From positions 161,052 to 225,051 of the forward strand of contig JAVZCB010000001.1 of assembly GCA_038874595.1 (NCBI GenBank): 64,000 nucleotides of DNA, in the 5' to 3' direction. The translations under genes were made by a program, and so were the position numbers. Below are positions 1-64,000 of this stretch, in pieces. Below the pieces are notes generated by a model. It was given only the letters and a program-made list of their open reading frames with translations. It was not told the origin of the DNA and did not search any database. Positions within the stretch are counted from its first letter, which is position 1; every line of letters starts with the position of its first letter. Source of the stretch: Candidatus Micrarchaeia archaeon (GTDB lineage: Archaea; Micrarchaeota; Micrarchaeia; CAILAH01).

Positions 1-113
1 TATTTTCCTCAACTTGTTCTCTATGTTTACTGCACAACTCGTACAATGCATACCACTTATGTATACTTTTAACTTTTTCATAGAATCATCTCTAGTTATC
101 TAGAATTACAATT

Positions 114-1106
114 CTAACTACGTATACTGCAAGCGCGAGCATCACTATCGCAGCAATCTCCACCACTAGCACAACAACCACAACCTGCAACGGAAGAAAT
201 TTGTGTTGGAGTAGACACTTTCTCACTGATAACCTTTGCAGGATATGTTTTAAATACTTCAATTCCAAGGATCTGGTCTTTGTTTGCTATTCTATCATCA
301 TATTCAATATAGAACTTATTTGGAGAATCAAAACGCACATTGAGTATGCCTTCAAGCCTCTTTAATTCGCTTGTTATAAGTGGTGCATGACCAGGGCAGG
401 GAATAGATACTTCCAAGTATATTGACCTAAATTGCTGTTTGGAAGTTAGTGAGGTTGGTGCTGAAACTCTACTCTGTGCATTGGCAAATGTTGCTGTTGT
501 AATTGGCTGTTGCACAGCTTGGATATTTGCAAGTATTGGAAATATAAATAAGAACATTAAGAGATTAACTCCTACTGTGGTACCATACATTATTGCAAGA
601 TATTTCCACTTCTTTTTTGCACCCACCCACGAAAGCAAACCATTCTTGTGCAGGTACAATACAGATGAAACTGTCGCAAACCCAACTGAGATTAACAACA
701 AAACATAAAAGAAGTGCTGGTTGAGCAATAGAGACTTAAAAAGAGATGTCAGAAATGTAACTCCAAGTATTGAACCTATTATAAATGCAATGCAACCAAT
801 GTGCGGAATAAGCCCATATGTTATACCTTCTAGCAAGGGTGTGTTTTTTTCATTTGAATCGAGGTTTGCTTGTGTTTCTATCTTATCCGCGCCAATAGTG
901 TATCCAAGAGATACTACAGTCTTTTTTATCACATCTATGGTTATATACTGTGGATCAAAAGTTACCGTTGCTTTTTCATCTAAAAGATCTACGTTCACTG
1001 CCTTCACTCCCTCAAGACCTCTAATGGTATACTCTATCCTATCCACACAACTCTTACAACGCATACCTTTTATCGAAAAGGTTTCCGTTTGCATGTTTTC
1101 GCTCAT
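114..1106 (-). CDS. Heavy-metal-associated (HMA) domain membrane protein: HMA-TM bundle-HMA-like, Cys-rich tail
   Basis: N-terminal GMRCKSC HMA motif; ~4 hydrophobic segments with PHIGC; second HMA-like domain with CPGH; tail GCGCCASGGDCC. Start moved to ATG 1106 (MSENMQ) because the ORF-track extension covers an AT-rich promoter/operator region. Confidence 0.8.
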   Translation of the reverse strand: MSENMQTETFSIKGMRCKSCVDRIEYTIRGLEGVKAVNVDLLDEKATVTFDPQYITIDVIKKTVVSLGYTIGADKIETQANLDSNEKNTPLLEGITYGLIPHIGCIAFIIGSILGVTFLTSLFKSLLLNQHFFYVLLLISVGFATVSSVLYLHKNGLLSWVGAKKKWKYLAIMYGTTVGVNLLMFLFIFPILANIQAVQQPITTATFANAQSRVSAPTSLTSKQQFRSIYLEVSIPCPGHAPLITSELKRLEGILNVRFDSPNKFYIEYDDRIANKDQILGIEVFKTYPAKVISEKVSTPTQISSVAGCGCCASGGDCCDSDARACSIRS

Positions 1107-1107
1107 G

Positions 1108-1189
1108 GTTACAAATAAGCTGAAACTGCAGTTAAATATTTGTAACAGAAAAATGAAACTGCATATATATTTCACTGAAACTAGTTTCA
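1108..1189. promoter_or_regulatory. Operator-like inverted repeats upstream of the HMA gene
   Basis: Perfect GTTACAAATA(1108-1117)-N19-TATTTGTAAC(1137-1146); palindrome TGAAACTAGTTTCA(1176-1189); TGAAACT also at 1121 and 1154. Confidence 0.5.
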
Positions 1190-1194
1190 TAATC

Positions 1195-1668
1195 TTACTT
1201 TCGGAGGAGGATCATGTTTGTCATTCCGCGCCTTCTTCTTTCAATGAGACCTTTCCCCTCTAGCTTATCAAGCAGACGGGAAATACGCACCTTGCCAAAC
1301 CCTGTCTTATCAACCAGTTCGGATTGGTAAATTGCACCATTTGATTTAATAATTAGTTTAATTATCTCCTTTTCTTCACCAGAAAGTCTTGAATATAAGT
1401 CTTCCTGCTTGTTTGGTGCCGCAACATTAAATTCAGCTTTCTTTTTATCACTGAAAAAAATAAGATACAATCCAATTAAAATTATCACTACCATTATACC
1501 TAAACCTATGTTGGTCTGGAATTCTATTGTATCCCACATAGGGCATGTAGGTCCATGTGTACATGATTGATTTACTATATCAGTTAATGCTGTGTTAAAA
1601 GAATATACAATATAACCTATAAGTATTGATATGAACACTATTAGATATCCGATTGTTCGATTATCCAT
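1195..1668 (-). CDS. Membrane-anchored winged-helix (MarR-like) transcriptional regulator
   Basis: Two TM helices flanking CTHGPTCPM loop; C-terminal wHTH (IYQSELVDKTGFGKVRISRLLDKLEGKGLIERRRRGMTN). Confidence 0.8.
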   Translation of the reverse strand: MDNRTIGYLIVFISILIGYIVYSFNTALTDIVNQSCTHGPTCPMWDTIEFQTNIGLGIMVVIILIGLYLIFFSDKKKAEFNVAAPNKQEDLYSRLSGEEKEIIKLIIKSNGAIYQSELVDKTGFGKVRISRLLDKLEGKGLIERRRRGMTNMILLRK

Positions 1669-1724
1669 TTTGATCAGTATTTTTAGCCTTTATATGTTTT
1701 TATTGTTTATTTAGATCCCTTACA

Positions 1725-1744
1725 GGTGTCAATGAGTTGACACC
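1725..1744. promoter_or_regulatory. Palindrome upstream of the regulator gene (possible operator or hairpin)
   Basis: GGTGTCAA-TGAG-TTGACACC perfect 8-bp inverted repeat in the intergenic gap. Confidence 0.35.
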
Positions 1745-1910
1745 GGACAGAGACTCACCTCTATTGTGATTAGAAGGTTATCTAAATATTATTTTCCTTA
1801 AGAGATTTTTGAGTATTTATATCGAACAACACCTATATAATAAAATTTTGATATGTTGTTTCACAATTAATAGTTCTTTCTGAAGATAGAAGTTCTTTGA
1901 TGAGAACTCT

Positions 1911-2552
1911 CTAGTAAACTTTAGCATTTTTAGTAGTAAGTGTTTCATGCCATAATTGTAGTGGTCTTACCTTTGAAACTTCTCTTTTAATGTGTGAAAA
2001 ACACTTCTTTTCTTCGGCATTGAGATGGCCGCGTGTAAGGGTTACCTGCCCCTTTCCCCTTGCCTTATTAAACGAAAACGTAAATCCAAACCCTATAAAG
2101 AAATCTCTCAAAAGACCATATTTTTCCTTGTCATATGTTTTACTTATGGGATTATACCCTACATCCTCCCCAAAAATTTCCTCAACAATAAAAGCAAAAT
2201 TGAATTTGTGCAATACATCAAGCATTTCCCTCATAAAATATGCACCTTCCTGTGTACTAAACAGCTCTGGCCGCATATTAAAGTTAGGGTTTGGCGGGGA
2301 GTGGAATCCACACTTGTCTGATTTTACCAGAAGAATCCCAGCCTGTTTGCTTTCCATTGCCTCATCCCAGATTTCAACACTGAGCATTCTCCTTTCTTTT
2401 TTTGTGATTTTCCCAGTGTAGCTAAAATCTTTTGCGATTACAAGATAATTCCTGCCACGGACATCTATTTTTTTAGGATAGCCGTCTGCAGGAACAGCAT
2501 CAAGGTACGCAAAGAATTCCTCATTGGTTACTTCGTCACTACAGCTTCCCAT
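1911..2552 (-). CDS. Hypothetical protein (weak GNAT-like C-terminal motif)
   Basis: 213-aa ORF with TATA-like box about 25-30 nt upstream; LLRDFFIGFGF resembles GNAT motif B, weak. Confidence 0.55.
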   Translation of the reverse strand: MGSCSDEVTNEEFFAYLDAVPADGYPKKIDVRGRNYLVIAKDFSYTGKITKKERRMLSVEIWDEAMESKQAGILLVKSDKCGFHSPPNPNFNMRPELFSTQEGAYFMREMLDVLHKFNFAFIVEEIFGEDVGYNPISKTYDKEKYGLLRDFFIGFGFTFSFNKARGKGQVTLTRGHLNAEEKKCFSHIKREVSKVRPLQLWHETLTTKNAKVY

Positions 2553-2636
2553 GTATGAATATAGATGTAAAAACTATATAAAAACGCTGAATTCTTCTAA
2601 GTAGGCTTATATTATTTGAATAGCCTTTATATCAAT

Positions 2637-2978
2637 ATGCGCTGGGTTCTAAGGTCAAAAATACACAATGCAACTGTGACAGAATCTAATCTTAACTACA
2701 TTGGAAGTATCACAATTGATAAGGCGCTTATTGAAAAGGCTGGTTTTATCCCTGGAGAAAAGGTGACCGTTGCAAGCACAACTACAGGAGCACGGCTTGA
2801 AACCTATATAATAGAAGGAAAAAAGAATTCCGGTGTAATTGCAATGAACGGCCCTGCAGCACATATAATAAAAGCAGGGGAACACGTCGTGATTATGGCG
2901 TTTGAGCTCGCTTCAAAGAAAATCAAGCCAAAAGTTATACTAGTTGATGAGCACAACCGTTTTTTGAGACAACTGTAA
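2637..2978 (+). CDS. panD: Aspartate 1-decarboxylase (pyruvoyl-dependent)
   Basis: LRSKIHNATVTESNLNYIG/SITID self-cleavage site, GARLETY, NGPAAH. Confidence 0.95.
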   Translation: MRWVLRSKIHNATVTESNLNYIGSITIDKALIEKAGFIPGEKVTVASTTTGARLETYIIEGKKNSGVIAMNGPAAHIIKAGEHVVIMAFELASKKIKPKVILVDEHNRFLRQL

Positions 2979-2988
2979 AAATGGCCTC

Positions 2989-3468
2989 TCATTTAAAGCC
3001 CACTAGCATGCTTCCCACACCAATGAACATAAGAAACAGTGCCAATCCAGTACACACACCCTCATTAAAGGGTGATTCACTTTTGAATGCTGCCGCAGGC
3101 AATACATCATTAAGCTGTGCCTCACAATCGGCAATACACTTCTGGCGTTGTATGTTTGCATTTGACATTACATTATCAAGGCAGCACTTTTGTAATGAGT
3201 CCCAGCATACAGTTATACAAGTATCCCAGTTTGAGCTGTTGCACATCTCCCTGCACGCATAGAAGTCTGAGGGGCATTTTTCTTTTGGGCTAACTACACT
3301 GTCAGGACATCGCATTGGTGATGTGTCTGCCACCCCCCAGTGTCCATAATTTGCCTTTTGTGTTTCAATATAGTCGTAATATTCTGTTTGGCATTTTGCA
3401 GCACATTCATTAGCATAAGCTAAAGAGAATGAAACAACAACCAACATAAGAAAGAGCTGCCTTATCAC
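2989..3468 (-). CDS. Secreted Cys-rich protein with C-terminal membrane anchor
   Basis: Signal peptide, many paired cysteines (CAAKC, CREMC, CITVC, CC, CIADC), C-terminal hydrophobic helix. Confidence 0.7.
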   Translation of the reverse strand: MIRQLFLMLVVVSFSLAYANECAAKCQTEYYDYIETQKANYGHWGVADTSPMRCPDSVVSPKEKCPSDFYACREMCNSSNWDTCITVCWDSLQKCCLDNVMSNANIQRQKCIADCEAQLNDVLPAAAFKSESPFNEGVCTGLALFLMFIGVGSMLVGFK

Positions 3469-3518
3469 GCTATAAAATTAGGTAGTAAAATTAATAACTA
3501 TATATAAAACCAAACGGC

Positions 3519-3992
3519 TTATTCGTCCATTTTTTCTACAATTTTACTTACCAATTCTTCTCTATCGCAATTTAGGCCGTATTTCTTAATTATCTCATCT
3601 GCTGCTCCGTAAAAAACGGATCCATTATGCAGCAAAAGATTGCGCTCTCCCTCTATATATCTCTGATGCAGCTTTTCCATTTCGGGAGTGATCTTAACAT
3701 TAACCCCTACTAGATTGTTGTTTTTATCATAGCACATTATTGTTGCATAGTTGCCATCTTTGTTGCTAGTCAAAGATTGCTCTTTGGTGTTAGATAATGG
3801 ATTTTCAGGATTGTTTTGGCACGCCGTTGTAACCATTAAAGACATTAATGCAATAGCGGCACCAGTACGTGCTTTTCTTAGTATGCGTTTTACTATGCCT
3901 TCAGGAGCAGGTTTTTTTTGCATTATCACCTGCGAAAACGTATTTTTCTCTGGTTGGCCTTCATTATGCAAAGTGTTTTGTTTGTGATTCAT
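3519..3992 (-). CDS. Hypothetical lipoprotein-like protein with extended signal peptide
   Basis: About 40 polar/basic residues, then hydrophobic stretch ending VTTA-C. Confidence 0.6.
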   Translation of the reverse strand: MNHKQNTLHNEGQPEKNTFSQVIMQKKPAPEGIVKRILRKARTGAAIALMSLMVTTACQNNPENPLSNTKEQSLTSNKDGNYATIMCYDKNNNLVGVNVKITPEMEKLHQRYIEGERNLLLHNGSVFYGAADEIIKKYGLNCDREELVSKIVEKMDE

Positions 3993-4098
3993 GAGGATAT
4001 TTTATAAGAACACATATATATAATTTTCTTTTAAGCTGTTGTGATTCTTGTGGTATAAAAAAGAAATCTTTATATATTACAAAAATAAGAATAAATAC

Positions 4099-4614
4099 AT
4101 GTCTGAGATGCAAAATCAATTGAAGCCCAAATATCTCAAGAAAACTGTTGCGAGCGTGCAGGAATTCAAAAGAAAATTCCTTGAATTCGATAAGGATACT
4201 GCAAAAAAAGAGCTTGATAACATCAAAGAGATTTTTTATTATGAGAAAAAGGCAGCTGCAAGAAAGAGTGAACGGCTGTACAAAATAGAGAATATCTTAG
4301 AAACGATAGAAAAAAATTCATTTGAGAATTTTATATGTGCTTCAGTATGCCTTCTTGGCTATTATGGCTCTGCAGGATTTCTTGTTGGGTCGATTGTAAG
4401 TTATCTGAAGGGAGATGTTGATACTTTTAAGAATTTGTTTAAGATAAGCGTTTTATTTGGTGGAGGGGCTACAGTTTTCTTAGGTGTATGCAGACTAATC
4501 GAGCAAGCCGCAAATTATTTAATAAGAAAGTGTACTGATAAAGAATTGGAAATTTACGAGGAAATTCGCAGGACGGATAAAGAGATTCATAATATTGAGA
4601 AAGAAATCAAATAA
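4099..4614 (+). CDS. Hypothetical coiled-coil protein with two TM helices
   Basis: Lys/Glu-rich helices flanking two hydrophobic segments; start at MSEMQ. Confidence 0.6.
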   Translation: MSEMQNQLKPKYLKKTVASVQEFKRKFLEFDKDTAKKELDNIKEIFYYEKKAAARKSERLYKIENILETIEKNSFENFICASVCLLGYYGSAGFLVGSIVSYLKGDVDTFKNLFKISVLFGGGATVFLGVCRLIEQAANYLIRKCTDKELEIYEEIRRTDKEIHNIEKEIK

Positions 4615-5427
4615 TTACATTATTTTTCGTATTTCTTCAATCCGCTTTTCAGCAGGCACTGATACCTTATAGAAATCCCAGAATATATCCTTTACAAATC
4701 GTATCCATATCGGGTCCTTTATTTCGTAATATATAGTTTTCTTAAGTGCTGCCGGCGTTTCAACAAGCCTTACCAACTTATCATCAACTATTGCGCCTCG
4801 GAGCGGCTGGTCAACGTGCCGTATATCTATTGCATCCATCCCAAATTTTTTATTTAGCATAAGAAGCTGCTCAACCCGATTAAGGGACTTTGTATCTATC
4901 CGTCCAAGCATATGTATTGTTGTGCCTCTCTCAATCACATCAACAATTGTTTTCATAACCTTTTTTCCTTTTTCGGTACTTTGTACCCACGAGAAATCTC
5001 CAGAGAATGAAAGGTATTCATTTTTGGCAAGTTGCAAGAGGTTATTTATGTCTTCATGGCCTTTTTCTATAAATGTGGTCTCCTCAGCCTCCCAAAATGC
5101 CTTTTTCATTTTCTCATCAACATACTGATACAATTCGAACGGCGAAAAATCCGTTTTATTGTTAGCGTTCATAATTCTCTTATATAGAAATTTCATCAAT
5201 TGGCCCTTGTTTTTTGCATCCGCAGTTATAAATACAATTTTTAGACCTCCTCTTAAACCGTTTTTGAAGACATGTGTAGATATCGACCCATCTGTTTTAC
5301 ACAATTCATCAATGTATTTATCAGCCGTTTTCCATGAAACTTCTAACGAGTTAGCGATTTCTATTATAGAATGCGGCCTTTGTGCCAGGAGTTGTTTTAT
5401 TTTATCTATTTTATCCGGTGAGAGCAT
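4615..5427 (-). CDS. HTH transcriptional regulator with TrmB-like effector domain
   Basis: N-terminal HTH (SIIEIANSLEVSWKTADKYI); C-terminal LRGAIVDDK...FWDFY typical of TrmB/PLD-like fold. Confidence 0.7.
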   Translation of the reverse strand: MLSPDKIDKIKQLLAQRPHSIIEIANSLEVSWKTADKYIDELCKTDGSISTHVFKNGLRGGLKIVFITADAKNKGQLMKFLYKRIMNANNKTDFSPFELYQYVDEKMKKAFWEAEETTFIEKGHEDINNLLQLAKNEYLSFSGDFSWVQSTEKGKKVMKTIVDVIERGTTIHMLGRIDTKSLNRVEQLLMLNKKFGMDAIDIRHVDQPLRGAIVDDKLVRLVETPAALKKTIYYEIKDPIWIRFVKDIFWDFYKVSVPAEKRIEEIRKIM

Positions 5428-5507
5428 CAGTAAGACCTTTTAAAATATGGCAGAGAATTTTAAAAACCAGCACATGATTTTGCAGTATCAAAATGTTTTT
5501 AAGTATA

Positions 5508-6023
5508 ATGACTACCAAAAAATTCGGTGAACCTATGAGTGAGATTAAAAAGTATGTACAGGATCTAAGGTCTAAAAGTTTAAAGGACAGAGGAAGTGCC
5601 CTTGATTGGATAAACAAACATGCTAAACTAGTAGATTGTACTGTTGCGATTCCAGCGCTTATTGAATGCCTAAAAGATGACCATTTAAGTATACGCCATA
5701 TGGCAAGAAAGGTGCTGATAGAATTAGGAAAACCTACTTTACCACATCTACTTGAAGCAATGAAATGCAATAATCACCATGCCAAATTCCAAGGAGGTAT
5801 CATCATCAAAGCGCTTGCTGAAAAAGGTATTGATTGTTCAGTAGCCGTTCCTACACTCAAAGAGGCGTTAAAAGACGAAAGCGAGTATGTGCAGCTTGCC
5901 GCCCAGCTTGCACTTAAGGAGATTTATGCAAAGCAGATGTGCGCAAGGCCGGAAAAAGATAAGAAGTTCCCAGAAAAGAATCCCCCAGAAAAAACACCTC
6001 ATAAGGACAGATCAAAAGTATAA
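5508..6023 (+). CDS. HEAT/PBS-lyase repeat protein
   Basis: Repeats AIPALIECLKDD..IR, AVPTLKEALKDE..VQLAAQLAL. Confidence 0.8.
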   Translation: MTTKKFGEPMSEIKKYVQDLRSKSLKDRGSALDWINKHAKLVDCTVAIPALIECLKDDHLSIRHMARKVLIELGKPTLPHLLEAMKCNNHHAKFQGGIIIKALAEKGIDCSVAVPTLKEALKDESEYVQLAAQLALKEIYAKQMCARPEKDKKFPEKNPPEKTPHKDRSKV

Positions 6024-6110
6024 CTGCCTTTTTTTCCTTTTTTGAAGTATACGAAAGTTTTAATATTGTTCCCTCTTTAAACTACCATTGACATATAGAG
6101 AGTGGTATAA

Positions 6111-6449
6111 ATGGTTAAATTTCATGTTCGTGGCGGTCCAAAGCTGAGAAAGGCTTATGTTAAAATTAAGAGGGCAAAGACTGCGCGGTATGCATGCCCC
6201 GCCTGCTCAAAGCAATCTGTAAAAAGGGTATCTGTTGGCATGTGGGAGTGCAGGTCTTGTGGTTCGCAGTTTGCTGGTGGTGCATATGAGTTTTCAACAC
6301 CCACAGGTAGGCTCTCACAACGTCTCATATCCGATTTGCGTAAAGGTATCCTTGGAAAGGAGGCCCTTAAGATGATAGAAGCAGAGATTGAAAAAGCAGA
6401 GGTTGAGACAAACACATTGGCGGATGTGGCGCCAGCCGATAAAGAGTAG
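6111..6449 (+). CDS. rpl37ae: 50S ribosomal protein L37Ae (eL43), C-terminally extended
   Basis: YACPAC...VKRVSVGMWECRSCG..FAGGAY; conserved L37ae-rpoP-Brix order. Confidence 0.95.
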   Translation: MVKFHVRGGPKLRKAYVKIKRAKTARYACPACSKQSVKRVSVGMWECRSCGSQFAGGAYEFSTPTGRLSQRLISDLRKGILGKEALKMIEAEIEKAEVETNTLADVAPADKE

Positions 6450-6457
6450 GTGGTTTG

Positions 6458-6589
6458 ATGTACAAATGCGTTAACTGCAATAATTTAATAGAGAAGATGG
6501 ACCCGAGTTATGTAAGGTGCCCTTTCTGTGCATCGCGCATAGTGTTCAAGGCGCGACCGCCCGTAGCAAAGGAGACAAAGACTGATTAG
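6458..6589 (+). CDS. rpoP: DNA-directed RNA polymerase subunit P (Rpo12); missed by ORF track
   Basis: 43 aa MYKCVNC...VRCPFCASRIVFKARP; GGTGG RBS; between rpl37ae and Brix. Confidence 0.93.
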   Translation: MYKCVNCNNLIEKMDPSYVRCPFCASRIVFKARPPVAKETKTD

Positions 6590-7048
6590 ATGGCCCTGGT
6601 AACCACAAGCCGTAAAGCCGGTCCTGTGACCCGGCGCCTTGCACGCGTCCTGTCTTCTGTTTTTAGGTGCATTTACATTAATCGTGGGAAGAGCAGTTTT
6701 AATGCTGTGCTCACGCATGCGGAATCGCTTGGGTGCAAGCGGGTAGTTTTCATATATGAGAAGCATGGCAACCCAAATGAGATAAGGGCAGTGCATATTG
6801 GCGGCAAAAGCACATACAAGGAGGTAGGAAGTTTCATTTTCAATCCTATACAGATTATACGACCGCGCCGTTTTTTCCCATACCTCTCATATGACCGTTA
6901 TGCAGCTAACTTTGTGCATCTTTTTCTTGAGCGTGGCGAATTGAATAAGATGCAGGGGAAAGATGTTGTTGAGGTAACTCTTGAAAAAGGCGTGCTGAGT
7001 ATATCCGTTAATGGAATAGTGATTGTAGCATTACGAAAGGCAAATTAA
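6590..7048 (+). CDS. Brix/Imp4-like ribosome biogenesis protein
   Basis: LVTTSRKAGPVTRRLA, YINRGK, EKHGNP; synteny with rpoP. Confidence 0.88.
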   Translation: MALVTTSRKAGPVTRRLARVLSSVFRCIYINRGKSSFNAVLTHAESLGCKRVVFIYEKHGNPNEIRAVHIGGKSTYKEVGSFIFNPIQIIRPRRFFPYLSYDRYAANFVHLFLERGELNKMQGKDVVEVTLEKGVLSISVNGIVIVALRKAN

Positions 7049-7063
7049 TCGCAAAATCCTCAA

Positions 7064-7438
7064 TTATTTTCTAATTCTTGGGCCGAATGTGCGCATAATA
7101 GGTGTACGCACCGAACCTGGTTTTTGCAGCTTATTACTATTTTTTGTAAGCATCTCCAGGCTCATTTTAAGACCGCTGGCGTGCACCACATTATAAATCG
7201 CAATAAGCACCACACAAACAACAAAATAAATAGCCCTCAAATGCATATCTTCCTCTACAACCATAAATGCCATAACAATAAGAATCAAAAAAATGATGAG
7301 AAGATGTATCATGCTCAGAGCTCTCCTACTCTTCTCTTGACTTTTCTCTTCATTCTTTTTCTTCTTTTCTTTAGCCATTTCCAGCGCATCCTGCCTTTTT
7401 TCTTCCATTTTCTCGGTATTGCTCCCAAGCATTAACAC
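7064..7438 (-). CDS. Hypothetical membrane protein (2 TM)
   Basis: Two hydrophobic helices; GAGGTG RBS; downstream of lemA. Confidence 0.6.
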   Translation of the reverse strand: MLMLGSNTEKMEEKRQDALEMAKEKKKKNEEKSQEKSRRALSMIHLLIIFLILIVMAFMVVEEDMHLRAIYFVVCVVLIAIYNVVHASGLKMSLEMLTKNSNKLQKPGSVRTPIMRTFGPRIRK

Positions 7439-7480
7439 CTCATAAAGTATTTCCTTAAAGAAGTGAAGATTTATATGTGC

Positions 7481-8056
7481 TTACTCAAACTTTACTTTTA
7501 CTGCACTCCTTTCGCCTTCCTCTGCACGGAAGAACTCCTCTTTCTCAAACTTGAATATCCCAGCAAAGATATTACCCGGGAACTGCATTATTGCGTTGTT
7601 ATAATCGTATACGGAATCATTATAGAACTGCCTTGAGTAAGCAATCTTGCCTTCAATATCGCTCAGCTCCGCCTGCAGATGCTTAAAGTTTTCGCTTGCT
7701 TTCAGCTCAGGATATGCCTCTGCAACTGCAAACAAGCTCTTCAATGCAGCTGCCATCATATTATCAGCTTGTGCAGTCTCCTTTGGGGTTTTTGCACCAA
7801 GGATAGCTGCCCTTGCTTTTGCAACATTTTCAAACACTCCTTTCTCGTGTTTTGCGTACCCCTTCACAGTTTCCACAAGGTTAGGCACAAGGTCAGCTCT
7901 TTTCTTTAACTGGACATCAATCTGCGCCCAAGCAGTTTTTACCCTGTTTCTTTTTACTATAAACGAATTATATAGGAAGATACCTGCCGCAAGCACAACA
8001 AGCGCTCCAAGGACAAGAATTATGAGGCATCCACCTCCTAATAGTGCAATATCCAT
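7481..8056 (-). CDS. lemA: LemA family protein
   Basis: YN...[30 protein letters not shown]; EAYPELKA; RQFYN; FPGNIFA. Confidence 0.95.
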
Positions 8057-8130
8057 ACATCCCGCCTCGTTATTAAGTAATACACTATTTACTTATCTAG
8101 TTTTTTAAAGGTATATCTCTAATTCCTAAT

Positions 8131-8394
8131 ATGCAGGTTGGCAAAGAGGAGCTAAACGCAATTATCGCGGAATACATCTCTTCATACGGTGGAGAAATTG
8201 AGGCGCAGGTAGACAGCATCTCAAAAAGCCGTTTTACAGTCCATTTTTCAGGCAGGATATGCCGTGCGTGTGGTGTGGAGGACTTGTTTGATGGCTTGGC
8301 TTACGCGCTCAGATTGAGCGGGTTTCACATTCGTATGGAAAATTTTAAGGAAGAAAAAGGAGGGTATTCTGTAACATACATCTTGTATGATTGA
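8131..8394 (+). CDS. Small hypothetical protein with NifU-like CxxC
   Basis: YGGEI...VHFSGRICRACG resembles the NifU C-terminal domain pattern. Confidence 0.55.
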   Translation: MQVGKEELNAIIAEYISSYGGEIEAQVDSISKSRFTVHFSGRICRACGVEDLFDGLAYALRLSGFHIRMENFKEEKGGYSVTYILYD

Positions 8395-8438
8395 TTAGCA
8401 AAATGTAAAGTGCATCTTTTATGGTTAGCAAGTATCCA

Positions 8439-9863
8439 TTACTCGTAAAGTGCCTGCATCTTCCATCTGCCTTTTTTGATTGCAATCTCCGAAAGCTTTG
8501 CAGAATTTTTCTCGGCTTCTTGAATTTCTTTTAAAACGCGGCGCGGGCTCACATACCCCCACGTTTTAAGTGCTTGTGCAAGCTCTGGATGTGTTTTTGC
8601 ATATTCTGGTGCAGGTATCCCTTTCATTACGGCATCTACTGCTTGCCTCATTGACATTGCACCTTTTCTGGTGCCCCCAGGGTGCCCGTGTACACCAGCA
8701 CCTGCCTGCAGATTTGTATCTTTCCCATGGAGCGCCACCACAGCATCAACCATAGCAGCATTCAAGCCCCCAGATGCGATGCTTAGCATTGGGTTAATAC
8801 GAGGGACGAATTCCATCGCAAGCGAACCTAAATACATCTTCTCCTCAATTCTAAACTGGTCGGCAATTTCGTGCAACCGCTTTATCATAAGGGGTGAGCC
8901 CTCCATTTTACCGACACCCGTTCCTATGTGCAGCTGGTCAATTCCAAGCAGCCTGTAAAACTTTTCATACACCTGGAAATTAATACCGTAATTGCCTCTG
9001 TTTGCAGCAGCGTATCCAGCACGGTGCCCGTGTGTTGCAAACCCATATTTCTTTGTTAGTTCAAGAATATCCTGCAGTGCACTCATTCCCATAACATATA
9101 CATCCAGCATTACAAGCACGTTTCTCTGCAAGCCCATATCCTTAAGATAGTCAATACGCTCAACCATTCGCGAGTACCTGTCAGTGACATTACAGGAGTA
9201 CAAATGGTTCTGGTTCGTCTCATTGCCAGCCTTCTCAATTGATCTAACAGTCTCGTGCAGCCTGTCTTTCCACTTGCAGAAATCCTGGTCTACAAGGTTC
9301 TCATCATCTTTTACTAAGTCTATCCCGCCAGCATATGCTTCGTATGCAACACGTGCCCATTCTTTTGCAGTTAATCCCACCTTCGGCTTCACAATGGTTC
9401 CTATATGAGGTCTTCTGCTTTTTAATGTCCCAGCAAGCTTTCTTATGCCATCCAGGCCGTGGATAGGCCCTGTAAATTGCCTTTGGAACTCTATGGGAAA
9501 GGATACATCAAATATGTACAACTCCTCAAGCTCTTTAAGGCCAAAAATGTTACCAAAAACAGATGCCATAAACTGCATTATGTTCTTTTTATCAAAATGC
9601 TCAAGTGGGTATGCAATTTTAATAAATCCGCTCTTTTTGTCAACCTTACCAATCCAAAATACACGTGCACGGTAGTGCTTCCACACGAAATCATTCATTG
9701 TCTTAAGCTTGGTCCAGGAACCCACACTGCTTTCTGCCGCGATTGCCTCGGCAATTTTTTCAATGCTTACCTTGCCCTTTGCCCACATCAGAACAATGAA
9801 ATCATTATCTTTGTCAGGGACATACTTGTAATCTATATAATCATACCCCCCATATGCCATCAC
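8439..9863 (-). CDS. rbcL: RuBisCO large subunit, divergent form III / form III-like
   Basis: AAESSVGSW, FGNIFG, GTIVKPKVG, DLVKDDEN, HGHRAG, QLHIGT, GKMEG, ASGG, QAGAGVHGHP. Confidence 0.92.
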   Translation of the reverse strand: MMAYGGYDYIDYKYVPDKDNDFIVLMWAKGKVSIEKIAEAIAAESSVGSWTKLKTMNDFVWKHYRARVFWIGKVDKKSGFIKIAYPLEHFDKKNIMQFMASVFGNIFGLKELEELYIFDVSFPIEFQRQFTGPIHGLDGIRKLAGTLKSRRPHIGTIVKPKVGLTAKEWARVAYEAYAGGIDLVKDDENLVDQDFCKWKDRLHETVRSIEKAGNETNQNHLYSCNVTDRYSRMVERIDYLKDMGLQRNVLVMLDVYVMGMSALQDILELTKKYGFATHGHRAGYAAANRGNYGINFQVYEKFYRLLGIDQLHIGTGVGKMEGSPLMIKRLHEIADQFRIEEKMYLGSLAMEFVPRINPMLSIASGGLNAAMVDAVVALHGKDTNLQAGAGVHGHPGGTRKGAMSMRQAVDAVMKGIPAPEYAKTHPELAQALKTWGYVSPRRVLKEIQEAEKNSAKLSEIAIKKGRWKMQALYE

Positions 9864-9926
9864 AACACCCTGCTTCTAATCGATAAGAAAGCATAAATAT
9901 GTATTGCCTTATAGCCCATTACCAGC

Positions 9927-10085
9927 TTAGCCAAATCCAAGGCCTTTTCCATATTTGCCTTTCAGGCAATTTATGCATACCCCTCCCTGTTGGTGGTGCA
10001 TACACACGATTGCACCACACAGCCGGCACGTTATACACTTTGCGCACGGCTTCCCGCAAATTGCACATATCCCATTAACTTCCAT
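9927..10085 (-). CDS. Small Cys-rich zinc-finger protein (52 aa); missed by ORF track
   Basis: MEVNGICAICGKPCAKCITCRLCGAIVCMHHQQGGVCINCLKGK...; fills the gap between the ATPase and rbcL. Confidence 0.75.
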   Translation of the reverse strand: MEVNGICAICGKPCAKCITCRLCGAIVCMHHQQGGVCINCLKGKYGKGLGFG

Positions 10086-10094
10086 ATAATCACT

Positions 10095-11177
10095 TTATTC
10101 TTTTGTGAACAGCAGCCGCCACTTCTTAGTCAGGACATACTTGTGCGGCCTGTCCAGCGTCTTTGTGCACACCGGGTTGCGTAATCCTTTCCTGAACATC
10201 ATATCAACATCTGTTTGGAGCATAAGCCTGCCAAGCTCCTTGGTAAGGCTGCCATATGAGATGCCAAGCTCTTTCTCAAGCTCCTGTGCAGTTTTAGGCT
10301 TTAGCAATGCCTTTATTATCATCTGCTGGTTGTCAGATAAGTTTCTGTATACCCAATCAATATCCTCGTCACCGTGCTCTGCAACAGGTTTCCCCGTGAG
10401 CAGGATCTCAAGGTCTGCTTTACCAAGCTCACGGTCGTACTTTTCATCAACATAATACATGGCAGCATTTTGGCAGTTGATGAGGACTTCGCGCGGTATG
10501 TTCCCGGAAATTTTTGCAATATAGTCAAGTGCCTCATCTGCAAATGGATATGTGCCACTTCCACCCACTGATTCGATTCGCTCACGCACCATATTTTTAA
10601 GGTCTTCCCTTAACGGGAGCGGGAATGGTATCTCACGCGAAACCCGGCCTTCCCTGAAAGAGCCCTTATAAATTTCATATGCTGAGAGTGGCTCAATACT
10701 GGTTGACACAATCGAAGAATGCGTCCTATCTTTTATTGTTGCAAGCAGGCTAGCCACATCTTCGCTTTTAAGCAGTCCCGCTTCATCTATCAGAAGAACA
10801 AGCGTTTTTTTGCCTATGATGGAGTTGATTTTATCGGTTATCCCTTTATTGCTTCCAACAAGCAGCTCTGAAATCCTCCAAAAGAAACCGCCTTCAGCTG
10901 CAAGCCTTTGTTTCAGGACCGTGAGAAACTCATCTTTACTTGTGATTTCCCTAAAGTCAAAAAACACAGTTGCATATTTGCTTTTAGAGAGTGTGGCATC
11001 CAGGTAGTAAAGCAGGGAAGTTTTTCCAATGCCAGCTATGCCATACGTGCTAACAACCGCGTTGGATTCAACATGTTTGCTCACTTCAGCTGCAAGCCGC
11101 TCAAAAACAAAAAAATCTGCACTAGGCCGGTAATCGAACGGATTCGCCCTCCAGCCTAGTGTGTGGTACCATGGCAT
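10095..11177 (-). CDS. AAA+ ATPase (ExeA/Cdc6-like) with C-terminal wHTH
   Basis: N-terminal LGWRANPF; Walker A GIAGIGKT; Walker B LLIDEA; SGNIPR sensor; C-terminal helix-turn-helix. Confidence 0.8.
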   Translation of the reverse strand: MPWYHTLGWRANPFDYRPSADFFVFERLAAEVSKHVESNAVVSTYGIAGIGKTSLLYYLDATLSKSKYATVFFDFREITSKDEFLTVLKQRLAAEGGFFWRISELLVGSNKGITDKINSIIGKKTLVLLIDEAGLLKSEDVASLLATIKDRTHSSIVSTSIEPLSAYEIYKGSFREGRVSREIPFPLPLREDLKNMVRERIESVGGSGTYPFADEALDYIAKISGNIPREVLINCQNAAMYYVDEKYDRELGKADLEILLTGKPVAEHGDEDIDWVYRNLSDNQQMIIKALLKPKTAQELEKELGISYGSLTKELGRLMLQTDVDMMFRKGLRNPVCTKTLDRPHKYVLTKKWRLLFTKE

Positions 11178-11198
11178 ATAAATTAACCTGCTAAGGCA

Positions 11199-11348
11199 TC
11201 AGAACATCGAAGGTAACGTTGCCAACCCCCGCTTGACAACGTGTTTTCTAACGTTTATTATTACATCGTTGCCCCTTCCTTTCATTACGACCTCGACATT
11301 TTCAGGAACCTTCTTGAGAAGGTCTACATACCTCATGTTTATGCCCAT
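11199..11348 (-). CDS. Putative small protein (49 aa); missed by ORF track
   Basis: MGINMRYVDLLKKVPENVEVVMKGRGNDVIINVRK...; GAGGTG RBS upstream; co-oriented with the ATPase. Confidence 0.45.
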   Translation of the reverse strand: MGINMRYVDLLKKVPENVEVVMKGRGNDVIINVRKHVVKRGLATLPSMF

Positions 11349-11564
11349 AGGAGCACCTCTTGTTCGGCAAATATATGTGCGCCATTATTTATAAACTTAT
11401 GCCTGATTTGCCGAACTCAATTGTCGTAATACATCTGAGCCAATAACCCTTTACCTTATAGGAACAAACGGAAACCTACCACCAAAACGGCAATATTTAT
11501 TTGAAAACCAATTACTATTGAATTGGAGCATTGCCTGCGGTAGCGGGTAACAGGAGTGGTGGCT

Positions 11565-11834
11565 ATGATAGAGGATGAGCTTATCCATTGGTGGAAAGAT
11601 GATGCAGGGGAGCAGCACAGGACAATATTGCGCCTTGAGAGTGAGGAGCCACAAATCGCCAGTAATTTTCCACGTGATGGGAAAGTTGTTGTGCGCCTGA
11701 TAAATACGGTGAGCTCACAGGCGATTAAGCTCAGCCCGGAAGAAGCGCTTAGGGTTAGCACACAGATGATGAGTATTGCAAAGGAGCTATTGAATCAAAA
11801 AAGGGACCTTTGGAAACGCATTGATGATGCATAA
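11565..11834 (+). CDS. Hypothetical protein
   Basis: Compact ORF after GGAGTGGTG RBS-like sequence. Confidence 0.65.
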   Translation: MIEDELIHWWKDDAGEQHRTILRLESEEPQIASNFPRDGKVVVRLINTVSSQAIKLSPEEALRVSTQMMSIAKELLNQKRDLWKRIDDA

Positions 11835-11906
11835 GGGAACTCAAGTGCATTTTAGAGATAGCAAAACACTCCCTGCTTTTAATTATTCTTTGCTAAAAAT
11901 ATAAAC

Positions 11907-14513
11907 ATGCATTTAGATAAGATGCAGAGCGGGCTTACAACAGCTCAAGCGAAAGAGCTACTTAGCAAATACGGCCCGAATGAGCTTGTAAAGCCTGAAG
12001 AAAACAAAGACCTTAAGATTCTACTCAGGCAGATAACCCAGAACCCAATCATATACATTCTCTGCGCGGCTGCAGTCATATCTTATTTTTCTGAGGAGTT
12101 CATAAACACTTATATAATTCTCTTTGTTATTGCGTATGTAATCATCCTTGGGTTTTATCAGGAACGGAAAGCTGATAAGGCGATGGCTGCCCTTAAGGCA
12201 ATGATAAAACCTGAAACGAGGGTATTGCGTGATGGGAAAGTAACCACTGTAGAAGTGAGGGAAATTGTGCCTGGTGATGTTCTTGTTTTGGAAATGGGCG
12301 ATAACATTGGGGCAGATGCGCGCGTATTCAATTCCCTTGGGTTGAGGGTAGATGAGGCTGCGCTTACTGGTGAATCCGTACCAGTAAACAAATCTGATGG
12401 TGATATGATTTATGCAGGCACACAGGTTGTTTATGGCAAATGCTATGCAGTTGTTGAGAGGACAGGTATGGCCACCCGTCTTGGTGAGATTGCCAAATTA
12501 ATAGAGGCACACGAAGAAGAGACACCGCTTCAAGCTAAGATTAACGTGCTCGTAAGGAAGTTTGCGCTGTTTACGCTTGCACTAATGGCCCTAATGTTTA
12601 TCATCGGGCTTTTAACCCCAGGTACAAGCATTTCACATTTGCTTGTGCTTACGCTTGCGCTTGCGGTTGCCTCTGTCCCTGAAGGGCTTCCCCTGGTGCT
12701 TACAACTACATTGGCTCTTGGTATGAACTGGCTTGCAAAAAGAAACGCTATTGTGAGGCGGCTTTCAGCCGTTGAGACACTCGGTTCCGTTACGGTGATA
12801 TGCACAGATAAGACAGGGACAATGACAAAGAATGAGATGGTTGTGGAGAAGGTGTTTTTTGACGGCAAGCTGTATGATGTCAGCGGGTCCGGTTATGAGC
12901 CGGTTGGAAAAATTATGCTTAACGGAAAAAAAGTGACAAATAGCGCACTTAACCCCCTCAAGCCAATGATGCGTGCCGCAGTGCTCTGCAATAACAGCAA
13001 TATAGAGAAAAAGGATGGCAAGTGGCGCGTTGTTGGTGACCCTACTGAAGGTGCGCTGATTTCACTTGCTGCCAAGTGCGGAATTTTCAAGGCCGAGCTT
13101 GATAAAAAGTACCCAAAAATCAAGGAGAATTTCTTCACTTCTGAGCGTAAGATGATGAGCACAATGCATAAAGTGGATGGCAAAACTGTTGCTTATGTCA
13201 AAGGCGCACCAGAGGTGCTGTTATCAAAGAGTACACACATTGTGCGCAACGGTAAGGTCAGAAAGATCACAAGCACAGATATGTATGAGATAAGGAAAAC
13301 GCTTGATGAATTTGGCAAAAGCTCACTGCGTGTCCTTGGGCTTGCATACAAGGAAGTTAAGAGGGCAGAGCATTCCTGTGATATTGAGACCAATCTCATA
13401 TTCTACGGGCTTGTTGGAATGGCTGACCCGCTCAGGGAAGGCGTTGTTGAATCGGTTGCTGCGTGCAAGGAGGGGGGAATACGTGTGATGATGATTACAG
13501 GTGATAACCCTGAAACTGCCCGCACAGTCGCTATAAAGGCAGGGATTATTACACCTGAGTCCAGGGTTGTCACTGGCGCTGAGCTGGACAAGATGAGCGA
13601 TGATGAGCTTGTGCAGGTCGTTCGCGAGGTTAATGTATATGCCAGAACATATCCAGAACACAAGCTGAAAATAGTTGAAGTGCTGCGTGCCGATAATAAT
13701 ATAGTTGCGATGACAGGAGATGGTGTTAACGATGCACCTGCGCTTAAGAAGGCAGATATAGGGGTAGCGATGGGGATAAAGGGCACGGATGTGTCAAAAG
13801 AGGCAAGTGATGTTGTGCTTACTGATGATAATTTTGTTACACTTGTTGAGGCTATAAGGGGCGGGCGCAGCATATTTGAAAATGTGCAGAAAACAACTGC
13901 CTTTATTGTTTCCAGGAATTACGCAATGGTTTTCCTTCTGCTTATAGCAACAGTCCTGGTAGGTGTTGAGTATTCTCCACTTCTGGCGCTTCAGATTTTA
14001 TTCATAAACCTGATCGATGAGGAGATTCCTGCGGTTGTGCTCTCGCTTGACCCGCCAAGAAAAGGAATAATGCAAGCAAAGCCAAGAAACCCTAAGGAAG
14101 GGCTATTGCCACCTCGCCTGCTCGTGCTCATGTTTAGCCTTGCAATATTCACGGCATTCATAATATATGCGGTGTTTGCCTACTATGACCCGATAAACAA
14201 CCTAGATATTGCGCGCACAACAGCGTTTGGGGCAGTTGTCCTTACTGTTATATTCAATGCGGCTAGTTTCAAATCACTTCACGAGCCACTTTCGATAGGA
14301 GATATCTTATCAAGCAAACTTCTACTTCTATCACTTGTGTTTTCACTGCTTGCAGCTGGGCTGATAGTATACACCCCAACTTTGCAAGGCCTTTTTAGTA
14401 CGGTTGCATTGCCACTTGAAAACCTTGCGGTAATTCTCTTTGTAGGCATTGCAACAATGGTGTTTATGGAATGCGGGAAATTCATACTAAAAACAGGCAC
14501 GCAATTAAATTAG
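11907..14513 (+). CDS. Cation-transporting P-type ATPase (type IIA, Ca2+-like)
   Basis: TGES, PEGL, DKTGT, KGAPE, TGDN, GDGVNDAP motifs. Confidence 0.95.
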   Translation: MHLDKMQSGLTTAQAKELLSKYGPNELVKPEENKDLKILLRQITQNPIIYILCAAAVISYFSEEFINTYIILFVIAYVIILGFYQERKADKAMAALKAMIKPETRVLRDGKVTTVEVREIVPGDVLVLEMGDNIGADARVFNSLGLRVDEAALTGESVPVNKSDGDMIYAGTQVVYGKCYAVVERTGMATRLGEIAKLIEAHEEETPLQAKINVLVRKFALFTLALMALMFIIGLLTPGTSISHLLVLTLALAVASVPEGLPLVLTTTLALGMNWLAKRNAIVRRLSAVETLGSVTVICTDKTGTMTKNEMVVEKVFFDGKLYDVSGSGYEPVGKIMLNGKKVTNSALNPLKPMMRAAVLCNNSNIEKKDGKWRVVGDPTEGALISLAAKCGIFKAELDKKYPKIKENFFTSERKMMSTMHKVDGKTVAYVKGAPEVLLSKSTHIVRNGKVRKITSTDMYEIRKTLDEFGKSSLRVLGLAYKEVKRAEHSCDIETNLIFYGLVGMADPLREGVVESVAACKEGGIRVMMITGDNPETARTVAIKAGIITPESRVVTGAELDKMSDDELVQVVREVNVYARTYPEHKLKIVEVLRADNNIVAMTGDGVNDAPALKKADIGVAMGIKGTDVSKEASDVVLTDDNFVTLVEAIRGGRSIFENVQKTTAFIVSRNYAMVFLLLIATVLVGVEYSPLLALQILFINLIDEEIPAVVLSLDPPRKGIMQAKPRNPKEGLLPPRLLVLMFSLAIFTAFIIYAVFAYYDPINNLDIARTTAFGAVVLTVIFNAASFKSLHEPLSIGDILSSKLLLLSLVFSLLAAGLIVYTPTLQGLFSTVALPLENLAVILFVGIATMVFMECGKFILKTGTQLN

Positions 14514-14567
14514 CTTAGTGCTTTTTTTACTTTTGAGAAGCCCTTATCAATCTGAAGACCAAATCAG

Positions 14568-16139
14568 TTAGTGTTTTTTTATTAAGCCCGCTAGTCTTTT
14601 TAGCATCCAAATAATCCATAACCTAGCAGCACTCGTTTTCTGTTTCTGTCTTTTTCTGGCTGCCTTATCAAATGCAAATATAACCTCCGCCAAATTACGT
14701 CTATTTTTTTGTGGGTAGGCTGCCCTCAAATTACACTTGTTTTGAGAATTATGTGTGTTTCCTGCGTCATAACCACCCTTTTCTTTGTGCAGCCTACGGC
14801 TTGTCGAACTCTTACAGCCCAGTTCGGCAATTATTCTTTTTATGAGGTATAGCTGCGTTTTAGTTGCATCTGCACGGCCATGGCACATTAATTTACTTTT
14901 ATTACTCCCGTGTTTGCCCGAAACAGCGTGCAACGATTCAGTTGTTAACCTCATCAAAACTCTTTCAAGAGGTTTTGGTAATGGGCGCGCACGCGCCTTT
15001 ACTGCTGGGCTATTAATCTCTCTTTTTAGGATGATTGGCCCTTTTGTCGAACTATAAGATTGTTGTTCGGCAGGATATATTTCTCTTTGTTTTGCAAGCA
15101 AAGGTTTATTATGTGCTACAAACGAACGCTTACCAAGTATAGAAATGCGATTGCTTATATCCAGAGCATATGTATTATTGGTCGTATCTCTTTTAGATTT
15201 TATAACGCGGATCGTGTTACAAGCAGTATCCTTATGTTCTACATTTGGGTGCTGCTGAGCTTCAACATAATTATTCATTAATGCAAAATCGCGGATTTTC
15301 TCGCTTGAGCTTGCATTATGCTCTTGCGGCCGTGCCTTATTCTCAATCAAGCAAATCTGCGTTGTACTACCATCAACTTTAGGAGTTTGATTGCCCAAAG
15401 CCCTGATAACCAATAAGCCTTTTTGTGAAGTATTTTCAAGTGTGCCTGTTATGATTTCATTTCCACACATACTTTCCAGTTTGTTATTGGGCTTTGGTAT
15501 CCTACAAGTAGTATCTTCCTTCAACAATCTTGGCAAGCCAGCGGTCCCACAGCATAAGCCAGCAAACACAAGGCCGCTACCTATACTGGCAGTACCATCA
15601 ACTGGAAAATGCATTATCTCATGCGATGAAAATGTAATATTTAAGCAATCTCTCATAGACTTATCAAAAGGTGAGGTGCACGATGCACACAGCTGGTTGT
15701 CCTCAGTTTTCTTTGGTTTAAGCAGGTTTCCCAGGAGTAGCTTGACTTTGAGCATGAGCGGTACTCTTATATCATCAAGAAAAGGGTCATACTGCATTCT
15801 CAGCTCAAATTCGCTTGTCACCGCAATGTTTTGAAACCCAAGAAAGAAAGGGCTTGAGCTTGCAGCAACGTACGGAAGCATATTGTTTATGTATCCCTGA
15901 ATGCCCCCGTTTGTATCCTCACGTATTCTGATACGTTTACCTGATATGCTAGTTATCCACGTGCCAAACTCATTGCTTTTCAGAGTGACATCAAAATTCC
16001 TTGATATGAGGTCCAGGAGGTTTTCCCCGTACTTTGCATATAACGTATAATGCTCCGTAAATCCCAGTTTATCCCTGAGTAGCAGCTTTATTGGAATCCT
16101 TCTGCCCGTTTGTGGCTGTGATGCTAGTGAACTCTTCAT
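14568..16139 (-). CDS. Hypothetical protein, DUF4430-like N-terminus plus disordered basic tail
   Basis: NLLDLI...FGTWITSISG...GYINN resembles DUF4430; the remainder is low-conservation and Lys/Arg-rich. Confidence 0.45.
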   Translation of the reverse strand: MKSSLASQPQTGRRIPIKLLLRDKLGFTEHYTLYAKYGENLLDLISRNFDVTLKSNEFGTWITSISGKRIRIREDTNGGIQGYINNMLPYVAASSSPFFLGFQNIAVTSEFELRMQYDPFLDDIRVPLMLKVKLLLGNLLKPKKTEDNQLCASCTSPFDKSMRDCLNITFSSHEIMHFPVDGTASIGSGLVFAGLCCGTAGLPRLLKEDTTCRIPKPNNKLESMCGNEIITGTLENTSQKGLLVIRALGNQTPKVDGSTTQICLIENKARPQEHNASSSEKIRDFALMNNYVEAQQHPNVEHKDTACNTIRVIKSKRDTTNNTYALDISNRISILGKRSFVAHNKPLLAKQREIYPAEQQSYSSTKGPIILKREINSPAVKARARPLPKPLERVLMRLTTESLHAVSGKHGSNKSKLMCHGRADATKTQLYLIKRIIAELGCKSSTSRRLHKEKGGYDAGNTHNSQNKCNLRAAYPQKNRRNLAEVIFAFDKAARKRQKQKTSAARLWIIWMLKRLAGLIKKH

Positions 16140-16193
16140 TTGCCCTATTCAGCAATTAAATTGTTATAAGCTTGCTTATAGTTATAATCAAGT

Positions 16194-16631
16194 ATGGATG
16201 AAGAGCGGTCCGCGGGAGCTGTTATTTTTTACAGGAATCCCCGGGATGGTAATATAGAATACCTGCTGCTTCATTATGAGGAGGGGCACTGGGATTTTCC
16301 AAAAGGGCATATAGAAAAAGGTGAAAAGCCGCTTGATACAATGTTCCGTGAGGTCAAAGAAGAGACCGGCCTTGATGTTGAGCCAGTGTTTGGGTTTGTG
16401 GAAAAGATAGATTATGTTTTCAGGGCGCGCTATGATAATGGTAACTTGAAACACAAAGTTGTCGAGTATTTTCTTGCCTCAGCACCAAAAAAGAAAGTTT
16501 CCCTGTCCAACGAGCATATTGATTATAAATGGTTACCTTATGAACTGGCACTTAAACAACTTACACACGATAACTCGCGCAAGGTGCTTAGGGCCGCTGA
16601 TACATTTTTAAGGTCTATTTACAACAAATAA
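16194..16631 (+). CDS. NUDIX hydrolase, asymmetric Ap4A hydrolase-like
   Basis: SAGAVIF, WDFPKGHIEKGE..REVKEETG, LSNEH. Confidence 0.9.
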   Translation: MDEERSAGAVIFYRNPRDGNIEYLLLHYEEGHWDFPKGHIEKGEKPLDTMFREVKEETGLDVEPVFGFVEKIDYVFRARYDNGNLKHKVVEYFLASAPKKKVSLSNEHIDYKWLPYELALKQLTHDNSRKVLRAADTFLRSIYNK

Positions 16632-16646
16632 GCACGGTGTTTTATT

Positions 16647-16964
16647 ATGGTCGATGAGCTCAATTCACAGAGTTTTGATACTGCAATAAAAGATGGGAAA
16701 TTTGTGCTTGTAGATTTTTGGGCACCCTGGTGTGGCCCATGCAGGGCAGTTGCACCGATAGTTGAAAAGATTGCAGAGATATATTCAGGCAAACTCAAAG
16801 TATACAAAGTGAATGTTGATGAGGCGCCAGAGCTCGCACAGCGTTTTGGCGTTATGGGTATACCATCTTTGATGCTGTTTAAAGATGGCCAGCTTAAAGA
16901 TAAGATAGTAGGTGCAATGCCTCTTGAAGGCCTAAGGAAGTTCATTGACAAGAATCTACAATAG
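16647..16964 (+). CDS. trxA: Thioredoxin
   Basis: DFWAPWCGPC; GIPSL. Confidence 0.97.
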   Translation: MVDELNSQSFDTAIKDGKFVLVDFWAPWCGPCRAVAPIVEKIAEIYSGKLKVYKVNVDEAPELAQRFGVMGIPSLMLFKDGQLKDKIVGAMPLEGLRKFIDKNLQ

Positions 16965-17011
16965 GGCGGATTTGAAAATGTTTATAAATATGTACAGTTC
17001 CTTTTACCCGC

Positions 17012-17596
17012 ATGGTTGAAAGTAACACCAAAAAGCCAGGATTGCTTGCAAAGCTGAAGAAGCTCTTTGCTAGGGATGATGCAAAAGAGGCCAGTGGCGC
17101 GGCAAGCGACCGCACCAAAACACTTAATCAAATGAAAGCAGATGCTGACACGCTTATACAGAAAAGACAAACCGATGTAGAAGAGGCATATAATACCGTG
17201 CCTTCCTCAATCAATAGTAAGGATTCCTGGGGTAGATCCTTCTCAGGCATTCATGAGATATATAGAAAGCACACCCCTTTTGGTATAGTTAAGACTAACG
17301 GCAGGGAGATTGAGATAGAGCATTTTGACTTGAGCCTGCTTGAATTGATCAAGCAACATAAATTGATACCGCTGTTCGAAAACATAAATAATCATTCGAT
17401 AATTGGGTATTACGAAATAAACATTGCAACTTTACGGGTCTCTAATGCGCACAAATTTACAAAAGAGGGTAAGGAACACGCGTTTGGTATCCTGCGCGCA
17501 AGCATAAGCAAGAGCGCTTATGAAGGTAGAATGTCTGAAAAGGACCTTCTCGAAATAGATACGCTCATGCTGAAGCTTGAAAAATACAAAAAATAG
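17012..17596 (+). CDS. Hypothetical protein
   Basis: 194-aa ORF, no recognised motif. Confidence 0.55.
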   Translation: MVESNTKKPGLLAKLKKLFARDDAKEASGAASDRTKTLNQMKADADTLIQKRQTDVEEAYNTVPSSINSKDSWGRSFSGIHEIYRKHTPFGIVKTNGREIEIEHFDLSLLELIKQHKLIPLFENINNHSIIGYYEINIATLRVSNAHKFTKEGKEHAFGILRASISKSAYEGRMSEKDLLEIDTLMLKLEKYKK

Positions 17597-17608
17597 TTTT
17601 TTTATCTT

Positions 17609-18091
17609 TTATTGCTTATTTTCTGACAGCATAACGGCAATCTCCTTTAAAGGTCCTTCGCATTTTGACAGTAGGTATTTCTGGTCAATGTCATTGTTCT
17701 TAATATCTTTTATATCAAGGTCAGTAAATGCACATATCCCATCTGCACCCTCCAGGCCCTGTGCAAACATTTGATATTGTGGTGGGAGCTGTGAGGTATC
17801 AATACTAACCACTTTTAAGTAAACTATGCACTCATCATTTACCGAGCGCCCTCTTATTTCTGCATGTACCTGTGTCCCGTTAATTACAGTGTCAAACTGC
17901 GACGGCACACATTCACCAAAATTGTTATTCATACACTCTATTGAATTGCACACCTCAAATTGTGCCGGGTTCTTTAATTGATACCTTTGATTTCCAAACC
18001 CGGCTTCCTGCCATCCATTGCCGCATATCCCACACATACCTACCAGAAGCAGTAAAGGAATTGCTATAATTGCCTTTTCCATATGATTCAA
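17609..18091 (-). CDS. Secreted/lipoprotein-like hypothetical protein with cysteines
   Basis: Hydrophobic N-terminus ending LVGMCG; several Cys. Confidence 0.6.
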   Translation of the reverse strand: MNHMEKAIIAIPLLLLVGMCGICGNGWQEAGFGNQRYQLKNPAQFEVCNSIECMNNNFGECVPSQFDTVINGTQVHAEIRGRSVNDECIVYLKVVSIDTSQLPPQYQMFAQGLEGADGICAFTDLDIKDIKNNDIDQKYLLSKCEGPLKEIAVMLSENKQ

Positions 18092-18133
18092 TTTTACGTT
18101 AAAGCTTAAATGCTTGCAGTTCTCAATAGCACC

Positions 18134-18781
18134 ATGCTTGACACAGAAACAAAGGATGAAATAAGAAAACGGCTTTCTGCTATGCGGAATGAGGTTGAGA
18201 TACTGTTTTTTCCCGGTCCCGATGAGAACTCAATACGCTTACACGAGCTATTAGCTGAACTTAGCGGTATCACACCAAAACTTAAAGTTGTATTTTATGA
18301 TGAAACTGCACCCGAGACCGCCAGCTTTTCAATACAAAACGTCCCTGTGATGGTATTCCGCGGGCCGGGCATAAAAGGAGACGCAAGATTTTATGGGTTC
18401 CCAGGAGGCCTCGAATTTCCTATGTTTATAGAGTTTATAGCGCTTGCAGGAAGTACAGAACGCACAGGGCCGCTAACAGGCGTTATACCTCTTGTGAAGG
18501 ATACGCTTCTTGTGGAATCACTTGTCTCCCCAACGTGTCACTTCTGCCCTACGGCAGCATATCTTACACTTAAGCTTGCAACGATGGGTGAGCATATCAA
18601 AGGGTATGTGTATGAGATACAAGAATTCCCGCACCTTGCACAGAAATACCAGGTCCAGGCAGTTCCAAGGACTATAATAAATGAGGGAAAGCTGGATATA
18701 CGCGGTGCACAGCCTGAGGATGTTCTCGCAATGCTCATTAAGAAGATGCTTACAGGGCAGCTTAACACAAATAACAACTAA
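18134..18781 (+). CDS. Protein disulfide oxidoreductase (PDO / AhpF N-terminal domain-like)
   Basis: RFYGFPGGLEF, SPTCHFCP, QAVPRTIIN; first thioredoxin unit lacks CxxC. Confidence 0.88.
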   Translation: MLDTETKDEIRKRLSAMRNEVEILFFPGPDENSIRLHELLAELSGITPKLKVVFYDETAPETASFSIQNVPVMVFRGPGIKGDARFYGFPGGLEFPMFIEFIALAGSTERTGPLTGVIPLVKDTLLVESLVSPTCHFCPTAAYLTLKLATMGEHIKGYVYEIQEFPHLAQKYQVQAVPRTIINEGKLDIRGAQPEDVLAMLIKKMLTGQLNTNNN

Positions 18782-18836
18782 AATGCAACTGCGCTGGATT
18801 CATTACATGTTCAACACCCAAATGTGTTATGTTTAG

Positions 18837-19727
18837 CTACTCCAGTTTAAGTATGTCATTTATTTGCTCAACACTTTTACAATGACTTATTTTTTCTCTG
18901 ATATCTGCGGCACCGCCAAAACCTCTTATTATCTGCAGTGCCTTTTGCCGTATATCATTCACATTGCAAGTGCCAAGCTGATTGCATACTTCAATATACT
19001 CCCTAATAGTATCTAGGCAATCGCCTTTTTCGCGCGCCATTAAATTCGAAAAGCATTTCGGATTGCCCATTGCGGCCCGCCCGATCATAAATGCATCACA
19101 GTATCCATCTTTAATTTTTTCTTCACCATCTTTCCTGCAAGTTAGGTCACCGTTCCCAACTAAAGGCACATCAACAGCATCTTTTACACATCGGATCTCC
19201 TCCCAATCAGCTTTTCCAGAGTACCCTTGCTTTGGTGTTCGCCCGTGCACAGTAATAAAATCAATACCCTCCTCAGCAATCGCTCTTGCAAACGCAATCG
19301 TTTCTTCGTGTGCCCCAGCAAGCCGCATCTTAATCGAAAGAACTTTAATCCCTGCACGCATTTGCCTTATAATATCAGCCACAGTATCCGGGGACTTAAG
19401 AAGCGCACTACCTGCACCTGGCTCACATACTCTATAAGACGGGCAACCGCAGTTTAAATCAACCCATTTCAGCGAAGGAAATTTTTGTAATAACACATCC
19501 AGTGCAATTTTGAAATCGGCTGGGCGCGCCCCAAACAGCTGTATACCATCATCAAACTCAGGGCTGTAATCAATCTTCTCCGCATAGCGAGGATTACGTG
19601 CGATAGCGGTCGCACTTACAAGAGGTACAACCACCAAATCAGCACCGTACTTTTTGCAGAGTTTCCTAAAAGGTGCCGTTGTATACTCGCTCAACGGTGC
19701 AAGAATCGCCTTGTTTTTTATATTCAT
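18837..19727 (-). CDS. dus: tRNA-dihydrouridine synthase
   Basis: ILAPL, DLNCGCP, GAGSALL, VHGRT, GNGD, MIGRA. Confidence 0.93.
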   Translation of the reverse strand: MNIKNKAILAPLSEYTTAPFRKLCKKYGADLVVVPLVSATAIARNPRYAEKIDYSPEFDDGIQLFGARPADFKIALDVLLQKFPSLKWVDLNCGCPSYRVCEPGAGSALLKSPDTVADIIRQMRAGIKVLSIKMRLAGAHEETIAFARAIAEEGIDFITVHGRTPKQGYSGKADWEEIRCVKDAVDVPLVGNGDLTCRKDGEEKIKDGYCDAFMIGRAAMGNPKCFSNLMAREKGDCLDTIREYIEVCNQLGTCNVNDIRQKALQIIRGFGGAADIREKISHCKSVEQINDILKLE

Positions 19728-19740
19728 TATGCACACCAAA

Positions 19741-21474
19741 TTACTCAGAACGCTTGAATTTTTTCTCAATGTCCCCCCAACTCATCCTTATGGTTGTTGG
19801 CCTCCCATGGGGGCAAGTATAAGGATTCCTGCATCTGGCAAGCGCTGCAAGAAGTGCGTTCATCTCAGGAATGGTAAGCTCATCACCTCCCTTGATAGCT
19901 TTCCTACACGCACGTGTGGCAATCCTGTGGTCAAGCGTCTCATCAATCGTAACTGGCCCGTTAGCATTTTCCCTTAATTCATCTAGCACATCGCGGATAA
20001 CTTCTGCATCAAAAGCTTTCCCAAAAAGTGCCGGAATAGATATCAGTGCATACTCGCTCCTTCCAGCCATCTCAACAAAAAACCCATACCTTTCAAGCAA
20101 ATTTTTGTTTTGCTCTATTATTTTCTCATCATCGTGGCCAACCGTAAACAGGAAAGGCTTAAGCAACTTGTTCACAGCAACAGCATTCTCCTTGAGCTGC
20201 TGCGTAAACTTCTCATAAAAAACGCGCTCTTGAGCCGCGTGCTGGTCTATCAGCACTAAACCATCATTATCATACCCTATTATGTAGGTCTTGTTTAACT
20301 GCCCCAATGCACGAATGTATAAAAATTCTTCGCCTGGTTGTGTAATGCTCTTTTTCTCCTCAGAGTGGCCTGATTTATGAGTGTTTGTAACTGTATCGGT
20401 TAATACGGTTTGTAATCCTTTTTCTGTGGCATATGCATGTGCCGGCCTGGACATCTTACCATCCGCGCTTGCTATTATTGTTTGGCTGCTGCCCTGAAGA
20501 GATTTTTGTATGGCATTGATAATCATATCCTCAATAAAATGCTCATTCTTAAATTTGACCTCTTCTTTTGATGGGTGTATGTTTACATCAATCATCTCAG
20601 GAGAAAGCCTTATGTGAAGTATTGCAACAGGATATCTTCCAAGGAATATCTTGTCTGAATACCCACGCTCAACTGCACTGGTGATTGTGCTGCTTTTCAC
20701 GAGCCGCCCGTTTATGAATATTACCTGATACTCCCTCGTCTTTCTCGAGTATCCAATTTTAGATACGTATCCACTTATGCGTATATTTTCATTATGATGC
20801 TCAACCCGGATTACATTTTCTGCAGTTTCCTGGCCGAAAGCATGAAACACTTTCCCAAGCTCATCACACTGTGGCGATCGAAACACCTCAGTACCATCCT
20901 TGTATAGCGTGAATGCTATGTTTGGGCTGGCAAGTGAGTACTTTGTAACAAGTGACATAATCTTAGATGCCTCTGCCTCATCTGACTTAAGAAAGTTTAA
21001 GCGCACCGGAAACCTGCTGAACAGGTTCCGCACCTCAACAATAGTGCCCCTAACAATCGGTGATTCCTGGATTTTGGTTGGTATCCCATCATCACCAAAT
21101 TCGGCTGCGTACCCAATATTAGCGCCATTTTTTATAGATTGCACCGAAAGCACACTCACAGCCGCAATGCTCGCAAGGGCCTCACCTCTAAACCCAAGAG
21201 TGCCTATCCTCTCAAGATCCTGGATGCTATGCACCTTGCTGGTTGTGAACCTCCTGCTGCATATTTCTAAGTCATTCCTATCCATCCCCTTGCCGTTATC
21301 AATTACCCTTACCAAACGTTTCCCGCCTTTCTCAATATATACTTTAATATCATCTGCGCCGGCATCTATACTATTTTCAATAAGTTCTTTTACCACTGAG
21401 TATGGAGATGTAATTACTTCACCTGCAGCTATTTTCTCGCGCAACGCCTGCGGCATCTCAATTATTTCACCCAT
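19741..21474 (-). CDS. mutL: DNA mismatch repair endonuclease MutL
   Basis: IAAGEV, KELIENSIDAGA, GFRGEAL, DQHAAQERVFYE, ACR, CPHGRP. Confidence 0.97.
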   Translation of the reverse strand: MGEIIEMPQALREKIAAGEVITSPYSVVKELIENSIDAGADDIKVYIEKGGKRLVRVIDNGKGMDRNDLEICSRRFTTSKVHSIQDLERIGTLGFRGEALASIAAVSVLSVQSIKNGANIGYAAEFGDDGIPTKIQESPIVRGTIVEVRNLFSRFPVRLNFLKSDEAEASKIMSLVTKYSLASPNIAFTLYKDGTEVFRSPQCDELGKVFHAFGQETAENVIRVEHHNENIRISGYVSKIGYSRKTREYQVIFINGRLVKSSTITSAVERGYSDKIFLGRYPVAILHIRLSPEMIDVNIHPSKEEVKFKNEHFIEDMIINAIQKSLQGSSQTIIASADGKMSRPAHAYATEKGLQTVLTDTVTNTHKSGHSEEKKSITQPGEEFLYIRALGQLNKTYIIGYDNDGLVLIDQHAAQERVFYEKFTQQLKENAVAVNKLLKPFLFTVGHDDEKIIEQNKNLLERYGFFVEMAGRSEYALISIPALFGKAFDAEVIRDVLDELRENANGPVTIDETLDHRIATRACRKAIKGGDELTIPEMNALLAALARCRNPYTCPHGRPTTIRMSWGDIEKKFKRSE

Positions 21475-21508
21475 ATAGATAACACCTAATTTTTCAAACC
21501 TTGCTAGG

Positions 21509-24031
21509 CTACCAGCTTTCAATGCTGGTTTGCCGGTCCTCTCTCAGGCTCTTTTTGCCGTGTGCAAGCCTATGCAGTGTCTCTTTGTGCACGAAATCGT
21601 TCTGTTCCAAGCTTTTTGAGAGCTGTGCTGCCTTGTCAACAACTTCGCGTGGCAGGCCGGCAATCCTGGCTACGTGCACACCATAACTCTTATCAGTGCC
21701 GCCCTGCACAAGCTTATGCAGAAATACAACGGAATTCCCGCTTTCCTCAACTGAGACATTGTAGTTGTTTATGTATGGGTACTTTACAGAAAGCAGGTTA
21801 AGAAGATGATAATGTGTTGCAAACATCGTCTTGCATTTTATTTTTTCTGCTATATATTCAATGATTGCCCACGCGATAGCCATCCCGTCATAAGTAGATG
21901 TGCCCCTGCCGACCTCATCAAGAATAACCAAAGAGCGGCTTGTCGCATTGTTAAGTATGTTTGCGCATTCAACCATCTCTGCCATAAACGTAGACTGGCC
22001 ACGGGTAATATCATCGCGTGCTCCAACACGCGTGAACACCCTGTCTATCAAAGGTATCTGTGCGCTTTCAGCAGGCACAAAACAACCTATGTGTGCCATT
22101 ATAGAAATTAGCGCAACCTGTCGCATCACTGTTGATTTCCCAGCCATATTTGGGCCGGTGATTACCATGATTAGGTTATCATTATCAAGCCTTGTATCGT
22201 TAGGCACAAAATTTATTGTAACCCTCTCAACCACTGGGTGCCTACCGCCAATTATTACGAGCGCCCCATCTTCAATAATCGTAGGCCTTTTGTACCTGTT
22301 TTCATAAGATACCTTTGCAAAGCTCTGGTATATGTCAAGCTCTGCAATATATGAAGAAAGGGCGTACATCCTGCTTGTGTACCCACTAAGGTATTCTACA
22401 ATCTTATCATAAATCTCCTGCTCAAGCTCCTTGATTCTCTCCTCTGCGTTGAGGACCATAACCTCCGCTTCTTTCAGCCTTGGGGAAATAAACCGCTCAC
22501 TTGCAAGCTGTGTCTGCTTGCGTATGTATTCCTGAGGCACTTTATCAGCCTGGCTTTTTGGGACTTCAATAAAATATCCTATTATCTTGTTGTATCTTAT
22601 CTTCAGTGTTTTTATTCCTGTCCTCTCCCGCTCTTCCTCCTCGAGCTTCTCCAGCCATTGGTGTGAGTTTCCAATCATATCTCTTAACTGGTCCAGCTCA
22701 TCAGAATATCCTTTCTTAATCACGCCACCTTCGCGTACGAGCTGTTTTGTGTTTTCATCTATCCCTATCCCTATCTGCTTTACCACATCATCAAGTGGCT
22801 CCGAAGCGATAAACTCATCAAAGAATTTCCCATGCATCTTATACTCAGCAAGCATCTGCTTCAGCTCGTTTGCCTTCTCGATTGACTGTTTAAGCATCAG
22901 CAACTCACGAGGTAGTACGCTTCTGTAATTAATGCGGGTTGCAATCCTCTCTATATCACCTATGGATGAGAGTGTGCTTCTTATCTTTTCGAGATGTATC
23001 GGATTGAGCGTAAGCGCTTCAACATTATCAAGCCGTTCATCAATCCTCTTCTTATCCAGCAGCGGTGAAGAGAGCCAGCGCTTGAGCATACGCCCGCCCA
23101 TCGGTGTCACAGTCCTGTCAAGCACGCTTAAAAGTGTGCCCTTTTCACTTCCATCGGCTTGGTTCACAAGCAGGTCAAGATTGCGCATTGTTGTAGCATC
23201 AATAACCATATTCTTAGAAGTGCTATAATACGAAATCTTGTGCAGCCTAGGTAGTGTAGACCCAGCAGCAGTGTATTCCATATATGAAAGCATTCCTGAA
23301 ACTGCCCTCTTCGCATATGGGAACTCTTCTAACCCATAAGGCGCAAAAGATGCAGCACTGCCTGATTTGGATAAAACATACTCTCCGTTTTTCTCATCAA
23401 ACTTGTACGCTTCAATCTCAGTCCTCTTAAACCCATACTCGCGCTCCAGCCTATCGAGCCAATCATATTCCTGCGTTGCGCCTTTTGGCAGTATAACTTC
23501 CGCTGGCCGGTACTTCTCAAACTCAGTATCAATACCATCTTTTGCAAGCTCAGTTGTGAACGCCTCACCTGTCGAGATATCACAGGCACACAGGCCTATC
23601 TTACCTCCATCTGAAAATATACTAAGAATATAGTTGTTTGCTTTCTCGTTCATCAGTGCAGGCTCAATCAGCGTCCCGGGGGTTATTACCCTTACGACAC
23701 CCCTCTTTACCAATCCTTTGGCCTTGCGTGGGTCTTCAAGCTGCTCAGCTATAACTACCTTGTGCCCTTTTCCCATAAGCTTTTTCAAGTACTGCTCAAG
23801 TGCGTGGTAAGGTATGCCCGCAAGCGGCGCCTTCGCATCATTCTTCCCGCGTGATGTGAGGACTATCTGCAGGTCGCGCGATACTATTTTTGCATCCTCA
23901 TAGAACGTCTCGTAAAAATCACCCATCCTGAATAAAACTAAGCAATCAGGATACTTCTTTTTTATCTCCCAATACTGTGCCATTGCAGGAGTAATCCTCC
24001 CTGTAACGCTTTCCCCCACCATCGCTTCCAT
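21509..24031 (-). CDS. mutS: DNA mismatch repair protein MutS (MutS1)
   Basis: TPAMAQY, FRMGDFYE, TGPNMAGKST, STFMAEM, DEVGRGTST, ATHY, SYGVHVA. Confidence 0.97.
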   Translation of the reverse strand: MEAMVGESVTGRITPAMAQYWEIKKKYPDCLVLFRMGDFYETFYEDAKIVSRDLQIVLTSRGKNDAKAPLAGIPYHALEQYLKKLMGKGHKVVIAEQLEDPRKAKGLVKRGVVRVITPGTLIEPALMNEKANNYILSIFSDGGKIGLCACDISTGEAFTTELAKDGIDTEFEKYRPAEVILPKGATQEYDWLDRLEREYGFKRTEIEAYKFDEKNGEYVLSKSGSAASFAPYGLEEFPYAKRAVSGMLSYMEYTAAGSTLPRLHKISYYSTSKNMVIDATTMRNLDLLVNQADGSEKGTLLSVLDRTVTPMGGRMLKRWLSSPLLDKKRIDERLDNVEALTLNPIHLEKIRSTLSSIGDIERIATRINYRSVLPRELLMLKQSIEKANELKQMLAEYKMHGKFFDEFIASEPLDDVVKQIGIGIDENTKQLVREGGVIKKGYSDELDQLRDMIGNSHQWLEKLEEEERERTGIKTLKIRYNKIIGYFIEVPKSQADKVPQEYIRKQTQLASERFISPRLKEAEVMVLNAEERIKELEQEIYDKIVEYLSGYTSRMYALSSYIAELDIYQSFAKVSYENRYKRPTIIEDGALVIIGGRHPVVERVTINFVPNDTRLDNDNLIMVITGPNMAGKSTVMRQVALISIMAHIGCFVPAESAQIPLIDRVFTRVGARDDITRGQSTFMAEMVECANILNNATSRSLVILDEVGRGTSTYDGMAIAWAIIEYIAEKIKCKTMFATHYHLLNLLSVKYPYINNYNVSVEESGNSVVFLHKLVQGGTDKSYGVHVARIAGLPREVVDKAAQLSKSLEQNDFVHKETLHRLAHGKKSLREDRQTSIESW

Positions 24032-24066
24032 TAGGAATTGATTATTTTTAATGGTTTACCTGCTGC

Positions 24067-24408
24067 CTAACGTTCCCCGCTATTTTTAACAAGGTTTGAA
24101 ACGGTTATCCAGTCATCAATTATAGTCTTTGCATTACCTAGGCACTCCTCCATCATCAATTCGCTCTCCAGCCCGTACTTAAGCTCTCCTGCAAGAACAA
24201 TCCCTAGTGATGCAGCATCCTCCTGCCTGCATATCTTCTCAAGCTCTTCTATTTTTGGAGCAAGCCGTGGAAATTCTGCCTTTGCCTTTGTAACCGCCTC
24301 CGTCAACTCCTTATCGTATTTCCCACCTGCAAGCTTTTCGGTGCAGGTCCTTAGAAAAGTCACCTGTATCCGTACTTCCTCAGGGTCTGGTTTTTTGCTT
24401 TTTGTCAT
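24067..24408 (-). CDS. Small helical hypothetical protein (candidate immunity/partner of the upstream gene)
   Basis: GGTGA RBS; starts 11 nt after the stop of 24420-26318. Confidence 0.6.
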   Translation of the reverse strand: MTKSKKPDPEEVRIQVTFLRTCTEKLAGGKYDKELTEAVTKAKAEFPRLAPKIEELEKICRQEDAASLGIVLAGELKYGLESELMMEECLGNAKTIIDDWITVSNLVKNSGER

Positions 24409-24419
24409 AATATCACCTT

Positions 24420-26318
24420 CTAATAACTCATAAAATAATGTAACATCGCAATGGAATCACGGGCCCACGGCGAAATATCGGCACCTTCCATATGAAGCCT
24501 TGCAATTGTACGATTGATATCTTTAACGCGCGGTAGAATCTGCTTAATCGTGTCTTCATTTACACCCATCCTGGAAAGCATCTTTGTAGTTACTATGTCA
24601 TCAATTTCATCTGCGGTGCCCACAAAAAACCTAAGCTTTACTTTTGTATTGCCTACAATTGCTTTTATCTCTAGCCCGTTTATCCTTGAGAGATTCTTTG
24701 CGACATCATCTGATTCAATGGAATATGTTAGTGCTGCCTTTTGGGATATTGCCTTTGCCTCTTCCTTGGTTATTTTACCGCTGGATACGAGCGCATCAAA
24801 CGCGGCAGCTGTCATGCTATCTGCATTTATATGACCAAACTGGTTAGCTGTGCTCGGCCCGATTAAGTTCAGGTTAGCCTGATGCACTGCTTTGTTGTTT
24901 GATTCAGTTATCTTCTTTAGCGCATTTTGCATTTTTGGGTCCTCAAATTCGTATAAAACCTTTATTTGCAACCCAGTTGTCCTCTCAGGTGGTGATTTTT
25001 TCATCAGCTTAACTTTGCGCAGCCCATCAACAAAATTGTACACAATCTTCTTTTCTGAATCTGACAACGATTTAAGCGAATGCTGAATCTCAGCATCATT
25101 AATCAGCTCGCTTAAGCTAAACGGAACTTCCTTGCCAGCACTCTTGTACATAACCTTGCCTTCCCTAATAACAATATCTGTTGAGAGTATTGATGCTTTG
25201 GCACATTTTTCCTCAAACCCAAGCGAGCTTTTAATCCCATATCTCTTAAAAACCTCTTTTGCTGACTCCTTAAGCGCACCTTGTATTTCTTTCTCAAGCC
25301 CTTTTCGGCCGAGTATAACTACCTCATCACCCTTCTCAGTAATCCTGACTACATATAAGCCTTTATTACTGAGCTTTTTCATTGCCTCAAAATAAACCAG
25401 AAGCCCAAGATCACCGGCTTTTGTGTCTATACCGTTAAGCAACCACGTACCGCTCTTGTCAAGCACGTATACACATCCATCCTTAGCAATCTCTTCAATG
25501 TTCGCGTATTTTTTAACCAGCATATCAAGCGAGCCATCAACCTTTTCCAGTGACTTAAAAATGCTTTCTGTATGATATGGAATCGATTTACGGGCGACCT
25601 CTAGCTTATCGGTCACTTCCGCAGGGATTTGTTTCACAAAATCATCTGCCCGCCTAATTACCTCTTCTGTTGATTTTAGCCCAAACAGCTTTTCGACTGC
25701 GCGGCCCTTATTCAACTTTTTGATTAATTTTATTGAGGCGGCACCGCCGGGAATAAGCATGAGCGCACCTACAATATATAGGTTTATGCGCGCAAGTGAT
25801 GCATTCTCGCCTTCCTTAACTGCCTTATCATAATCAAGCATTGCAGTGGTAACAGCCACCGGCCCACCGACTACCGGGACTGATTCTGCAGCTGTTCTCA
25901 TAGCTTCTTTTTTGAGCATTGCCCACGGTGAATTTTTCAAATAGTCATCAAGAAATTTTTTTGTCTTAAGATTCAGCTCATACGCTTGTTTTGACCTGTT
26001 GAGCGCAAAATCCTTAATCTCATATGCGGACAGTGCTAAACTAGATTCGTTAAGCTCCTTTATCAAGTGGTCAACCTGCTTAATCACAGACTTGCAGTTT
26101 TCTTCTGCAGCAATTAATTGTATATGCTGCGGGGACTCCTTTCTCAGCTCTTGTGTAGTTTTCAAGTAATACTCAGCCGATTTCTTAATTGATGTGAGGT
26201 ATTTGAGCGCATTCAGGTATGCCTGCACTTTCTCTATCTGGGCAAACATCTGCATCTGCTCTTCTTGAGTTAGGATGTTTCCAGATGGCTGTTGCTGTAG
26301 CATCTCTTTGGTAGGCAT
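24420..26318 (-). CDS. Polymorphic-toxin-like protein: helical N-terminus, PT-TG-like linker, degenerate GGDEF-like domain(s)
   Basis: ESVPVVGG...LMLIPGGAASIK; VLDKSGTWLLN..TKAGDLGL...VRITEKGDEVVIL; second ANQFGHINAD motif. Start moved to MPTKEM so it does not overlap the NAD kinase. Confidence 0.5.
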   Translation of the reverse strand: MPTKEMLQQQPSGNILTQEEQMQMFAQIEKVQAYLNALKYLTSIKKSAEYYLKTTQELRKESPQHIQLIAAEENCKSVIKQVDHLIKELNESSLALSAYEIKDFALNRSKQAYELNLKTKKFLDDYLKNSPWAMLKKEAMRTAAESVPVVGGPVAVTTAMLDYDKAVKEGENASLARINLYIVGALMLIPGGAASIKLIKKLNKGRAVEKLFGLKSTEEVIRRADDFVKQIPAEVTDKLEVARKSIPYHTESIFKSLEKVDGSLDMLVKKYANIEEIAKDGCVYVLDKSGTWLLNGIDTKAGDLGLLVYFEAMKKLSNKGLYVVRITEKGDEVVILGRKGLEKEIQGALKESAKEVFKRYGIKSSLGFEEKCAKASILSTDIVIREGKVMYKSAGKEVPFSLSELINDAEIQHSLKSLSDSEKKIVYNFVDGLRKVKLMKKSPPERTTGLQIKVLYEFEDPKMQNALKKITESNNKAVHQANLNLIGPSTANQFGHINADSMTAAAFDALVSSGKITKEEAKAISQKAALTYSIESDDVAKNLSRINGLEIKAIVGNTKVKLRFFVGTADEIDDIVTTKMLSRMGVNEDTIKQILPRVKDINRTIARLHMEGADISPWARDSIAMLHYFMSY

Positions 26319-26369
26319 AATATGACTATTGAGCTCTATGCTTAAATAGTTTTCCGGCAAGGTAATCTT

Positions 26370-27062
26370 ATGCCTTCGTTTTGTGTTTATGCAAATATGC
26401 AAAAAGACTGGGCTGTTGAAATGGTAATGGATATATCACAGCTGCTCATGAAAAATGGATATTCATATACAAAAGACCGCCCGGATTTCACGATTGTAAT
26501 TGGGGGTGATGGGACACTGTACCATTACCTCAGCGAGCTCAAAGGCAAGGTCCTGCTTATCGGCTCTGAAACAACTTACCGCTCACAGCTAAACAACAAA
26601 AACTGGAAATCACGCATAATCAGGCTGTTAAGGCGTGGCAAATCAGTAAGATTGCCTTTGCTTGATGTTCGGTCTGAGGGTGTAATAATCGGTAGGGCGA
26701 TGAATGATGTGGTGTTTCATACCAACGACCATAACATCGTAAAAATAAAGTACATCATTGATAAGAAAGTGGTTGAATTTTGCGGTGATGGTCTTATCAT
26801 CGCAACTCCTTTTGGCTCGTCTGCCTATTCATATTCTGCCGGTGGGAAAAAACTACCTCTTTCTTCATCATCACTTTCAATAACTCCAATTTGCCCATAC
26901 CTGAAACGCGTCAAACCTAAAGTTTCAAATACAAATGAAATAGATGTTGTTGCACCATCAAACGCATCGCTTCTTTTGGATGGAAAGCTTGCAAGGGTCT
27001 CCTGCCAGGGAAGCATCTTCACAATAACAAAATCAAGCAGGCATGTTGAGTTCCTGCAGTAA
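26370..27062 (+). CDS. nadK: NAD(+) kinase
   Basis: IGGDGT, AMND, GDGLIIATPFGSSAYSYSAGG. Confidence 0.9.
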   Translation: MPSFCVYANMQKDWAVEMVMDISQLLMKNGYSYTKDRPDFTIVIGGDGTLYHYLSELKGKVLLIGSETTYRSQLNNKNWKSRIIRLLRRGKSVRLPLLDVRSEGVIIGRAMNDVVFHTNDHNIVKIKYIIDKKVVEFCGDGLIIATPFGSSAYSYSAGGKKLPLSSSSLSITPICPYLKRVKPKVSNTNEIDVVAPSNASLLLDGKLARVSCQGSIFTITKSSRHVEFLQ

Positions 27063-27072
27063 GCCTGAGCCT

Positions 27073-27750
27073 TTATTTCTTCAGGGAGTCGTTGAACATC
27101 TTGATTTCCCTTTGAACCTCAACATTTATCAGCCAGAGCTGCTCCTGGGATATGGTTTCTATAAGGTACAACCCGTGGGTTGTAATCGCCTGTCCAGGTT
27201 TAGGCACTATATTATCAAAAGGAAGTGGGGTAAGTGTTTCCTTTGTTATGACCTGCACTATCTTGTTATCGGAAAACGCAAACGTGGTTATGTTGGCAAA
27301 AATGTTATAATTCCCACTTGATATAACCGTCCCGCACCTTACTGTACAGCTGTTCAAGCGTGTTATGAAATGTGTTCTTGCAGCATCGTTTTTTGTGTTG
27401 CATGCCATTGTCCCATCTGTTATCAATATATCCATAAGATGTGTCATGGGCCTGCCGTTCTCTTCATATGGGTAAATTCCAAGAAAATATGCATTTATGA
27501 CACGAGAGTCAAAAGTATCCAGGTTTCTCTGCATGGCAATCTTCGCACAGCGTTTCCCAAGATAAGGCAAGGATATAAGGAATTCGCGGGCTTTCTCAGT
27601 ATTTTCAAAAAGAAGCCTGTAACTGTCAATGTCAAGCTTTGGCCCGCATAATTTAAGCTGGTTGGGCGGGAATGCATACCTTAATGCACGATGGATGCCT
27701 GTTACGCCTGCTTTTTCAGTTAACATGCATATATTCCGAGAATTTAACAA
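27073..27750 (-). CDS. DUF6390-like hypothetical protein
   Basis: RYAFPPNQLKLCGP, FDSRVINAYFLG, LNSCTV, PGQAITTH pattern. Confidence 0.6.
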   Translation of the reverse strand: MLNSRNICMLTEKAGVTGIHRALRYAFPPNQLKLCGPKLDIDSYRLLFENTEKAREFLISLPYLGKRCAKIAMQRNLDTFDSRVINAYFLGIYPYEENGRPMTHLMDILITDGTMACNTKNDAARTHFITRLNSCTVRCGTVISSGNYNIFANITTFAFSDNKIVQVITKETLTPLPFDNIVPKPGQAITTHGLYLIETISQEQLWLINVEVQREIKMFNDSLKK

Positions 27751-27840
27751 TATAAAACTAAAAGTTATGGCAGTTTTTCAGACGTGGTTATATTCTGATG
27801 GCCAGAAGGGTATAAAAATAAGTTTATGCCCTAAGTATTT

Positions 27841-29175
27841 ATGGCACGCGCAACCATTAAGGTTAAAGAGTGCCTGAGAAGCGTAAGAGATAAGTTTAAC
27901 TCCATGTTTGACATTAGACCGCCTTCCTTACAGTTAGCGTTTGCCATGGCGGGCGGGACGGCGTTTGCATCCAAAAGTCCACTTATAGAGCAAATCGCCG
28001 TGCCATCTTCACCTGATGATTATATTTCAAAATTCGATACGGGCCCCTTCCCTGAAAAGGGTACTCCTGCGCGTGGGCTTGCTGAGTGGGAATCATTGCA
28101 TATACTTTATCCAAAGGAAATTAATGATACAAATAAGGGATGGAAGAGATTCATAGAAATGAAAGATGCCCAAAAAGAAGTTAAAAGGATGCTTGAAGCG
28201 CCAGGTGCATGCCATGAGTACCTTGCATATGAAGCTGCAAAGCTGTCATGCGAGAAGAGCGCCATTAGGTATACATTGCATATAATGGTAGGTGCACTTG
28301 CAGAAGATTATGTTTTTATGCCTGGTGAGACACTTGATGACCTGTTCGTAAAGAAGCCAATTAAAAAATACAAAAACATAGAGGAATATGCAAACGCACT
28401 TGTGCCTTTAAACGAGAGGGACCCGGAAGTGCCGAGCATGCTCAAAAGCATGTTCTGGCTGGTTGCAAAAATATGGAAGAAAATTGCCGGAGGCAATATC
28501 CAGGATGATGTGATAAACAGGCCGTACATGGCACATTTCTATGATAATTCTCGTGAAGAAGGGGACCGTGGCCTCAATGTTCAGAATGGCGAGATTAAAT
28601 TCCAGAGTGCGCTTGACAGGCTAAAAGCATACTGGAAGCTTGCAACTATATACTACCAGAATGGTGATAAGAGCAAGGCATACGTGGCGCTTGGGCATAT
28701 GGTCCATTTAATATCAGATTTGCACGTGCCTGCACACGTTCACAATGACATCCACGGCCCAACACGATTCCTTGGCAAGCTGGATTCTTTTGAGCAATGG
28801 TTAAAGAGAAGTGATTATCCTCATATCCAGCGCGGCGAGAAAGACATGAACATTAAAATTTGGAGCAGCGCTTCCCTTACCCCACCTTCACCGGATACTT
28901 CTTGGACACCTGATAACATCAACGAAAAACTAGATCATTTTGTAAACAGCATCGTTAATGTAACAAGGCAATATAAAAGCGTAGATGTTGAGGGCGATGC
29001 GCCCGGGCAGAAAGTCCTATCCAAGAAAGGGCTTACTGATGATGAGTGCTACTACCAAGCTGAGCACCTGATACCACTGGCGATACAGAATTCATCTCAG
29101 TTAATAGTGAACTTCATCAATTACCAGAAAGCACTTGAATTGAAAAATATGACGGTATCCGCCTCCATCTGTTAA
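27841..29175 (+). CDS. Zinc-dependent phospholipase C / S1-P1 nuclease fold protein
   Basis: CHEYL, GALAED, AHFYD, LGHMVHLISDLHVPAH, FEQW metal-ligand pattern. Confidence 0.75.
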   Translation: MARATIKVKECLRSVRDKFNSMFDIRPPSLQLAFAMAGGTAFASKSPLIEQIAVPSSPDDYISKFDTGPFPEKGTPARGLAEWESLHILYPKEINDTNKGWKRFIEMKDAQKEVKRMLEAPGACHEYLAYEAAKLSCEKSAIRYTLHIMVGALAEDYVFMPGETLDDLFVKKPIKKYKNIEEYANALVPLNERDPEVPSMLKSMFWLVAKIWKKIAGGNIQDDVINRPYMAHFYDNSREEGDRGLNVQNGEIKFQSALDRLKAYWKLATIYYQNGDKSKAYVALGHMVHLISDLHVPAHVHNDIHGPTRFLGKLDSFEQWLKRSDYPHIQRGEKDMNIKIWSSASLTPPSPDTSWTPDNINEKLDHFVNSIVNVTRQYKSVDVEGDAPGQKVLSKKGLTDDECYYQAEHLIPLAIQNSSQLIVNFINYQKALELKNMTVSASIC

Positions 29176-29239
29176 CTGGAGCTTATATTATTTTGTGGCA
29201 ATCATTACATATTTTATCTAATAGGCAAAAGGTGCAAAT

Positions 29240-30778
29240 GTGCAAAACAAACTATCACAGCTGAATGCGCTTTTCCTTGCGGTATTACTACTTATTGCAG
29301 GGTGTGCGATATCTATAAGTATTCTTGACCTGTTCGTGCTGCCTGCTTTGGTGCCAGCAGAAAGCGCAACTGCAAGGCTGGCAGATATACCTCACGGAAT
29401 TAATGCATCAATCGATTCGCCACAAGAGCTGTATGTGCCTGAGGATTCGCCGTTTGAAATTGCAATTACGCTAAGCACACCTGAAATCAAAGATGGCGAA
29501 ACTGTGGTTGTGTATATTGTTGCTAACGATAGCATACGCGATGTGCACGAATGTGTGCCATCTGACGAGGAAGTAACTTTTGTCGGGAAAACACAAATAC
29601 ACTGTAATGTGAGCATTGCACACGCATACATAGTGCGTGAGCAGGTAATCTTGTACCCTGTGCTTGAGCATTACCTAACCGGCCCGATTGCGCGTGCCGA
29701 CCCGATAGTGCTGGCGATTGATTGGGATGAGTATGATTCACTGCTGTGGGGATACTCAATAATGATGCTTTTTGCCTCAATCATCGCGCTTGCGTTTATG
29801 GCAGCTGTGCTCATAATCGTGCTTTATGTTGCGGCTGGCGCGAAGCACATTGAGGAATACAAAGAAGAATACAGCCTCTCAACCCTCCTCCTTCCGTTCA
29901 AGAATGCCAAAAGCTGGACCGAAATGTACCAGGCGCTTATCTCATCACCATGGTTCTGGATTACAGAGGTTGCAGGTATCGCAGTTCTTCTCTTTTACAT
30001 TATGTTTGCATCAAACTCGCTCGTATCGTTCTCGGCGTTTTTTGCGTTTATGCTGAGCGGTTTTCTTGCGTTCATAACACCTTTCCTGTGGACTGCTGTT
30101 ATGTGGCTTGCAGATTACAAGGAGCGTGAGCCTCTCAGGATTATTGTATCGCTGTTCCTGTGGGGCGGCCTTGCAGGCCTGATGTCAATAGGCCTGAACT
30201 CACTGTTAGGCAATATATTCATTGCAATTGGGGTAGGGTTTCTCTCTGCGATGATCATTGCACCGCTTGTAGAGGAGTTTTTCAAGGGTATGGGCATCGC
30301 AGTGTTCTCGTTGCATCATGAACTCAACAATATGGTCGATGGCCTCGTATATGGTTTTATAATAGGGATGGGGTTTGCTTTTGTTGAGGATTGGCTGTAT
30401 CTATTAAACAATCCAATGGGTGGCAATCCAGCAATGTGGTTTGCAGTGTTCATATTGCGCTCGATAGTATTCTCTGCAACACATGGTGTGTTCACATCCC
30501 TCACAGGAGCTATAATAGGTTACCTTAAAGAGAAGGAGTTTGCGTTCCCGACACTCGGCCTGCTGTTTGCACCGTTGCCTGCGATGGCCCTGCACGCCAT
30601 ACACAATTCAATGGAATTCTGGTCATTGTTCGGTGGACTTGGGCAGGTTGCATACTGTTGCATCCTCCTCCCACTGTTTGATTATGGTGGCTTGGCTTTT
30701 GTAATGATTCTTCTCATCATTGGAGTGTATCTAATGCAGCCATTAAAACAAAAGGGCAAGAAAGCACTTGGAACCTAA
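29240..30778 (+). CDS. prsW: PrsW family intramembrane glutamic protease with N-terminal extracellular domain
   Basis: DYKEREP, APLVEEFFK, GFAFVED, ATHG, LHAIHN. Confidence 0.88.
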   Translation: MQNKLSQLNALFLAVLLLIAGCAISISILDLFVLPALVPAESATARLADIPHGINASIDSPQELYVPEDSPFEIAITLSTPEIKDGETVVVYIVANDSIRDVHECVPSDEEVTFVGKTQIHCNVSIAHAYIVREQVILYPVLEHYLTGPIARADPIVLAIDWDEYDSLLWGYSIMMLFASIIALAFMAAVLIIVLYVAAGAKHIEEYKEEYSLSTLLLPFKNAKSWTEMYQALISSPWFWITEVAGIAVLLFYIMFASNSLVSFSAFFAFMLSGFLAFITPFLWTAVMWLADYKEREPLRIIVSLFLWGGLAGLMSIGLNSLLGNIFIAIGVGFLSAMIIAPLVEEFFKGMGIAVFSLHHELNNMVDGLVYGFIIGMGFAFVEDWLYLLNNPMGGNPAMWFAVFILRSIVFSATHGVFTSLTGAIIGYLKEKEFAFPTLGLLFAPLPAMALHAIHNSMEFWSLFGGLGQVAYCCILLPLFDYGGLAFVMILLIIGVYLMQPLKQKGKKALGT

Positions 30779-30900
30779 TCAAACACGGCAGCCAGCTGGC
30801 CAGGCACGTATGCTTTTATTACCATATCACCAGGAGGGCAAAATGCAATTGCGTTGGCCAGTATGGTAATGTTTTTATTACTGGCAACTTATAATTTGGC

Positions 30901-32571
30901 ATGGCCAATACGGAATCATCCTCACTTATGCAGACGATGCTGAGGAGAAGGGCTAGGAAAAAGGCCTATAACCCAAACCAGCTGTCGCTTGACTTGTTCG
31001 GTGAAAAAAAGCCCAAATGTGAGGAGGATATCAATTGTATACTCGACTCAAAACTGGCCGCTTATGACTTCTCTCTTCTCAAGCCGCATCAGTATGAATA
31101 CAGGACATACCAGAAAAAAGCACTCTTGTTTGCACTTGAGAATAAGAGCGCAATAATACAACTAGGAACCGGTACCGGAAAAACCGATATTGAGTTCCTA
31201 CTTGCTGCTGAGTCGCTCAAGCGTGGGAAAGTGATGCTTGTCGCTGATACGCATATCCTGTGCAAGCAGCATTATGATGCTGCAATAGGCCCGTGCGGCT
31301 TTAATTTAAGCAAAGATGAGATTGCGTTTGCGGTCGGTGAGAACCGCCAGAAACGGAAGGACCCTGAGTTTTACAGGAAGGCCAGGCTTGTTATTGGCAC
31401 GCCAGAGGCGATAATGCAGGATATTATAAGAGACCGCCTTTATATTCAGGATTTTGCATTAATTATCCTTGATGAAGTCCATCATACGCTTGGTGCCGAT
31501 GATTACATGCACATAGTCAATCTTGCAATTGGGTTTGGCGTGCCGCGTGTCGGGTTTTCAGCCTCCCCGGCAGAGAACAAGGAGCGTCTTCTTGCACTCA
31601 TGGATAATATGCAGGTAAAGCATATTTTTTCAGGAGACCAAAAAGAGATAGAAAGGTATGTTGGTTACGCGCCGCATATTAAATTATGGGTACCTCTTGA
31701 AGAAAAAAGAAAGGAAGCTTTACGTGTATACGGTGAACTCATAAAAGAACTTATGGATAAGATGCTCCATTATGCGAATTATGCAGGGATGGACATACTG
31801 CTAAAGCATTACAGACATCTAACGTATGAGTTTAGGATACCCAGAACAAAAGAACTTAATAGCGGGATGCACATAATTAACCAGTACAGGGACAGGTTCA
31901 CATCTTATGATGACCAATCTGAGGCATATTACCTTACCTGCTCTTACCATGCGGCAGTCTACAAGGCATGCTATCATTACACTACACTTGAGCGTATAGG
32001 GACTGAAGAATTTTTTGAGTATCATAAGAAACTCTCTATGGACCAGACAAAGGCAGCTGCCTTACTGCGGGAATCCGATAAGTACCAGAAATGCCTTAGC
32101 ATAGCAGCATCGTTGGAAGACCATCCTAAGCTCACATACATATACAACCTATTGGCAGAGCATAATGAGCAGGCAATAATTTTCGTTGAAACAAAATCGC
32201 ACGCGTTACGCCTTGCAGCCAAGCTTAGCAAAAGCACTTTCCCGGCAGTTGCGTTGCTCGGCAAGTCAGAGATGAGTGAGAAAAAACAACTTCGTATTAG
32301 AAGGGATTTTGAAGAGGGAAAGTTTCAAGTGCTTGTTGCAACAAGCGTTGCAAACGAGGGGCTGCACATGCCGGCAATAAAACTGTGCATAAACTACTCT
32401 GCACCATATTCGCACATTGCAATGCAACAGCGGATTGGTAGGGTACGCGGGGCGCAGGGTAAGATTTACACACTTATAGGGCAGGATACAAGCGATGTAA
32501 TACTTTACCACGTATCACAAGCACGCAAAAAATCACTTAAAAAGATATATAATGACTGGGCGGAGCATTAG
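30901..32571 (+). CDS. Hef/FANCM-like SF2 helicase (no ERCC4 nuclease domain)
   Basis: YRTYQ, GTGTGKT, DEVH, GFSASP, HPKL, ATSVANEGLH, QRIGR; ends without nuclease domain. Confidence 0.85.
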   Translation: MANTESSSLMQTMLRRRARKKAYNPNQLSLDLFGEKKPKCEEDINCILDSKLAAYDFSLLKPHQYEYRTYQKKALLFALENKSAIIQLGTGTGKTDIEFLLAAESLKRGKVMLVADTHILCKQHYDAAIGPCGFNLSKDEIAFAVGENRQKRKDPEFYRKARLVIGTPEAIMQDIIRDRLYIQDFALIILDEVHHTLGADDYMHIVNLAIGFGVPRVGFSASPAENKERLLALMDNMQVKHIFSGDQKEIERYVGYAPHIKLWVPLEEKRKEALRVYGELIKELMDKMLHYANYAGMDILLKHYRHLTYEFRIPRTKELNSGMHIINQYRDRFTSYDDQSEAYYLTCSYHAAVYKACYHYTTLERIGTEEFFEYHKKLSMDQTKAAALLRESDKYQKCLSIAASLEDHPKLTYIYNLLAEHNEQAIIFVETKSHALRLAAKLSKSTFPAVALLGKSEMSEKKQLRIRRDFEEGKFQVLVATSVANEGLHMPAIKLCINYSAPYSHIAMQQRIGRVRGAQGKIYTLIGQDTSDVILYHVSQARKKSLKKIYNDWAEH

Positions 32572-32704
32572 CAAGTTCCGGAAGCATTGGAAACCTGCTC
32601 GTGCATGTTTTTTATATTGCATTCGATACATTCAATATTATGTTTGCAACAAAAATAAAGAAGCCGTATTGGCTTTAGGCATAACAATAAAAAAGAGCAG
32701 TTAT

Positions 32705-32857
32705 TTATTCTTCTTCCGCAAACTTTTTTATTGCATCAAAGTTTTCAACTATAAGCCTGGCCTTTCTTTTCCCAAAACTAAAGGGAAACTTATCGGCCTC
32801 AGATGCTTTAAGAACTATCAACTTGTTCCCATTGTATTCAGTGTACTCAACTGCCAT
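32705..32857 (-). CDS. Small hypothetical protein (50 aa); missed by ORF track
   Basis: MAVEYTEYNGNKLIVLKASEADKFPFSFGKRKARLIVENFDAIKKFAEEE; GGGGGTG RBS; followed by T-rich tract. Confidence 0.7.
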   Translation of the reverse strand: MAVEYTEYNGNKLIVLKASEADKFPFSFGKRKARLIVENFDAIKKFAEEE

Positions 32858-33000
32858 TCATTACACCCCCTTATCCTTTATAGGTTTCTTCTATTATTAT
32901 GTATGTAATGTTATATAAGCTTAACTATTAATAATATGATACATACCATACTCTGCGCTAGATAGCACTAGTACAATAAAAGACGTTTCCAGCAGATAAA

Positions 33001-34917
33001 TCATAACATCTTTAACAGCTTTCTTTTCTTTGCTGAATCGTGCAGTGCATACTCTAGCACTTCCTTGAATGTTTTTACTGGGATTATACGCACTTTCTTA
33101 AGCTGGTCTTTGCTAAGTACTACATCGTCCTTATTACTGAACGGGATAATTACCGCTTCCATACCAGTTTCAATCGCGGCCTCTATTTTTGGGCTTACAC
33201 CACCAACGGGCAGGACTTCACCGCGCACGCTCAGCGACCCTGTCATTGCAATATTCTGTTTAATCGGAATTTCCTCAAGCGCCGAGAATACCGCAGTTGC
33301 TATGCTTATGCTGGCACTGTCACCTTCAACACCTTCGTAAGTCTGCAAAAACTGGATGTGTATATCCTTGTTTGTAACATCCGCACCAAGATGCCTCTTT
33401 ATTATTGCAGATACGTTCTCAACCGCCTCTTTTGCAATCTCACCAAGCTTGCCTGTAGCAATAATCCTATTCTCCTGCTTTGAGCTGGCAGGGGTAATCT
33501 GCGCCTCTATGGGTAGCACGATACCTGAACTCCCTTCACCAATAACAGCAAGGCCGTTCACTTTTCCGATTGCAACTCCTTTGTTTGCAAATACATCATA
33601 CTCCTTCTTGAAATCGATAATTTTTGAAGCAATCTGCTGCTCAAGCGGTGATGCAACACTTCTGGCCTGCTGAACGTGCTTTGCCTCAACAACCTTTGCG
33701 CCTTGCTCAACTGCAATATCCCCCGCAGCACGAATCAGACCGCCCAGGTCACGCATCCTTAATGTAAGCTTGCCTTTCCTTCCCGCCATCCTCTTTGCAG
33801 AGTTTATTATCTCTTCAACGGCACCGTTTGAAAAGTGCGGTATCTTTCCATCTTTTTTGACTTCCTGTGCAATAAACTGGACAAACTTCTTCCTGTTCTC
33901 AGGAGTGTCATCAATTGTATCCTCCATGTACACCTCATACCCATATCCCTTTATCCGTGAGCGGAGTGCCGGGTGTATCTTTGTAACATCCTGGAGATTA
34001 CCAGCAGCAACAAGCAGGAAATCGCAAGGGACGGGATCGGTGCGAACAAGCGCGCCCGAGCTCGTCTCGCTCTGGCCCGTTATCGGAAATTTCTTGTTCT
34101 GCATTGCAGAAAGCAGGTCCTGCTGTGATTTCTGCCCAAGCAGTGCAACTTCATCGATGAACAAAACACCCTTATGTGCCTTATGTATTGCTCCTGCCTC
34201 AACACGCAGGTGTGCCGGCGTACCAAGCCCGCCGCTCTGCAGGGGGTCGTGCTTAACATCACCAAACAATGCACCTGCCTTTGACCCTGTAGCCTCATGG
34301 AACGGTGCAGTTTCCCTGAAACTGTTATCAACAATCAGTTTTGGCTCAGAGGGTGCATACATCTGCCCCATCCTCTTGCTGAGCTGCGAAACAAACAGCC
34401 ACGCAGCAAGCAGGATAAACGCACCGAGCGTGCCAGCAGCAATCAAGTTTGTTGAGCCAGGCATAGCATTCTGGTAGATTATGGCTGCGATAACAGAGAT
34501 TGCAATTATAATCAGCAGAACCTTAACAATTGAAAATGAGCCGCTTTCACTTGTAGCCATCTCCTTCCTATGGCTCTCTATTATGCGCCTTCCCTTACCG
34601 GGAAGTTTCCTCTTTAACTCATCGGGTGAATCATATGTTTTTACAACGCGCACTTTCGGATTGTTCTCATCATGCTTGTTTGGGTAAATCAGCACATCTT
34701 CAAGCTCTTCTGCAGGCAGCATCTCAGACATTGCCTGTGCTAGCATGCTCTTTCCAGTACCGGGCTGCCCTACAAGCAGGACGTGCCGTTTCTGCCTTGC
34801 AGCCTTGCGTATAATATCAACCGCCTTATCCTGGCCGATAACCTGTTCAATAAGCTTCTCTGGGACCTTAATCTCACTAGTATCTTTGTTCACGTATTTC
34901 AACAGAAACCACCGCAC
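33001..34917 (-). CDS. lonB: Membrane-bound ATP-dependent protease LonB
   Basis: [13 protein letters not shown], two TM insert, LFIDE, EGDSASI, VGGVSPK. Confidence 0.97.
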
Positions 34918-35002
34918 ATAATTTCAGCGTGCAATTGTTTTTATCTGCATCTGCACCAAGCGTATATTAGGTTTAAAAACTTTACGATTATTGTTTATGC
35001 AT

Positions 35003-35980
35003 ATGGCTAGAAAAAGCAAGCCCGCAAAGGCTATGAAAAGCAATGATGATGATAAACAACAAACTATTTCTTCCAATGTAGGTGCAATCGTGTGCCCGAA
35101 CTGTGGTAGCCGGCGCATAGTTAGAGATTATGAGCGAGGGGAACTCGTGTGTGCTGACTGCGGCCTTGTGATTGCAGAGCACCTCATTGATATGGGTGCT
35201 GAATGGCGTGCATACAGCTCTGATGAGCTTAAAGCCAAAGCGCGCGGCGGCGCACCTATAAAATACATACGGCCGGATAAGGGGCTTACAACTGAGATTG
35301 ACCTCTATAACAGGGATATCCGCGGCCTTAAAATTTCCGGTAAAAAGGTTGCACAGATATCCAGGATGCGTAAGTGGCACAAGAGGTCGGCGGTATCAAC
35401 ATCTATTGAGAGAAATCTTATGATTGCGCTTAATGAGCTTGACAGGATTGCATCATACCTGGCGCTTTCAAAGGATGTGCGTGAGGATGCTGCCCTGCTG
35501 TACAGGCAGGTTGCAGAGAAAGGCCTTGTCCGTGGCAGGCTCATAGAGAATGTAGTGAGTGCAGTGTTGTATGCAACGTGCAGAAAACACTCTATACCCA
35601 GAACGCTTGATGAGATAGCACAAGTGTCCGGTGTTGACAGGAAAGAAATCGGGAGGACGTTCAGGTTTATTTCGCACGAGCTTGATTTGAAAGTCCCGTT
35701 GGGCGGCCCTGAGCAGCTCATCCCGCGTGTCTCAACACGCCTCAAGCTGCCGGATAAGACAGTCGCAAAGGTCAGCGAGCTCTTTGATAAGGCAATGAAG
35801 AAAGACCTTGTAATTGGGCGCGGTCCACAGGGTGTAGTTGCTGCAATTGTGTATATCGCGTGTGAACTCACCGGTGAGAAAAGAACACAAAAAGAAATCG
35901 CTGAAGCGCTCGGTGTTACAGAAGTTACAATCAGGAACAGGTACAAGGAACTCGCAAGAGAGCTCGGTGTGAACATCTAA
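35003..35980 (+). CDS. tfb: Transcription initiation factor IIB
   Basis: Zn ribbon CPNCG..CADCG; EWRAY; two cyclin folds; GVTEVTIRNRYKE. Confidence 0.97.
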   Translation: MARKSKPAKAMKSNDDDKQQTISSNVGAIVCPNCGSRRIVRDYERGELVCADCGLVIAEHLIDMGAEWRAYSSDELKAKARGGAPIKYIRPDKGLTTEIDLYNRDIRGLKISGKKVAQISRMRKWHKRSAVSTSIERNLMIALNELDRIASYLALSKDVREDAALLYRQVAEKGLVRGRLIENVVSAVLYATCRKHSIPRTLDEIAQVSGVDRKEIGRTFRFISHELDLKVPLGGPEQLIPRVSTRLKLPDKTVAKVSELFDKAMKKDLVIGRGPQGVVAAIVYIACELTGEKRTQKEIAEALGVTEVTIRNRYKELARELGVNI

Positions 35981-36004
35981 ACATTTCTTTGTGCTTGTTT
36001 GGAG

Positions 36005-37093
36005 CTACAGTGGCTTTACATTTTCAATGGCCTCAACTATCTCCTTTGCTGTTGCAGTCGTCCTTATAATCCAATTCTTGTATACTGTTGGAGACGCCTT
36101 GAACCCTGAATCCCTCAGCGCACCCAATACCTTTTCGGTCTTGGGTATGTGCTTACCCCTAAATAAAGTGTGCAGCTCATAACAGAACCCCTCAAAGTTT
36201 TCACTCTTGATAGCATTTAATAAATTCAATTCCTCTTCAGAACTCCTGTACTCTCTCTTTTCGATCGTGTGTATCATCTTGTCAACGAATGCCGTGTCAT
36301 GAAGAAGCCCTGCCCAAAACGGGCCGGCAACCTGCATCTTGGCTCCACAAAAATCACATATTGCACTCTCTCCTGCCTTAAAGTATTTCCTGTGCAGGCA
36401 TTTTTCACAGTATGCCAGCATCTTCGATTTTGATAGGCTCTCATCGCATAGTACTGCACTTTTTCGTACTTCAAAAAATATCTTGATATAATGCCTGTGT
36501 GATATGGAAAGCTGAGGTATAACTGCAATGTTCCTCCCTGCAAATATGGATTGTATGCGCGATATAAGGATTCTTATCCCGCTCTCGTGCACAAACTCCT
36601 TATGAAATGGAATTGAGCCGTAAACCCGCCTGCACGCCTTTGATTCTGCACCGCATAATACTGCGGTGTCTGTTGCAGTAACCGAAAAATGTCCCCGCTT
36701 GCGCCAAGAAAAAGAGTCTGCAAGTGCATCAAAATAAGGTGCGGGTGTGCCAAACGGGTCTATCTCTACAAAATCATAGTTGTGCCTCATCAGCACAAAA
36801 CGCACATCATCGTTCACTACATTAATTTTACCTTCCAGATTGTTTAATGCAATATTCCTACGTATGAGTGCTATGGCCTTTTTGCTCAGGTCAACTGCAT
36901 CAGCACTCTCAACGCTGCTCTCGCATACTGCACGGATCGCTTTAATCCCTGTTGCGGAATGGCCATCACAAAACGATTTTGCACCGGTTACACTTATCGC
37001 TGCTGAGAGCAGGTCCCGGTTTATCTCCATCCGCGGGTTGTAGAATACACCTTCCTCACAAAGTATCCTGCAGCCTCCTTCCGAAATCATCAT
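36005..37093 (-). CDS. trm1: tRNA (guanine26-N2)-dimethyltransferase
   Basis: VFYNPRMEINRD, SATGIK, IDPFGTP, TATD, Zn ribbon, GPFWAG. Confidence 0.95.
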   Translation of the reverse strand: MMISEGGCRILCEEGVFYNPRMEINRDLLSAAISVTGAKSFCDGHSATGIKAIRAVCESSVESADAVDLSKKAIALIRRNIALNNLEGKINVVNDDVRFVLMRHNYDFVEIDPFGTPAPYFDALADSFSWRKRGHFSVTATDTAVLCGAESKACRRVYGSIPFHKEFVHESGIRILISRIQSIFAGRNIAVIPQLSISHRHYIKIFFEVRKSAVLCDESLSKSKMLAYCEKCLHRKYFKAGESAICDFCGAKMQVAGPFWAGLLHDTAFVDKMIHTIEKREYRSSEEELNLLNAIKSENFEGFCYELHTLFRGKHIPKTEKVLGALRDSGFKASPTVYKNWIIRTTATAKEIVEAIENVKPL

Positions 37094-37146
37094 CGGTAAC
37101 TTACGAATCCTTAATAATATAAGAGTATGCCGAGAATATTATCTTG

Positions 37147-38070
37147 ATGCAGTTTAAGGATTTGGCGAGAGTGGAGATTGACGGTCGCACAATCTGTCTC
37201 GATATGAACGGTGACATATCATACATTTCCCATGCGCATTCAGACCACGTATCAGGGAAAAAGAAAGATGAAGTGATCGCTTCGGACCCTACAATAAGCC
37301 TGGCAGACATAGTGTTTAATTCAAAGCTTGCTCATGATTATGTGAGGCTCCATCCAGCAGGCCATATGCTAGGTGCGACACAAATAGAGATACAAAAGGA
37401 TGGTGGAAATTTCGTGTATACGGGGGATTTCAGCATTGCTGACGGGTTTACCTATAAAGGTGCTGAGATTGTTGAAGCTGATGAGCTGCTCATTGAGTCT
37501 ACGTACGGTTCGCCTGATTATCATTTTCCAAAAAAAGAGGATATTGCACAATTAGTGCGCAAAGAAGTACTGAGCAGGCTTAAATATGGTAATGTGATAT
37601 TTGCGGTTTATGCAAAAGGGAAATCGCAAGAGCTTATACGTATGCTTAATGAGTTCTGCAATATAACCCCTGTTGTAAGCCCTGAAGTTGCACGCATAAG
37701 CCAAATTTATGTGAAACACGGCCAGAACCTCTCTTTCATAAGCTCACATTCCGAAGAAGCGGGGGATGTGTTCAGGGATAACTTTGTGGGTATAATCCCA
37801 AAATCGCAGTTCAGGCCTGAGCTCAAGATACGGCTTACACAACATTACCGCAAGCCGTGCTATTTTGGGTCGCTCAGCGGCTGGAATGCGAAGTTTCCAA
37901 GCGATGTGTATGACATTGCGCTCCCGTTAAGTGACCATGCGGATTTTAATGATTTGATTGAGTATGTTGACCATAGCAATCCCAAAAAAGTTTATGTGTT
38001 TGGTGCATTTGCCGAAACACTTGCAAATGTGCTAAAGCTGCGTGGGTATCAATCGTTTGCTGTGAGGTAG
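37147..38070 (+). CDS. MBL-fold beta-CASP-like nuclease
   Basis: SHAHSDH, AGHMLG, YTGD, ESTYG, SDHADF. Confidence 0.88.
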   Translation: MQFKDLARVEIDGRTICLDMNGDISYISHAHSDHVSGKKKDEVIASDPTISLADIVFNSKLAHDYVRLHPAGHMLGATQIEIQKDGGNFVYTGDFSIADGFTYKGAEIVEADELLIESTYGSPDYHFPKKEDIAQLVRKEVLSRLKYGNVIFAVYAKGKSQELIRMLNEFCNITPVVSPEVARISQIYVKHGQNLSFISSHSEEAGDVFRDNFVGIIPKSQFRPELKIRLTQHYRKPCYFGSLSGWNAKFPSDVYDIALPLSDHADFNDLIEYVDHSNPKKVYVFGAFAETLANVLKLRGYQSFAVR

Positions 38071-38076
38071 TATAAT

Positions 38077-39468
38077 ATGGTTGAAAAAGACTCATTTACA
38101 CGTGAAATGTGGGAGAAAATGCGCGTGCAGATACTTAAAGAGGTTAAGCCCACACCTGAACAGCACGCAGAGGTTAGGAAGATAGCGGATGAACTGGTTG
38201 ACAAGCTCAACAAAATCTCGCCTACCGAGATTGAGGTTATGCTTACCGGCTCGTTTGCCAAGGAAACATACATACGCTCAGATGTGGATTTTGATATCTT
38301 TGTGCTTTTCCCGGAAAAGTATACGCTTTATGACCTCCAAACCATGACGTTTGAATGGGCAAAGAAGTTCTTAGAGAACTGGGAGGTTGCATATGCACAG
38401 CACCCCTACCTGCGCGGGTATTATAAGGGACATCATGTTGATGTTGTGCCGAGCTATAAGCTCAAGGAAGGCGAGCCAGTAAAGATAAAAAGCGCTGTTG
38501 ACAGGACACAGTTGCATACAAAATATGTGCTTTCAAAAATCACTGAGGAGCAGAAGGATGATGTGCGCATACTCAAGAAGTTCCTAAAACGACTTGGGAT
38601 ATACGGTGCCGAGATAAAAACAGGTGGGTTCTCTGGTTACCTGTGTGAGCTGCTCATAATGAAGTATGGCTCCTTTTACGACCTGATTATGGCTGCGCGT
38701 AAGTGGCAGTTCCCTGTTGCGATTGATATGGCAGGAGGCAGGAGCGAGAGGCTTCTGCGCGCCTTGTTCAAAGGCGATGTGCTCATCGTGACGGACCCAG
38801 TGGATAAAAAGAGAAACGTTGCGTCCCCTGTCAGTGCTGATTCGCTCTCAAAGTTTGTTGCGGCTGCGCACGTGTTCTTCCTTAAGCCGGCCGTTGCAAC
38901 TTTCTTTACAGAAATAGAGATAATGCCAATAAGTGAGATACGCAAAAAAGCCGCAGAGCGCGGCACTTACTTTGTGCTGTTTGAGTTCCCACGCCCTGAA
39001 AAGGCAGATGATATATTATGGGGTGAGCTGCGCAAGACGTTAACTTCAATTGAGAAATCATTTGACAAGGAGGGGTTTGATTGCTCACACCAAACTGCTG
39101 AGGTGCACGAGGGTAAATGTTATATGTTGTTTGAGCTTATGCACGAAGAGCTGCCGAATATTATCCTGCAGGAAGGGCCATACGTGAGGATGGGGGAGCA
39201 TCTTGAGAAGTTCATACGGGAGGAGATGAATAATTTTGATATCTTCGTGAAAGATGAAAGAATGTGCGCGGTGCGCAAGAGAAAGTTTACAACTGTGCTC
39301 CAGCTGGTTGCGGACATACAGGCACGCCCGCATCATTATGGCGTGAGCAAGGGAATCGCAAAGGAGGTTTCTTCGGCCCGCGTGTATGCAGGCGACGATT
39401 CAATATTTCAAGAGAGCAGGAAAGTGTATACGATGCACCTGAACAGGAAGTTTTTCCTTGGGCTTTAA
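38077..39468 (+). CDS. cca: CCA-adding enzyme (archaeal class I)
   Basis: GSFAKET..DVDFD, YAQHPY, DVVP, SAVDRT, GFSGYLCEL, DPVD..RNVA. Confidence 0.96.
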   Translation: MVEKDSFTREMWEKMRVQILKEVKPTPEQHAEVRKIADELVDKLNKISPTEIEVMLTGSFAKETYIRSDVDFDIFVLFPEKYTLYDLQTMTFEWAKKFLENWEVAYAQHPYLRGYYKGHHVDVVPSYKLKEGEPVKIKSAVDRTQLHTKYVLSKITEEQKDDVRILKKFLKRLGIYGAEIKTGGFSGYLCELLIMKYGSFYDLIMAARKWQFPVAIDMAGGRSERLLRALFKGDVLIVTDPVDKKRNVASPVSADSLSKFVAAAHVFFLKPAVATFFTEIEIMPISEIRKKAAERGTYFVLFEFPRPEKADDILWGELRKTLTSIEKSFDKEGFDCSHQTAEVHEGKCYMLFELMHEELPNIILQEGPYVRMGEHLEKFIREEMNNFDIFVKDERMCAVRKRKFTTVLQLVADIQARPHHYGVSKGIAKEVSSARVYAGDDSIFQESRKVYTMHLNRKFFLGL

Positions 39469-39525
39469 TAGGTTTAGAAAGGTTTTTATTTACTTCTTTA
39501 ACATAAATGCTTGTGTCGTGATAAT

Positions 39526-41019
39526 ATGCGATCAATAAAACAGCCTACACTGGAAAAGATTGACCAAAACAACACTACCAAAAAAAGTGCGTTTGCAAAA
39601 TTTAAAGAATCTTTCAAAGAAACTGCAAAAAAAACAGTTATTGGTGCCTGCATACTTGGTTCGCTGGTATTTTCTGGAACCCCATTAAAAAGCCAAGAGA
39701 TAGTAAATAGGGGTAACCTAAAAGAGAGCACAATAAATGAGATAAAGAAATGTGATTTGGATAGGCTTAATCAGATTATTTCTGAAGTGCCACTTAAGTT
39801 TAAAGGTGATGTTAAGATAAATAATAAGATAGACAAAGATGAAGAGATAGATAATAAGATTAAAGATATATATAGTGAGATCCTGTTCTATGCCGTGGTT
39901 GAAAAGTGCAAAGGTATTATAGATGTTCTATTGGAAAAGGGTGCTGATATTAACTATTTACCTCCTAATTATGTACTGACAGGTTTTTCATTGTTTGTGA
40001 AAAATACCATGGAAAAAGGTTACTTAATGGATTATGAATATTTGAACTATCTTGTGGGTAAAGGTGCAAACCCTTACATAGAAGGAATAAATACGTTTAA
40101 TAGTTTTCTTAAATATTGCCGAGAACCATTTATGTATAGCCCTGAAAGAGACCCTCTTATTAAATATATGGTGACTAAGCCAGATGGTTCCGTCAAGTTC
40201 TATGACTTTAAATATACATTAGAAGAAATAAAGGATTCCAAAAAGGTGAACGATGAAATACTTAAGAATATGTTCTCTTTATACAAAAAGACCATGCATT
40301 TAGACAGTAATAATATACTTCCTGAATTGTCTTATCATATATTACATAGCGATTGTTGGTATGATTCTATTAGATACTTCACTGAAAACGGATTGTTCTC
40401 AGATAGAATAATTAATGGAATTATAAAAGAGCGTTTAGAAACGAAAAAAAAGTTTAGGAAGCGCCTGGAATATGAACTATTTGAATTATATAGAGAGAAA
40501 CTTCTACAACTAAATAGAAGTAATTATGAAGAAAAACGTAAATATGAAGAAAAACTTGAAAAGATTAATAAATTGAAGACAATGTATTCTTATTATGATG
40601 ACAAATTCCTAATTATTGTAAAAAAACTTGAATATCTGGAATCAATAATTTTACGAATATCCCCCTCCCCAGATGATGGAACGTCTTCAGAAAAATATAT
40701 TGAGGATTTAAATTCCGGCATTTTTAAAGAAGTTAAAAAAATATACGAAGAATATCGTGCTGACTATACAAAGGACATCTTAATAACCAAGTTTTTTGAG
40801 AGGCTTGTCTTACTTAAGATTGCTTCAGAAATGCAAAACAATCCTGGTAAATTTACGCCAGAGCATGTAAAATATCTACTGAGTTTAGTACCCAAAGAAA
40901 TATGCGATAGCACTACTATCTGCAAAATTAAACAAACGTGTGCCAGCGATGAAAGTAAAAACAAATGCTTAAATCTTATAACTGATTATGTAAATAAGGA
41001 AAATGCTAAATATAAATAA
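39526..41019 (+). CDS. Secreted ankyrin-repeat-like protein, AT-rich
   Basis: Extended signal peptide; LFYAV...LLEKGADIN and YLVGKGANP ankyrin-like motifs. Confidence 0.65.
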   Translation: MRSIKQPTLEKIDQNNTTKKSAFAKFKESFKETAKKTVIGACILGSLVFSGTPLKSQEIVNRGNLKESTINEIKKCDLDRLNQIISEVPLKFKGDVKINNKIDKDEEIDNKIKDIYSEILFYAVVEKCKGIIDVLLEKGADINYLPPNYVLTGFSLFVKNTMEKGYLMDYEYLNYLVGKGANPYIEGINTFNSFLKYCREPFMYSPERDPLIKYMVTKPDGSVKFYDFKYTLEEIKDSKKVNDEILKNMFSLYKKTMHLDSNNILPELSYHILHSDCWYDSIRYFTENGLFSDRIINGIIKERLETKKKFRKRLEYELFELYREKLLQLNRSNYEEKRKYEEKLEKINKLKTMYSYYDDKFLIIVKKLEYLESIILRISPSPDDGTSSEKYIEDLNSGIFKEVKKIYEEYRADYTKDILITKFFERLVLLKIASEMQNNPGKFTPEHVKYLLSLVPKEICDSTTICKIKQTCASDESKNKCLNLITDYVNKENAKYK

Positions 41020-41111
41020 GCTGCAGAGAGTGTAAAAATCGCTTAGAGATTTGCATCAAATCACATCTCTTTTTTAACTTTTACTGAGCTTAAATTTGAA
41101 GCTCTAACGAT

Positions 41112-41414
41112 GGGCCAGTAGCTTAGCCTGGTGGAGCGCCCGACTGATATCAGTCACGGGTGTCCGGTTGAGCCCATTCCTCTGGAATGGAAATCGGGAG
41201 GCCGGGAGTTCAAAAAGAAGGGTGGAAGGGAGAACCCTTCCCCCCTTCTCAACCCACCTATCCCCTTGAGAGTTGGTGTGGTGTGTGAAAGAGGTGGAAG
41301 GGAGAACCCTTCCCCCCTTCTCAACCCACCTATCCCCTTGAGAGTTGGTGTGGTGTGTGAAAGAGGTGGAAGGGGGTTCCTTCCCCACTTTAGTTGAAAA
41401 TCTCCCCTGGCCCA
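41112..41414 (+). tRNA. tRNA-Ile(GAU) with two introns (37/38: 41150-41192; T-loop 59/60: 41215-41400); CCA not encoded
   Basis: Exons join to GGGCCAGTAGCTTAGCCTGGTGGAGCGCCCGACTGATA|ATCGGGAGGCCGGGAGTTCAAA|TCTCCCCTGGCCCA, a complete cloverleaf (acceptor GGGCCAG/CTGGCCC, anticodon stem CCCGA/TCGGG, T stem GGGAG/CTCCC). Confidence 0.85.
41221..41374 (+). repeat. 72-bp tandem repeat (2 exact copies plus 10-bp partial) inside the tRNA T-loop intron
   Basis: GGTGGAAGGG begins at 41221, 41293 and 41365; the first two units are identical. Confidence 0.92.
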
Positions 41415-41450
41415 TACCTATTATAAATGTTATGGAGGAAATGAGTAAAG

Positions 41451-42593
41451 ATGGAGCTTCCAAACATATACAAGGGCGATTACACCAAGCTTGTTGGTGT
41501 GCCAATCATTCTTGTTTTGATTTCTGCAATGTTCATAACACAGGTGCAGCCCGGTCTTGAGCTTAAAGGAGGTGCGCTTGTCACGCTTGACCTGAAGCAG
41601 CCAATGACGGATACGCAGGTATCCGCTGCACTTGAGCATTCAGGGTTCAAGGATGTAAGTGTGAGAACTTACCAGTTAGGGAGCTCACATATAGCAGAAG
41701 TTGAGATTGCCCATACCAATACGGTGGTACGTTTTGAAAATACGTACAAGGATTTCCTAGATACATATGACAAATACTCAAAGAAGCAATATGAGATACT
41801 CGTACTGAAAGGCTCAAATGCAAGCACTGCAGTGCAGGAAAAGGACGCGGCACAAATGAGACAGCACCTGCTTGAGCTGCGCACCTCACTAATCGCTGAT
41901 GCTTCTGAAATAATCGGCAGGCAGGTGTCGCTCTCCGCAGATGTTGATACGCTTAAACCTGAGGTGCAATCACTTTATAGTGAAGCCACGCTCGCGTACA
42001 GGAACAACATAATCTCAAAGATATCCGGGAATATCCCGTACAATTCATACTCGTTTAAGCTCATCAACCCGTCCCTGAGCGAGGTGTTCCTCAGCAAGAT
42101 TGAATGGGTGATGATTGCTGCGGCTATCCTTTGTGCAATTGCGGTGTTCATAATATTCAGGGATTTCATCCCATCAGTTGCAGTGTTATGTGGTGCAACG
42201 TTTGATGTGATTTTTGCACTCGGGTTTATGGGGCTTGCCGGCATACCATTATCACTTGCAGCAATCGCATCGCTCCTTATGCTTATAGGATTTTCACTAG
42301 ACACGGACATTCTGCTGACGGTGCGTATATTGAAACGCGGCGTTCGCGACCCGCGTGCCAGCGCATACGATGCTATGAAAACAGGCATCACGATGAGTTT
42401 CTCTGCAATGCTTGCGTTCTTTGCGCTGTTCATTGTAGGTGAAATCACAAACATTGCAATTTATCAGGACATATCCAGGATCGTGCTTGCAGGGCTTATA
42501 GGTGACTTGATAGGTACCTGGCTCCTTAACGCCGTAATAATGATATACCACGTTGAAAAGGGTGCTAAAAGTGCAGGAGTTGTTGTCAGATAA
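41451..42593 (+). CDS. secF: Protein translocase subunit SecF
   Basis: GLELKGG; LMLIGFSLDTDILLT; TWLLNA. Confidence 0.92.
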   Translation: MELPNIYKGDYTKLVGVPIILVLISAMFITQVQPGLELKGGALVTLDLKQPMTDTQVSAALEHSGFKDVSVRTYQLGSSHIAEVEIAHTNTVVRFENTYKDFLDTYDKYSKKQYEILVLKGSNASTAVQEKDAAQMRQHLLELRTSLIADASEIIGRQVSLSADVDTLKPEVQSLYSEATLAYRNNIISKISGNIPYNSYSFKLINPSLSEVFLSKIEWVMIAAAILCAIAVFIIFRDFIPSVAVLCGATFDVIFALGFMGLAGIPLSLAAIASLLMLIGFSLDTDILLTVRILKRGVRDPRASAYDAMKTGITMSFSAMLAFFALFIVGEITNIAIYQDISRIVLAGLIGDLIGTWLLNAVIMIYHVEKGAKSAGVVVR

Positions 42594-44127
42594 GCGTGTG
42601 CTTTTCCTAGTAGGGCTTGTTCTGCTCTCATTGGTAATCATATTCGTAAAAGGTATAAATTACGGTATAGAGTTTGAAGGCGGTGTGAGAATCCCAATCA
42701 CGTTTGACAGGGAGCTTACACCTACACAGATGGATGAGGTTGTAAACATCCTTAAGACAAGGATTTCCAAGTTCGGCCTTTCACAGGTCATTGTCAGGCC
42801 ACTGCCTCCACGTGAAGTGCAGGTTGAGTTGGCAAAAGGCGATGAGTCATCAATAAAGCAGATTGAGAAAATCCTGCAAACGCAGGGCAGCTTTGAATCT
42901 GTGATAAATAACAAGGTTGCAATGACAGGTGAGGATATACTGCCTGGCAGTATAGGTGAGGGCAGGATAACCGCAGCATCAAAGACCTCATATAAATGGG
43001 AGGTTGATTTTGCAATCACTGAGAACGGTGCAAACAGGTTTGCTGCGGTCGCACTCGGCCAGGCAAACAAGCCAGTTTACATGTTCTTGGACAGGCCGCG
43101 CAATGCACTAATTCTACTTGAGCCGAAGCATTTCCCGAAAACTGTTGACATAGCAACAGCCCTCAGCTCCATAACTGAGTTCAATAACATCGAAGGCAGC
43201 AGCCTTAAAGTGATTATCATAGATGACTGGGAAGTGAAAAGGCAGATTGTAGAAGAGGAGATTGCTGCAAACCCCAACAGTACTGTGATTTACTCATCAA
43301 ACGCGACATTTGCAAGCAATGTTGAGGCGATTGCAAAACAGGCAGGTGCAGTTACGCGCCCAATCCCTGATACTGATATGAACCTTGAAGTTGTACCGAG
43401 CCACGCAACGGGCGATTATATCGTTAATAAATGGAAGGCGATCGGGCTGTTATCTGCACCTATCCTCTCAGAAGGGCTCGCAAAGGGAACCCCTTCCCGG
43501 CTTGTCAGTATCAGTGGCACTTCAGAAGATGTTGAGGTTGCAGCAGGCAATGCAAAAGAGATAAGAAGCATCCTCAGCGGCGGCAGGCTGCCTGTAAACG
43601 CTATCATCGGCTCAACTATAAGCATCCCAGCACCACTCGGAAAACAGTTCCTTGAAATGAGTGTTATCGGGGGCATAATTGCGTTCATACTCATTATCAT
43701 ATTCGTCTCAATCAGGTACGGTGAGCCAAGGCTTTTCATGCCTATCATAGTAATATCGTTTGCGGAGATTATTATCCTGGTTGCAATAATCGGCGGGTTT
43801 GGCACGATTGATTTTGCAGCTATGGCCGGTATCATTGCAGCAATGGGTGTGAGCCTGGATGCACAAATCATTATTACAGATGAGGTATTCAGGAAAGGTG
43901 AGAAAAACATATCCAAAGATGAGCTCAGGGAGCGTATTAAGGGTGCGTTCTACATCATTACAAGGAACGTTGCAATTGCAGTTATCGCTATGCTGCCGCT
44001 GTTCTTCTCTGGCGTCGTTGAGATCGTAGGCTTTGCAACCTCAACAATACTGGGTGCAGTGCTCGGCCTGCTCATATCACGGCCCGCATATGCCGCCCTG
44101 ATAGAATCGATTGAGGCAAAGGTGTAG
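42553..44127 (+). CDS. secD: Protein translocase subunit SecD
   Basis: YGIEFEGG; RISKFGL; GRLPV; GVSLDAQIIITDE; SRPAY. True start may be GTG 42571. Confidence 0.92.
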   Translation: MKRVLKVQELLSDKRVLFLVGLVLLSLVIIFVKGINYGIEFEGGVRIPITFDRELTPTQMDEVVNILKTRISKFGLSQVIVRPLPPREVQVELAKGDESSIKQIEKILQTQGSFESVINNKVAMTGEDILPGSIGEGRITAASKTSYKWEVDFAITENGANRFAAVALGQANKPVYMFLDRPRNALILLEPKHFPKTVDIATALSSITEFNNIEGSSLKVIIIDDWEVKRQIVEEEIAANPNSTVIYSSNATFASNVEAIAKQAGAVTRPIPDTDMNLEVVPSHATGDYIVNKWKAIGLLSAPILSEGLAKGTPSRLVSISGTSEDVEVAAGNAKEIRSILSGGRLPVNAIIGSTISIPAPLGKQFLEMSVIGGIIAFILIIIFVSIRYGEPRLFMPIIVISFAEIIILVAIIGGFGTIDFAAMAGIIAAMGVSLDAQIIITDEVFRKGEKNISKDELRERIKGAFYIITRNVAIAVIAMLPLFFSGVVEIVGFATSTILGAVLGLLISRPAYAALIESIEAKV

Positions 44128-44220
44128 GTTATCGTCAGCGGTAATCTACGCGCGTTGGGATAAGCCTTTTAAATATTACTTATTTGAATACAACCTACTA
44201 TTCAGAAAAAGAGTGATGTT

Positions 44221-45183
44221 ATGCCGAAGGCTCATTCATCGAGGAAAGGGTCCCTTGCATTCAGGCCGCGCATGCGGGCTAACAGGATTAATTGTAGGGT
44301 TAGGAATTGGCCGTCTTACAGCAAGCCGTGCCTGCTCGGGTTTGCCGGGTATAAGGCGGGGATGCTGCATTTCATTTATAACGAAGATCTTGCCACCTCC
44401 CCCGCAAAGGGCAAGGAAGTTGCAATGGCCGGGACGGTTATAGAAGTTCCACCGATGCTCGTTTATGGAGTACGTGTTTTGAAAAAAACCCCATACGGGT
44501 GCAAGATAATAGGCGATTTTTGCACTAATGATGCGGGTGTCCTTAAGAAAGCCGGCTTAAAAAGCCCAAAGACTATTGATGAGCTTGATAAAGTCAAGAA
44601 TGACGTGTACAAGGTCCGTGTGCTTGCACTCATAAACCCTGCAGCTACCGGGATTGGCAGCAAGAGCCCCGAGCATGTTGAGCTTGCAGTGGGCGGTGAG
44701 AGTGTTGATAAGCAGCTCGAGTATGCAAAAGGCCTCGTGGGTAAAGAGGTAGGCATAGAGGAGGCATTCTCCAAGGGCGATTATGTCGATGTAATTGGTG
44801 TTACGAAAGGTAAGGGATGGCAGGGTGTAATCAAAAGGTTCGGTATAGCTATTCAAAGGCCTAAGGCGACAAACAAGAGGAGGCACCTGGGCAATCTTGG
44901 CTCGTGGCACCCTGCAATTGTTGAATATTCAGTTGCACAGGCAGGCCAGATGGGGTACCATAAGAGAACGATACTTAACAAGGTAATCGTTGATATCGGG
45001 ACCCCTGACAAGCTAAGGCAGAACGGCGGGCTCTTGCATTACGGTAACGTGAAAAACAAGTACGTAATCGTGAAAGGGTCAGTGCCTGGCACCAAGAAAC
45101 GGCTCATAAAACTGAGGCGCGCGTTGAGGAAGCCAAATGCAAAGCGCGAGTTCAAGGTCGTATATGTTTCAAGAGCGATGTAA
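44221..45183 (+). CDS. rpl3: 50S ribosomal protein L3
   Basis: RKGSLAFRPR; GYKAGM; TKGKGWQG; QAGQMGYH. Confidence 0.97.
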   Translation: MPKAHSSRKGSLAFRPRMRANRINCRVRNWPSYSKPCLLGFAGYKAGMLHFIYNEDLATSPAKGKEVAMAGTVIEVPPMLVYGVRVLKKTPYGCKIIGDFCTNDAGVLKKAGLKSPKTIDELDKVKNDVYKVRVLALINPAATGIGSKSPEHVELAVGGESVDKQLEYAKGLVGKEVGIEEAFSKGDYVDVIGVTKGKGWQGVIKRFGIAIQRPKATNKRRHLGNLGSWHPAIVEYSVAQAGQMGYHKRTILNKVIVDIGTPDKLRQNGGLLHYGNVKNKYVIVKGSVPGTKKRLIKLRRALRKPNAKREFKVVYVSRAM

Positions 45184-45200
45184 AATGAAAGGTGTTTTGG

Positions 45201-46001
45201 ATGAAGATTCAAGTTTTATCAATGACCGGTGAAAAGGCAGGTGAGCTGGATGCCCCGAAAGCATTCAGCGAGAAGGTCCGCAGGGACCTGATAATCCGTG
45301 CGGTGCGTTCAGAGCTTTCCAAGAAGTTCCAGCCTAAGGCACCACTGAAAGTTGCAGGATTGCAGACCAGTGCCGAGTATATCGGTGTCAAGGATGCATA
45401 CCGCACAATGAAAAACCGCGGTACACAAAGGCTGCCACACGAGAAGTTCCCGAAAGGCAGGTATGGCCGTGTCAGGATGTTGCCGTTTGCTGTTACGGGA
45501 AGGAGGGCGCACCCGCCAAAGGTTGAGAAGGTGCTTGTTGAGAAGATGAACAGGAAAGAATACCTGAAAGCGCTCAACTCGGCAATTGCGGCATCTGCCA
45601 GTGCGGATGTTGTGAAGATGCGGACTGGTGGGGATTATAAAGTGCCGTATGTGGTAGTTGATGAAGCAGAGAGCTTAAAGAAGACAAAGGATGTCGTTAA
45701 GCTGCTTGAATCACTTGGCCTGCTGAAAGATGTTGAGAAATCTGAAAGGAGCAGGAAACGTATAACAGGTGTAAGAAAGAAGAGGCTTGCACGCGCGTAT
45801 AAGGTGCGCAAGTCTATCCTTTTTGTGGTATCAAAGGATTGCTCATTACTCAACAGTGCCGCCAGTATAGCCGGCGCAAAAGCGGTAAAGGTTGAGGACC
45901 TGAAAGTGAACGACCTTGCACCGGGTGGCTTGCCGGGTAGGTTGGTTGTATGGAGCAAGGGAGCTGTAACAAAGCTGGGTGAGCTTAATGCCAATAATTA
46001 A
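45201..46001 (+). CDS. rpl4: 50S ribosomal protein L4
   Basis: VRRDLIIRAV; AGLQTSAE; GRRAHPPK; LAPGGLPGRL. Confidence 0.96.
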   Translation: MKIQVLSMTGEKAGELDAPKAFSEKVRRDLIIRAVRSELSKKFQPKAPLKVAGLQTSAEYIGVKDAYRTMKNRGTQRLPHEKFPKGRYGRVRMLPFAVTGRRAHPPKVEKVLVEKMNRKEYLKALNSAIAASASADVVKMRTGGDYKVPYVVVDEAESLKKTKDVVKLLESLGLLKDVEKSERSRKRITGVRKKRLARAYKVRKSILFVVSKDCSLLNSAASIAGAKAVKVEDLKVNDLAPGGLPGRLVVWSKGAVTKLGELNANN

Positions 46002-46239
46002 GGTTATCAACACAGAAAAGTCGAGCAGGATGCTCGAGAGAGGAAATAAGCTCTCGCTTATTGTGGATTCCAGGACAGATAAGGAAACGCTCGCGGAAGA
46101 GCTTAGGACTGTATACGGTCTTAAGGTGAGCAAGATAAATGTCCTCCACACCGCAAAAGGCGAGAAGAAAGCTATTGTAACGCTTGATAAGTCGCACACG
46201 CCCGATGAGATTGCGACTAAGTTCGGGCTTGTAATGTAA
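45979..46239 (+). CDS. rpl23: 50S ribosomal protein L23
   Basis: TEKS; NKLSLIVD; GEKKAIV; EIATKFG. Confidence 0.95.
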   Translation: MSLMPIIKVINTEKSSRMLERGNKLSLIVDSRTDKETLAEELRTVYGLKVSKINVLHTAKGEKKAIVTLDKSHTPDEIATKFGLVM

Positions 46240-46251
46240 CAGGGTGTATAG

Positions 46252-47019
46252 ATGGGAAAACGCTTGATTACACAACAAAGGGGTAGGGGAACACCAAGGT
46301 ACCGTGCCCCTTCCCACAGGTATAAGTACACTGTCAAGTTTAGGCAGTTTGATGCAAAAGAAAAGAGGAGTAAGCTTGTCGGGGAGGTTGTTGGGCTTGT
46401 AAGAGACCCGATACACTCTTCTGTTCTTATGCGCGTGCTCTTTGATAATGGTGAAGAGCGCGTTTACTTCGCACCTGAAGGCATTAAAGTTGGTGATAGG
46501 ATAGAGGAAGGTGTAACCGCATCGCTGGCCTTGGGTAGTGTAATGCCACTCGGCAAAATCCCTGAAGGGTCGCCTATATTTAATATTGAGCTGAGACCTG
46601 GTGATGGCGGTAAGCTGGTACGCACATCTGGTGGTATTGCGTACATCCGTGCAAAAGAGGCCGAGGGTGTTTATGTTCGTATGCCATCTAAAAGGACGAT
46701 ACTTCTAGGGAATGATTGTAGGGCACAGCTCGGTTGCCTCTCTATGGGTGGCAGGATGGAGTTGCCTCTGATGAAGGCTGGCACTGCATATTACAAGAAA
46801 CACGCTACGAACAGGCACTGGCCGATTGTACGTGGCGTGCACCAGAACGCGATAGACCATCCGTTCGGTGGTAAGCAGCACCATCCAGGTAAAGGTACTG
46901 CCACTGCAAGGAATGCGCCGCCCGGTAGGAAGGTTGGGCATATTGCAGCACGCAGCACTGGTAGGAGGACTTCTCTTAAGATGCAGCTTAAGAGCAAGAA
47001 AGATGAAGGTAAAGGGTGA
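46252..47019 (+). CDS. rpl2: 50S ribosomal protein L2
   Basis: MGKRLITQQRGRG; PGDGGKLVR; WPIVRG; DHPFGG; PPGRKVG. Confidence 0.97.
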   Translation: MGKRLITQQRGRGTPRYRAPSHRYKYTVKFRQFDAKEKRSKLVGEVVGLVRDPIHSSVLMRVLFDNGEERVYFAPEGIKVGDRIEEGVTASLALGSVMPLGKIPEGSPIFNIELRPGDGGKLVRTSGGIAYIRAKEAEGVYVRMPSKRTILLGNDCRAQLGCLSMGGRMELPLMKAGTAYYKKHATNRHWPIVRGVHQNAIDHPFGGKQHHPGKGTATARNAPPGRKVGHIAARSTGRRTSLKMQLKSKKDEGKG

Positions 47020-47024
47020 AGTGA

Positions 47025-47423
47025 ATGGCAAAGATTACTATTTACGGTATGGATACCGACAAGTTCGCTGCTGTTTCAGCTGAGGAGTACATATCCAAAT
47101 ATGCAAACTCACGTGCGCGCAGGGCGTATAGGAACATCTCCGATAACCCGGCATACAAAAAACTGATGGCGCGCATTAGGAAAGTTCGCGAGTCAAAGTC
47201 AAGCAAGGTTATCAAGACGCATGTGCGTGAGGCAGTCATACTCCCTGAATGGATAGGGATGAAGATTGGTGTTCATAATGGTAAGGAGTTCTACACGATT
47301 GAGATACAGCCGACCATGGTTGGGCACCGGCTCGGTGAGTTTGCGCACACCACAAAGCGTGTGGAGCACCACGGCCCAGGTGTAGGTGCAACGAGGGGAA
47401 GCAAGTTCGTCCCGCTCAAGTAA
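47025..47423 (+). CDS. rps19: 30S ribosomal protein S19
   Basis: IKTHVR; HNGKEF; GHRLGEF; GATRGSKFVPLK. Confidence 0.97.
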   Translation: MAKITIYGMDTDKFAAVSAEEYISKYANSRARRAYRNISDNPAYKKLMARIRKVRESKSSKVIKTHVREAVILPEWIGMKIGVHNGKEFYTIEIQPTMVGHRLGEFAHTTKRVEHHGPGVGATRGSKFVPLK

Positions 47424-47432
47424 GGTGATTTA

Positions 47433-48107
47433 ATGCAGATGTCTTACTCATTCCAGAAGAAAGGTGAAAATTACGCGTATGCACAGCAGTATAACCTGGA
47501 TGCGTCATACAAGGACCTTTGTGAAGTGTGCAAGTCCATAAAGCATCTGCCAGTCTCCAAGGCGATGGAGCTGTTATCAAAAGCTGAGAAGATGGAGATG
47601 CCTATCATTTACACTTCACATAACAAGAAGCTTGGGCACAGGCACGAGCTTGGCGGCAAGAAGGGCAGATACCCCGTGAAAGCTGTTAAAATCGTTAAGA
47701 AAGTGCTCCAGAACGCAATCAATAATGCAAAGGTTTGCCAGCTTGAGGAGGGGTCTCTTTCAATTGTGCACGCTGCAGCAAACAAGCAGAGCATTTACCC
47801 GCGCCTCTCACCTAAGGGTAGGAGGATGCGGATGAATTATGAGACTGCCCGTGTAGAGATTGTGGTGCAGGGCTCTAAGAAAAAGATTGCTGAGATATCT
47901 CCAGCGGCAAAGCCAAAGAAAGAGAAGGGAGAGTTGGATACAGCACAGGCAACGAAAGTGTCCGAACCACAATCCATCAAGGAGGAAAACGAGCCGGCTG
48001 CACAAAAGGCCCCTGCAGCAGGCAAGGAAGGTGAGGCCAAGAAACCTAAAACTGAGAGGCCGAGGAAAGATGCTACTTCAAAGCTTACAAAATCAAAGAG
48101 AGAGTAA
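47433..48107 (+). CDS. rpl22: 50S ribosomal protein L22 with Lys/Glu/Ala-rich tail
   Basis: GRYPVKA; LQNAINNA; PKGR; position in the operon. Confidence 0.95.
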   Translation: MQMSYSFQKKGENYAYAQQYNLDASYKDLCEVCKSIKHLPVSKAMELLSKAEKMEMPIIYTSHNKKLGHRHELGGKKGRYPVKAVKIVKKVLQNAINNAKVCQLEEGSLSIVHAAANKQSIYPRLSPKGRRMRMNYETARVEIVVQGSKKKIAEISPAAKPKKEKGELDTAQATKVSEPQSIKEENEPAAQKAPAAGKEGEAKKPKTERPRKDATSKLTKSKRE

Positions 48108-48116
48108 AAGGGTGTA

Positions 48117-48917
48117 ATGATGGCTGTTGAAAGGAAATTTATAGAGGACTCCATTCTGAGGTTCAGGATTGCTGAGTTTATGAAAGAGCAGCTGGAGCGT
48201 GCCGGGTTTTCAAACCTGACGATACAGAAAACGCCGCTCCTGACGCTTATCAATGCAGAAGTTACGAACCCCGGAAAGGTGATTGGGCGCAAGGGAAAGA
48301 CGATAAATGAAATCACTGATAAGCTCAAGACGGAGTTTCATCTTGAGAATCCTAAGATTAACATTACAGTGGTGAATAACCCCGACCTTGAGCCGCAAGT
48401 GGTTGCACGCCGCCTTGTTAAGCTCATTGAGATGGGTAAGAACCCGCGCAGGATGATGCATTCTATGGTTAAATCAATCATGGATGCAGGTGCAGTTGGC
48501 TGTGAAATCGTGATTGGCGGTAAGCTGGCTGCAAAGGGAGGCCGTGCCAAATCGTTCCGTGTTATTGCCGGGTACTTACCAAAGTCAGGTGAGCCTGCAC
48601 GCTGGGTTAAGGTGGCAAAGGTGACTGCATACCCTAAGCCGGGGGCGATTGGTGTGCAGGTTAGGATTGCACCACCGAATGTGCAGTTCCCTGACAAGAA
48701 GGCAGAGGTTGAGTTGCCTGCAGTAATTCGCGCATCTGAGAAGTTCGTTGATAAGGAATCTGGAGTTGCACCGGTGGCAGTGCCACCTGTGGCTGAGGCG
48801 GTTGCGCTTGAGAGTGTTGAAGAGGCCGCAACACCTGCAAAAGAGGAGGGAGGTGCTGAGGTGAAGAAGGCGCCCAAGCCTAAGAAAGAGAAGAAACCTG
48901 CAAAAAAAGGTGAGTGA
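48117..48917 (+). CDS. rps3: 30S ribosomal protein S3 with acidic/basic tail
   Basis: PGKVIGRKG KH motif; GAVGCEIVIGGKL; GAIGVQVRI. Confidence 0.96.
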   Translation: MMAVERKFIEDSILRFRIAEFMKEQLERAGFSNLTIQKTPLLTLINAEVTNPGKVIGRKGKTINEITDKLKTEFHLENPKINITVVNNPDLEPQVVARRLVKLIEMGKNPRRMMHSMVKSIMDAGAVGCEIVIGGKLAAKGGRAKSFRVIAGYLPKSGEPARWVKVAKVTAYPKPGAIGVQVRIAPPNVQFPDKKAEVELPAVIRASEKFVDKESGVAPVAVPPVAEAVALESVEEAATPAKEEGGAEVKKAPKPKKEKKPAKKGE

Positions 48918-49123
48918 TGATGGCAGTCCTTCGTATAAAAGAGATACGTGAGATGGATGATAAGGCACTGCTGGAGAAGGTATACCAGCTTCAGGCAGAG
49001 CTTGTGAAAGAGAACTCTAACTCGCGCAGGAGCGGAAAGAATATAAATACCTCCCGCATAAAAGAAATTAAGAAAGCGATTGCACGGCTTTTGACTGTGC
49101 TTAAAGAGAGGGGTGCAAGTTAA
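48917..49123 (+). CDS. rpl29: 50S ribosomal protein L29
   Basis: LRIKEIREM; IKEIKKAIARLLTV. Confidence 0.95.
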   Translation: MMAVLRIKEIREMDDKALLEKVYQLQAELVKENSNSRRSGKNINTSRIKEIKKAIARLLTVLKERGAS

Positions 49124-49125
49124 AG

Positions 49126-49431
49126 ATGGTTGGTATCTGTCCCAAATGTGGCTTACCGCAGGATATCTGCGTTTGCGATACTCTTGAGAAAGAAACCCCG
49201 CACCAAATAAAGATATACGTTGACAAGAAGCGTTTTGGAAAGCTCGTTACAATAATTGAGGGTCTTGACCCAAAAGAGATTGATAAGATAGCAAAGGACC
49301 TTAAGCATATGCTTTCAACTGGCGGCACTTCAAAGAATGGGATAATACTTCTTCAGGGTGACCATAAGGACCACGTAAAGCAGGCCCTGCTCAAGATAGG
49401 GTTTAAAGAAGAGTATATCTCAATGAGATAA
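49126..49431 (+). CDS. sui1: Translation initiation factor aIF-1 (SUI1)
   Basis: CPKCGLP..CVC; RFGKLVT; GGT; LQGDH. Confidence 0.95.
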   Translation: MVGICPKCGLPQDICVCDTLEKETPHQIKIYVDKKRFGKLVTIIEGLDPKEIDKIAKDLKHMLSTGGTSKNGIILLQGDHKDHVKQALLKIGFKEEYISMR

Positions 49432-49509
49432 ATGCATATAGAATGCTTACGAGTAAGCTTATCATGCTTTTCTTATTTATATTAACACCACAAATTAAAG
49501 TGTTGTCCT

Positions 49510-49791
49510 ATGATTACTAAAAAGAACCTGATTGTGCACGAACTCATCGGCTTGAATGTAAAAGTATCATCCAGCAGGTCAAGGCCATATGTAGGAATTG
49601 AGGGTACTGTTCTTGATGAAACTTTGAACACGCTTGTTATTGAGTGTGCGGGCGGGCAAGCAAAAAGAATCCCTAAAAAAGGGTGCATATTTGAATTTAC
49701 ACTACCGTCAGGTGAGAAGGCCTCTGTCAAAGGTGACCTGCTGCTCAACCTCCCTGAAAACCGCCTAAAACGTGGCATACATAAGATTTAA
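49510..49791 (+). CDS. rnp1: Ribonuclease P protein component 1 (Rpp29)
   Basis: HELIGL; GTVLDET; IPK; PENRLK. Confidence 0.94.
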   Translation: MITKKNLIVHELIGLNVKVSSSRSRPYVGIEGTVLDETLNTLVIECAGGQAKRIPKKGCIFEFTLPSGEKASVKGDLLLNLPENRLKRGIHKI

Positions 49792-49809
49792 TCATGAAAG
49801 GGATTTTGG

Positions 49810-50658
49810 TTATAAGCTGTCATAATACTTCTTAGCTTTTATTGCATCCCCTTCAATGTTCGGGCTCTCTGATATTGCAATACCGCTGATTTTATAATCC
49901 TTCCATGATTTCACCATATCTTTCCATTTGATTGCAGGTACACCGTTTGCGGGCTTCTCATCAAGCACAAGATGGTTTCTCTCGCCTTTATCAGTATACT
50001 CTATCCCTGAAAAATGAATGTGCACATCTTTCAGCGCTTCCCTGCCAAGCACGTTCTCAACATTCTCGAATATCTCACAAAACGCATCATAATCGTTCCT
50101 CGTGCCGTTATGCAGTGCAACGTAATGCGCAAAATCAATGCACGGGAGTACGCCTTCAACCTCGGAGCACATCCGCAAAAGGTCGTTTATGTCACCGAAC
50201 TGTGATGTGCGCCCCATCAGCTCAGGGCGCAGGGTTACATCGTCATACCCTCTCTCAACAAGCTCTTTCCTGAGAAGTTTATACTGGTCTCTTACCCTCT
50301 TGTATACTTCCTCCCTATCCATCTTCATATAAAACGCTGAGTGGATGATCACACTGTGCGCCCCGGCAATGTGACCAACGTGTGCACTGCTGATAATCCT
50401 TTTCCTGCTCTCCTCAAGCGTCTTCTTATCAGGACTGTTGAGGTTTATGAAATAAGGCGCGTGGATGCTGAGCGCAACGTTCTCCTTTTTTGCAAGTGCG
50501 CCAATCTCCTCAGCATCCTTATCGTGCTTTACGTACACCTGCCTGACAAACTCAAGCTCCATCGCATCAAGCCCGAGCCGCCTAACCTCTTTTATTCCTG
50601 CAAGCGTATCACGGGATTCCGATGATAACGGCACACCGGCCGTCCCTATGTGAAGCAT
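49810..50658 (-). CDS. nfo: Endonuclease IV / AP endonuclease family 2
   Basis: HAPYFINL; PELMGR; CIDFAH; HIHFSG; ERNH; SESP. Confidence 0.9.
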   Translation of the reverse strand: MLHIGTAGVPLSSESRDTLAGIKEVRRLGLDAMELEFVRQVYVKHDKDAEEIGALAKKENVALSIHAPYFINLNSPDKKTLEESRKRIISSAHVGHIAGAHSVIIHSAFYMKMDREEVYKRVRDQYKLLRKELVERGYDDVTLRPELMGRTSQFGDINDLLRMCSEVEGVLPCIDFAHYVALHNGTRNDYDAFCEIFENVENVLGREALKDVHIHFSGIEYTDKGERNHLVLDEKPANGVPAIKWKDMVKSWKDYKISGIAISESPNIEGDAIKAKKYYDSL

Positions 50659-50711
50659 ATAACCACAACGGTATTACTTCATTGCTAAACTATATATAAT
50701 ATTCATCTGCA

Positions 50712-50872
50712 CGGTAATTATCAGGATATCCAAAGCAGGCCGCACATATATACTGCAACACTACAACTTATTCCGCTACACAGGTAGGTAATTTCTACAG
50801 CAGCTGCACATATATACCGCCCCATTATGTAAGCGCGGTAATTATCAGGATATCCAAAGCAGGCCGCACATA
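50712..50872. repeat. 37-bp direct repeat (2 exact copies, 124 bp period) with a degenerate middle copy
   Basis: CGGTAATTATCAGGATATCCAAAGCAGGCCGCACATA at 50712-50748 and 50836-50872; GGTAATT...AGCAGCTGCACATA at 50787-50812. Confidence 0.85.
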
Positions 50873-50992
50873 AAGCACATAAGTCATAAGTTATATGCAC
50901 GCTCGCGTATTAAGCCGCACGTTCATGAAACACACACCTACCTGCCGGCAAGAGGTGTAAGCTATAAATATAATCATACCTTAATACTACCT

Positions 50993-51517
50993 ATGAAAAT
51001 TTATACTCGCAAAGGCGATTACGGGGAGACTTCAATATTTGGTGGTGCGCGCGTGCGCAAGAGCACACCGCTCATTGCAGCGTATGGAACGCTTGATGAG
51101 CTCAGCTCATACATTGGGGTGTGCAGAGTCCACTGCGAAGATAACCAGGAGCTGTTTGACCTACTTAAAGAGATACAGCACGATTTGTATCTGATAGGTG
51201 GCCACATCGCAGGTGCTGAGGAATGCATCCCCGAATCGCGCATAAGCGATCTTGAGAGGCACATCGATAAGTATGAGGAGGCGCTCCCAGAGCTGCACAC
51301 GTTCATACTCCCGAGCGGGACACTGCTGGCCACACACCTCCACGTGGCACGCGCAATATGCAGGCGTGCAGAGCGTAAAATCGTTGCAATATTTGAAAAT
51401 GAGAGTGCGTTCCATACTGAGCTGAAATACCTGAACCGCTTATCAGACCTGCTATTTGTGCTTGCGCGGTATGCAAACAAAGTCGCAGGGCATAAAGAGG
51501 AGCGCGCAACAAGGTAA
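50993..51517 (+). CDS. pduO: PduO-type ATP:cob(I)alamin adenosyltransferase
   Basis: KIYTRKGDYGET; YGTLDELSS; RRAER; YLNRLSDLLF. Confidence 0.93.
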   Translation: MKIYTRKGDYGETSIFGGARVRKSTPLIAAYGTLDELSSYIGVCRVHCEDNQELFDLLKEIQHDLYLIGGHIAGAEECIPESRISDLERHIDKYEEALPELHTFILPSGTLLATHLHVARAICRRAERKIVAIFENESAFHTELKYLNRLSDLLFVLARYANKVAGHKEERATR

Positions 51518-51602
51518 CCCTACAACTCGAACTTGAAAGGTACGGCTAGCAGTATAACGTGAGAGGGTACACCTGTTCATACTTGAATTAGGTAGTGGTT
51601 TA

Positions 51603-52394
51603 ATGGAATATGCGGGTGCGATCATCCTAGGGATTCTTCAAGGGATTTTTGAGTGGCTGCCTGTAAGCTCTGAAGGGATAGTCACGCTTGCTGGGAAGCT
51701 TATCTATGGGATGCAGTACCAGGATTCGCTCGCAATGGCAATCTGGCTGCATATAGGTACGCTTGCTGCAGTGGTGGCTTATTTCAGGAAGGATATCATG
51801 GAAATGCTGAAAAGCATATACACCACAGGTGCAAACCGTGACCTTCTTGTGTTCCTCGCAGTTTCCACGTTTGCATCTGCTATCGTTGCACTCCCGCTTA
51901 TTATTCTTGCATTTTCAGAGCAGGCTGCACTAATTCCTGAATATGCATTCACGATTATGATAGGCATCTTCCTGGTTGGGATAGCTCTTCTGCAAAAAAC
52001 CCAAAAAATAAACGTTGGGGACCAGAAACTTACACCTATAAATGCGCTTGTGGCCGGTCTTGCGCAGGGTATAGCTGTGCTCCCTGGCATGAGCAGGTCC
52101 GGGGTTACTGTTGCAACACTACTTTACGAAAAATACAATGTTGAAAATGCCCTTAAGCTGAGTTTCCTAATGTCAATCCCGGTAACGGCCGGTGCACAGC
52201 TTACGCTCCCACTCGCCAAAGGCGGTTATGCAATTACCGGCCCGATGGTTGCAGGTGCACTTGCCGCTGCAATAACCGGGTTCTTAACGATAGGCTGGCT
52301 CCTGGAGTTCGCAAGAAAGGAAAACTTCTATAAGGCGACACTTGTGCTTGGCATTCTTGTAATCCTTATAGGTATAATTTATGCGTTCACTTAA
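51603..52394 (+). CDS. uppP: Undecaprenyl-diphosphatase (BacA/UppP family)
   Basis: GILQGIFEWLPVSSEG; HIGT; PGMSRSG; SFLMSIP. Confidence 0.92.
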   Translation: MEYAGAIILGILQGIFEWLPVSSEGIVTLAGKLIYGMQYQDSLAMAIWLHIGTLAAVVAYFRKDIMEMLKSIYTTGANRDLLVFLAVSTFASAIVALPLIILAFSEQAALIPEYAFTIMIGIFLVGIALLQKTQKINVGDQKLTPINALVAGLAQGIAVLPGMSRSGVTVATLLYEKYNVENALKLSFLMSIPVTAGAQLTLPLAKGGYAITGPMVAGALAAAITGFLTIGWLLEFARKENFYKATLVLGILVILIGIIYAFT

Positions 52395-52540
52395 ATGGAC
52401 CCTGTTGACTAACTGCAATTGAAATTAGCCGGTCCAAACTACTCTGTGCTCAGTTGCTTAAGTGCACATCACTCAATATATGCGTTGATTAGTAAGATTT
52501 TGCCCATGCTGAGTGCGGTTGCTTAAGTATACACCCCAAA

Positions 52541-53668
52541 TTACGGGTTCTTGATTTGTTCAAGCTTTTCAAACTGGCTGCCGTATGAGCTCCACACACC
52601 GTCATCATACAGGTAAAGGTCGTTATCTGTGACCAGGATATATATTGGCAGTTTATACGTGGTTTTAGATACCTTGAGATAAAACTTGCTGCTATCATTG
52701 TCATCACGCTCGACTTCACCAATAAGCTGGCCGTTCTGCGGCTCGACCGCCTGTGCACCATTAATCCTATCAAATATGCTCACATTAGCTTCCCTGCTCG
52801 CAAATGCAAGCACACAGTGGCCGTAATCGCCCATATCATGGCATATAACTATACATTCAAGCGTGCCTTTCTTGCCTATCTTGACATCACGCGCGTTTGA
52901 GTAGTAGTAAATATCACTACCATCCTGGAATATTTCATAATCATCGCCACCGCCGGTTGCAAATGCGCGTATCATCTTCCCATCACGCTGGCTGTTTATG
53001 TATGATTTCATGAACAGCGACCAGTCCTCACAATCCCCTCCCTTATCGTTTATGAAATCACTTACAGACTTAATCTGGTCACCGTAATCCGAGATATACC
53101 CAAACCCCTCTTTTAGCTGAAGAACTGCTGCTATGCAGGGTATCTTTATATCTGGGCCGCAATAGCTATCTAGCGGGCCGCTGATACGGCTCATATCCTT
53201 TGGTTGGATTACCGCATTGCCTTTTATCCATTGCCATTTGCTCATCAGCGATGACTCAAACTCATCAAGCCCTTTCTTGAGCGTTTCAGAATACCCAAGC
53301 AGGTTTGAATACCTATCCTTCAAATCAATATACTTGGCCTTAAACTCGCTGAAGTTGCTTTCAAGAGAAGTTATGGTTGTGTTCATCGCTTTAATCCCGG
53401 CTTCGTGCGCATCAAGCCGCGCATCCCTCACCTTGTTTGCTTCTCTTAACTTATCATATTCTATCAGGTGCGTATTTACAATTGTCCCAATGCCAGATAG
53501 CTGCGTTTTCAGGCCGCTTATCTCATCCCCGGTTGATGCAGTAAACTTATCAAGACGCAAGTACAAATCTGCAATCACAACCGCCTGTACAATCACAACC
53601 ATAAGAAGGAATGCAATAATACCATACGCTCCATAAACCAATTTCTTATCGTCAATCTGGAATTGCAT
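52541..53668 (-). CDS. Membrane-anchored coiled-coil protein with transglutaminase-like Cys protease domain
   Basis: N-terminal TM, coiled coil, GGDCEDW, GHCVL, VEPQNG. Confidence 0.75.
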   Translation of the reverse strand: MQFQIDDKKLVYGAYGIIAFLLMVVIVQAVVIADLYLRLDKFTASTGDEISGLKTQLSGIGTIVNTHLIEYDKLREANKVRDARLDAHEAGIKAMNTTITSLESNFSEFKAKYIDLKDRYSNLLGYSETLKKGLDEFESSLMSKWQWIKGNAVIQPKDMSRISGPLDSYCGPDIKIPCIAAVLQLKEGFGYISDYGDQIKSVSDFINDKGGDCEDWSLFMKSYINSQRDGKMIRAFATGGGDDYEIFQDGSDIYYYSNARDVKIGKKGTLECIVICHDMGDYGHCVLAFASREANVSIFDRINGAQAVEPQNGQLIGEVERDDNDSSKFYLKVSKTTYKLPIYILVTDNDLYLYDDGVWSSYGSQFEKLEQIKNP

Positions 53669-53729
53669 CCTTATTATGACTGCATAAATGATTATATTAG
53701 TTAGTGCTGATTTGTTAAAAGGTGATGGT

Positions 53730-54215
53730 ATGAAAGCGCTTGTAGTGTATTATTCCAGGACTGGGACAACTAAGAAGGTTGCGGAAGCGATAGCTGATGC
53801 ACTGAAATGCCCAGTGGAAGTGCTTTCAGACCAGAAGAACCGACGTGGGCCGGTCGGCTATGCAAGGTGTGCAAAGGATATACTGCTCAGGAGAAAAGTT
53901 GACCTGAACAAGCTGAAGAAAGACGTATCTAAATTTGATTTGGTTATCATAGGCACGCCTGTGTGGCTGCACCAGCCGTCATCAATTACGCGCACGTTCC
54001 TGCAAGACTACGGCAGAAAGCTCAAGAAAGTGGCATTCTTCTGCACATATATGGGTGCTGGCGAGAAGCACGTCTTCAAAAGTATGGCTGCTTTGTGCGG
54101 TAAGGAGCCGGTTGCAGTATTCCCTGTACGGTCGTTTGAGGTATACACCGGTTCTTATGCACATAAGGTTAATGCGTTCGTGGATGAGCTTAAGCATACA
54201 TTTAGCAAAAAATGA
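53730..54215 (+). CDS. Flavodoxin family protein
   Basis: VVYYSRTGTTKKVAE; IIGTPVW; AFFCT. Confidence 0.9.
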   Translation: MKALVVYYSRTGTTKKVAEAIADALKCPVEVLSDQKNRRGPVGYARCAKDILLRRKVDLNKLKKDVSKFDLVIIGTPVWLHQPSSITRTFLQDYGRKLKKVAFFCTYMGAGEKHVFKSMAALCGKEPVAVFPVRSFEVYTGSYAHKVNAFVDELKHTFSKK

Positions 54216-54221
54216 CTATAA

Positions 54222-54866
54222 TTAAAACAAAATCTGCGGCTCTTTCATATACTCATACCACTTAATAGTGTAGATGCGCCCGTTCTCGTGCTCTATGCAG
54301 AACCCTGCAAGCGGGTTTGGCCATATCATATGCTCGCGCAGCTTAAACCCGTACTCGTAAGATAAGGATTCCATCAGTGGCCCTATGATTGAATCGTGGG
54401 TTATTGCGAGTATATTGTGGTCAACAAGATAATTTGATATGAACTGTTTCCCAAATTCCCTGAGTGTGCATTTCAAAAGACCTTTCTCGGCCCATTTGGC
54501 GAACATTTCTGTATAATTGCTCCAGCGTGCGCTATTGAATACATCCTCCATCCACGCATCAAAATGCCCGTCCCTTACGTAACCCGTCGAGAAAAACCCG
54601 TAGTAATCCAGGTCAACCTGCAGTTTAGGCCTGTTACCGTTAAACTTGCCTGCCATAAACGGGATGCTGATTATGCTTGCGGTCTGGATACATCTTGATG
54701 TCCTGCTTGAATGAATCCTGTGTATATCCCCATACGTTATCCTTAGCAGAACACCCTGCTGTAATGCTTTCAGCTTCCCTTTAAATGTAAGCTTTGCAAA
54801 AGGTGCCTTCTCCTTGGTTTTAAGCTCTTCACGGTCTGCGTGCCTGAGCACTAGGGTATGGTTCAT
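54222..54866 (-). CDS. Histidine phosphatase family protein
   Basis: LRHA; LT..G; SSRTSRCIQTA; ITHD. Confidence 0.85.
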   Translation of the reverse strand: MNHTLVLRHADREELKTKEKAPFAKLTFKGKLKALQQGVLLRITYGDIHRIHSSRTSRCIQTASIISIPFMAGKFNGNRPKLQVDLDYYGFFSTGYVRDGHFDAWMEDVFNSARWSNYTEMFAKWAEKGLLKCTLREFGKQFISNYLVDHNILAITHDSIIGPLMESLSYEYGFKLREHMIWPNPLAGFCIEHENGRIYTIKWYEYMKEPQILF

Positions 54867-54917
54867 GAATGAATTTTAAATCATAACTTAATTAAGTTTT
54901 TGATTCACTAACTTATG

Positions 54918-56714
54918 GTGTGCGGGATCATCGGTTATGCCGGCAAACGTGATATTATACCTGTCCTAATCAATGGCCTGAAGCATCTTGAGTATAGGGG
55001 GTATGACAGCGCGGGTATTTGCATCTCGAGCGAGGATACCCTCCAAACAGTAAAGAGTGCTGGGAAGATAACCACACTTGAGTCAAACCCGCATCTGAAA
55101 AAATTATACGGTAATGTGGGGATAGCCCATACACGATGGGCCACACACGGTGAGCCGACTGAGAGGAATGCGCACCCCCATACAGATTGCAGGAATGAGT
55201 TTGCAATTGTACATAACGGCATAATCGAGAATTACCTGGAGCTAAAACAAATGCTAATTGAAAAAGGGCACGTGTTCAAATCCGAGACGGATTCGGAAGT
55301 TATTGCGCATCTTATTGAGGAATTTTATGATAATAGCCTTGAGAAGGCTGTACGCAAGGCTGTCGGCCTGATAACCGGTGCGTATGGAATTGTGGTTATA
55401 CATAAAGGTGAGAGCAAGCTCATCGCAGTCCGCAAGAGCTCACCAATCATCATTGGTGTGGGTGATGGCGAGATGTTCATCGCATCGGATGCGGCTGCAA
55501 TTGTTGAGTATACGCGCAATGTCATCTATCTGGGTGATGACGAGCTAGCCGTAATCACGCCAACCGAATACGTTATCAAGAAAATGTCAGGTGAAAAGAT
55601 TAATCCGCATGTTGATAGTATAGGGTTCTCACTAGAGCAGATTGAGAAGAAAGGGTTTAGGCATTTTATGCTCAAGGAGATATTTGAGCAGCCCGAATCA
55701 ATCACCAACGTCCTTCGCGGGAGGTTTAAGGGTAACACAATCAAGCTTTCGCTTAATGTGGATGTTGCTGGCGCTAACAGGGTCATTATTGTAGCGTGCG
55801 GTACGAGCTGGCATTCGGGCATAATCGGCAAGTATCTCATAGAGAAGTATGCCGGTATCCCGTGCGAAGTTGACTATGCATCTGAGTTCAGGTACCGCCA
55901 AGCCCCACTATTACCTGATACGCTCATAATCGCAATCTCGCAATCCGGTGAGACCGCAGATACCATTGGCGCTCTTGAAAAAGCCAAATCCAATAACATC
56001 CCCACCATCGGGATTGTTAACGTGGTCGGCTCAACAATATCAAGAATGGTTGATGGCGGCGTATACCTGCACGCCGGGCCAGAGATTGGTGTGGCGAGTA
56101 CCAAGGCGTTCACATCACAGGTCATGGCACTGCTTCTTCTTGCGCTTTATATACGGCAGCTGAAAGGCGGGCATATAGATGATGAGCTTGTACGCGAGAT
56201 AAACGCACTGCCTGAAAAAATCGATGCTATCCTTGACAATTCAGAGAGCATACGCAACATTGCAGGCAGGATTGCCAATGCTAAGAGTATGCTTTACCTT
56301 GGTCGCGGGATAAACTACCCGGTTGCACTTGAAGGTGCACTCAAGCTCAAAGAAATTTCGTATATACACGCTGAAGGGTACCCGGCAGGTGAGATGAAAC
56401 ACGGCCCCATTGCACTTGTAGAGGAGAATTTCCCGGTGGTTTTTATTGCTACGAAAGATGCATACTATGAGAAGGTGGCCAGTAATATGCTTGAGGTAAA
56501 AGCGAGAAAAGGGCTTATAATAGCTGTTGCGGATGAGCAGGGCAAAGTTAATGGTATTGCTGACCATCTAATACTTGTCCCGAAAACGTTGCCTGAGTTA
56601 TCGCCTATTCTTAATGTTATCCCGTTGCAGCTGCTTGCGTACCACGTTGCGGACCTGAAAGGTCTTGATGTTGACAGGCCCAGGAACCTTGCCAAGTCTG
56701 TAACTGTGGAATGA
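54918..56714 (+). CDS. glmS: Glutamine--fructose-6-phosphate aminotransferase
   Basis: CGIIG; LEYRGYDSAG; HTRWATHG; HNGIIEN; SQSGET; VASTK; PRNLAKSVTVE. Start placed at GTG so Cys is N-terminal. Confidence 0.97.
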   Translation: MCGIIGYAGKRDIIPVLINGLKHLEYRGYDSAGICISSEDTLQTVKSAGKITTLESNPHLKKLYGNVGIAHTRWATHGEPTERNAHPHTDCRNEFAIVHNGIIENYLELKQMLIEKGHVFKSETDSEVIAHLIEEFYDNSLEKAVRKAVGLITGAYGIVVIHKGESKLIAVRKSSPIIIGVGDGEMFIASDAAAIVEYTRNVIYLGDDELAVITPTEYVIKKMSGEKINPHVDSIGFSLEQIEKKGFRHFMLKEIFEQPESITNVLRGRFKGNTIKLSLNVDVAGANRVIIVACGTSWHSGIIGKYLIEKYAGIPCEVDYASEFRYRQAPLLPDTLIIAISQSGETADTIGALEKAKSNNIPTIGIVNVVGSTISRMVDGGVYLHAGPEIGVASTKAFTSQVMALLLLALYIRQLKGGHIDDELVREINALPEKIDAILDNSESIRNIAGRIANAKSMLYLGRGINYPVALEGALKLKEISYIHAEGYPAGEMKHGPIALVEENFPVVFIATKDAYYEKVASNMLEVKARKGLIIAVADEQGKVNGIADHLILVPKTLPELSPILNVIPLQLLAYHVADLKGLDVDRPRNLAKSVTVE

Positions 56715-56808
56715 ATTCACATCAACCTCGATCTTTTCAAATCCTATCACTGCCCCCTGGAAATGTACCATAAAAAAGCTTAAAAGCAAAAACTATGAAA
56801 TACAATTG

Positions 56809-57549
56809 ATGCGGCTAATATTGGACTTGGAATCAATTGTAGATGCCGCTTATGATAACAAGTATTATCATAAGGTACAAGGATTAATCTATAACTCTGT
56901 TCGTGATACTAAATTTTCGCATCTGCACGATAGTGGTGTTTACAAATACTTTTGTTTTTCAAACATATTTCCGATAGGTGATTTCAAGAAAGGTGATAAA
57001 AGAAAGTTAATTATATCATCTCCAAACTCTTTATTCATAGAAACCCTAAAAGAAAAACTCTCACAAAAAGAGGAAATACACATAGGTGATTTGGCATTTA
57101 AGATCACCAACATGAAAACACTAGAATTAAAGTTTCCAAGAAGATTTACACTTATTAGTGCTACCCCGATCATATTGAGAATTAAACCTGAGAATGCACA
57201 AAAGTTTGGTATAACACGTAAAGCCAAAGAGATTTACTGGCGACCCGGGGATCCGATAGACCTTTTCATTAAGCAGCTCGAAGAGAACATAATAAAGAAA
57301 TACAATTATTATAATAGGGTAAAGCTTAATGAGGAGTTCACTCTATTTGAGATGCTGGAATTTAAGAAAAAGGTGGTTGCTCATTTCATCGTTAATGGCA
57401 GAGAGAAGCGGGCTTTTGGTAGCATATGGGAATTTAAATTTAACGATCTAATTTACAATGAGCAAAAAAAGAACGTGCTGAAGTTTGCAGTGGACTGCGG
57501 CTTCGGTGAGAGAAACACTTTCGGGTTTGGTTTCATGAACGTGATGTGA
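56809..57549 (+). CDS. cas6: CRISPR-associated endoribonuclease Cas6
   Basis: YHKVQGLIY; HD..YKYFCFS; SATPI; C-terminal GFGERNTFGFG. Confidence 0.95.
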   Translation: MRLILDLESIVDAAYDNKYYHKVQGLIYNSVRDTKFSHLHDSGVYKYFCFSNIFPIGDFKKGDKRKLIISSPNSLFIETLKEKLSQKEEIHIGDLAFKITNMKTLELKFPRRFTLISATPIILRIKPENAQKFGITRKAKEIYWRPGDPIDLFIKQLEENIIKKYNYYNRVKLNEEFTLFEMLEFKKKVVAHFIVNGREKRAFGSIWEFKFNDLIYNEQKKNVLKFAVDCGFGERNTFGFGFMNVM

Positions 57550-57550
57550 T

Positions 57551-59440
57551 ATGTTAAAGGAGATGTGTGATTTCATTGACTGTTTTGCTGAGCATGTTTT
57601 GGGAGATCAATTTGAATCAAGATGGCCAGAAAACCCAGAATTAAGAAATAAGGTGTACATAGATTCGATATTGAGTCTTACTTCAACTGAAACAAACATC
57701 TTTTTCATTGTTTATGATCCAAAGTCCCATAGATTTGGTGTTTATGAGAAAGATGAAGTAAAGGATCTTGTCAATGAAAAGGTATTTGAACTGATTGGAC
57801 CATTGATAATGAATCCACAAGTTAGTACATATTTTTATAATGAACCAAATAAGTGGTTAGGTAGCACATCAGGTATAGGTTCTTTCTTTCCATTTATTTT
57901 TAAAATGCCTTCTCCAAGTAGTAAAAAAAGTTTAGAAGAAACAGCTGACACAAAAATCAAAGAGACCATAAAAAGCTTAAAAGAATATAATGCAACGGAA
58001 TTCTCGAACCTTTTCAATGATGAAACGTTTAAAAATAATCTTAAAAATGAAATTCCAAATCAATTAGAAAAAAGAAAAAGTGAACTTGAGGAAGTACTAA
58101 AAAAAGTTGATAAAAAATCAAGTGAATATAAAACTCTTGAAAAGAAATTGAAAGCTATTCCCTACATCTTAATATTGTTTGAGAATCGCGATCCGTATGA
58201 AAACTATTTAGAATCAGAAAAGTTGCTGGAAATATCTATAACTTCAGGCTCAAAATCAGTAGGGCGTTGTCAAATATGTGGTAATGAAGGAAATGTTGGT
58301 TATCCGGTTATTGGAAGTAGTTATGATTCTAAAAAGGAATTTTTAACAAGCCCAACAAAAGGAAAGGGAAGAATAAGCGTGTGCGCCACATGTGGTTTTA
58401 AGATAAACGCTTTTGATAAACTACTTCAAAAATTCAAGTTGATGCCTGTATTTATTGATAAAAGTGTTACAGAAATGGAAGCGCGTAATATTAGAATTTA
58501 CATCAAAGATAGTGACTGGTATTCAAAATTCATGACAAATGTTTACGAAACATTACATGAAAATGAATACAAAATGGCACATTATATAATGATCGCTGTT
58601 GCCAAAGATTTAATTTGGGTTGATTATGTTTCATCCTTGAGATGGACAATAAAATGGAAAAGCCTTAATTTGTTGAAAAATAATTTGGAACTTGAGATCA
58701 AAGAAGAAACTAAAAATAGAAAAGAAATAGAAAGTGTCTTTTATTCCTCAATGAAAAAAGGTATGGAAAAAACCAAAAGTTTACCTTTCTCTCTATATTT
58801 TGATAACCAAAAAGAAAAAGAAGGACGAAAATATGAGGATTACCTTTTTTATAAGTACAGAGATTACCTTTATAGGTTTACTTATAAAAATGAGTATCCC
58901 TTCTCAAAGGAAGAACTAATTGAATTTGTTAATTATGCTATAGCACAAAAGTATTATGATGTTCTAAGAGAAAAATGGCCTGTACTTACTTTTGGAAGAT
59001 CAATAATTGCACCATTGGAAATATTTTTTAATATTCCTAACCTTATTGATGGTGAGAAAATGAAAGGATTAGAAGAATTAAGAAAAAAATTAGATGACTT
59101 GCTAGAAAAAGATTCTGTTGAATTGGACGATGCAGAATGGGCATATTGTGCAGGAGCCTTTTATAGATATTTAATTAGCAAATCTAAAGCAAAAGAATCT
59201 CCTTTATACTTAGAACCTCTAATAAATGCAGGTACAATTAAAGAAGTTGTTGATATACTTACTCGAACATTTGAAAAATATCAGCACGAAATACTTCAAA
59301 CATATCTTATAAAATGGGGTAATATAAGTGCTTCTGCTTTTATACCGATAAATAAAGATAAGAGTTTTGAAGAGTTAAAGCCCTTCTTTTATGCTGGTTT
59401 TGTTGATTTGTATGCTATTAATAAGTTTTATGGTAATTAA
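57551..59440 (+). CDS. cas8b: Type I-B large subunit Cas8b (Csh1-like)
   Basis: Position between cas6 and cas7; CQICG...CATC Zn ribbon; C-terminal helical domain (WAYCAG..YLISKSK; FFYAGF). Confidence 0.8.
   Translation: MLKEMCDFIDCFAEHVLGDQFESRWPENPELRNKVYIDSILSLTSTETNIFFIVYDPKSHRFGVYEKDEVKDLVNEKVFELIGPLIMNPQVSTYFYNEPNKWLGSTSGIGSFFPFIFKMPSPSSKKSLEETADTKIKETIKSLKEYNATEFSNLFNDETFKNNLKNEIPNQLEKRKSELEEVLKKVDKKSSEYKTLEKKLKAIPYILILFENRDPYENYLESEKLLEISITSGSKSVGRCQICGNEGNVGYPVIGSSYDSKKEFLTSPTKGKGRISVCATCGFKINAFDKLLQKFKLMPVFIDKSVTEMEARNIRIYIKDSDWYSKFMTNVYETLHENEYKMAHYIMIAVAKDLIWVDYVSSLRWTIKWKSLNLLKNNLELEIKEETKNRKEIESVFYSSMKKGMEKTKSLPFSLYFDNQKEKEGRKYEDYLFYKYRDYLYRFTYKNEYPFSKEELIEFVNYAIAQKYYDVLREKWPVLTFGRSIIAPLEIFFNIPNLIDGEKMKGLEELRKKLDDLLEKDSVELDDAEWAYCAGAFYRYLISKSKAKESPLYLEPLINAGTIKEVVDILTRTFEKYQHEILQTYLIKWGNISASAFIPINKDKSFEELKPFFYAGFVDLYAINKFYGN
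59060..59440 (+). CDS. cas11: Putative internally translated Cas11 small subunit (in frame within cas8b)
   Basis: GGTGAG RBS at 59051 followed by in-frame ATG 59060 (MKGLEELRKK..., 126 aa). Confidence 0.6.
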   Translation: MKGLEELRKKLDDLLEKDSVELDDAEWAYCAGAFYRYLISKSKAKESPLYLEPLINAGTIKEVVDILTRTFEKYQHEILQTYLIKWGNISASAFIPINKDKSFEELKPFFYAGFVDLYAINKFYGN

Positions 59441-59450
59441 GGTGATTTGA

Positions 59451-60452
59451 ATGGAGAATAAAAGCAAAGAAAATGAAAATAAAGAATACAATAAGTTTGC
59501 TGCAGGTGTAGTTGTTCTTCGAGCCCAAGACGCCAATTGGAACGCTGATTTTTCAGGTTGGCCCAGAAAGTTACCAGATGGCAGGTTTTATTCTACGGAT
59601 AAAGCTCTAAAATATGCAATCCGGAAATACTTAAAAGAAATAAAAAACGAAACAGTTATTTTTTGGAGAGTATATAATGAGAAGGGTGAAGTTGGGAATC
59701 TACCGGCAATTCTTAAAAAGAACGAAATTAATATAGAAGACAATAAAGAAGTTCCAAAAGAAGTTCTAGAAAAGGGAATTGATGTTAGATTATTTGGTGG
59801 AACTTTTACCTTAAAAAAACAGCTATTTTCTATTACTGGTTGTGCGCAGATAACATACGGTATTGATTTATGGAATAAAGGAAAACCGTATGTCAGTCAA
59901 ATTCAATCTCCGAAATATGAAGGAAAAGAAGAATACGGTCCCCAAAGCACTCTTGGTTCAGAGGTTAGATTAACAGAGGCGCATTATTCTTTTGACTTCA
60001 CAATCAATCCTAACAATCTGAAAATGGATAACTACATAAAATCTGTAATAGACCAACAAAACATAAAGAATTGCCTTCTCTCAGAAAAAGATGTAAATTT
60101 GTTTAGAGAAGCTTTGCTAAATGCACCTAATTATACAACAAGCACTACAAAGAATAGCGTCTTTACAGAACTACTTATCTTTGCGGAGGTAGATCAACCT
60201 AAAGAAAATAATAAAGAAAATAATAAAGAAAATGGTATATCTGTTCCATTAGTACCTATTTTAAAGAACACTATAAAGATCGAAGAAAGCGATGGTGTAA
60301 AAAGAAAAATCAATATCTCTGAAACCATAAAGACATTAAAAGATTTAGGGTTTTCTCAAATAAAAGTGTACTATCATCCTGAGTTATGTGATATTGAATG
60401 TGGTAATATTAAGGTTGATAAAGTTGAACTTAAAGTTCAACAAACAAAATAA
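59451..60452 (+). CDS. cas7: Type I-B Cas7 (Csh2-like)
   Basis: ANWNADFSGWPR; TDKALKYAIR; IDVRLFGGTF; ITGCAQI; QSTLG. Confidence 0.92.
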   Translation: MENKSKENENKEYNKFAAGVVVLRAQDANWNADFSGWPRKLPDGRFYSTDKALKYAIRKYLKEIKNETVIFWRVYNEKGEVGNLPAILKKNEINIEDNKEVPKEVLEKGIDVRLFGGTFTLKKQLFSITGCAQITYGIDLWNKGKPYVSQIQSPKYEGKEEYGPQSTLGSEVRLTEAHYSFDFTINPNNLKMDNYIKSVIDQQNIKNCLLSEKDVNLFREALLNAPNYTTSTTKNSVFTELLIFAEVDQPKENNKENNKENGISVPLVPILKNTIKIEESDGVKRKINISETIKTLKDLGFSQIKVYYHPELCDIECGNIKVDKVELKVQQTK

Positions 60453-60463
60453 AGGTCTTGAAA

Positions 60464-61225
60464 ATGACAAACAACGAATTGTTTTCTTTTTGTATTTCTT
60501 CTGATTTTTCTTCGTTTAGAAAATTTGATAGTAGTGGTGATTTTTATTTAACTTACTACTTTATTCCCAGACCAACAGTTTTGGGAATACTTGCTTCTAT
60601 TATAGGATTGGAAAAATCAAGTGCTAATAGTTTGCCATGGTGGGAAGAACTGAAGGATACAAAAATTGGAATCACACCGTTATTAAACAAAGATTTTATA
60701 AAACACTTAGTTGTTTACAATAACAGTACAGGTGCTGCATCTTTTGATGATAAAAAAAGAGGTCAAACATTAATTATAAGAGAACAACTACTTATAAAAC
60801 CTCAATACAGGATTTATGTCGAACTTAATAGTAAGACAGATAAAATATTTAATTTATTAAAAAATCACAGAAGCGTGTTCACACCATATCTTGGAAAAAA
60901 TGAATTTAGAGCAGAAATATCTAATATACAAAAGAATACATACGTACCATTTAGTGGAACTTGTGAGATAAGTTCAATATATCCGTTGTGCTCTGAAATC
61001 TCTAAAAAATCTTACCAAACAACATGGATAGATCAAAATGAAACTATCCAGATTTTAGAAAGTCATCCATATATGTATGGTAATGATTATAAGTATGTCC
61101 AAGAAAACTTTGTTTTCTCTATAAATAAAAAAGTAAATACTGAGAGTATCAAAACACAGATAGATGGAATTTTTGTGCAACTTGATAACAAAAAGGTGGT
61201 TTATCTTTACGGCGGTAGAAAATGA
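60464..61225 (+). CDS. cas5: Type I-B Cas5
   Basis: FSSFRK; TYYFIPRPTVLGILASIIG; EQLL; PYLGKNEF. Confidence 0.92.
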   Translation: MTNNELFSFCISSDFSSFRKFDSSGDFYLTYYFIPRPTVLGILASIIGLEKSSANSLPWWEELKDTKIGITPLLNKDFIKHLVVYNNSTGAASFDDKKRGQTLIIREQLLIKPQYRIYVELNSKTDKIFNLLKNHRSVFTPYLGKNEFRAEISNIQKNTYVPFSGTCEISSIYPLCSEISKKSYQTTWIDQNETIQILESHPYMYGNDYKYVQENFVFSINKKVNTESIKTQIDGIFVQLDNKKVVYLYGGRK

Positions 61226-63630
61226 AATTTTTATGGAATGATTACGAAGAAGCAATAGGAGATAAAAGGTTATTATATGCCCATTGTGATGAATCCTTGG
61301 ATGCGCACGGACAAAATTCATTATATCATCTTAAGATGATAGAAGAATATTTAGGAGATATTTTGATGCTTTCTAGCGTATGTTCCAAAGAAGATGCCCT
61401 TGGTATACTAGAAGAATTAACCTATTTTCACGACTTAGGCAAAGCAAATCTTAATTTTCAGAAAAAACTTATACTTAATTGTAAAGGTAAAAAAACCAGT
61501 TTGCCACCTCACTCAGAAAACGGCTTTTTAAAAATTTCAGAATATGTTTTTTCTAAATGTAAAACTGATCCATCAAATGAAACTTTATTGCTTGCATTTT
61601 TATTATCTACTATAGTTGATAGACATCATTCAAAACTAAAAAACTTAGATTATTATGTAGATTATCCCAATTTAGGTATTTATTATTCAAACGCAATAAA
61701 ATATTCTGAGCGGTGGGGATATAGATTATATTTTATGTATAGACTTTTTTATTCGTGCCTAAAAACCGCAGACATCTTTGCATCATCCTTTGGAAACAAT
61801 AAAGAAAATATTGAAAGAAATATCATAACAAAAGATAAGGTAATAAAATATAAAGACAGGTTTGAGAAATATCTAAAATCTCTTAAAAGTGAAAATCCGT
61901 TAATATCCAGATGTAGAGAAAATTTTAGAAAAAAAGCAATGGATAAAACAAACATGCTCTTAAAGGAGATACCACAAAAAAGAATATTTTATTTGTATCT
62001 TCCCACGGGTGGGGGAAAAACTTTAACTTCTTTATCAGTAGCACTTGAAATAGTGGAGAAAAAAAATCTTAAAAGAATATTTTACGTTTTTCCGTATATT
62101 AACATTATAGAGCAAAACTCTCTGGTTCTTAAAAATATTTTTGAAGATGATCTTCAAGCAATTCATACATATTCAGATCCTACAGAAATAAAAACTAGAG
62201 ACGAAAAAGAAGAAGAGCTTGATTATAAAAGTCATTTAAATACAGAAACTTTTAATTTTCCTGCAGTTGTAATCAGTTCAGTGAGATTTTTTGATATTCT
62301 TCTTTCAAATAAAAAAAACTCTGTATTAAAAACGTGGGCATTAGCAAACTCTGTTGTTATAATAGATGAGGTACAATATTTTCCAAAAAAATATTGGGAA
62401 GCATTTATAACCTTACTTGGTGAGTTTGGTGAACTTTTTAACACATATTTCATCTTAATGTCTGCTACCCTACCGAGATTGGATATATTTCTTGAAAAGG
62501 ATAAGAAAAACTTCGTTGGGAGTATAATACAAAAAAAAGATATCTTAGAAAATTTAAGTTTATTTGAAAATAGAACCCACATAGAAACTCTTGAAACAAA
62601 AAATGACAATATAGAAGATACAATATTTAGAAAAGCTATAGATCTACTTCACCATAATAAGAAAGTGCTGATTGTGTTTAATACAATTGGTGCAAGTAGA
62701 AGAACTTACCAGAAATTATGCAATCAACTTAAAAATGTAGAAGTTTATTTGTTAAATAGTACCATTCTTTATCCAAGAAGATTAGAGATACTTGAAGCTT
62801 TAAGTAGAGATGATGAGTATAAAAAAATACTTGTTTCTACACAATCTATTGAAGCTGGGGTAGATCTAGATTTTGATGTTGGAATAAGAGAAAGAGCCCC
62901 TCCAGAATCTATAATACAAATAATGGGACGTATTAATAGAGAAATAAAAAATAAAAACTCATCACTTTACGTCACATCAAATAGTGAAACTATGAGTAAA
63001 ATTTACAATGATTTTCATCGTCTTAATGTTGATATCCCTATTAATAATCTTAATAACTCTCATGAAATAGATAAGTATTTTGACAAGACAGTAGAAAAAC
63101 TAAGAATTATTGGGACAGAAAGCCCAAAAATACTCCATAACATAAAAAAATTAAAATTTGAAGAATTAGGATTTAATGAAATAATTGAAAAAGCTACTAC
63201 GTTAGATGTATTTTTTGAAGGTAAAATCAAAGTTAAAAACAAATATATTGTAGGGAAAAATGAAATTAAGTTAGGTGAAAAATTAAGACAAATATTAGAA
63301 GAACATGGGTTTAAAGAAACTTATACACTTATTCCAGAAAAAGAATGTATAATTCTCGATAGTCATAAATTTATCAGTCATTATGATTCTTACTTAAAAA
63401 AAATAAACAACTTATCTTACAAAGAAAGAATTTCCCATTTAATTCACATAAAAAATCTAGAATTTATACAAAGATTGTTTTGTTTTTCTTTGCGATGGTT
63501 TGGTGTGAAAGATTTAGGAATATTTAAATCTGATGAATATGAAAGAAAATGGATAAATGAAAAATATTATTCATATGAAAATGGTTTTATACCTGAAGAA
63601 ACCTTAAGTGAAGATTATATATGGGCATAA
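61222..63630 (+). CDS. cas3: Cas3 HD nuclease-helicase
   Basis: HDLGKAN, HH, TAD; LPTGGGKT; DEVQ; MSAT; STQSIEAGVD; QIMGRINR. Confidence 0.96.
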   Translation: MKFLWNDYEEAIGDKRLLYAHCDESLDAHGQNSLYHLKMIEEYLGDILMLSSVCSKEDALGILEELTYFHDLGKANLNFQKKLILNCKGKKTSLPPHSENGFLKISEYVFSKCKTDPSNETLLLAFLLSTIVDRHHSKLKNLDYYVDYPNLGIYYSNAIKYSERWGYRLYFMYRLFYSCLKTADIFASSFGNNKENIERNIITKDKVIKYKDRFEKYLKSLKSENPLISRCRENFRKKAMDKTNMLLKEIPQKRIFYLYLPTGGGKTLTSLSVALEIVEKKNLKRIFYVFPYINIIEQNSLVLKNIFEDDLQAIHTYSDPTEIKTRDEKEEELDYKSHLNTETFNFPAVVISSVRFFDILLSNKKNSVLKTWALANSVVIIDEVQYFPKKYWEAFITLLGEFGELFNTYFILMSATLPRLDIFLEKDKKNFVGSIIQKKDILENLSLFENRTHIETLETKNDNIEDTIFRKAIDLLHHNKKVLIVFNTIGASRRTYQKLCNQLKNVEVYLLNSTILYPRRLEILEALSRDDEYKKILVSTQSIEAGVDLDFDVGIRERAPPESIIQIMGRINREIKNKNSSLYVTSNSETMSKIYNDFHRLNVDIPINNLNNSHEIDKYFDKTVEKLRIIGTESPKILHNIKKLKFEELGFNEIIEKATTLDVFFEGKIKVKNKYIVGKNEIKLGEKLRQILEEHGFKETYTLIPEKECIILDSHKFISHYDSYLKKINNLSYKERISHLIHIKNLEFIQRLFCFSLRWFGVKDLGIFKSDEYERKWINEKYYSYENGFIPEETLSEDYIWA

Positions 63631-64000
63631 AACTTAATCATTTGATAACCGGAATTCAACTTAGCTATTTTTTTATCTGTCAAACTAAACTATGGTACTT
63701 TTCACATCATCTTTCAATGGAGCATACTTCAGATTTAGTCAAGATAGGCAAACTTATAAACGAACGAGCATATGGAAGAGAAAGAAAAGATGAAATTATA
63801 CAAAATAAAATTGCAATTGATTTTATTAGAAAAGGAGACGTCATAGAAATTCATGAAATAAAAAAATCACCTAGAATAGAGAAAGCTCATGAGATGCAGG
63901 CTCTCTATTATTTATATTTCCTAAAAGAGAGCGGTGTTGTGAACACCAAGGCAATTATTGATTATCCATTATTAAGGGAGAGGAAAGAATTATTTTTAAC
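63621..64000 (+). CDS. cas4: Cas4 exonuclease (truncated by window end); missed by ORF track
   Basis: MGIKLNHLITGIQLSYFFICQTKLWYF...IAIDFI...IHEIKKS...HEMQALYYLY. Confidence 0.93.
   Translation, partial: MGIKLNHLITGIQLSYFFICQTKLWYFSHHLSMEHTSDLVKIGKLINERAYGRERKDEIIQNKIAIDFIRKGDVIEIHEIKKSPRIEKAHEMQALYYLYFLKESGVVNTKAIIDYPLLRERKELFL

What the first reader, a model, noticed from the sequence alone, without database searches (positions are those of the whole stretch)
24067..26318. Polymorphic-toxin-like gene carrying degenerate GGDEF-type nucleotidyl cyclase domain(s), plus a small downstream partner
Seen: (i) about 140 residues of helical bundle; (ii) a hydrophobic hairpin ESVPVVGG...ALMLIPGGAASIKLIKK (about 25710-25890) resembling pre-toxin TG linkers; (iii) VYVLD-KSGTWLLN-GIDTKAGD-LGL...VVRITEKGDEVVIL (about 25305-25475), which follows the GGDEF pattern D..FK.IND..GH..GD..L...R.GGDEF with the metal-binding Asp and the GDE retained; (iv) a more eroded second copy, ANQFGHINAD; (v) a 113-aa helical gene with its own GGTGA RBS 11 nt downstream. 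Known: PT-TG precedes variable toxin tips that are followed by immunity genes; GGDEF domains act as dimers; c-di-GMP signalling is not established in archaea. Inference: an exported effector whose tandem palm domains form an intramolecular pseudo-dimer that makes cyclic or oligo-nucleotides, or drains NTPs, in a host or competitor. I know of no described archaeal system like this.
Basis: partly seen in the sequence, partly recalled or inferred. Interest (0 to 1): 0.75.

Follow-up and report, generated by a model that had tools for sequence, protein, structure and literature searches.

The report
Divergent GGDEF-like cyclase with small partner
A tiny Micrarchaeota archaeon carries a fast-evolving two-gene unit: a 632-residue protein whose core is a hidden but apparently active relative of bacterial GGDEF nucleotide cyclases, and a small helical partner that travels with it; this is a new branch of a known enzyme family, and its biological role is unknown.

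Summary
Gene X (24420-26318, minus strand, 632 aa) matches nothing in Pfam, NCBIfam or PDB by sequence. A profile of its 29 relatives aligns to canonical GGDEF domains (hhalign E 3e-6, 4.7e-7 for the domain alone). A confident AlphaFold model (pLDDT 93.7) returns GGDEF domains as its top 33 structural matches (Z 7.2-9.5). The metal-binding, base-binding and GG[DE]EF-equivalent residues (D287, N295, G302-D303, R325, G330-D331-E332) are invariant or nearly so. A second conserved domain carries K476 and GPS-x2-N-x2-GH-x3-D. It looks like a decayed copy of the first, but this is not proven (P about 0.005).

The family is tiny: 30 representatives among 1.84 billion proteins, and every named one is from Micrarchaeota. 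It is patchy (20 of 401 genomes) and also occurs inside unannotated giant proteins of up to 7,702 aa. A small helical partner gene sits beside almost every copy. Between two genomes of the same genus, X and Y are 34% and 40% identical, while flanking genes are 51-79% identical.

The polymorphic-toxin reading is not supported. There is no PT-TG match, no export signal and no swapping of C-terminal toxin domains. The role could be conflict or host interaction, or signalling; this remains open.

The parts
24420..26318 (-). Gene X, 632 aa (stop codon TAG at 24420-24422)
   Evidence: ORF and translation. Four full-length relatives at 34-45% identity over the full length.
26342..26348 (-). TATA-like TATTTAA about 27 nt upstream of ATG 26318; candidate promoter for a leaderless or short-leader X-Y transcript
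   Evidence: Sequence read. Function is inferred.
25935..26267 (-). N-terminal helical region, residues 18-128
   Evidence: AlphaFold helices 18-61, 66-95, 98-108 and 110-128, block pLDDT about 70-89. Conserved only in the five full-length orthologues.
25710..25889 (-). Moderately hydrophobic G/A/P-rich hairpin, residues 144-203; the second arm is followed by a strongly basic stretch
   Evidence: Hydropathy. Equivalent stretches lie upstream of the module in most relatives. pLDDT is below 50. No PT-TG match.
24945..25601 (-). Domain 1: GGDEF-type palm domain, residues 240-458
   Evidence: VIA-align Z 7.2-9.5 to 33 GGDEF structures over model residues 26-202, up to 260 in some rows. Model pLDDT 93.7.
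25305..25478 (-). Catalytic core, residues 281-338: beta1 with D287, N295, G302-D303, R325, and the hairpin G330-D331-E332
   Evidence: hhalign register against canonical GGDEF. Invariant or near-invariant across 29 sequences.
24423..24938 (-). Domain 2, residues 461-632: conserved alpha/beta domain, possibly a decayed second palm, followed by C-terminal helices
   Evidence: Secondary-structure order matches domain 1 from the nucleotide loop onward. hhalign against GGDEF and against domain 1 gives P 0.004-0.008. No independent structural match.
24819..24893 (-). Domain 2 signature, residues 476-500: K476, G487-P488-S489, N492, G495-H496, D500
   Evidence: K476, N492 and D500 are invariant; G487, P488, G495 and H496 are at least 90% conserved.
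24413..24417 (-). GGTGA ribosome-binding site for gene Y
   Evidence: Sequence read.
24067..24408 (-). Gene Y, 113-aa helical partner
   Evidence: Adjacent to X in all orthologues with known context: G105, G334 and MAG N3G76. Related partner families accompany the distant relatives.

Best explanation
X is a highly divergent but catalytically competent member of the GGDEF (palm) nucleotide cyclase superfamily. It is so far seen only in Micrarchaeota. Shown: domain 1 has the GGDEF fold and keeps the residues that in diguanylate cyclases bind the two metals (D287, D331, E332), the guanine base (N295, D303) and the phosphate (R325). Inferred: it uses GTP or another NTP to form a phosphodiester bond. 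Domain 2 follows directly and carries its own invariant K / N-x2-GH-x3-D set. It most likely holds the second (acceptor) nucleotide, so that one chain acts as a Cas10-like or adenylyl-cyclase-like pseudo-dimer. Because domain 2 lacks metal ligands, the product could be a linear or singly linked dinucleotide rather than a symmetric cyclic one. The G/A/P-rich hairpin, followed by a basic stretch, probably ties the enzyme to the membrane with the catalytic part in the cytoplasm. The small helical protein Y is a dedicated partner that binds X and controls, inhibits or chaperones it. The pair is an accessory two-gene unit. It evolves fast and its distribution does not follow taxonomy. This fits a role in conflict or host interaction better than housekeeping signalling, although export is not shown.
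For: Fold and motifs: hhalign E 3e-6 and 4.7e-7. VIA-align ranks 1-33 are all GGDEF, Z 7.2-9.5. The weak Foldseek hits are dominated by palm enzymes. A GGDEF profile run without filters directly touches some members at the right place, for example P0008 at 20.7 bits. Conservation: D287, N295, G302, D331, E410, K476, N492 and D500 are invariant in 29 sequences at about 20% identity. Domain 2 likeness. Hairpin. Partner: adjacent and translationally coupled (gaps of 4-26 nt, or 4-nt overlaps) in most short forms. Homology chain: Y to G053 (jackhmmer), G053 to G169 and G361, g1 against g2 hhalign prob 89%, E 2e-6. Of 12 genomes with the partner, 11 are among the 20 of 401 genomes with X. Partner subtype follows the X clade. 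Fast evolution: same-genus identities are X 34% and Y 40%, against MutS 79%, NadK 76%, MutL 64% and DUF6390 51%. Patchiness: taxonomic family labels are no more clustered on the tree than when shuffled, and G000 (f1) groups with G105 (f9). No other neighbouring gene recurs.
Against: No enzyme activity, product or binding has been measured. The lysine of the GGDEF FK motif is missing (T291-W292 stand in its place). The hairpin is only borderline hydrophobic and poorly modelled. Partner homology between the short Y type and the longer types is weak (hhalign P 7e-4). Fast evolution and patchiness also occur in non-conflict genes of DPANN genomes. Related genomes are not independent samples, so the co-occurrence count overstates the statistics.
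Confidence: 0.5

Rival explanations
1. One reading: X is an exported polymorphic toxin. Its hairpin is a PT-TG-type pre-toxin linker, and its cyclase domain makes or drains nucleotides in a competitor or host cell. Y is the cognate immunity protein.
For: The small partner is tightly coupled. The pair evolves fast at a syntenic locus. Distribution is patchy and incongruent with taxonomy. The module is embedded in giant proteins; by background knowledge, DPANN giant proteins are proposed host-interaction factors. By eye the hairpin has a P-x-x-G ... R ... PGG ... K pattern that I recall from PT-TG regions; this rests on memory and was not tested.
Against: PF14449 gives no match in this genome at E<=10, none over its cut-off in 401 genomes, and none on the excised hairpins. 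There is no signal peptide or known secretion or trafficking domain. No protein has the same N-terminus with a different C-terminal domain. No arrays of spare toxin or immunity cassettes were seen. In giant proteins the module lies mid-protein. The basic stretch after the hairpin suggests a cytoplasmic catalytic domain.
Confidence: 0.15
2. X is an ordinary membrane-associated second-messenger synthase, a diguanylate-cyclase-like signalling enzyme. It dimerises through its N-terminal helices, and Y is its regulator, in the manner of SiaC-SiaD or YfiR-YfiN.
For: The catalytic and guanine-binding residues are intact. The layout of an N-terminal helical region, then a hydrophobic segment, then a GGDEF-like domain is that of many bacterial DGCs. 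Canonical GGDEF genes occur in 74 of 201 genomes of the phylum, including this one. Archaeal GGDEFs show DGC activity (PMC13725321).
Against: Only 20 of 401 genomes carry the family. It evolves much faster than its neighbours. It is inserted in the middle of giant proteins. An invariant extra domain 2 is unknown in DGCs. No EAL or PilZ was found in this genome (genome 93.5% complete). There is no RxxD inhibitory site.
Confidence: 0.2
3. The module is a non-catalytic nucleotide-binding or structural palm, like the degenerate GGDEF receptors PelD, LapD and FimX.
For: Degenerate GGDEF domains commonly become receptors. LapD and FimX are among the structural matches. The FK lysine is lost.
Against: The metal-binding acids D287 and D331 are invariant and E332 nearly so across about 20% identity. 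Degenerate receptors usually lose these residues.
Confidence: 0.08
4. The palm is a template-dependent polymerase, primase or reverse-transcriptase-like enzyme of a mobile element or virus.
For: Foldseek lists RTs, RdRps, DNA polymerases and herpesvirus primase subunits at E 0.04-0.3.
Against: These matches are weak and generic. With VIA-align, GGDEF stands clearly above polymerases (Z 9.5 against at most 6.0). The motif register is GGDEF-specific. There are no fingers or thumb domains, no PHROG or PADLOC match, no mobile-element genes nearby and no compositional anomaly.
Confidence: 0.04

Closest known systems
GGDEF diguanylate cyclases (Pfam PF00990; PleD, WspR, DgcZ, SiaD)
   Same: Same fold (Z up to 9.5). 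Same order and register of motifs: the beta1 Asp, the N ... GD base-binding loop and helix, and R-x-(x)-G-[DE]-E on the beta2-beta3 hairpin. Often membrane-linked, with N-terminal helices.
   Different: Not detected by the Pfam model. Lacks the FK lysine, the first G of GG, the final F, and the RxxD site. Always followed by an invariant second domain. Always accompanied by a small helical partner. Also found inside giant proteins. Restricted to Micrarchaeota.
Tandem-palm enzymes: Cas10/Cmr2 and class III adenylyl cyclase C1-C2 pseudo-heterodimers
   Same: One catalytic palm plus a degenerate palm in a single chain would give an asymmetric active site. Cas10 and class III cyclases appear as weaker structural matches (Z 5.4-6.4).
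   Different: No sequence relationship was detected. Domain 2 is not shown to be a palm. There are no HD, D4 or CRISPR components.
Polymorphic toxins with PT-TG linkers and downstream immunity genes
   Same: A long helical N-terminus, a hydrophobic G/P-rich linker before an enzymatic domain, a small tightly linked downstream gene, and fast evolution.
   Different: No PT-TG match. No secretion domain. No exchange of C-terminal toxin domains on a constant N-terminus. No spare cassettes. The enzymatic module is often internal.
DGC-regulator pairs (SiaD-SiaC, YfiN-YfiR)
   Same: A cyclase controlled by a small dedicated protein encoded next to it. SiaD is among the top structural matches (7e6g, Z 9.4).
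   Different: Y has no detectable similarity to SiaC or YfiR. No binding has been shown.
GTP cyclohydrolase III (MJ0145), an archaeal palm enzyme
   Same: An archaeal GTP-using palm domain related to GGDEF and cyclases (Z 6.5).
   Different: A clearly weaker match than GGDEF. The motifs differ. It acts in a metabolic context.

Membership tests
GGDEF superfamily (fold and catalytic core) | Palm (beta-alpha-beta-beta-alpha-beta) fold of the GGDEF type | tested here: met
   VIA-align ranks 1-33 are all GGDEF, Z 7.2-9.5, 118-184 residues aligned, on a pLDDT 93.7 model.
GGDEF superfamily (fold and catalytic core) | Metal-binding Asp on beta1, and acidic pair on the beta2-beta3 hairpin (GG[DE]EF) | tested here: met
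   D287 and D331 are invariant, E332 at least 90% conserved. hhalign aligns them to DxD and G[DE]E.
GGDEF superfamily (fold and catalytic core) | Guanine-binding Asn and Asp (PleD N335 and D344, from established knowledge) | tested here: met
   N295 invariant, D303 at least 90% conserved, both aligned to IND and GD.
Pfam PF00990 GGDEF (family membership by model) | Score over the Pfam gathering cut-off | tested here: not met
   No PF00990 hit on X at E<=10. The whole-genome search finds only a different gene on contig 2. The relationship is seen only by profile-profile and structure comparison.
Diguanylate cyclase (function) | Makes c-di-GMP from two GTP as a dimer | not testable with these tools
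   Needs an enzyme assay.
Diguanylate cyclase (function) | FK lysine (PleD K332) and full GG[DE]EF signature | tested here: not met
   T291-W292 stand at the FK position. The hairpin reads K-G-D-E-V.
Tandem-palm pseudo-dimer (Cas10 / class III cyclase type) | The second domain is a palm facing the first | tested here: inconclusive
   The secondary-structure order and N-x7-D spacing match domain 1. hhalign P is 0.004-0.008. No domain-level model could be made. The Atlas search was uninformative.
Polymorphic toxin system | PT-TG pre-toxin domain (PF14449) | tested here: not met
   No hit in this genome at E<=10. None on the excised hairpins of 9 members at E<=10. None over the cut-off in 401 genomes, and none of the listed sub-threshold hits is on a contig carrying an X-like gene. 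The B. subtilis control scored over the model's cut-off.
Polymorphic toxin system | Conserved N-terminal delivery region with variable C-terminal toxin domains | tested here: not met
   The exhaustive profile search finds no protein that shares only the N-terminus. There is no paralogue in this genome.
Polymorphic toxin system | Secretion signal or secretion-system-specific domain | tested here: not met
   No N-terminal hydrophobic segment. No Pfam or NCBIfam domain.
Polymorphic toxin system | Small cognate gene immediately downstream | tested here: met
   Protective function was not tested.

The most novel reading that the evidence does not exclude
The module is the enzymatic warhead of a previously unrecognised archaeal inter-cellular effector system. 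Micrarchaeota would insert the hairpin-bearing proteins, from 600-aa minimal forms to 7,700-aa giants, into the membrane of their host or a competitor. These proteins would produce a nucleotide signal or deplete GTP there, while the small helical partner keeps the enzyme silent in the producer.
Probability: 0.15. Interest if true: 0.85.

Novelty: new variant of a known kind. Interest (0 to 1): 0.6.

Why it matters
GGDEF enzymes are central to bacterial signalling, and their presence and use in archaea is only now being documented. This finding adds a second, hidden GGDEF-like lineage that sequence models miss and that has been seen only in one DPANN phylum. It has a new fixed architecture: hairpin, catalytic palm, then a conserved second domain. 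It has an obligatory small partner and also occurs inside some of the largest unannotated proteins of these ultra-small symbionts. That gives an enzymatic foothold in otherwise completely unannotated giant proteins. It also gives a concrete, testable pair of genes for asking how Micrarchaeota signal or fight. If domain 2 is a decayed palm, the family would also be an independent example of the single-chain asymmetric cyclase design seen in Cas10 and eukaryotic adenylyl cyclases.

Tried and rejected
Sequence libraries:
- Pfam, NCBIfam and PDB-sequence searches on X and Y returned nothing meaningful.
- A PDB search with the family profile gave only a sub-threshold DosC GGDEF hit at E 0.53.
- PADLOC and PHROGs returned nothing.
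- Pfam on 14 relatives, including giants, returned nothing.
- Pfam on the partner family returned nothing.

Structure searches:
- Foldseek against PDB and BFVD gave no hit at E<=0.001. The weak lists were dominated by palm enzymes.
- The ESM Atlas search on domain 2 was uninformative, because the Atlas's own model is poor.

Hypotheses tested and dropped:
- PT-TG was tested four ways and rejected.
- Functional linkage to MutS-MutL was rejected. The linkage holds only within the genus, with an extra gene inserted in G334. It is absent in G105 and in the other 14 loci.
- A mobile-element or viral origin was rejected. No recurrent neighbour, integrase or compositional shift was found.
- jackhmmer from the downstream ORFs of G031, G354 and G364 found no relatives. 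Their membership in the partner family rests on position alone.

Limits:
Contexts came from the genome search and the fetch from genomes instead.
The second model used the window's own sequence.
Full report
**What is there.** On the minus strand the window carries X (24420-26318, 632 aa), Y (24067-24408, 113 aa), mutS (21509-24031) and mutL (19741-21522). X ends in TAG. GGTGA lies at 24413-24417 and the Y start codon at 24408, leaving an 11-nt gap. The longer frame that starts at TTG 26402 is unlikely to be used. The orthologues align from ATG 26318, and a TATTTAA box sits about 27 nt upstream of that ATG, inside the extension. GC content is unremarkable. The genome (G000) is 0.92 Mb in 7 contigs and 93.5% complete. 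The nearest named relatives are 'Candidatus Micrarchaeota archaeon'.

**No family by sequence, and a very small family.** X and Y match nothing in Pfam, NCBIfam, PDB sequences, PADLOC or PHROGs. A profile of X and two orthologues was scored against 1.84 billion representative proteins and found only 30.
- Five are full-length orthologues of 619-647 aa.
- The other 25 share only the region of about residues 230-530. They range from 270 to 6,046 aa.
- A six-frame search of 401 genomes of the phylum found the family in 20, with open frames of up to 7,702 aa.
- Pfam finds nothing in 14 of these relatives, including the giants.
- Every named member is a Micrarchaeota hypothetical protein, apart from one automatic 'TPR' label.

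**The core is a GGDEF-type palm.** I aligned the C-terminal module of 29 members, which share about 20% identity. Eight positions are invariant: D287, N295, G302, D331, E410, K476, N492 and D500. Seven more are at least 90% conserved: D303, Y309, E332, G487, P488, G495 and H496.

With this alignment AlphaFold gave a confident model of residues 215-632 (pLDDT 93.7, pTM 0.90). The earlier full-length model, built from three sequences, was mediocre (pLDDT 67).

VIA-align compared the model with 48,161 PDB representatives.
- Ranks 1-33 are GGDEF domains, with Z 7.2-9.5 and mostly 125-147 aligned residues, which covers nearly the whole 155-170-residue domain. They align to model residues 26-202, extending to 260 in some rows.
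- Next come GTP cyclohydrolase III (Z 6.5), Cas10/Cmr2 (Z 5.7-6.4) and class III cyclases (about 5.5).
- Foldseek alone gave no significant hit, but its weak lists were dominated by palm enzymes.

Independently, I collected 27 canonical GGDEF domains from genomes of the same phylum and compared the profiles.
- The whole module gave hhalign prob 88%, E 3e-6.
- Domain 1 alone gave prob 92.5%, E 4.7e-7.
- The register pairs D287 with the first Asp of DxD, N295 with the Asn of IND, G302-D303 with GD, R325 with the conserved Arg, and G330-D331-E332 with G-[DE]-E.

By established knowledge of PleD, these are the metal ligands (D327, E370), the second catalytic acid (E371), the guanine contacts (N335, D344) and R366. 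An HMM of the canonical domains, run without filters, also touches several family members directly at this position; the best is P0008 at 20.7 bits.

Not retained are the FK lysine (T291-W292 in X), the first Gly and the Phe of GGDEF, and an RxxD site. I conclude that domain 1 is a true but very remote GGDEF homologue whose catalytic machinery is under selection. Enzymatic activity itself is inferred.

**The second domain.** Residues of about 461-632 contain the other invariant block: K476, GPS(487-489), N492, GH(495-496) and D500. In the model, N492 sits in a short helix and D500 at the start of a long helix. A beta hairpin, a helix, a second hairpin and another helix follow. This is the same order as in domain 1 from N295 and D303 onward, with the same N-x7-D spacing.

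hhalign of domain 2 against GGDEF and against domain 1 picks exactly this register, but only at P 0.004-0.008. Domain 2 has no conserved acids at the positions equivalent to beta1 or the hairpin. So a decayed duplicate that keeps a nucleotide-base site is plausible; I put it at about 60%. It is not established.

**The N-terminus and hairpin.** Residues 18-128 are predicted helical and are conserved only among the five orthologues. Residues 144-203 form two G/A/P-rich arms. Only the second arm is hydrophobic enough for a membrane helix (Kyte-Doolittle 1.71), and a strongly basic stretch follows it. Comparable stretches precede the module in most relatives, commonly 120-250 residues upstream of the catalytic Asp and further away in several giants.

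The resemblance to PT-TG could not be substantiated. PF14449 gives no hit on X at E<=10, none in the whole genome, none on nine excised hairpins, and none over its cut-off in 401 genomes. The B. subtilis control scored over the model's cut-off.

**The partner.** Y-like genes lie immediately downstream of X in every orthologue with known context.
- G105: 109 aa.
- G334: 103 aa.
- MAG N3G76: consecutive locus tags.

Around 16 relatives I found small helical ORFs next to the X-like gene, usually translationally coupled. They fall into three types.
- g0: the Y type.
- g1: 179-214 aa, in G053, G169 and G361.
- g2: 204-229 aa, in G073, G065, G301, G163 and G060.

The types are linked by sequence. 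jackhmmer links Y to G053 and G053 to G169 and G361. hhalign links g1 to g2 (prob 89%, E 2e-6) and, weakly, g0 to g1 (P 7e-4).

A g1+g2 profile hits 12 of 401 genomes, and 11 of those are among the 20 genomes with X. The exception has its hit at a contig edge. Related genomes are not independent, so I give no p-value, but the association is plain. Partner type follows the X clade on the tree. No other neighbouring gene recurs.

**Evolutionary behaviour.** Between G000 and the same-genus genome G334 the locus is syntenic (nadK and DUF6390 upstream, mutS and mutL downstream). Identities are as follows.

| Protein | Identity, G000 vs G334 |
|---|---|
| MutS | 79% |
| NadK | 76% |
| MutL | 64% |
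| DUF6390 | 51% |
| Y | 40% |
| X | 34% |

The X of G105, from a different taxonomic family, is closer at 39%. On a maximum-likelihood tree, taxonomic family labels are no more clustered than when shuffled. Well-supported clades mix families f1 and f9. The pair is therefore accessory, fast-evolving and either horizontally mobile or differentially lost.

**Reading.** The enzymology is on firm ground: a GGDEF-superfamily palm with intact catalytic residues, which I rate at about 0.8. The architecture of hairpin, palm, conserved domain 2 and obligatory partner is new.

The biological role is open. Several features argue for a conflict or host-interaction role with Y as inhibitor or chaperone:
- fast evolution;
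- patchy distribution;
- the obligatory small partner;
- insertion into giant proteins.

Every specific hallmark of polymorphic toxins that I could test failed, and nothing indicates export. A conventional signalling cyclase with a regulator remains a serious rival, because canonical GGDEF genes are frequent in this phylum and archaeal GGDEFs have recently been shown to be active (PMC13725321). Earlier work had found GGDEF very rare in archaea, with only REC-GGDEF proteins noted in Micrarchaeum (PMC5847659).

**Caveats.** One genome in the GGDEF census (G029) is flagged as unpublished. The count of 74 of 201 includes it; it would be 73 of 200 without it. It was left out of alignment A3, and no other claim rests on it.

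This same stretch had been noted earlier in the scan by first readers only. No earlier follow-up on it was shown to me.

Noticed in passing
G000 contig 2, 19686-20183 (locus L021:739-2067): This genome encodes a canonical 442-aa GGDEF protein with an intact GGEEF motif (98.7 bits), next to a typical archaeal gene. PF00990 matches over the cut-off occur in 74 of 201 genomes of the phylum (the count includes one unpublished genome, G029). No EAL or PilZ was found in this genome.
   Followed up: partly
G156:C2 about 123000-143000 (L061); G163:C24 (L060:4434-15293); G143:C48 (L063:820-9981): Giant open frames of 7,702, 3,619 and about 3,100 aa in 1.2-1.5 Mb Micrarchaeota genomes. They have no Pfam domain, carry a mid-protein hydrophobic hairpin and have the GGDEF-like module embedded. 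Nothing else in them is annotated.
   Followed up: partly
window 19741-24031: A bacterial-type mutS-mutL pair lies directly downstream of X-Y on the same strand. The linkage holds only within the genus and is not part of the X-Y unit.
   Followed up: partly
L067:7300-8715 (G334): In the same-genus genome a 471-aa gene is inserted between Y and mutS; it is absent from this window. The protein has an N-terminal hydrophobic segment and looks like a helical repeat.
   Followed up: no
L059:11326-12909 (G053): A 527-aa multi-pass membrane protein that looks like FlaJ/TadC lies directly upstream of the partner and X-like gene pair in G053. It was seen in one locus only.
   Followed up: no
   Followed up: no
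L056:10596-11156, L057:3133-3672: The 179-186-aa partner proteins look like two tandem Y-like repeats, each ending in a conserved Trp. The short Y type aligns to the second repeat.
   Followed up: partly

Follow-up and report, generated by a model that had tools for sequence, protein, structure and literature searches.

A tandemly duplicated hairpin module in the T-loop intron of a Micrarchaeota tRNA-Ile(GAU) gene

The closest described counterpart of the intron reported here is found in the same phylum, in ARMAN-2 (Candidatus Micrarchaeum acidiphilum; Fujishima 2011, PMC3239211; 4FZ2), with which it has the intron position, 59/60, and the type of splicing endonuclease in common. The epsilon2 EndA of ARMAN-2 cuts a 13-nt hBH intron at 59/60 in vitro (PMC3239211), and the junction is built there as it is here, from the T-stem, a 3-nt bulge and a 4-bp helix that makes use of the T-loop. 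The published ARMAN-2 intron has no internal structure, whereas the one described below is 186 nt long, modular and tandemly duplicated and, unlike the ARMAN-2 example, has a content that recurs in the introns of other tRNAs.

Two further systems invite comparison. Families of transposed introns have been described in Thermoproteales (Fujishima 2010, in PMC4090602), which belong to a different phylum and have a different type of endonuclease. The present case also differs from these families, as PMC4090602 summarises them, in that only a 5' module is common to the introns while their 3' ends are host-specific, in that this module amplifies in tandem, and in that internal units appear to move between introns. 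As in the Thermoproteales families, similar intron sequence occurs across isotypes and positions, here and, in relatives, in Thr, Ser, Met, Glu, Arg and Leu(CAG) genes; whole introns common from end to end were not found, the exception being the last ~105 nt of an Ile pair. Eukaryotic introner elements (PMC11282704) resemble the module in that the copies of a short, non-coding repeat serve as introns, or as intron starts, in many genes and always in the spliceable orientation. This is an analogy and not membership, since splicing here is protein-only, at BHB motifs in tRNA genes, and the strict module, unlike introners, shows no link to a transposase, no terminal inverted repeats and no target duplications. 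Tandem hairpin modules in tRNA introns of Micrarchaeota were not found in the literature searched, an absence that is not proof of novelty.

We put at roughly 0.65 the probability that the locus is an EndA/RtcB-spliced intron at 59/60 that has acquired, by conversion, a lineage-specific, intron-dwelling two-hairpin module of ~72 nt, which was subsequently doubled and is carried as a selfish passenger.

The tRNA-Ile(GAU) gene and the splicing of its T-loop intron

The window, by which we mean the whole 64,000-nt stretch of Candidatus Micrarchaeia archaeon DNA that was analysed, lies on a 225-kb contig of an assembly of 918 kb in 7 contigs (43-45% GC, 93.5% complete). Sequence reading and in-silico splicing reveal a tRNA-Ile(GAU) gene with two introns at 41112-41414 (Table 1). 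When the segments 41112-41149, 41193-41214 and 41401-41414 are joined, ARAGORN returns a 74-nt tRNA-Ile(GAU) with a clean cloverleaf, and both introns have to be taken out for a tRNA to result. This agrees with the earlier note on this DNA, made from the letters alone, which had proposed a T-loop intron of 186 nt at 59/60 in an essential tRNA. The span given there, 41204-41406, takes in both T-stem strands, the intron proper being 41215-41400. The 38 nt of exon 1 are 100% identical in the orthologues of four other family genomes, the anticodon loop reads CTGATA before intron 1, and the 3' exon consists of T, CTCCC, CTGGCCC and A. Neither default ARAGORN nor Rfam at gathering score detects a tRNA anywhere in the window; standard finders miss such genes, so that the tRNA complements of these genomes are under-called. 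An intact tRNA-Ile(GAU) elsewhere, which the earlier note had named, together with a locus that is never spliced, as one case that would speak against its reading, did not turn up: blastn and a loose GAU-anticodon scan found no second tRNA-like GAU anticodon arm in the 918-kb assembly. In intron 1 the 3' hairpin CCATTCC/GGAATGG is conserved in all congeners and the CAGTC of the intron pairs with an exon GACTG; no strict BHB could be fitted by hand to this 37/38 intron.

Table 1. Features of the tRNA-Ile(GAU) locus (positions in the window)
Feature	Position	Strand	Description
Exon 1	41112..41149	+	Acceptor 5' strand, D-arm, anticodon stem 5' strand, loop to A37
Intron 1	41150..41192	+	43 nt, canonical position 37/38
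Exon 2	41193..41214	+	nt 38-59: anticodon stem 3' strand, variable loop, T-stem 5' strand, T-loop TTCAAA
Intron 2	41215..41400	+	186 nt, T-loop position 59/60, relaxed hBH motif; starts AAGAAGGG, ends GUUGAAAA
Hairpin 1	41216..41249	+	Conserved family hairpin, starts 1 nt after 5' splice site
72-nt unit, copy 1	41221..41292	+	Inner part of hairpin 1, motif, G/U-rich second hairpin arm
Motif CAACCCACCTATCCCC, copy 1	41250..41265	+	First 14 nt = CAACCCACCTAYCC
72-nt unit, copy 2	41293..41364	+	Identical to copy 1
Conserved motif, copy 2	41322..41337	+	
Variant terminal (third) hairpin	41360..41391	+	Homologous to terminal hairpin of tRNA-Ile(UAU) T-loop intron
GGTGGAAGGG, third occurrence	41365..41374	+	
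TGAA strand of central helix and AAT bulge with 3' splice site	41395..41401	+	Pairs with T-loop TTCA, 41209-41212
Exon 3	41401..41414	+	U60, T-stem 3' strand, acceptor 3' strand, discriminator A

The minimum free energy (MFE) fold of the precursor forms the acceptor stem and the T-stem, with GGGAG/CUCCC at the junction, and pairs the UUCA(A) of the T-loop with (U)UGAA at the 3' end of intron 2. Between this UUCA/UGAA helix and the T-stem, AAU (41399-41401) is left as a 3-nt bulge with the 3' splice site inside it. Cleavage in a BHB motif usually falls after the second bulge nucleotide, and applying this rule to the AAU bulge places intron 2 at 59/60. The 5' site lies inside a 3x2 internal loop, which is followed by a 14-bp helix joining the two ends of the intron. 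The junction does not have the strict hBHBh' form (3-nt bulge, 4-bp helix, 3-nt bulge) and is of the relaxed hBH type, so that the relaxed motif proposed earlier (TTCA/TGAA helix, AAT bulge, GGGAG/CTCCC) is recovered by the MFE folds. The pre-tRNA is more stable than shuffled sequences (z = -6.4). Folded alone, intron 2 reaches -80 kcal/mol as a linear and -74 kcal/mol as a circular molecule, and it has alternative folds, a string of local hairpins at -74 kcal/mol as against a long rod at -80 kcal/mol, held together by the 5' arm and the last 3' arm. The RNA would be cut out by EndA, with either the two intron ends or the local hairpins providing the helix next to the splice sites.

A profile search found matches to PF01974 (EndA) on contig C7 of the genome. 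The only EndA gene, of the epsilon2 type, occupies C7:3-733 at the very start of the contig, lacks ~150 N-terminal residues and is read in two overlapping frames (3-410 and 356-733), which reflects either an assembly error or a real frameshift. The best solved relative of both fragments is 4FZ2, the epsilon2 EndA of ARMAN-2 (E=2e-45 and 3e-40), of which they match residues 151-277 and 264-387. The genome thus contains both a relaxed hBH motif and an EndA of the broad-specificity epsilon2 type, and the suggestion that a broad-specificity endonuclease like that of ARMAN would be at work is sustained by this gene.

An insert at this position is nothing exceptional. A filtered heuristic scan, which will have missed some tRNAs, recovered 38 tRNA-like genes in the genome, 20 of which carry an insert at 59/60, and these inserts measure 26-98 nt except for three of 186 (Ile-GAU), 230 and 236 nt. 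The position is therefore ordinary in this organism while length and content are unusual; as introns go, that in the T-loop of Ile(GAU) is of a common kind, but what fills it is unusual, mobile and expanding.

Several other T-loop interruptions were noticed along the way. A probable tRNA-His gene (C2:11803-12202) is interrupted in its T-loop by a 230-nt intron in which a 48-nt hairpin unit, GGGCCCCAGCGGGCCCC and then CCCCTTGCAACCA, is repeated in tandem ~3.5 times; the unit resembles the T-loop intron of tRNA-Ile(GAU) in the congener G002. Behind each of four tRNA genes (C3:54792-55243, C2:556-808, C4:78948-79181 and C6:28458-28798) the gene's own 3' exon is repeated once or twice more, at regular spacings of 91, 63, 111 and 55-167 nt, respectively, so that any one T-loop intron could be closed by one of several 3' exons. 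The tRNA-Ile(GAU) of another genome, G003 (L005, G003:C22, from base 1501), has no 37/38 intron and is interrupted after TTCAAA; no matching 3' exon follows within 560 nt, a stretch that contains a tRNA on the opposite strand, and the gene may have a very long intron or be split.

Repeat anatomy of the intron

TRF reports a 72-nt unit at 2.1 copies with 100% matches over 41221-41374, and a script check confirms that 41221-41302 is identical to 41293-41374. The exact 72-nt tandem duplication spans 41221-41364 and is bounded by the 10-nt direct repeat GGTGGAAGGG, which occurs at 41221, 41293 and 41365. Each unit comprises a purine/pyrimidine hairpin, the motif CAACCCACCTATCCCC and a G/U-rich arm able to pair back onto the motif. 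The arms of hairpin 1 (41216-41230 and 41235-41249) enclose an AGAA loop and form 15 bp with one U.C mismatch at -23.8 kcal/mol; the second copy of this hairpin is at 41288-41321. Both the arrangement first read from the letters, three hairpins in two exact 72-bp units plus a variant third, and the description of the first hairpin as 15 bp with one mismatch are upheld, the former by TRF and the script check and the latter by the fold and its energy.

Mechanically called open reading frames of 88 aa (plus strand) and 133 aa (minus strand) run across the locus and overlap tRNA exons. The earlier note had seen neither C/D boxes nor a credible ORF; there is indeed no C/D signal, and the frames that do cross the locus are not credible, matching no Pfam family. 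A coding repeat (72-nt period, one open frame) was considered and rejected, given that other arrays have periods of 83, 85, 127, 48 and 50 nt, that module copies differ by indels of 1-2 nt, and that no Pfam family scores above the cut-off.

Searches for a function of the RNA gave little. A permissive Rfam scan of the intron returned chance hairpin matches only, far below the cut-off, and the intron shows neither the features of a C/D-box guide RNA nor an antisense target above shuffles. The conserved motif has no antisense partner in the genome better than those of shuffled controls. An intrastrand triplex, in which the pyrimidine tract would mirror the purine arm, was also tried; its best register reaches 9/14, and 14% of shuffles do as well. 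Among metagenome contigs, the 21-mer across the repeat junction has no match, and a scan for the motif gave one chance match in unrelated pyrimidine-rich DNA.

The module in other tRNA introns of the genome and its relatives

When the intron was compared with its own genome by blastn, two other loci were found, both of them tRNA genes. The first is tRNA-Ile(UAU) (C1:42071-42421), with a 236-nt T-loop intron at the same position, 59/60. Reduced to one copy of the unit, the intron of Ile(GAU) can be aligned over ~107 nt with the 3'-terminal ~105 nt of this intron, the 5' 127 nt of which have no counterpart in Ile(GAU). The second is tRNA-Leu(UAG) (C3:148867-149234), where the 72-nt unit of the Ile(GAU) type is present at 2.6 copies inside a 37/38 intron. 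The units of Ile(GAU) and Leu(UAG) are identical at 65/72 positions and 100% identical within each locus.

A regular expression for the core (GAAGGG ... CCCTTC[TG]CAA) has nine matches genome-wide, all in the sense orientation and all in six tRNA genes (Ile-GAU, Ile-UAU, Leu-UAG, Pro-CGG, Trp-CCA and Gln-CUG); outside tRNA introns it finds no strict copy on either strand of the whole genome. In five of these six genes the first module copy starts 1-2 nt after the 5' splice site, the exception being Ile(UAU), where it lies ~127 nt inside the intron. A diverged relative is found in the tRNA-Val(CAC) intron, a 72-nt two-hairpin unit with copy starts at four positions (z = 4.8 against shuffles when aligned with the Ile unit), and the module is also arrayed in tandem in Gln (50 nt x2) and Pro (x2). 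At least seven tRNA genes of this genome have the module in an intron, at 59/60 in Ile and at 37/38 in the Leu, Pro, Trp, Gln and Val introns. In tRNA-Trp it precedes an apparently older conserved intron core, and in general only the 5' module is common to the introns, with host-specific 3' ends, apart from the ending common to Ile(GAU) and Ile(UAU).

Beyond the genome, a BLAST of the locus against 40 relatives matched the module in the same family only, in introns of Thr(CGU), Val(CAC), Leu(UAG), Trp(CCA) and Ile(UAU). A covariance model of hairpin and motif, R1, has matches in 9/9 family genomes, which as kin are not independent samples. Sixteen further R1 matches were inspected, and 11 of them start a tRNA intron in the sense orientation (Thr-UGU x2, Leu-UAG, Leu-CAG, Ser-UGA, Met-CAU x2, Glu-UUC, Val-CAC, Arg-UCG and one T-loop intron); three, all within a tandem repeat of G005, stand in antisense beside 3' fragments of tRNAs, and two lie elsewhere. 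The module starts about a dozen tRNA introns in five related genera, and the Val(CAC) orthologue of G002 carries an Ile-type module at the same place. Across GTDB, five Micrarchaeota genomes contain the exact motif, and the only other matches are four in bacteria that are due to chance.

The hairpin is maintained by compensatory change. Over 12 copies, 89% of cells are paired, four pairs show double changes and 0/500 shuffles reach the covariation score, a result to be read with the caution that slid controls also score fairly high, owing to the purine/pyrimidine make-up. In nine aligned module copies from six genomes, CAACCCACCTAYCC is invariant or nearly so. A consensus fold of the whole module gave no support for hairpin 2, whose variable 3' arm aligns poorly.

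The earlier note had thought of a MITE/REP-like selfish element that is expanding and had proposed a search for the module in other tRNAs and in intergenic DNA. The module was found in other tRNA introns, and no strict intergenic copy exists in the genome. A selfish, expanding element fits a tRNA-intron family that is spread over five genera and forms tandem arrays, but the MITE/REP anatomy is rejected, since all nine strict copies in the genome lie within tRNA introns and in the sense orientation, with no intergenic one among them, and since the intron is not flanked by a duplication.

A few observations concern neighbouring elements and odd copies. A related hairpin element, CACTGATGG, forms two tandem 77-nt copies at C3:54600-54760, apparently in intergenic DNA; it is also the 5' part of the tRNA-Ile(UAU) T-loop intron, and another copy stands behind a coding region in the congener G001 (L057). 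In G006 (C7:27000-27700, minus strand; L020) a ~100-nt insert directly behind tRNA-Ile(UAU) contains the CACTGATGG element in antisense. The 21-nt direct repeat on its two sides takes in the final 10 nt of the tRNA and looks like a target or att duplication. On two contigs of G005 (C8 and C23; L063 and L064), each of the ~137-nt tandem repeats fuses the 3' part of a tRNA, T-arm plus acceptor, with the module in antisense. Finally, at G001:C22:7000-7950 (L053, minus strand) the motif region recurs as an 18-nt tandem repeat, GTTAGACCCAACTCCCCC, behind a Val-type module copy, in a context not recognisable as a tRNA.

Origin of the intron content and alternative explanations

Orthologous genes allow the history of the intron to be read in part. 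The tRNA-Ile(GAU) of the congener G001 has a 59/60 intron of 99 nt with an unrelated interior, and the congener G002 has two copies of the gene, with 59 nt and 31 nt at 59/60, again with unrelated interiors. In G007 a 59/60 intron is present and cut by the contig end; G006 has no T-loop intron and is interrupted at 37/38 only, and G005 has no intron at all. Since the introns that the congeners carry at 59/60 are unrelated to this one in content, the site has been kept in the genus and the content found here is recent: the T-loop site would be old in the genus, and its content would have been replaced after speciation.

The new content was probably derived, to judge from sequence comparison, from the paralogous tRNA-Ile(UAU) intron by gene conversion. 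The paralogues do not differ in T-arm or acceptor 3' strand, and in G002 a 31-nt T-loop intron recurs almost unchanged in Ile(GAU) and Ile(UAU). From a common T-arm and acceptor strand together with common introns we infer repeated gene conversion between the 3' halves of the paralogues, which would have been the source of the module. The Ile(UAU) intron of G001 starts with the module and is cut by the contig end, so that the ancestral state is seen incompletely. Two GGTGGAAGGG repeats at a distance of 72 nt would then have allowed slippage or unequal recombination to double the unit, an exact duplication bounded by such a 10-nt repeat being the expected product of either process. The Leu(UAG) orthologue in G001 has one module and is without the Ile-type spacer seen in the Leu units of the present genome, which suggests that the unit moved from the Ile type into the Leu intron; ectopic conversion through the common hairpin and motif could have carried it into this anticodon-loop intron. 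Under this scenario the module would have no host function beyond being spliceable and would be a selfish passenger of tRNA introns.

Two properties sit uneasily with a passenger that is simply tolerated. The motif is invariant while the stems covary and the partner arm of hairpin 2 is free to change, which a purely neutral passenger does not predict and which suggests that the sequence itself matters, be it for mobility, for protein binding or for splicing. Nor is placement at the 5' splice site in a uniform sense orientation explained by random DNA insertion followed by tolerance. It is possible, and we suggest it tentatively, that the module is an archaeal counterpart of introners, whose own 5' end defines the 5' splice site of the BHB and which colonises or creates tRNA introns wherever a bulge-helix is able to form and multiplies head to tail; such a module might spread through the splicing machinery, with the excised RNA re-inserted and no transposase involved. 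We regard as rather unlikely that the hairpin is instead a cis-acting splicing aid, supplying after the 5' bulge the helix (h') favoured by epsilon2 EndA and kept in old introns by selection and ectopic gene conversion, without transposition or selfishness. A start 1-2 nt after the 5' splice site at both 37/38 and 59/60, the compensatory changes in the stem, the helix formed next to the splice sites by the 5' arm of the intron in the MFE fold, and the module in front of the apparently older core in tRNA-Trp would all be in keeping with such an aid. Most 59/60 introns of the genome (26-98 nt) do without it, however, as do the Ile(GAU) T-loop introns of the congeners, so that the module is not needed for splicing at 59/60 here; the ARMAN-2 enzyme cuts its 13-nt 59/60 intron with no such hairpin (PMC3239211), and a structural role leaves both the invariant single-stranded motif and the tandem amplification unexplained. 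That the excised intron would be a functional RNA seems more doubtful still. It might form a rod circularised by RtcB, in which the CAACCCACCUAUCC motif could bind protein or RNA and tandem copies could raise the dose. Archaeal tRNA introns do circularise, the motif is invariant across genera while its flanks change, and the stability of the pre-tRNA relative to shuffles and the folding energies of the linear and circular intron (-80 and -74 kcal/mol) are compatible with a structured product; against it, there is no Rfam family and no C/D or H/ACA signal, the best antisense partner (-26 to -27 kcal/mol) does no better than those of shuffled motifs (-27 to -33.5), orthologous introns of congeners are without the module, and copy number and host tRNA vary freely between relatives.

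We think it highly improbable that the second 72-nt copy was produced by the assembly and that the intron really measures 114 nt, even though the two copies are 100% identical over 154 nt and assemblies of relatives break inside the module (G001 contig C67 ends in it). Assemblers usually collapse repeats and do not expand them, the locus lies in a 225-kb contig of a 7-contig assembly, and the genome contains independent arrays with locus-specific variants, namely the 2.6 copies in Leu, the four copy starts in Val and the 48-nt unit repeated 3.5 times in another T-loop intron. Almost no credence is given to the remaining proposal, that the intron shields the tRNA gene from elements that integrate at tRNA 3' halves. 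It is an old general hypothesis for disrupted tRNA genes and would suit the very high frequency of T-loop inserts in this genome, but there is no integrase or att evidence at the Ile(GAU) locus, and shielding would account neither for the sharing of the module nor for its amplification. The earlier note had suggested that the intron could block integration; against this, a small element in G006 immediately follows an Ile(UAU) gene whose T-loop is interrupted by an intron, and it is flanked by 21 nt repeated from the 3' end of that tRNA.

As to how tRNA introns arrive in archaea, transposition has been inferred for Thermoproteales only, and in Asgard archaea no general route of arrival was found (2026 preprint, 10.64898/2026.10.13.758758). 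The loci assembled here make three steps readable from sequence, namely an intron site that persists although paralogues exchange what it contains, a unit copied into the intron of an unrelated tRNA, and a unit doubled between short direct repeats. The strict position next to the 5' splice site and the single orientation suggest some mechanism or constraint, which would be open to testing with a known and already crystallised type of enzyme. If the module is indeed a counterpart of introners, this family of Micrarchaeota would be a live system for the gain of tRNA introns in archaea.
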